Assembly: GCA_016840035.1 (NCBI GenBank)
Contig: JAEOTC010000037.1
Location: 1-18,264 of the forward strand
Direction of reading: 5' to 3'
From: Candidatus Hodarchaeota archaeon
Lineage (GTDB): Archaea; Asgardarchaeota; Heimdallarchaeia; Hodarchaeales; Hodarchaeaceae
Length of the DNA: 18,264 nucleotides
Below the pieces are notes generated by a model. That model was given only the letters and a program-made list of their open reading frames with translations. It did not search any database and was not told where the DNA came from. The translations under genes and the position numbers were made by a program. This document shows positions 1-18,264 of this stretch, piece after piece (positions within the stretch are counted from its first letter, which is position 1; each line of letters opens with the position of its first letter).

Positions 1-1431
1 GGAGTCAAAGGAAATACCCAAACTGTTACGGATTATTATTTTTCTGTACCAGAAGAAATAGTAGAAGTGAGTATCAATGTTGATGGATCGGTTGACATAG
101 AATATTGGATTACATTTACTGTAGAAGCAGGGGGACAACCTATTGACATCGTAGATATCGGCTTTCCGAATAAACACTATGATTTAGGAAGTGTAACCGC
201 AGAGGTGAATGGACATCCTATTACAAACATAAAAAAATCAGAAGTGATTAGTATTGGAGTGGAAATCCATCTTGGCCAATACACGATTTATAATACAGGA
301 GTATTACATGTTAAGGGCAATCAACCGTATATGATATTTGAGGATACCGAAGAAGAAGAGATGGCAAGTGTAGAATTTGGCAATACGTGGTGGAATTCCA
401 GATTTACGACAGAAACAACAAATCTAACGACGAGAATAATCTTTCCCACAACAGTAGACAATACCACCTATACCAAATACCACCATTCTCACGCACCTGA
501 TCAAGTATATCTTTTGGGAAATGGGCGGAAAGTATTCGAATGGAATGAACCAACCGCTTCTCCCTCAATACAATATCAATATGGAGTTTCATTTCCAAAA
601 GAAGGAGTAAAATGGTACACGAGTATCCCACCCACAATGGAGGAGGTACTAATGACAGTAGCATTCGTGGGATTGATTATAGTAGTAATTATGGTTGCTA
701 GCTTAGTTTACATGCGGAAGCGTCGGCGGATGATGGATTATATACCGCCATTTGTCTCAGTGCCTACTGCAGGACCAATAACTAATCTTCGGAGAGAAGA
801 AGTCGCTATTGTCTTAGAAAAGCCTGTGAATGTCACCATCTCAATGATTCTTTTATCACTAATAAAAAAAGATCTCCTTCGACAGTTATCCCCAGATGAT
901 CCGTTTCCTACACCTGTGGAGACAACATCAAAAAAATATCTCCGAAAATATGAGCGAATAGTGTTGAATTCCATTCGTACAGATTTAACAATTGATGAAG
1001 ATATGATGGTGAAAGCAATATCCAGTTTGGTCAAAACAACGCAACGACGATTACGCGGGTATTCGTATGAAAGAACAGTAGAATATTATGAGAGGTTAAT
1101 ACAAGATTCTGTTGCTACAATCAAGTCAGAACCCGATCCACAAAATATCCCCAAAAAAGCGTGGTTTTGGGCAATTTTAGATGAAGAATTTCTTACAGAT
1201 CTAGAAGTCCAAATCCTAGCACGGGAAGAATACTACGGTTATTATCCGTGGTATTACCATTATGGATACCATAGATGGTACTGGATCCCCCATGGAAGAG
1301 GATTCACAAGTCGAGTGACACGTGTAAGTCATCCACTTCCTGTAAGTAGTGGAGGAAGTTCAAGAGGAGGCGGAGGATGCGCATGTGCCTGTGCAGGCTG
1401 TGCTTGCGCGTGTGCCGGAGGTGGACGATGA
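1..1431 (+). CDS. DUF2207-like single-pass membrane protein with Gly/Ser-rich, Cys-Ala repeat C-terminal tail (5'-truncated); putative radical SAM substrate
   Basis: Frame 1 is open from base 1 (GVKGNTQTVTDYYFSVPEEIVEVSINVDGSVDIEYWITF), so the true start lies upstream and GTG at 67 is probably internal. The beta-rich ectodomain starts with a DUF2207-like 'V.IN.DGS..I.' pattern. One TM helix (VLMTVAFVGLIIVVIMVASLVYM) is followed by RKRRR, then a helical segment (ISMILLSLIKKDLL...LRKYERIVL), then the tail SSGGSSRGGGGCACACAGCACACAGGGR*. Confidence 0.8.
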   Translation, partial: GVKGNTQTVTDYYFSVPEEIVEVSINVDGSVDIEYWITFTVEAGGQPIDIVDIGFPNKHYDLGSVTAEVNGHPITNIKKSEVISIGVEIHLGQYTIYNTGVLHVKGNQPYMIFEDTEEEEMASVEFGNTWWNSRFTTETTNLTTRIIFPTTVDNTTYTKYHHSHAPDQVYLLGNGRKVFEWNEPTASPSIQYQYGVSFPKEGVKWYTSIPPTMEEVLMTVAFVGLIIVVIMVASLVYMRKRRRMMDYIPPFVSVPTAGPITNLRREEVAIVLEKPVNVTISMILLSLIKKDLLRQLSPDDPFPTPVETTSKKYLRKYERIVLNSIRTDLTIDEDMMVKAISSLVKTTQRRLRGYSYERTVEYYERLIQDSVATIKSEPDPQNIPKKAWFWAILDEEFLTDLEVQILAREEYYGYYPWYYHYGYHRWYWIPHGRGFTSRVTRVSHPLPVSSGGSSRGGGGCACACAGCACACAGGGR

Positions 1432-2757
1432 ATGAACCCAAATGATGAACCAACACTCATACATCAACGAGAAGGCGAAGATGAAGACATCCGATTACAT
1501 CTACGTAGACAAGGGGATAGTGGCCTCCTAATAATTAATGCATCAAGAATATTGAATCTCAATTCCACCGCTACCTTTTTTGTGGAAAGAATTCTGAAAG
1601 GAAAAGCGGATGCTACAATAATTAAAGAGCTTAAAAGTCAGTACCGAGTAAGTGAGCAGCAAGCAACAACAGATCTACAATCCTTGAAAGAAATGATCCA
1701 GACACTCTCAACAACGGATGATATCTGTCCAATCCATTCCTTACAAGTGGAAGAATCTAATCTGACAGAGCTGAATCTAACAGCTCCTTTACGGATGGAT
1801 TTAGCAATCACTTATCGTTGTAATAACAAATGTGAGCACTGTTATAATCAACCAAATTCACCAAATGCAAGCGAATTAGATATTACTCAATGGAAAACGA
1901 TCTTAGAAAAACTGTGGGAAATCTCTATCCCCCATGTAACATTCACAGGGGGAGAACCAACATTACGCTCGGATTTACTTGATATGATTGACCATGCAGA
2001 GAATATCGGAATCGTTACAGGATTGGTAACAAATGGTCGAAATCTAAAGGATATCACTTATGTGGACAAACTAGTAAATTACGGACTAGATCATTTTCAA
2101 ATAACATTAGAAAGCGTAGATGAAAGAATTCATAACCAAATGGTCGGAAATGATCAGGCGTGGGGTGAAACAGTCGCTGGAATTAAAAATGCCATAGATA
2201 CCCCAATTTATACATTAACAAATACTACGTTGACTCGACTGAATGCACCAAAAATCGAAGAGACGGTGGAATTCCTAGCGAGTCTGGGAGTAGACCAATT
2301 TGCCTGTAATTCAATAATATATGCAGGAAAAGGGGAAAATGTATCCAATATGGCATTTACAGAGAAAGAACTGCTCCCCATCATAGAGACAATACAGGAT
2401 GCGGCAGATGCATATGATCTACAATTCATATGGTATACACCGACCCGATACTGTGAACTGGATCCGAATAACTTGGGATTAGGGGTGAAACGCTGTTCAG
2501 CGTCCCATTTAGCAATGGCAATCGAACCAAATGGAACGGTTATACCCTGTCAGAGCTACTACCAAGGATTAGGTAATATCCTCAATGATAGCTGGGAAAG
2601 TATATGGAATAATCCGATATCTAAAGACCTACGCACCCATAGAAATGTCCCAGACGAATGCAGAGATTGTAATCAACTAGACCTTTGTGGGGGTGGCTGT
2701 CCTTTGAGTTTCTATCGGGAAGAATACATTTGTCCCGAAAGCCAAGTAAATGATTAA
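1432..2757 (+). CDS. Radical SAM/SPASM domain protein with N-terminal PqqD-like (RRE) domain; peptide/protein maturase type
   Basis: CxxxCxxC motif CNNKCEHC (nt 1819-1842), FTGGEPTL and VTNG motifs. SPASM cysteines: KRCSA...IEPNGTVIPC...ECRDCNQLDLCGGGC. The N-terminal ~95 aa resemble PqqD (GLLIINASRILNLNSTATFFVERI...IIKELKSQYRVSEQQATTDL). ATG directly abuts the upstream TGA. Confidence 0.93.
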   Translation: MNPNDEPTLIHQREGEDEDIRLHLRRQGDSGLLIINASRILNLNSTATFFVERILKGKADATIIKELKSQYRVSEQQATTDLQSLKEMIQTLSTTDDICPIHSLQVEESNLTELNLTAPLRMDLAITYRCNNKCEHCYNQPNSPNASELDITQWKTILEKLWEISIPHVTFTGGEPTLRSDLLDMIDHAENIGIVTGLVTNGRNLKDITYVDKLVNYGLDHFQITLESVDERIHNQMVGNDQAWGETVAGIKNAIDTPIYTLTNTTLTRLNAPKIEETVEFLASLGVDQFACNSIIYAGKGENVSNMAFTEKELLPIIETIQDAADAYDLQFIWYTPTRYCELDPNNLGLGVKRCSASHLAMAIEPNGTVIPCQSYYQGLGNILNDSWESIWNNPISKDLRTHRNVPDECRDCNQLDLCGGGCPLSFYREEYICPESQVND

Positions 2758-2759
2758 CC

Positions 2760-3542
2760 TTGAACGACCAAATTAATACAATCGAAGCAGCACAGTATTT
2801 CAATAAGCTCTATGAGGAGCAGCTGACATGGACAGGAGCCACTAGAAAACGACTCTACCGAAAAATGAATTTGTTTCATATGAAACAGATCCTTGAAGTA
2901 GGATCAGGAACTGGTGCAGTTTTACGAGAAATTCAGACAATAAATCCACGAGCCACAGTAGTGGGGATTGATTGGAATTTAATTGCATTAAAGTATTCCA
3001 AAGGAGCATCAGATAATCCAAGTTTCATTCATGGAAAGGGAGAACTCTTACCTTTTGCAGCAAATAGTTTCGACATTACAGTGTGTCATTATTTTTTAAT
3101 GTGGGTAAAAAAACCACTTACGATCTTAGAAGAAATGAAACGAGTGACACGTGAAGGGGGATGGATAGCCTGTTTAGCTGAACCCGACTATGGAGGAAGA
3201 CTTGATTATCCTGCAAGCGAGCTGTGGTCAGAACTCTTTCAAGGATCATTATCGGCCCCAGATCCTTTCATTGGACGGAAATTACGAAGTCTCTTTTTTC
3301 AGGTAGGATTGAAAGCTGAAGTAGGACTTCAGTCAACAGTACTCTCCCCCGATATTGTAAAAGGCCTATACGGGTTAGAAATGGAGAAATTCAACCACTT
3401 CATACCGGAGAACAATTCAAAGATAACATTACTTCAAGAGATACTCGACTCATACGAATCTGAAGAATACTTTTCGTTTATGCCAGTATTTTATGGACTG
3501 GCACGCAACGTGAAAGAGGGAACCATCAAAAGTATCGAATAA
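2760..3542 (+). CDS. Class I SAM-dependent methyltransferase
   Basis: Motif I ILEVGSGTG, acidic motif VVGIDWN, LPFAANSFDITVCHYFLMW, EMKRVTREGG and AEPDYGGR. TTG start is 2 nt after the radical SAM stop. Confidence 0.92.
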   Translation: MNDQINTIEAAQYFNKLYEEQLTWTGATRKRLYRKMNLFHMKQILEVGSGTGAVLREIQTINPRATVVGIDWNLIALKYSKGASDNPSFIHGKGELLPFAANSFDITVCHYFLMWVKKPLTILEEMKRVTREGGWIACLAEPDYGGRLDYPASELWSELFQGSLSAPDPFIGRKLRSLFFQVGLKAEVGLQSTVLSPDIVKGLYGLEMEKFNHFIPENNSKITLLQEILDSYESEEYFSFMPVFYGLARNVKEGTIKSIE

Positions 3543-3570
3543 ATCGCAAAGATATTTTAGTAGGGACTTT

Positions 3571-3650
3571 TGGAGAAAAGAGAGGGGAGGTGGAGCGGCA
3601 CTGAAACAGCCCCGAACTAACCCCTACGCGAGATCTTGGTGAGATTGAGT
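3571..3650 (+). repeat. Dispersed intergenic repeat, copy A
   Basis: Aligns without gaps to 7503-7582 with 64/80 identities (hand count). Begins 29 nt after the methyltransferase stop. Confidence 0.88.
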
Positions 3651-3814
3651 CACAAGTAAACAGAAAATTAAAAGATACCAAAAAGCAGCCATATTGATCA
3701 AGGTACAAGGAAAGTATGAGCGATTTTACCAAAATCCACCTTCATCAGTCAAAGGCCTTATAAGAGTATTAAGGAAAGAATCAGACATTAAATACCCTCA
3801 AAGGAAGGGGTTCA

Positions 3815-5149
3815 ATGAAAAAATATTCCAACCAGGGGAAACACCTATCTTTCAGCTTACTGATAGCGATCGTACTGTTGGTCAACTTATCTCCTATCAT
3901 CTCAATAGATACCGTCCAAAATCATCAATTTTCTGCCGCCATAGGGAGCGAAATGGCTGATCCAGAAGAAATCATGCAAGATGTGTACCAGTACCTCTGG
4001 GATGGGGAGTATGGAGGAGTTTTCACGGAAATGAATAATGAATTATTAGTCACAGATAACAGCAAAGCCCTAACGAATCTTCTGCAACTTGGAAGAGCCA
4101 ATTTTTACCTGTATGAAGAAACTAATAATTCACAGTATCTTACACAGGCAGAAGCACTAATGGATTATATCAAGTACTATCAGGTGGTACAAGGAGGATA
4201 TATCTCGACGTTAGATCGTACATTTACCCAAATCATAGCCCCATACGTATCATTCAATCTCATGTCTCCACTTGTGAGCTACTATACAGAAATGTACTTT
4301 TATACCAGAAATAATACTTATCTTGACACAGCAAGAACAATCCAGAGGTTTATCGAAGAATATTTTTATGATAGGATAAATGGGGGATATTATAAGCATC
4401 TAGATTCCAATAACCAGCCTTACACGAACTTTTATCGAGTCGTGGGAGGGTATAGCTATTATCTAAGGTGTCTCCTTGATTTATACGAAACAACGAATGA
4501 GAGTGCATATCTCGAAAAAGGGGGATCTGTACTCAATGAAACCATTGAAATAGCTTGGGATTGGGAGTTGGGCTATTTTTATCCATATATAGATAATACA
4601 AATCAACCTGTGACAGCAATAGACATTTTCTACGTGGGTGAACAACTCTCGTTAGCACGTACTCTATTAAATTATGCAAAATATCATTGTAAAGAATATT
4701 ATGAAAATTTAGCGCTGTTGATAGTAGCAAAGGTATTTGAACATGGAATCAATGCGGAGGGGTATGTAATTCACAGTTTTTCTCCGGATGGAACGATTGA
4801 CAAAGCTGATACGTTTGTGAGTCGACAATATCATGCATTAAATGTCCTTGAAATACTCAAAGAAACACATCCCCTAACACAAACCCAGAGGGAATTCCTG
4901 AATACAAAAAATACTCTTCTTTCTAATTTTCAATTACAAACAACGAAATTGTATTTCCGAACAGCTAACGATCCCACAATCATTCCGTGGGTAAATTGTG
5001 GGGTGATCATGGCACTAAAACCGCAATTAAGTGATAAACCACCACCAAATACCGTAATAATCAGCGGATTTAGTTGGTTAGGAATAATCGGGGTCATCTG
5101 GATCATCAGGCTATCCAAGAGAAGAAAACGAAAAGATCTGGAGAGATGA
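3815..5149 (+). CDS. Secreted, C-terminally anchored (alpha/alpha)6-barrel protein (six-hairpin glycosidase / AGE-epimerase / GH76-like)
   Basis: N-terminal signal peptide. Repeated (W/Y)D...G(G/Y)(V/Y/F)(F/Y) motifs (LWDGEYGGVF, FYDRINGGYY, AWDWELGYFY) alternate with T.N..YL..(A/G) helices. C-terminus is SGF, a hydrophobic helix, then KRRKRK. Confidence 0.7.
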   Translation: MKKYSNQGKHLSFSLLIAIVLLVNLSPIISIDTVQNHQFSAAIGSEMADPEEIMQDVYQYLWDGEYGGVFTEMNNELLVTDNSKALTNLLQLGRANFYLYEETNNSQYLTQAEALMDYIKYYQVVQGGYISTLDRTFTQIIAPYVSFNLMSPLVSYYTEMYFYTRNNTYLDTARTIQRFIEEYFYDRINGGYYKHLDSNNQPYTNFYRVVGGYSYYLRCLLDLYETTNESAYLEKGGSVLNETIEIAWDWELGYFYPYIDNTNQPVTAIDIFYVGEQLSLARTLLNYAKYHCKEYYENLALLIVAKVFEHGINAEGYVIHSFSPDGTIDKADTFVSRQYHALNVLEILKETHPLTQTQREFLNTKNTLLSNFQLQTTKLYFRTANDPTIIPWVNCGVIMALKPQLSDKPPPNTVIISGFSWLGIIGVIWIIRLSKRRKRKDLER

Positions 5150-5174
5150 TCAAACGTAGAAAAATCTTACTAAA

Positions 5175-6311
5175 TCAGTTTTTTAGCCCTATATACATAT
5201 TTATCCCTTCTCCTTCAGTGTAAATCTTATTTTTGGCTAATTTTGTCAAATTACTTAGTTTTTTAACACCATACTTCTCTTTCCAAGTCGGATCGATTTT
5301 CGTTAAGTGAATACCTAATACAGATAACCTCACCCTTTTTTCATCGGTTTTCTTTTCGAGTTTTTTTAAGGTTTGAACCAGAAATGCAACAGCTTGATCC
5401 TGTGACGGGGCAGATTTCTTAAGTGTCTTCTGAGGAAGAGTATCTGAATTTAAATATAAGGAGAGAACTTTTCCTTTGCGTTGAGGAGTTAGAAATTCGG
5501 TTTTACTCACTTCAAGCAAATGTACTAAGGATTTGACTCCAAAACGTGTTTTCCAATTGTTATGTATCCTAGACATAGCTATTCCTAGTTCACTTGCCAA
5601 AATCCGTCCATCAACCTCAGGGGAGGTATTTTGAATGGCCTGATGAAGGAAATCTTGAATCTCCACCTTCTGTTTTTGACTGATCTTAGGTGGAGATTTC
5701 TTAACAGTTTTTGGGCGTTTTTCGATCTTATTGGCGATTGCTTGTTTTTTCGATTTGCGGAGGAATTGTTGAAGAAAGTCTTTGGTCAATTCAAAGGTTT
5801 CATCAGCAAGTTGTCTGAGATCTGTAGAGGTGGTCATCTTAGGACCATGAACTAATCGAACGATAACGCCAGAATGTTTAGCAATTTCAACAGAGGGAAT
5901 AAAATCTCGATCCCCTGCAACTAACACGATAAGACTGACCTGTTGACTAGTGGCGAGATGAACCATTTGGACAGCAAGTTGAACATCAACTCGCTTTTGT
6001 TCTTTAGCAATAATTACTTCTTGACAATGTGGACACTTGGCTTTCCTTTCCACAACATCTCCAAGGATTACTTCGAATCTGGGTAAGACTTTCAATCCGT
6101 CGTGAAAACTCTGACGGTAATTATCTTTACCATCAAAATAATAGGTGCGAAGACGAGAAGCAGGATGACATAATTCGTCACTCAATGTAATTAAATCAAT
6201 GTCAGAGACACCGACTTCCTTACGAATAAAATTCCAATAGCTGCCATCGAAAAGAACGGCCGCAATGGAGGGAAAAGCCTGTTTCGGAGTATTAAATTGT
6301 CGATCACTCAA
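5175..6311 (-). CDS. NYN (LabA/DUF88, PIN-fold) nuclease domain with two C-terminal LOTUS/OST-HTH-like domains
   Basis: NYN motifs LFDGSY, YYFDG, QKRVDVQLA, VAGDRDF and LADETF. A Lys-rich linker precedes two repeats of L.S.LG...W...(F/Y)GVK.L..L. TTG start with GAGGGA upstream. Confidence 0.85.
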   Translation of the reverse strand: MSDRQFNTPKQAFPSIAAVLFDGSYWNFIRKEVGVSDIDLITLSDELCHPASRLRTYYFDGKDNYRQSFHDGLKVLPRFEVILGDVVERKAKCPHCQEVIIAKEQKRVDVQLAVQMVHLATSQQVSLIVLVAGDRDFIPSVEIAKHSGVIVRLVHGPKMTTSTDLRQLADETFELTKDFLQQFLRKSKKQAIANKIEKRPKTVKKSPPKISQKQKVEIQDFLHQAIQNTSPEVDGRILASELGIAMSRIHNNWKTRFGVKSLVHLLEVSKTEFLTPQRKGKVLSLYLNSDTLPQKTLKKSAPSQDQAVAFLVQTLKKLEKKTDEKRVRLSVLGIHLTKIDPTWKEKYGVKKLSNLTKLAKNKIYTEGEGINMYIGLKN

Positions 6312-6340
6312 AATTTGATCCCTCTCGGTATAAGGATGCC

Positions 6341-6346
6341 TATAAA
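6341..6346 (-). promoter_or_regulatory. Candidate archaeal TATA box (TTTATA) for the NYN gene
   Basis: TTTATA on the minus strand 30 nt upstream of the start at 6311. A similar TTTATA...GAGGGATC arrangement precedes the 13481 gene. Confidence 0.5.
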
Positions 6347-6547
6347 CCTGAAAAGGATGTGTCCGTGTGAATAGAACTGAAGACTAGACCTAGTTTCAAT
6401 TGCAATTCAGTAGATCACAAAACCATTTTCACGCTTATAGGGCAAGAAGACATCAGAGATTCTTTCTTTTAAACTTTTTGATTCTCTTTTAGAAAAAAAT
6501 CCCCCGAAAGCTGTCAAATAATCGGGGAAAAAACATTCAATTAATTC

Positions 6548-6645
6548 GGATCCGAAGTAGCCTCAGATCAACCCCTCACGCGGGACGGTAGTGATGAGAA
6601 TCAATCGCAAACATAAGAACGACAAAACTCAAGAGGAAAAAGAAA
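6548..6645 (+). repeat. Dispersed intergenic repeat, copy B (3' half plus A-rich extension)
   Basis: GGATCCGAAGTAGCCTCAGATCAACCCCTCACGCGGGACGGTAGTGATGAGAAT matches the 3' half of copies C/E. The extension AAGAACGACAAAACTCAAGAGGAAAAAGAAA matches 8395-8425 at 29/31. Confidence 0.8.
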
Positions 6646-6704
6646 CCAAGAAAATTAAAGACTACAATACTAGAGAGGAAATGACTGAGGAAGGTTATAG
6701 AATG

Positions 6705-6775
6705 CTTATTATAATGTGGATACTTAACATGGAAACATTTAACAATAGTAACATGAATGAAACACATGGATACAT
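6705..6775 (+). promoter_or_regulatory. Candidate promoter and direct-repeat operator of vapBC module 1
   Basis: TTATTATAA TATA-like box near 6706-6714. Direct repeats ACATGGAAACAT (6727-6738) and ACATGGATACAT (6764-6775), with a weaker ATGTGGATAC at 6714-6723. Confidence 0.45.
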
Positions 6776-7069
6776 ATGCCCTCTTCAGTGACAGTAGACG
6801 ACGAACTACGAAGAAAACTTAAGAAATTAGCTGCTGAATTAGATACGACCCAAGGGGAGATAATATCACAGGCAGTCAAATTATACGAAAAAGAACTAGG
6901 GAAAAGACAGTATACCGTTATTCCAGAGGCTAGAAAAGCCATTAAAACAGCAGTCAATAGTCGAATTACCCTACAATGGAGAAGAGAGATCCGAAATGCG
7001 TTACAAAAACCTGGACCTCAGATCGAGGACCTACGGATATCCACCTGGAGTGAGATCAGTGAGGATTAG
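6776..7069 (+). CDS. vapB: Ribbon-helix-helix (CopG-like) antitoxin
   Basis: MPSSVTVDDELRRKLKKLAAELDTTQGEIISQAV is an RHH pattern. Overlaps the downstream PIN gene by 11 nt. Confidence 0.8.
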   Translation: MPSSVTVDDELRRKLKKLAAELDTTQGEIISQAVKLYEKELGKRQYTVIPEARKAIKTAVNSRITLQWRREIRNALQKPGPQIEDLRISTWSEISED

Positions 7070-7478
7070 TCTGGACAGCAATATTTTTCGTGACCAGGAC
7101 TTTATTGATTGGTTACAGACAAAAAAGGAGAAACTAACGGTGAATCTGTCGGTGATAAGTGCGTTAGAAACCTATCATTGGTACACGATTCGTGGGATTT
7201 CAGAAGAATTGTTTAAAAAAGATATGCAAGCACTTGGTGCCGTTATTAACGAGCTAGCATATTCAGCAATATTCTCCATTAGCAAAAATGCCAAGAAATC
7301 AGTCCTCCCAGTTAGACATCATGCGAGAGATTTTATCATCGGAACCCAGGCACTAAAGATGAAATCAAAGCTTGTAACATTTAATACAAACCATTTTGAG
7401 TGGCTAGGAGAAGAAAATCTGATCTCTCCAGATGAGTTGGTACTGGTGATTGAATCAGAGACAAAAAAAGTCACATAA
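7059..7478 (+). CDS. vapC: PIN-domain ribonuclease toxin
   Basis: PIN residues in ISLDSN, SALET, ARDFIIG and LVTFNTNHF. Start reassigned from 6996 to the in-frame GTG at 7059, which has GGAGTGA upstream and gives the usual PIN N-terminus MRISLDSN. Confidence 0.85.
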   Translation: MRISLDSNIFRDQDFIDWLQTKKEKLTVNLSVISALETYHWYTIRGISEELFKKDMQALGAVINELAYSAIFSISKNAKKSVLPVRHHARDFIIGTQALKMKSKLVTFNTNHFEWLGEENLISPDELVLVIESETKKVT

Positions 7479-7502
7479 CAGTAGGGAAATTCCTCAAGTA
7501 GA

Positions 7503-7582
7503 TGGAGAAAAGGGAGGGGAGGAGGTACTGGACCGAAACAGTCCCAAACCAATCCCTACGCGGGACGATGGTGAGAATGAGT
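7503..7582 (+). repeat. Dispersed intergenic repeat, copy C
   Basis: 69/76 identical to 14215-14290 without gaps. Lies between the two vapBC modules, 25 nt after the vapC1 stop. Confidence 0.92.
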
Positions 7583-7652
7583 AATTAAAAGAATGGGATA
7601 ACCATAACAATCCTTCAAAAAAGACCTTACAATGAAGGAATGAGAGGGAAGC

Positions 7653-7688
7653 TATAAGTACTCTGTGTGTGTATATACACATGTGAGT
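7653..7688 (+). promoter_or_regulatory. Candidate promoter and palindromic operator of vapBC module 2
   Basis: TATAAGTA at 7653-7660 follows a purine-rich BRE-like tract. A perfect 14-bp palindrome TGTGTATATACACA at 7668-7681 lies between the TATA box and the ATG. Confidence 0.65.
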
Positions 7689-7692
7689 CAAA

Positions 7693-7920
7693 ATGGGTAG
7701 TAAAACGATAAGTCTAGATGAAGAGGCATATCGAAGGTTAAAAAATGAAAAAAATGGAAATGAATCATTCTCTGATGTAGTAAAACGAATTACAGGACCA
7801 ATAAAGCGAAGATCATTAGCAGAATTTGCAGGAACCTGGAAACTGACACGTAAAGAAGACGAGAAGATGAAAACAGCATTAAAAGACCTAGAGGAACACT
7901 TCAATGATATGCTTGGATAG
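7693..7920 (+). CDS. vapB: Archaeal VapB-family antitoxin (DUF217 type)
   Basis: KTISLDEEAYRRLK.EK...ESFSDVVKR...L.EFAG.W signature. Overlaps vapC by 17 nt. Confidence 0.9.
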   Translation: MGSKTISLDEEAYRRLKNEKNGNESFSDVVKRITGPIKRRSLAEFAGTWKLTRKEDEKMKTALKDLEEHFNDMLG

Positions 7921-8302
7921 TGATTTTTTGATCTCTCTACTGAGGGGGAATAAAGAAGCAAAACAAAAGGTAGAAAAGCTGGAAGAAACATCAAAAACGA
8001 TAGTCACCACCGCCATAAATGTATTGGAACTGTATATTGGGATTGTAGCTGTGGATGGTATATCAGGAAAAAGAATAGAGACAACACGGGAATTTATATC
8101 AAATTTAACCATATTACCATTAGATGGAAACTCGGCCGAGCGATCTGCTTATATTCTCAATTCGTTGAAAAAAATAGGGAAAACGATAGGTTTGAAAGAC
8201 TCATTGATAGCCGGAATAGCCCTAGAACATAAGGCAGATATATTAACTCGTAATATCAAACACTTTGAAAGAGTATCTGGATTAAAAATCGAAACATGGT
8301 AA
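7904..8302 (+). CDS. vapC: VapC PIN-domain toxin
   Basis: CLDSDFLISLLRG, TTAINVLELYIG, DSLIAGIAL and LTRNIKHFERVSGL. Confidence 0.93.
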   Translation: MICLDSDFLISLLRGNKEAKQKVEKLEETSKTIVTTAINVLELYIGIVAVDGISGKRIETTREFISNLTILPLDGNSAERSAYILNSLKKIGKTIGLKDSLIAGIALEHKADILTRNIKHFERVSGLKIETW

Positions 8303-8310
8303 CCTGGTTC

Positions 8311-8425
8311 CAGAAAAAAAGGTGGAGGAGCGGAACCGACACCACCCTACATATCCCTCGACACGGGGCGACGGTGAGAACGAGCCACCAGCAAAAGAAC
8401 TACAAAACCCAAGAGGAAAAAGAAA
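8311..8425 (+). repeat. Dispersed intergenic repeat, copy D (degenerate core plus extension)
   Basis: AGAAAAAAAGGTGGAGGAGCGGAACCGACACCACCC...GGGGCGACGGTGAGAACGAG, then the extension shared with copies B and E. Starts 9 nt after the vapC2 stop. Confidence 0.78.
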
Positions 8426-8540
8426 TTTCATTTGGTTCGCTTTGAGAAGAGGAGGGGGCAATCCAATCCACAAAGCACTAGAAGTACACTCTACGCTTTG
8501 TTCTTGAGTACGAGTTCTACAAAATTATTACTGCTCAAAT

Positions 8541-11500
8541 TCAATCGGTTTGAGTGTCCGTCTCAAATCTACTTGCAAACTTGGAATAAACTAACCCAAT
8601 AGCAACAGAAATTAAACCCAAAAGGCCAAAACCGACAATAGTCTGTAAAGTTTCAGTTAATTGAGCAAGATATACAGCGGAATAACCGATACTAAGACCA
8701 ATTATGCCAAGTCCGACAATTCGCCATTCTCTTTTCATTACCCAAAAGCCATACAAAATACAGAGAAATGCAGTTGCTCCAGCTGAAAAGTAAAATAATT
8801 CCATTAATTCAGGCCAGAATAACGTATAACCCCAGATAATTAGGAGGGAGAAAAATAATCCGCTATCACTTATGGTTCTCGGAGTGCCAATTCGAGTAAT
8901 AAAAACATAGTAAACACCAATAAGAACTGAAAATGCGATCATCAGTAAAGGAAGGATATCCGCCATTTCAAGTATGTCTAGACCTTTGGTACTCAACTGT
9001 AAAAGGCAGAGATAGAAGATTAGAGGATTAAGGATAGCCATTAATTTGTAAGAATCAACATACCAAGTTTCCCGTGTAGTAAGATCCAAATGCCAATTAT
9101 TCACCTCAGGACGGGCAGAGAATATCGTTTTCCCTAAACCAATCAAAAAACCATGGACTACTACTTGGAAAAGAAATCCAAGAACTATAAACGAAAAGAA
9201 CTCGGATTCTGTTATGGGATCAATCAATGGCAAGCGAAGAAGAAGACTAGCACCATAAATCGTAAAACCATTTGCAAGAACCAGATACCGTTCTATTCCC
9301 AGTAAATACAATCCAAATAGCAGAGAAAAAAGTACTAGAATATCAAAAATTAAAAACGAAAAAATAGGAGAGAGAATAGCACCAAAAAAACCATAACAGA
9401 CTATCGTGTTAATAAATCCTAAAGAAGAAAAAAGCAGAAAATTCAATCCAAAATGATCCTTATCGATTGGGAGAAATTCTTCCCTCACCCGAAAGAGGTG
9501 AGTTAGTAAATAAATCAGACTGAAGAGAAGAGTAATGGTGTGAAACATCCAACCATCAGATGAATTTACTGAATCTAGAAGATAAAACTGAAAAACTGAA
9601 ATTCCTGCGGCGGAGAGAACAAAATAGCTATCAACCAGATGATTGATCTGTTTACGGAGAATTAAAAGGTATCCAAAGGAGAATGGAGTTACCAAAGTAA
9701 TGAAGATAACAATAAAAATATTCCAACTTGATTCAAGTCTGAGCTGTTGAAGGAAAATAATAATCTGAACGATAGCAAGCAAAGGAAGAATAAAACGATA
9801 ATTACTACTACTTTCTGTAGAATCTTGGGTCGAAGGGAGGGCGAAAAGAAAATAAAGGATAAAAAGATAACCATAACATACAACCACATACACAAGAGTC
9901 ATACTCTCAGAAATGGAAGACATTGACACGTAAAGATGCATAACTACAAGGGGAATTAATCCTAAAATAAATTTGGTCTCATCATTGATAATATACGCAT
10001 AAAAATTCTTCGTTGTAATCAGTAATACACAAATAATCCAAAGAAAACCAAGAAAAGCCCAATTATGCGAGTAAAGAAGCTCAGGAATTGAAATAAAAGA
10101 ATGTACTAACTCTGCAAACTGAGTAAAAGAATCTTTTAGAATTAAAATTAGAAAAAGAACAGCTAAAAATGTGCTATTGATAATCGAATAAAATTCCTGG
10201 ACAAGCTTAAGATCAATAGACATTTGTGAGTAATTTTGGGAGATTAGCAATAAAAAGGGGAATAATGCAAATCCTAAGATGAGTCCAATCATATCCTCTC
10301 CAGGTTGAATTATCACTGTTAAAAGAAAAAGGAAGACAGAGAAATAGGTCACAAAATCAAACATCGAGACTTTTCTGATGGAAAAACTCGAAATATCAAT
10401 CGTAGTATCACGATTCGAGCTCCAAAGGATGCAGACAAGAATCAGATATATTACAAAGATTGTATTGGTTACAAAACCCAAGATATTAATGAAAAAACTG
10501 AGAAAAATCGGGCCCAGAGCAATAAGAGTTAAATGCTTGCGATTGATAGTTTCCCAAAATCGTGGATGTACTTCAGAAGGAAATTCACGAGCAACAAGCC
10601 AATTAAAGAAAGTTAAATATACTAAAACAATAAGAGAACCGTTAACCTCTGGTAACACAAGAACAATATCATCCATGAAACCAAGGGAGAGAAACCAAAA
10701 TAATTGAGCAAAAAGAACAATGACGAATGCGACTCCCAGATCTTTTTGACGGAAAGCCAAACTTACAAATGCAGTAGTAAAGATCAGAAAGAGTGGAAGA
10801 AACACTGCACCAGAAATATCTCCTAAATGAAGTAGAAAGAAACTTGCAAATACAGGAGTGACTGAAGTTAACGAGAGATGTTCACGAGTAAAGAGATCAA
10901 AAAATTGATCAGGAATGCCAAGAGGAAAGATGTAACTCACGATAAGATTGAGAAGAATCAGAAAAACTAGGAGAATCATCATGCCATTAATATCAGAGGA
11001 AAACCTATTCTCAACCAAAAGATCAGAAGAATTCGGCAGAAACAGAAGAAATAAGGAAGATAACTGAATAAAGGCGGTAAAAACCATATCCCTTCGACGA
11101 AACGCAATTCCAATAAAGATTAAAAGAAAGAGGGCAAAGTTAATCCATAGAAATCCAAAAAGATAATCGAAGTCCCAATTAAATAACGCAAATGAAGTAA
11201 GATTGTTAACAAAGAGTTGAGTAGAGAGATGCCAGATTAACCAGAGGGAAATGAAAAAACTTTCAAGAAACAGGAGGCTAGAATCATGGCCCCAAGCAGT
11301 GATTACGACGATAAGGATTAATAGAATACACAAAAAATAGTACAGCAGATCATCGCCTCCAACAGGGCTGAAGGGATGAAAACGTAAGGCAAATAAGAGA
11401 AGAAAGTAAATTCCAATGGCTAAAAATGCAAGAGAATACGCAATCGAAGGGATATACTGATTGCGAACTTTAAACCTGAGAATGAGAAAAGAGAAGACAT

Positions 11501-12482
11501 GAAAGATGATGCCCAGGAGAAAAACACCCAGAAAAATCATCATTGATTTTTGTGCCTCTGAAAGCTGAACGCGGGTACTAGACCACATGATAAAGCCAAA
11601 TAGAGAGAATAATATTGCTCCGATTCCCACCCAGCGCAACCAGTTAGCTCCTATAGCAAATTCCCATCCTTCTTCGGGCCGAAAACGGTTGAACCAACTG
11701 GGACTAGAAGGTGAGGATTGATCAGATGGAAGATCAAATGGGCGACCAATCACTTCCGTGGAAGCAGAGGGACGAGGAGACACTGGAAGTTCAGAAGGTT
11801 TTATAAGAGGGTCACTCTCTGGGTGAAGAAATTGGATTTGAGCTTGAAGAAGATCTAGAGTGGATTGTGGTAATCTTTCCTCGACCGCCCAGTAAAACAC
11901 TCTAGTAAAGAACTTATGGAGTGGAAGAGCTTCACTCTTACTCGGTCGTACAGAATTTGCCCGAGAGATCACGTTTTGGAGGAAAGAGACATTGAGGGAG
12001 TTCCCATCTCTAAGGATTCGTTGAGCAGCAAGAAATGGTTTTCCAGAATAGGCCATAAGAATAGCCCATTGAGGTAGAAACCGAAGAGAAAAGTATTTCT
12101 GATTGGCAACAAGTTCTAGTCGGGATTGAAGAGACGCACGCGACCCTTTAAATTGATCTAGGAGGACAAAAAAACGCTCTTTACCTTCACTTAACGATAA
12201 ATTAGGAAGAGAAAGAATGTTTTCAGAAATCGCATTCTCTAAATCCCGTCTAGCAACCATAGAAACTTTCAATTCAGGTTTTTTCTGTGAAACTTGGGTG
12301 GGAACCTGTGAACGGAAAGTGAGTAACTGTTCAATCGATTCCAATCTCGATTCGATAGTTACTAATCGCTGAGCTTGGCATTGAGAGTTGAGACACAAAA
12401 AGATTTCTTCCCCACTCTTAGTAAATCCTTTTTCTAAGGGTTTCTTACAAAATTCACAACGATTTGCGGACATTCCCTTCAC
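8541..12482 (-). CDS. Large polytopic membrane protein, DUF2339-like, with N-terminal zinc ribbon
   Basis: N-terminal CEFC...CLNSQC, a short coiled coil (IESRLESIEQLL) and a Pro/Ser linker. Then WEFAIGANWLRWVGIGAIL (DUF2339-like) and ~1000 aa of consecutive hydrophobic helices. The start may be ATG at 12473. Confidence 0.7.
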   Translation of the reverse strand: MKGMSANRCEFCKKPLEKGFTKSGEEIFLCLNSQCQAQRLVTIESRLESIEQLLTFRSQVPTQVSQKKPELKVSMVARRDLENAISENILSLPNLSLSEGKERFFVLLDQFKGSRASLQSRLELVANQKYFSLRFLPQWAILMAYSGKPFLAAQRILRDGNSLNVSFLQNVISRANSVRPSKSEALPLHKFFTRVFYWAVEERLPQSTLDLLQAQIQFLHPESDPLIKPSELPVSPRPSASTEVIGRPFDLPSDQSSPSSPSWFNRFRPEEGWEFAIGANWLRWVGIGAILFSLFGFIMWSSTRVQLSEAQKSMMIFLGVFLLGIIFHVFSFLILRFKVRNQYIPSIAYSLAFLAIGIYFLLLFALRFHPFSPVGGDDLLYYFLCILLILIVVITAWGHDSSLLFLESFFISLWLIWHLSTQLFVNNLTSFALFNWDFDYLFGFLWINFALFLLIFIGIAFRRRDMVFTAFIQLSSLFLLFLPNSSDLLVENRFSSDINGMMILLVFLILLNLIVSYIFPLGIPDQFFDLFTREHLSLTSVTPVFASFFLLHLGDISGAVFLPLFLIFTTAFVSLAFRQKDLGVAFVIVLFAQLFWFLSLGFMDDIVLVLPEVNGSLIVLVYLTFFNWLVAREFPSEVHPRFWETINRKHLTLIALGPIFLSFFINILGFVTNTIFVIYLILVCILWSSNRDTTIDISSFSIRKVSMFDFVTYFSVFLFLLTVIIQPGEDMIGLILGFALFPFLLLISQNYSQMSIDLKLVQEFYSIINSTFLAVLFLILILKDSFTQFAELVHSFISIPELLYSHNWAFLGFLWIICVLLITTKNFYAYIINDETKFILGLIPLVVMHLYVSMSSISESMTLVYVVVCYGYLFILYFLFALPSTQDSTESSSNYRFILPLLAIVQIIIFLQQLRLESSWNIFIVIFITLVTPFSFGYLLILRKQINHLVDSYFVLSAAGISVFQFYLLDSVNSSDGWMFHTITLLFSLIYLLTHLFRVREEFLPIDKDHFGLNFLLFSSLGFINTIVCYGFFGAILSPIFSFLIFDILVLFSLLFGLYLLGIERYLVLANGFTIYGASLLLRLPLIDPITESEFFSFIVLGFLFQVVVHGFLIGLGKTIFSARPEVNNWHLDLTTRETWYVDSYKLMAILNPLIFYLCLLQLSTKGLDILEMADILPLLMIAFSVLIGVYYVFITRIGTPRTISDSGLFFSLLIIWGYTLFWPELMELFYFSAGATAFLCILYGFWVMKREWRIVGLGIIGLSIGYSAVYLAQLTETLQTIVGFGLLGLISVAIGLVYSKFASRFETDTQTD

Positions 12483-12623
12483 TTTGCTTCATTCATATAA
12501 AATAATAGCGACCTCATTAATAGGAGGACAAATCAAGATATAAACTTTCTTATCGGTGAATGAAATACGATTTTTCTTGAGAAACAAAATCATCACCTAA
12601 GTTATGCACCTCACTATCAGTGA

Positions 12624-13481
12624 CTAAGAAGAGGATACTTTCATATTCAGATAGATAAGAACTGGAAGAGATGAAAAGAACAACTCAAAAATCAAAATAA
12701 TGATATCAATACTTTCATTTGCAACACCAAACAAGAAATTGTTATCAAAAAAAGGACTAATATTCATAAGAACAGTTAAACTCATCAGAAAGCCGAAAAA
12801 AAACAAATAGGGAGTAAAAACGAGTTTTATTTGACTGAAATGATGTATAGACGAACAACAGGCGGCCAATATCCACGGAAAGGCAATTAATCCTAATAAA
12901 GAAAGAGGGATACCATTACATCCAATCGATCCGGTTACACTATAGATGAGAAAGGTACCATGGAATAAACCAAGGAGCATAGGGATGGATGTGATTTGAT
13001 AGAAAAAATGGTTCATGAGCAGATCGGTATCTAAAGAACCGTGATTAATGGGGGGTATTTCCAAAATTTCAAGTCGAGATTTAGGATGGATTAAGAGAAA
13101 ACCAAAACAGACACTTCCAATAAGAGCAAAAAATATCGCTTGATACCAGGGAAAATACGTAGAAGGAGGAGGAACCCGACACAAAGGTGTATGCATTGCT
13201 GGTAGGTTGATATACAACAAATGCCATTCAATGAACAAACACGCAATTGCTATCAAAGAGAGAACTTTCATAGAGGTTGAAAAATGTTTCAGACGAAGTA
13301 GAAGAAGAAAAGAAATTAATAGACAGAATAGGAAGAAACTTCTCTGGCCAGATAGAAAGGGATCCCAATAAGAATGGCCTAAAAAGAGTTGAATACTTTT
13401 TGGCCAACTAAAAAGCGCTAATATCAACGTAATAAGGGGAAGAAAGACTTTGGGAAATGATATGTCGAGATTAGACGTCAT
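12624..13481 (-). CDS. Hypothetical multi-pass membrane protein
   Basis: 285-aa ORF with about 8 hydrophobic segments. GAGGGA lies upstream of the ATG and TTTATA at 13519-13524 (minus strand). No family recognised. Confidence 0.7.
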   Translation of the reverse strand: MTSNLDISFPKVFLPLITLILALFSWPKSIQLFLGHSYWDPFLSGQRSFFLFCLLISFLLLLRLKHFSTSMKVLSLIAIACLFIEWHLLYINLPAMHTPLCRVPPPSTYFPWYQAIFFALIGSVCFGFLLIHPKSRLEILEIPPINHGSLDTDLLMNHFFYQITSIPMLLGLFHGTFLIYSVTGSIGCNGIPLSLLGLIAFPWILAACCSSIHHFSQIKLVFTPYLFFFGFLMSLTVLMNISPFFDNNFLFGVANESIDIIILIFELFFSSLPVLIYLNMKVSSS

Positions 13482-13610
13482 GATCGATCCCTCGGTGAGA
13501 CAGAGAAGGTTAAGGCAATATAAACTATACTACTAATAAAATGTTGGTGGTGTATGAGACCACACCTATGAACACTAGAAAAATACGGTTCAAAATCATA
13601 GATACGCAGT

Positions 13611-13769
13611 CTAGGTATAATTGTACATCAAGATAACAAGAATAATAAAGGAAATAATGACAATATAGAGGAATTTAACCTGGTATTCAAGATCTTTCAC
13701 GGATTGTTCAAGTCTTTCTAAGTCTGGTATCAAATCAGGAGTTTGATTGTTTGTTTCATCGTCTGTCAA
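13611..13769 (-). CDS. Small 52-aa tail-anchored membrane protein with short coiled coil (not in ORF track)
   Basis: TTG...TAG translates to MTDDETNNQTPDLIPDLERLEQSVKDLEYQVKFLYIVIISFIILVILMYNYT. SD-like GAGGTTGA at 13774-13781 and TTTATAAA at 13810-13817 on the minus strand. Confidence 0.7.
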   Translation of the reverse strand: MTDDETNNQTPDLIPDLERLEQSVKDLEYQVKFLYIVIISFIILVILMYNYT

Positions 13770-13809
13770 ATTCTCAACCTCATTAATTGCTATTATACAG
13801 GATTAATAC

Positions 13810-13817
13810 TTTATAAA
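13810..13817 (-). promoter_or_regulatory. Candidate TATA box for the 52-aa gene
   Basis: TTTATAAA about 40 nt upstream of the TTG, leaving room for a short leader that carries the SD-like motif. Confidence 0.5.
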
Positions 13818-13929
13818 CGTTAATGACCCTAGAACATACTCCTCCTATCTAAAGGAACAATCAACGATCTTATTTCATTTATGTTTGGAATCTCTTACAA
13901 AGGGAATCCAAAAGGAATAATCACGGAAT

Positions 13930-13962
13930 AAAGGGAGACGGAGGGGGACTGAAAAAACCCTC
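13930..13962 (+). repeat. Possible highly degenerate copy (G) of the dispersed repeat 5' half
   Basis: AAAGGGAGACGGAGGGGGACTGAAAAAACCCTC resembles AAAGGGAGGGGAGGAGGGACTGGACCGAAACAGTCCC, with a GAGGG/CCCTC stem. Could instead be only a terminator of the zinc ribbon gene. Confidence 0.35.
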
Positions 13963-13973
13963 AAATCATTATC

Positions 13974-14147
13974 TTAACGTATCTCATCACCACAAAAAAT
14001 ACAATGGTTAATCTGTGAAGGTATTTTTCGTAAACAGAAGGGACAGCGGGTTTTATTCGTCAGGTAGAGGCCACAAAAAGGGCAAAATATTGAGATTGCA
14101 GGAATAAGTGTCTTACAATGAGGACATAAGCATTGTTTGGACATCAT
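13974..14147 (-). CDS. Double zinc ribbon protein (~57 aa)
   Basis: Four CxxC knuckles: CPHC, CPFC, CPFC, CIFC. Likely start is ATG at 14147 or 14144 rather than 14210, with TTATATTAA about 20-28 nt upstream (leaderless-type spacing). Confidence 0.8.
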   Translation of the reverse strand: MMSKQCLCPHCKTLIPAISIFCPFCGLYLTNKTRCPFCLRKIPSQINHCIFCGDEIR

Positions 14148-14214
14148 AGATTCATTTCGGGCGATCTTAATATAACTTGATGGTGAATAACCCAGATCGA
14201 TTGAGACCAATTAA

Positions 14215-14333
14215 TAGAGAAAAGGGAGGGGAGGAGGGACTGGACCGAAACAGTCCCGAACCAACCCCTACGCAGAACGACGGTGAGAATAAACTGCAAA
14301 GGAAGGAAGGACAAAACACAAGAAGACAGAAAA
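14215..14333 (+). repeat. Dispersed intergenic repeat, copy E (best-preserved hairpin, with extension)
   Basis: Perfect 7-bp stem GGGACTG (14236-14242)/CAGTCCC (14251-14257) with loop GACCGAAA and possible outer AGGGG/CCCCT pairing. Conserved GGTGAGAAT; the extension is in register with copies B and D. Confidence 0.92.
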
Positions 14334-14467
14334 CCTAAAAAGAGGGAAAATACGTTCCGTACGACATGAATAAGAAAAACCATCAAAGTAAAAGCAAAGA
14401 TTACTAAATTTACAGAGAGGAAAAAGATATATCATGGAAGAGGAGAGGAGAGAAATAGGGATGATAA

Positions 14468-17158
14468 ATGAAAGGACGAGGATTGATTGTCTTTCTATTG
14501 TTCGTTATTATACTGAAAATCCCGTACAATCACAATCATCCTAATGAAACAATACCTAGTCTATCCTCAAACTCAAAACTGGAACAAATCGGTCCGAATG
14601 ACACTACACAACTCATAGAACCAGAAAATGAAGAGAAGAATTGTTCTATTTTTCTTTCGTCCCAATTATCTTGTGAAACATTGTTATCAGTTATAGACAC
14701 ACAAAGAAGTTCTTCAAATGCAATTCTGACAGGACAATATTGGGATTATGGAAATGATACAGATGGAGATGGGAAATTCAATCAATTGGTAATAGTTATT
14801 GAAGTCAATATAACACTGGGAGGGAATTATACCATTACTGCAGAATTAAACTCAAACCAAAGTGATTACTCATGGAATGAAAAAGTAATAGAGAATAAAG
14901 AGGAAGGAAATCAGAACATCACCATACCTTTTGAAGTACAGGAAGTTTATTCAGAGCAGCTAAATACCTCATATAGAATAATTAAAACACAAATCCTATC
15001 GAATAGTCTACTAATTGACGAGGAATATTCCAATTATACAACTAGACAGTACCAATATGATGAATTTGACCCACCAAAAATTTACTTAACAGGTTCATAC
15101 AGAATAAGGGAAAATTATAATGAATTTGGATTTATTAACCGATTTTATCTCGAAGCAAATTTTGAATTCGCACAAAGAGGATATAATCATCTGAATCTAA
15201 GTTATACGACTGTAAAAGATAATTCCTCATACTGGGTAGTAGAAGATGTTTTTAGAGAAGCAGGAAACCATGACATCAATTTTTACCTGGAACCAACTGC
15301 ATTGTACCTGCAAAGAATCAACACAGCATACAATTTTACGTTGATCGAGATCACAGATGTGGAAGAAAGAAGAGTAGGTCACGCTAACATTAATATCACT
15401 ACTCGAGAGTATAATTATAATGAGTTCGCACCTCCTGCTGTAATTCCTTCCGGATTTAGTGTCATTAGACCATTGGATATGGATGACAACAGAAAATTCG
15501 ACACACTCTCAATATTAATTGGTTTAGACATAACAGCAAATGTTAATAGCTTCAAAGTGTATGTTGAGGTGGTATGTGGAAGCTACAAACGGTCAGCTCA
15601 AAAATCAGCAACCCTAAAAGAGTTTGGATTGGTAGAACTATATGTGGAAATTGCTACGTTACGAAATTACCTCATATATACTGGACAACCAACCGTTGCA
15701 TTCGACATGACCTATATTCGTATTTCTCATCTATATGGGGAGATTATTTATGAAAGTGAGGACATTCTTTTTAGGACAGAACGTTATCGTTCAGAGGAAT
15801 TTGACAGTCCACCGGTAGCAATTGAAGGAAATCAAATATTTGACTATTTTGCAGCATTAGAAGAATGGAAGGGAGAAGGGACGGATGAAAATCCCTATAT
15901 AATCCAAGATTTAGTCATAGATAACCTTGTAGACATTCAACCAATAATTGAGATACGAAATACTACACGGAGGTTCATAATTCGAAATTGTAGGTGTGTT
16001 GGAAGTGGAATAGGAATCCGACTAATAGATGTGAGCAATGCAGAATTATTTAATATTACGATAATTGGTGCAGAAATAGGCATTGAGCTGCAAAGAGGTA
16101 CAAATATCACGATAAATGGTAATTATATCACTTCAGAGAACACAATAGGCATGATATTCAAGGACACCAAGTCAATAATCTCAACCGAAAATGAAATTAC
16201 AAATGCCTCACAAGCAATTGTGGTCATAAACACTCGAAATATCCAGCTAATCAATAACAACCTCTCAACGACAGATGGTGAAAAGGGGATCATTTTAGAA
16301 GAAGTATTTTCCAGTATGATAATAAATAATACCATAGAAGGGTTTTTACACACTGGAATAAAGTTACATGCTAGTTCCTATTGCGTTTTGGATCATAATT
16401 TCTTCATAGAGAATCGAGATGCAATTGAAATAAGTGGTACGATTCCACATTCACCCCATCATTCAAGAGAAAATAGAATTTGTAATAATTTAGTCATTAA
16501 AAATCGTAACTATTGTATTATATTCGAAGATTTGGCTATGGACAATATAATCAATGGAAATACTTTTTCATGTAATCGGCCAGAAGGTAGTTACTTGGCA
16601 TATGATGATGGAATCAATAATATGTTTCAAGGAAATTATTGGAACACATCAAGTGAGTACATAATTCAAGGAGACAACAAACACGAGGAGCAACGACTTA
16701 CTTTCGCTCCTCATCTCTCGCCACCAATAATTCTCAGACCCAACGGTGGAGAAAATCTAACGAGAGAAATAAGAATTCATTGGGACGCAGGAAACCATTC
16801 ATTTAACATGGGATTGAACTACACTCTATATTTTTCAGATAATAATGGGACCAGCTGGAATTTTTTAACACAAAATTATAGTCTACGATTCACTTTTAGC
16901 GGAAAACTTGGGTATTACTACAACTGGGAAATTAACTATGATCAGATCTCACCTGGGACAAATTATCTCATCAAAGTAGAAGCTGTGGACCCCTTAGGAT
17001 TCACGATCATTGATACATCGGATTATTCTTTTTCCGTAAGTCTACCCCCAGATCCAGTGTCCAAGACACAGACAGATCCACGAATGTTATTCTTTACTGG
17101 TCTAGTTGTATTATTTGTGATTAGCTATCGATTAACACGTAAAAGAAATAAATTTTGA
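14468..17158 (+). CDS. Cell-surface protein: three ~120-aa beta-rich repeats, right-handed parallel beta-helix (NosD-like), Ig/Fn3-like domain, C-terminal TM anchor
   Basis: Signal peptide. Repeats end in EFDPP, EFAPP and EFDSPP, with a DTDGDG motif in repeat 1. WKGEGTDENPYII precedes beta-helix coils (GI.L...N..I..N.I). PNGGE domain, then MLFFTGLVVLFVISY plus RKRNK. Confidence 0.85.
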   Translation: MKGRGLIVFLLFVIILKIPYNHNHPNETIPSLSSNSKLEQIGPNDTTQLIEPENEEKNCSIFLSSQLSCETLLSVIDTQRSSSNAILTGQYWDYGNDTDGDGKFNQLVIVIEVNITLGGNYTITAELNSNQSDYSWNEKVIENKEEGNQNITIPFEVQEVYSEQLNTSYRIIKTQILSNSLLIDEEYSNYTTRQYQYDEFDPPKIYLTGSYRIRENYNEFGFINRFYLEANFEFAQRGYNHLNLSYTTVKDNSSYWVVEDVFREAGNHDINFYLEPTALYLQRINTAYNFTLIEITDVEERRVGHANINITTREYNYNEFAPPAVIPSGFSVIRPLDMDDNRKFDTLSILIGLDITANVNSFKVYVEVVCGSYKRSAQKSATLKEFGLVELYVEIATLRNYLIYTGQPTVAFDMTYIRISHLYGEIIYESEDILFRTERYRSEEFDSPPVAIEGNQIFDYFAALEEWKGEGTDENPYIIQDLVIDNLVDIQPIIEIRNTTRRFIIRNCRCVGSGIGIRLIDVSNAELFNITIIGAEIGIELQRGTNITINGNYITSENTIGMIFKDTKSIISTENEITNASQAIVVINTRNIQLINNNLSTTDGEKGIILEEVFSSMIINNTIEGFLHTGIKLHASSYCVLDHNFFIENRDAIEISGTIPHSPHHSRENRICNNLVIKNRNYCIIFEDLAMDNIINGNTFSCNRPEGSYLAYDDGINNMFQGNYWNTSSEYIIQGDNKHEEQRLTFAPHLSPPIILRPNGGENLTREIRIHWDAGNHSFNMGLNYTLYFSDNNGTSWNFLTQNYSLRFTFSGKLGYYYNWEINYDQISPGTNYLIKVEAVDPLGFTIIDTSDYSFSVSLPPDPVSKTQTDPRMLFFTGLVVLFVISYRLTRKRNKF

Positions 17159-17237
17159 ATAAGTAATTCAACAAATATTAATTGTACAGGGATTGATTAT
17201 ACCCCAACCCAAACAAGCAGAAAAATTCGGAACGGAC

Positions 17238-17324
17238 ATAGCGCTAGAGAATAAGGTAGATATCTTGACTCGCGATCTCAAACACTTTGTAAGAGTGTCA
17301 GGATTAAAAATCGAAATGTGGTAG
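17238..17324 (+). pseudogene. vapC: 3' fragment of a vapC paralogue
   Basis: Translates to IALENKVDILTRDLKHFVRVSGLKIEMW*, versus IALEHKADILTRNIKHFERVSGLKIETW* at 8216-8302: 72/87 nt and 22/28 aa identical. The rest of the gene is absent. Confidence 0.9.
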
Positions 17325-17333
17325 GCCGCTTAC

Positions 17334-17392
17334 TAGAGAAAAGGGAGGGAAGGCAGAGCGGGTCCGAAACCCTTACGTACCCCTCTACGGGG
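17334..17392 (+). repeat. Dispersed intergenic repeat, copy F (5' half)
   Basis: TAGAGAAAAGGGAGGGAAGGCAGAGCGGGTCCGAAAC aligns with the first ~37 nt of copies A/C/E. Starts 10 nt after the vapC remnant stop. Confidence 0.78.
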
Positions 17393-17585
17393 TTCAATTA
17401 TTGTATTACAACTAAATTCCTCCATGAAAGAAGAGCCTTTATAAGAAAAAAAACCATTAAAAAACGACTTATGGAGAGAAAGAAAAAATGAAAAATGGGT
17501 CTTTTAAGAGGGGATTAAGTGAGGCAGGAGTACTTTCTTTCCTACTTCCTTTCAGAGGAGGGGGTTAATCATACCAAAACGAAAA

Positions 17586-18264
17586 ATGATTCCCGTCCTA
17601 GCTATTCTAATGTTGGGGTGTTTAATTAATTCTAACGACCTAGCATTAGGGGAGAAAGTACCAAGAATAGGGGAAAACCTGAGCATTCATCAAACAAGTA
17701 ATGAACCAATACAAATTCACAGCAATAAGGAATTTCGGGAACAAGCAATTAGTAATAATTGGATCGGAGAGGGAAGTATAGAAAATCCCTATGTAATAAC
17801 AGGATTAAGAATTGAGGGCCCCTCATTCCAATCTATCACATATGATCTACTGGATATAAGGAATACCACAGTCAATTTTGAGATAAGAGACTGCGTGTTA
17901 GTAAATGGCCGATGGGGAATACATTTAGATGAAGTGAAAAATGGAAAAATCATCACGAGCACTATCAAAAAAAGTAGTGGAGCGGGGATTGTGATCAGGA
18001 ACTCTGAATTGATAATTCTAGAAGTCAATATAGTCTCATCAAACGGGGGAGCGGGAATTTTTCTGGAGAGGTCAAATCAAATCCAAGTGAAGAACAATAC
18101 TATTACTACGAATGGAGCAACAGGGGTAGTACTTTATACAGTGGAGCACTGTCTTCTGAATTACAATCAAATTATCAGTAATATGTGGAGTGGAATAACA
18201 ATCCATGATTCAAACTCTATTTTGGTATGTCACAATACATTGGCTCACAACGGGGAGTACGGCC
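17586..18264 (+). CDS. Secreted right-handed parallel beta-helix (NosD-like) protein, 3'-truncated (not in ORF track)
   Basis: Open frame to the window end: MIPVLAILMLGCLINS...EPIQIHSNKEFREQAISNNWIGEGSIENPYVITGLRI...LLDIRNTTVNFEIRDC...GIHLDEVKNGKI...GIFLERSNQIQVKNNTI. Paralogous to the beta-helix part of 14468-17158. Confidence 0.88.
   Translation, partial: MIPVLAILMLGCLINSNDLALGEKVPRIGENLSIHQTSNEPIQIHSNKEFREQAISNNWIGEGSIENPYVITGLRIEGPSFQSITYDLLDIRNTTVNFEIRDCVLVNGRWGIHLDEVKNGKIITSTIKKSSGAGIVIRNSELIILEVNIVSSNGGAGIFLERSNQIQVKNNTITTNGATGVVLYTVEHCLLNYNQIISNMWSGITIHDSNSILVCHNTLAHNGEYG

Follow-up and report, generated by a model that had tools for sequence, protein, structure and literature searches.

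The question raised by this locus is whether the C-terminus of a large membrane protein can take the place of a short peptide as the substrate of a radical SAM enzyme. The window, the whole stretch of 18,264 nt that was analysed, comes from a Hodarchaeales (Heimdall-group) archaeon and begins with a unit of three genes, all on the forward strand (+). A tail-bearing membrane protein (gene 1, 1..1431, assigned from its open frame and homologues) is followed by a 441 aa enzyme with RRE (PqqD-like), radical SAM and SPASM regions (gene 2, 1432..2757, assigned from Pfam matches), and then by a class I SAM methyltransferase of 260 aa with a TTG start (gene 3, 2760..3542, assigned from a Pfam match and the alignment of a homologue). 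The gene 2 ATG at 1432 abuts the gene 1 TGA, and its TAA at 2755-2757 is followed by the TTG at 2760, i.e. the intergenic gaps are 0 nt and 2 nt. A sequence-only reading of this DNA had claimed the same genes and gaps, and when the window was re-read all its sequence claims held; its genomic inference also finds support at this level. The cassette suggests that a whole protein, and not a short peptide, undergoes an enzymatic modification not described so far, and neither a paper nor a family model for a Cys-Ala-tail/radical SAM (rSAM) cassette was found in the literature and the family models.

Many bacteria and further archaea share the cassette with this archaeon. In other lineages it is extended by a zinc-ribbon membrane protein and an rSAM paralogue that lacks the cluster. 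Neither was found in this genome, where the best match of the zinc-ribbon search is an unrelated 82-aa zinc ribbon (E 0.0024).

The membrane protein and the two enzymes encoded beside it

Gene 1 reads as an open frame from the first base of the window to the TGA at 1429-1431, which encodes 476 aa of the protein. Its start is on contig C241, whose overlap with the window is 127 nt; the 24 residues of signal peptide added from there bring the complete protein to 500 aa. Profile searches gave no Pfam or NCBIfam match. According to the AlphaFold2 model, an extracytoplasmic beta-sandwich domain (residues ~10-202, 28..606, +, pLDDT >90) is followed by a single transmembrane helix, also predicted from hydropathy (residues 216-238; with the RKRRR behind it, 646..729, +). 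Residues 216-238 are the only strong hydrophobic segment of the protein (hydropathy peak 2.87), and AlphaFold2 models the region as one long helix, residues 213-244. The RKRRR from which a cytoplasmic tail had been proposed is present at residues 239-243, and by the positive-inside rule the C-terminal half of the protein, with the Cys-Ala tail, would lie in the cytoplasm. Residues 268-288 give one further hydropathy peak, though a marginal one (KD 1.73). A membrane helix there would move the tail to the cell exterior, but the globular model of the region, predicted with confidence, speaks against it.

By structure comparison, the outer domain most resembles the membrane-proximal lumenal domain of Ost1/ribophorin I (Z 16.2, rmsd 2.8 A over 180 residues), ahead of the N-domain of M1 aminopeptidases (Z about 12). 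The predicted cytoplasmic globular domain (residues 246-434, 736..1302, +; pLDDT 87.5, pTM 0.85) appears DUF2207_C-like, matching DUF2207/DUF2207_C clusters in the ESM Atlas with TM 0.56-0.79; GOLPH3/Vps74 match it weakly (Z 6.6 and 6.0, the next match being 3.2). DUF2207 proteins (PF09972/PF20990) have the same outer beta-sandwich, membrane helix, cytoplasmic helical domain and Gly-rich tail, a likeness at the level of fold and features: with the threshold at E 10 gene 1 still matches neither PF09972 nor PF20990, one homologue has a weak DUF2207_C match, and UniRef names one homologue DUF2207. Judged by these models, gene 1 encodes a divergent DUF2207-like single-pass membrane protein. To our knowledge, classical DUF2207 proteins have neither a Cys-Ala tail nor a linked radical SAM enzyme.

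The three domains reported earlier for gene 2 are all matched in Pfam: PqqD with 29.9 bits (cutoff 23.4), Radical_SAM with 86 bits and SPASM with 42.7 bits. The protein is far under the cutoff of every NCBIfam equivalog model, and its orthologues are 48-54% identical from Asgard archaea to bacteria. In the N-terminal RRE/PqqD-like region (residues ~21-85, 1492..1686, +, with PF05402 at residues 35-85), R21, H23, L24, R25, N36, A37 and A47 are invariant in the family alignment (A2), as are C130, C134 and C137 of the CX3CX2C radical SAM cluster motif (1819..1842, +). The SPASM cysteines (2452..2730, +) are C341, C355-x12-G-x4-C373, C410-x2-C413-x5-C419-x3-C423 and C433, i.e. the canonical seven-Cys pattern and one upstream Cys, from which two auxiliary clusters are expected. 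With CX3CX2C, the full SPASM set and the PqqD-like RRE all conserved, the enzyme looks functional. Among relatives of solved structure, the thioether-forming SkfB is closest in sequence (E 4.6e-29). CteB is also detected, but it scores below SkfB, as does SbtM, whereas PqqE (C-C crosslink), NirJ2 and AhbD-type enzymes score equal to or above it; these affinities do not point to a particular chemistry.

Gene 3, described before as a SAM methyltransferase, matches Methyltransf_11 with 67 bits, and its TTG start is supported because a homologue at another locus (L070) aligns from residue 2. The best solved relative is LahSB (residues 43-143, E 2.9e-10), a match that gives no substrate for gene 3 because only the SAM-binding core is covered. 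Using the Asgard protein as query, a methyltransferase was found in only 45 of the 68 loci with enough flank, so gene 3 may be accessory to the cassette.

The Cys-Ala tail and its linkage to the radical SAM enzyme

The gene 1 product ends ...SSGGSSRGGGG-CACACAG-CACACAG-GGR, the Ser/Gly linker and Cys-Ala tail that had been described. The core tail (CACACAG-CACACAG-GGR and the TGA stop, 1378..1431, +), defined by translation and conservation, has only Ala and Gly as non-Cys residues. It is preceded by a Gly/Ser/Arg linker (residues 446-459, 1336..1377, +), predicted to be flexible from the model and from its composition across homologues (38% Gly, 24% Ser, 10% Pro, 10% Arg). Both are disordered in the AlphaFold2 model, the linker with pLDDT <50. 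Upstream of the linker is the motif FTSRVTRVSHP (1303..1335, +), conserved in the family as F-x3-[VIL]-[TS]-x2-[TS]-[NH]-P, with F435 and P445 invariant in the gene 1 alignment (A1). Gene 1 has more than 4,900 homologues, and the (CA)n...GGGR end is present in 118 of the 120 best, the remaining two being incomplete sequences. Among the 119 tail-bearing proteins (the gene 1 product itself, P0001, and these 118) the motif is found in 115, and its distance to the first Cys is always 22-32 residues (median 27). We regard it as a candidate docking site for the RRE.

The tail coding sequence uses both Cys codons and all four Ala codons; across archaea and bacteria the tail residues are invariant and the synonymous codons differ between genomes. 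A scan at the DNA level for CACACAGGGR followed by a stop gave 119 loci from at least 10 phyla, and a true stop codon ends the tail in 119/119 genome matches. The pattern occurs in 59 of 400 Asgard genomes, and a reversed control pattern gave 0 matches. Invariant in residues with varying codons, placed at the stop, disordered and preceded by a motif at fixed spacing, the tail looks like a substrate.

The proposed pairing of tail and enzyme is borne out across the loci, as an orthologous rSAM gene adjoins the tail gene in 98 of the about 104 with enough flank. Three tail types (A, B and C) were seen. In 75 of 85 type A loci and in 12 of 12 type C loci, the tail gene is followed directly by the rSAM gene on the same strand; in 9 type B loci the rSAM gene is upstream. 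The type B tails are (CA)2-3G(CA)4GGGR, and the gene order there is ZnR-rSAM-(pseudo-rSAM)-tail gene-MT. The type B enzymes form one well-supported group of nine, alongside two type A enzymes. Of the six loci with enough flank and no adjacent rSAM gene, five (L009, L012, L039, L055, L088) encode an orthologue in another part of the same genome (E 1e-100 to 1e-138), and the genome of the sixth (L035) contains a further, complete locus (L086). In the window's class, the rSAM clade is present in 41 of the 83 genomes, with the tail pattern right beside it in 38, and a tail without the rSAM is found in 0 of the 83. Three genomes have only the rSAM: in one the contig stops at this gene, in another the copy is decayed and its RRE truncated, and the third has a 35%-identical enzyme beside a different Cys-repeat tail. 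The linkage survives gene rearrangement and is tight in both directions.

This linkage bears on the reading of the tail as a metal or iron-sulfur site, a metallothionein-like CxC array that senses or buffers metal or redox at the cytoplasmic face, with the enzymes linked functionally, e.g. in loading or using the site, and the tail not covalently remodelled. In its favour, an extended strand would present all six or seven alternate Cys on the same side, Gly-rich stretches flank the tail, which the model shows as disordered, and analogous Cys-rich RiPP-like products chelate copper, as the modified Cys of bufferins do; TIGR04222 proteins are proposed MNIO substrates (PMC12452194). However, a plain metal site would need no RRE-bearing SPASM enzyme alongside in ~94% of loci and would not explain why the enzyme clades track the tail type. 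A conserved docking-like motif that keeps a fixed spacing is a typical feature of enzyme substrates, and plain metal sites are seldom identical in every residue across bacteria and archaea. We consider this reading unlikely.

No other small ORF family recurs near the cassette in the 119 loci, a separate conserved small precursor for the enzyme clade was not found, and short tail-bearing database proteins resemble C-terminal fragments of the large protein. Nor is a peptidase, amidase, protease, transporter or exporter conserved with the cassette in these loci. In the window, too, no plausible small Cys-rich ORF, protease, transporter or exporter flanks the unit, in agreement with the sequence-only reading. 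The missing peptidase, amidase and transporter speak against the tail as a scaffold for a released small molecule or cofactor (cf. PQQ from PqqA, mycofactocin from MftA, pearlin-type chemistry), with the membrane protein only as its carrier. For such a scaffold, gene 2 has PqqE and the mycofactocin maturase among its better-scoring relatives, and the core is at the extreme C-terminus, where the core of MftA also sits. The ~450-residue carrier part, however, is itself strongly conserved in the family alignment (A1), outer domain included, which is unexpected for a mere scaffold, and sacrificing a 500-residue membrane protein would be very costly, making a released product quite improbable.

That the enzyme acts on the zinc-ribbon protein at its invariant C-terminus E-x-P-K-W (a streptide-like Lys-Trp crosslink) or on an unlinked peptide, the tail protein being only a membrane partner, is very improbable: the zinc-ribbon protein is present in 72 loci with the last residues P-K-W invariant, and WgkB-type and SuiB-type enzymes are detectable as gene 2 relatives, but this genome lacks a detectable zinc-ribbon gene of this kind, related Hodarchaeales loci keep enzyme and tail without one beside the cassette, and in genomes of the window's class this enzyme clade is almost always accompanied by the tail.

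Possible chemistry and related systems

The tail of this DUF2207-like membrane protein is probably a built-in RiPP-type precursor that is modified by the gene 2 enzyme. The protein would have its N-terminus out and its C-terminus in, and its last ~45 residues would form the precursor, consisting of recognition motif, fixed-length Gly/Ser linker and (Cys-Ala)n-GGGR core. The cytoplasmic RRE-radical SAM/SPASM enzyme would dock on the protein and oxidise the Cys-Ala core by 5'-deoxyadenosyl radical chemistry, and gene 3 would methylate one or more groups, either remaining or new thiolates or the free C-terminal carboxylate. The modified product would stay on the membrane protein, since no protease or exporter travels with the cassette genes.

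SPASM enzymes that act on Cys in proteins or peptides include CrpC, with the 28.8-kDa CrpA as substrate (PMC13692751), and SbtM, which produces thio(seleno)oxazoles (PMC9204691). CrpC of Methanococcus voltae is an RRE-rSAM-SPASM enzyme that forms ranthionine (thioether) crosslinks in the repetitive C-terminal region of CrpA (PMC13692751, 2026). As in our cassette, the enzyme gene lies beside that of a Cys-rich protein in place of a short peptide; the product is a modified protein, as is proposed here. However, the family of CrpC, TIGR04463, does not appear in the 25 best NCBIfam matches of gene 2. CrpA, for which no membrane location is described, carries its C-x-x-Q/D motifs in ten 17-residue repeats, whereas the gene 1 product is a DUF2207-like membrane protein that ends in 17 residues of the (CA)n-GGGR type and whose gene is linked to a methyltransferase gene. 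The enzymes of the SkfB/SkfA, AlbA/subtilosin and CteB/SCIFF systems have the RRE, radical SAM and SPASM/twitch regions of gene 2 and form Cys-centred thioethers. The substrates of these sactipeptide and ranthipeptide systems, however, are short leader-core peptides, which undergo cleavage and export, while here the putative substrate is a 500-residue membrane protein with an internal recognition motif, only Ala/Gly acceptors and no linked protease or exporter.

The earlier comparison with TIGR04222 membrane proteins stands as an analogy but not as a family assignment, as gene 1 has no match to the TIGR04222 model. Those proteins have unstructured Ser/Gly-rich C-terminal regions with Cys and lie beside MNIO (DUF692) genes, and their modification as whole proteins has been proposed from bioinformatics only (PMC12452194). 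The membrane protein is unrelated to gene 1, its tails are predicted to be periplasmic, and the enzyme is an O2-dependent iron enzyme in place of a radical SAM enzyme. The association is also looser, one third of TIGR04222 genomes having no MNIO gene.

If the tail is indeed modified by the gene 2 enzyme, the likeliest chemistry, though short of an even chance, is an intramolecular S-C thioether (sactionine- or ranthionine-type) from the Cys sulfur to neighbouring Ala/Gly carbons. Well-studied ranthionine enzymes use Asp, Glu, Gln, Asn or Thr as acceptors and Ala/Gly are uncommon, so the composition of the core counts against it. In addition, C341 may be a fourth Cys ligand for auxiliary cluster I, presumably the arrangement of anSME and SuiB and not of CteB, which would weaken the thioether guess. 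SbtM (TIGR04082) oxidises the Cys/Sec beta-carbon in a Gly-Cys-type motif, giving a thiooxazole with a reactive thiolate (PMC9204691). Such a chemistry would suit an (Ala/Gly-Cys)n array with an S-methyltransferase, but gene 2 scores 68.7 bits against the SbtM model (cutoff 350), and SbtM acts on a short Sec/Cys peptide whose distribution is limited; the conversion of each X-Cys unit into a thiooxazole is the main alternative to a thioether, though rather doubtful. The probability that is left falls to other Cys-centred chemistry, e.g. formylglycine formation or epimerisation.

For gene 3, LahSB (PDB 6UAK; PMC11285071) offers a precedent, as a leader-independent class I methyltransferase that esterifies the free C-terminus of a peptide (lanthipeptides). 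Carboxyl methylation of this type would be in keeping with the position of the core, whose GGGR is always the very C-terminus, and S-methylation, as by PtyS, is equally possible.

The cassette and its tail

The contig (C181, 18,264 nt, complete) comes from an Asgard genome that is 87% complete. The closest homologues of its first gene are labelled Hodarchaeales, Promethearchaeota or Heimdallarchaeota, and the data sets listed as containing the stretch are DNA from marine sediment metagenomes, with no RNA data set among them. Positions 1-3542 carry three genes in one direction: gene 1 (1-1431, +) for the tail-bearing membrane protein, gene 2 (1432-2757, +) for a radical SAM/SPASM enzyme of 441 residues with an RRE, and gene 3 (2760-3542, +) for a methyltransferase of 260 residues, a class I enzyme (Methyltransf_11). 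The ATG of gene 2 directly abuts the TGA of gene 1, and gene 3 starts with a TTG 2 nt past the TAA of gene 2. The product of gene 1 ends in ...FTSRVTRVSHPLPVSSGGSSRGGGG-CACACAG-CACACAG-GGR-stop. The open reading frames, the gaps and the Pfam domains agree in all details with the sequence-only reading, which had described the tail, the abutting genes, the RRE/radical SAM/SPASM enzyme and the methyltransferase.

The 5' end of gene 1 lies outside the window. The missing 24 codons, MKILKISPYHIIGFLFLITILPLT, encode a signal peptide and are found on another contig of the same genome, C241, where positions 1-127 (-) of locus L002 (G000:C241) are identical to window 1-127. This exact 127-nt overlap of two contig ends is an assembly k-mer overlap; the two contigs therefore adjoin and gene 1 is intact over the join, with a full product of 500 residues. 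Residue numbers below refer to the 476 residues encoded in the window.

Of the 120 homologues that match gene 1 best, two are cut short and all the others (118) end in (CA)n[G](CA)nGGGR; Hodarchaeales, Thorarchaeota, Chloroflexota and Deltaproteobacteria are among the names of these 120. In an alignment of 50 sequences C460-R476 is invariant save for two near-invariant positions, at a whole-protein identity between the domains of life of about 36%, and the synonymous codons of the tail differ freely from genome to genome. Of 119 tail-bearing homologues examined, 115 share a motif upstream of the tail, F-x3-[VIL]-[TS]-x2-[TS]-[NH]-P. Its distance to the first cysteine is always 22-32 residues (median 27), bridged by a Gly/Ser/Pro/Arg linker. 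By analogy, motif, fixed-length spacer and core would form the layout of a RiPP precursor fused onto the end of a large protein.

Gene 2 contains a PqqD-like RRE at residues 35-85 (PF05402, 29.9 bits against a cutoff of 23.4) with conserved N-terminal residues, a radical SAM domain (Radical_SAM, 86 bits) and a SPASM domain (42.7 bits). The CX3CX2C motif for the SAM-binding [4Fe-4S] cluster corresponds to C130, C134 and C137, which are invariant in 47 orthologues. The seven-Cys SPASM pattern CX9-15GX4C...CX2CX5CX3C...C is present as C355-x12-G368-x4-C373, C410-x2-C413-x5-C419-x3-C423 and C433, the last mostly conserved, with one extra cysteine upstream, C341. With these residues and domains, the enzyme has all parts required of a working RiPP-type SPASM maturase.

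Linkage of tail and enzyme across genomes

We scanned one genome per prokaryotic species with a DNA pattern for CACACAGGGR-stop and obtained at least 119 loci; a true stop codon ends all 119 listed matches. Going by their record names, the hosts of the listed loci are mostly Anaerolineae. Other bacterial hosts are Planctomycetota, Acidobacteriota, Aminicenantes, Hydrogenedentes, Fermentibacterota, Zixibacteria, Coatesbacteria, Bacillota and Pseudomonadota, and the archaeal ones are Methanomassiliicoccales, other Thermoplasmatota, Heimdallarchaeota and Promethearchaeota. A cultured host, Ornatilinea apprima P3M-1 (L064), is among them. Three types of tail occur among the loci listed: A, (CA)3-5G(CA)3GGGR (n=85); B, (CA)2-3G(CA)4GGGR (n=19); and C, (CA)5-6GGGR (n=12).

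The radical SAM gene adjoins the tail gene in 98 of the roughly 104 assessable loci among those listed, so tail homologues that mostly lack an adjacent enzyme, the pattern that would speak against the sequence-only reading, were not seen. For type A, 75 listed loci have the enzyme gene immediately downstream in the same orientation and two have it elsewhere in the locus; the other eight are without it, three of them with less than 300 nt of downstream sequence. It is directly downstream in all 12 listed type C loci. In type B it lies upstream in nine of the 19 listed, and the locus edge cuts the upstream flank in nine of the other ten. Five loci (L009, L012, L039, L055, L088) have a non-adjacent orthologue in their own genome (E 1e-100 to 1e-138), the genome of a sixth (L035) carries a second, complete locus (L086), and all listed exceptions with enough flank encode the enzyme in the same genome. 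The order of the cassette is the same on three long bacterial contigs found through protein look-ups.

The linkage was also examined from the enzyme side, using 83 genomes of the window's class and a gene 2 match at E <=1e-60. Such a match is found in 41 genomes, and in 38 of these the tail pattern lies immediately beside the enzyme, on the same contig and strand; these counts come from related genomes and are not independent. The tail without the enzyme occurs in none of the 83. Within the window's genus, tail and enzyme are both present in 11 genomes and both missing from 11. Among the three enzyme-only genomes, one (G024) has the gene at a contig end, and another (G012) has a truncated RRE and a tail-less upstream gene, which argues for a decayed copy. 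In the third (G079), the enzyme is 35% identical and the preceding gene ends in (CHSA)8...CVAGGGH after a Tyr-rich stretch. This pair (L134, G079:C857, 2803-3153 (-) and 1336-2802 (-), the tail gene being cut by the contig end) is, as read from its sequence, a different Cys-repeat tail together with a diverged enzyme; a (CHSA)n tail was found only in G079 among 24 genomes of the window's order.

Phylum-wide, the CACACAGGGR-stop pattern is present in 59 of 400 Asgard genomes, compared with 0 for a reversed control pattern. The system extends over thousands of database proteins and at least ten phyla, and the peptide core is identical on both sides of the bacteria-archaea divide. A quick FastTree tree of 82 enzymes was rooted on cluster-less paralogues; its support values are local ones only, and the position of the root is uncertain. 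In this tree the window's enzyme and that of a type A locus (L070) form a pair that is sister to the Heimdallarchaeaceae type C enzymes (support 99), the Thermoplasmatota type C enzymes form one group (97), the bacterial enzymes form one group (97) with the exception of L086, and the seven type B enzymes fall within a group of nine (97) together with two of type A.

Clustering of the open reading frames in 123 loci (the 119 listed pattern loci, the three bacterial contigs and the window) gives only five recurrent families: the tail protein, the radical SAM enzyme, a pseudo-radical SAM protein, the methyltransferase and a zinc-ribbon protein. The methyltransferase family is found in 82 of these loci; a direct search detects it in 45 of the 68 listed loci with enough flank, a count set by its query, a single divergent Asgard protein. 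The zinc-ribbon membrane protein has about 125 residues, two membrane helices, a CxxC...CxxC pattern and an invariant C-terminal E-x-P-K-W. Its gene lies just upstream of the tail gene in 72 loci (including L064:6440-6811 (-)) from bacteria, Thermoplasmatota and Promethearchaeota. Some SPASM enzymes form Lys-Trp crosslinks, which the adjacent Lys and Trp of this protein recall by analogy. The pseudo-radical SAM gene is a second paralogue in Anaerolineae and type B loci (L064:2121-3278 (-); in L010 between the radical SAM and methyltransferase genes). Its product retains the barrel and an RRE-like N-terminus; CX3CX2C and every SPASM cysteine are gone, which leaves two or three cysteines, and the protein is probably a non-catalytic partner. 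Both genes are absent beside the cassette in the window's genus, so the window's three genes represent the minimal core. An alignment-based search of the rest of the window's genome did not find the zinc-ribbon gene.

The sequence-only reading had also noted that no small precursor, protease or exporter is visible near the cassette, and this holds on the wider set. No protease or transporter recurs across the 123 loci, no conserved family of small open reading frames is found near the cassette, and the flanking intergenic frames, considered as a hidden precursor, are neither Cys-rich nor conserved. Short tail-bearing proteins in the databases were considered as separate precursors and rejected: 119 of 120 keep the upstream motif, mostly on contigs of about 1-3 kb, and they look like fragments of the large protein. 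One short tail-bearing protein with a lipoprotein-like N-terminus (P0245) may be a chimera. Thus a separate small precursor for this enzyme clade was found neither by the clustering, nor among the flanking frames, nor in the search of short proteins.

Possible chemistry and relation to known systems

Adjacency to and co-inheritance with the putative substrate, as expected of RRE-dependent radical SAM/SPASM maturases, are both found for gene 2. We consider it probable that the Cys-Ala core at the end of the gene 1 product is modified in place by this enzyme, and that the methyltransferase of gene 3 tailors the modified tail. The gene 2 enzyme was co-folded with a gene 1 fragment (residues 405-476), SAM and three 4Fe-4S clusters; the score was 0.09 with the mark at 0.32, which counts neither for nor against their pairing.

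The type of bond was also sought through similarity to NCBIfam models and solved structures, an approach that was dropped as thioether, C-C bond and tetrapyrrole enzymes score alike. None of the NCBIfam equivalogs claims gene 2, and the best scores are three- to four-fold under the cutoffs (PqqE 130.9/381; MftC 90.9/265; SkfB 89/300; NirJ2 131.7/500; TIGR04347 138/525); SbtM (TIGR04082) scores 68.7/350, and the CrpC model TIGR04463 is outside the best 25 of 85 matches. Among solved structures, the thioether enzyme SkfB and the C-C bond enzyme PqqE come out almost level, followed by SuiB, anSME and CteB.

We favour thioethers from Cys sulphur to carbon, by analogy, because RRE-bearing SPASM enzymes acting on Cys-rich targets mostly form thioethers, CrpA included. 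CrpA is a protein substrate that is given thioethers by an RRE SPASM enzyme (PMC13692751). The main alternative is the formation of thiooxazoles as by SbtM, which abstracts a hydrogen from the Cys beta-carbon in Gly-Cys to give a thio(seleno)oxazole with a reactive thiolate retained (PMC9204691). The (Ala/Gly-Cys)n array and the presence of a methyltransferase would suit such chemistry; thioethers are still the favoured product given what related enzymes do. The methyl group might go to the thiolates or to the free C-terminal carboxylate. Methylation of a thiolate has a precedent in PtyS. Among solved structures, gene 3 comes closest to LahSB, which methylates the C-terminal carboxyl group, with a match in the SAM-binding core only; the tail core always stops exactly at the C-terminus with GGGR.

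A far wider reading, which we regard as unlikely, is that the cassette is an anaerobic radical-SAM counterpart of the O2-dependent MNIO (DUF692) systems of bufferins and TIGR04222 proteins and that the modified tail is a "cofactor tail". Each X-Cys unit would then become a thiooxazole, or the whole a dense thioether ladder, and the part of the methyltransferase would be to tune the thiolates thus formed. The conserved surface receptor-like protein would thereby carry, at its cytoplasmic end, a membrane-tethered appendage that offers multiple sites for metal binding or is redox-active. If true, a permanent post-translational cofactor tail of this kind would be new, and it would be common to Asgard archaea, Thermoplasmatota and many bacterial phyla.

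Three kinds of known system can be compared with modification of the tail in place. Sactipeptide and ranthipeptide clusters encode a short leader-core precursor, whereas the sole Cys-rich product here is a 500-residue membrane protein; they also have a linked leader peptidase and/or exporter, and no such gene recurs here. The substrate of the CrpC/CrpA system has C-x-x-Q/D repeats, whereas the tail is without Gln or Asp acceptors. As for the TIGR04222 membrane proteins, gene 1 and the Ornatilinea homologue differ from these in that they match nothing in NCBIfam at E up to 0.01, TIGR04222 included. The enzyme class is already known, and so is RiPP-like modification of proteins, from CrpA, from QHNDH and, as a proposal, from the TIGR04222-MNIO pairs (PMC12452194). 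Full-text literature searches found no description of the substrate family, of its invariant tail, of the motif at fixed spacing or of the cassette as a conserved unit.

To our knowledge, RiPP-type radical SAM enzymes have been studied almost solely on short secreted peptides, with rare protein exceptions such as QHNDH and CrpA (2026). In the present case a conserved membrane protein of 500 residues seems to incorporate the whole logic of a RiPP pathway at its cytoplasmic end: motif, spacer, core, RRE maturase and methyltransferase. The tail region offers a clean minimal substrate of about 45 residues for learning the function of a large SPASM clade, the system is a possible anaerobic parallel to the copper-binding bufferins, and at least one cultured host (Ornatilinea apprima P3M-1) makes the prediction directly testable.

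The membrane protein and the rest of the contig

The AlphaFold2 model of gene 1, built with 50 homologues as input, has a mean pLDDT of 84.9. It predicts a beta-sandwich ectodomain (about 14-199), a long helix (213-244) with the sole strong hydrophobic segment (216-238) and then RKRRR, a cytoplasmic globular domain with helical and winged-helix parts (265-420), a short helix covering the FTSRVTRVSH motif, and a disordered tail from residue 449 onward. Modelled by itself, the cytoplasmic domain reaches a pTM of 0.85. A marginal second hydropathy peak at 268-288 sits within this confidently modelled globular domain, and we therefore infer a single membrane pass. The N-terminus would be outside and the C-terminus inside, which is suggested by the positive-inside rule and by the presumed need of the radical SAM enzyme to act in the cytoplasm.

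Compared with the ESM Atlas, the cytoplasmic domain matches clusters annotated as DUF2207/DUF2207_C (TM 0.56-0.79), including one cluster that is 100% DUF2207/DUF2207_C (TM 0.56 across 147 residues). Language-model features give 0.93-0.97 with clusters that are partly or mostly DUF2207. With E values up to 10 allowed, Pfam gives no match, whether to PF09972, PF20990 or another model, for gene 1 or for four of the five homologues tested; the fifth matches DUF2207_C at 16.4 bits, under the cutoff of 33. The cluster matches and the language-model features point to a divergent DUF2207-like membrane protein, as judged from the predicted structure, and the cassette gives a first functional handle on this large group.

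In structure, the ectodomain (window 28-606) comes closest to the lumenal domain of Ost1/ribophorin I that lies next to the membrane (Z 16.2, rmsd 2.8 A over 180 residues), with the M1 aminopeptidase N-domain ranked lower (Z about 12). The cytoplasmic domain (window 736-1302) weakly matches GOLPH3/Vps74 (Z 6.6 and 6.0; the next match has 3.2). The ribophorin I and GOLPH3/Vps74 folds are part of the eukaryotic glycosylation machinery. A eukaryote-specific link was considered and dropped for now, as most of the family is bacterial and the GOLPH3 match is weak; we treat the resemblance of the modelled domains as a lead only.

Outside the conserved cassette, the 444-residue product of window 3815-5149 (+) has a signal peptide and, at its C-terminus, a membrane anchor with RRKRK after it; its matches to GlcNAc 2-epimerase and GH76 (alpha/alpha)6-barrels are weak. 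The protein is probably an enzyme that is anchored at the surface and acts on glycans. An NYN-domain protein is encoded at 5175-6311 (-). The 1,313-residue frame at 8541-12482 (-) starts with a zinc-ribbon-like CxxC...CxxxxC and continues with dozens of hydrophobic segments rich in Phe, Leu and Ile; a Pfam search gave no match. The AT skew of the + strand is strongly positive at 9-12 kb because of the T-rich codons of this frame. Two NosD/right-handed beta-helix proteins are encoded at 14468-17158 (+) and 17586-18263 (+), the latter gene continuing past the 3' end of the contig.
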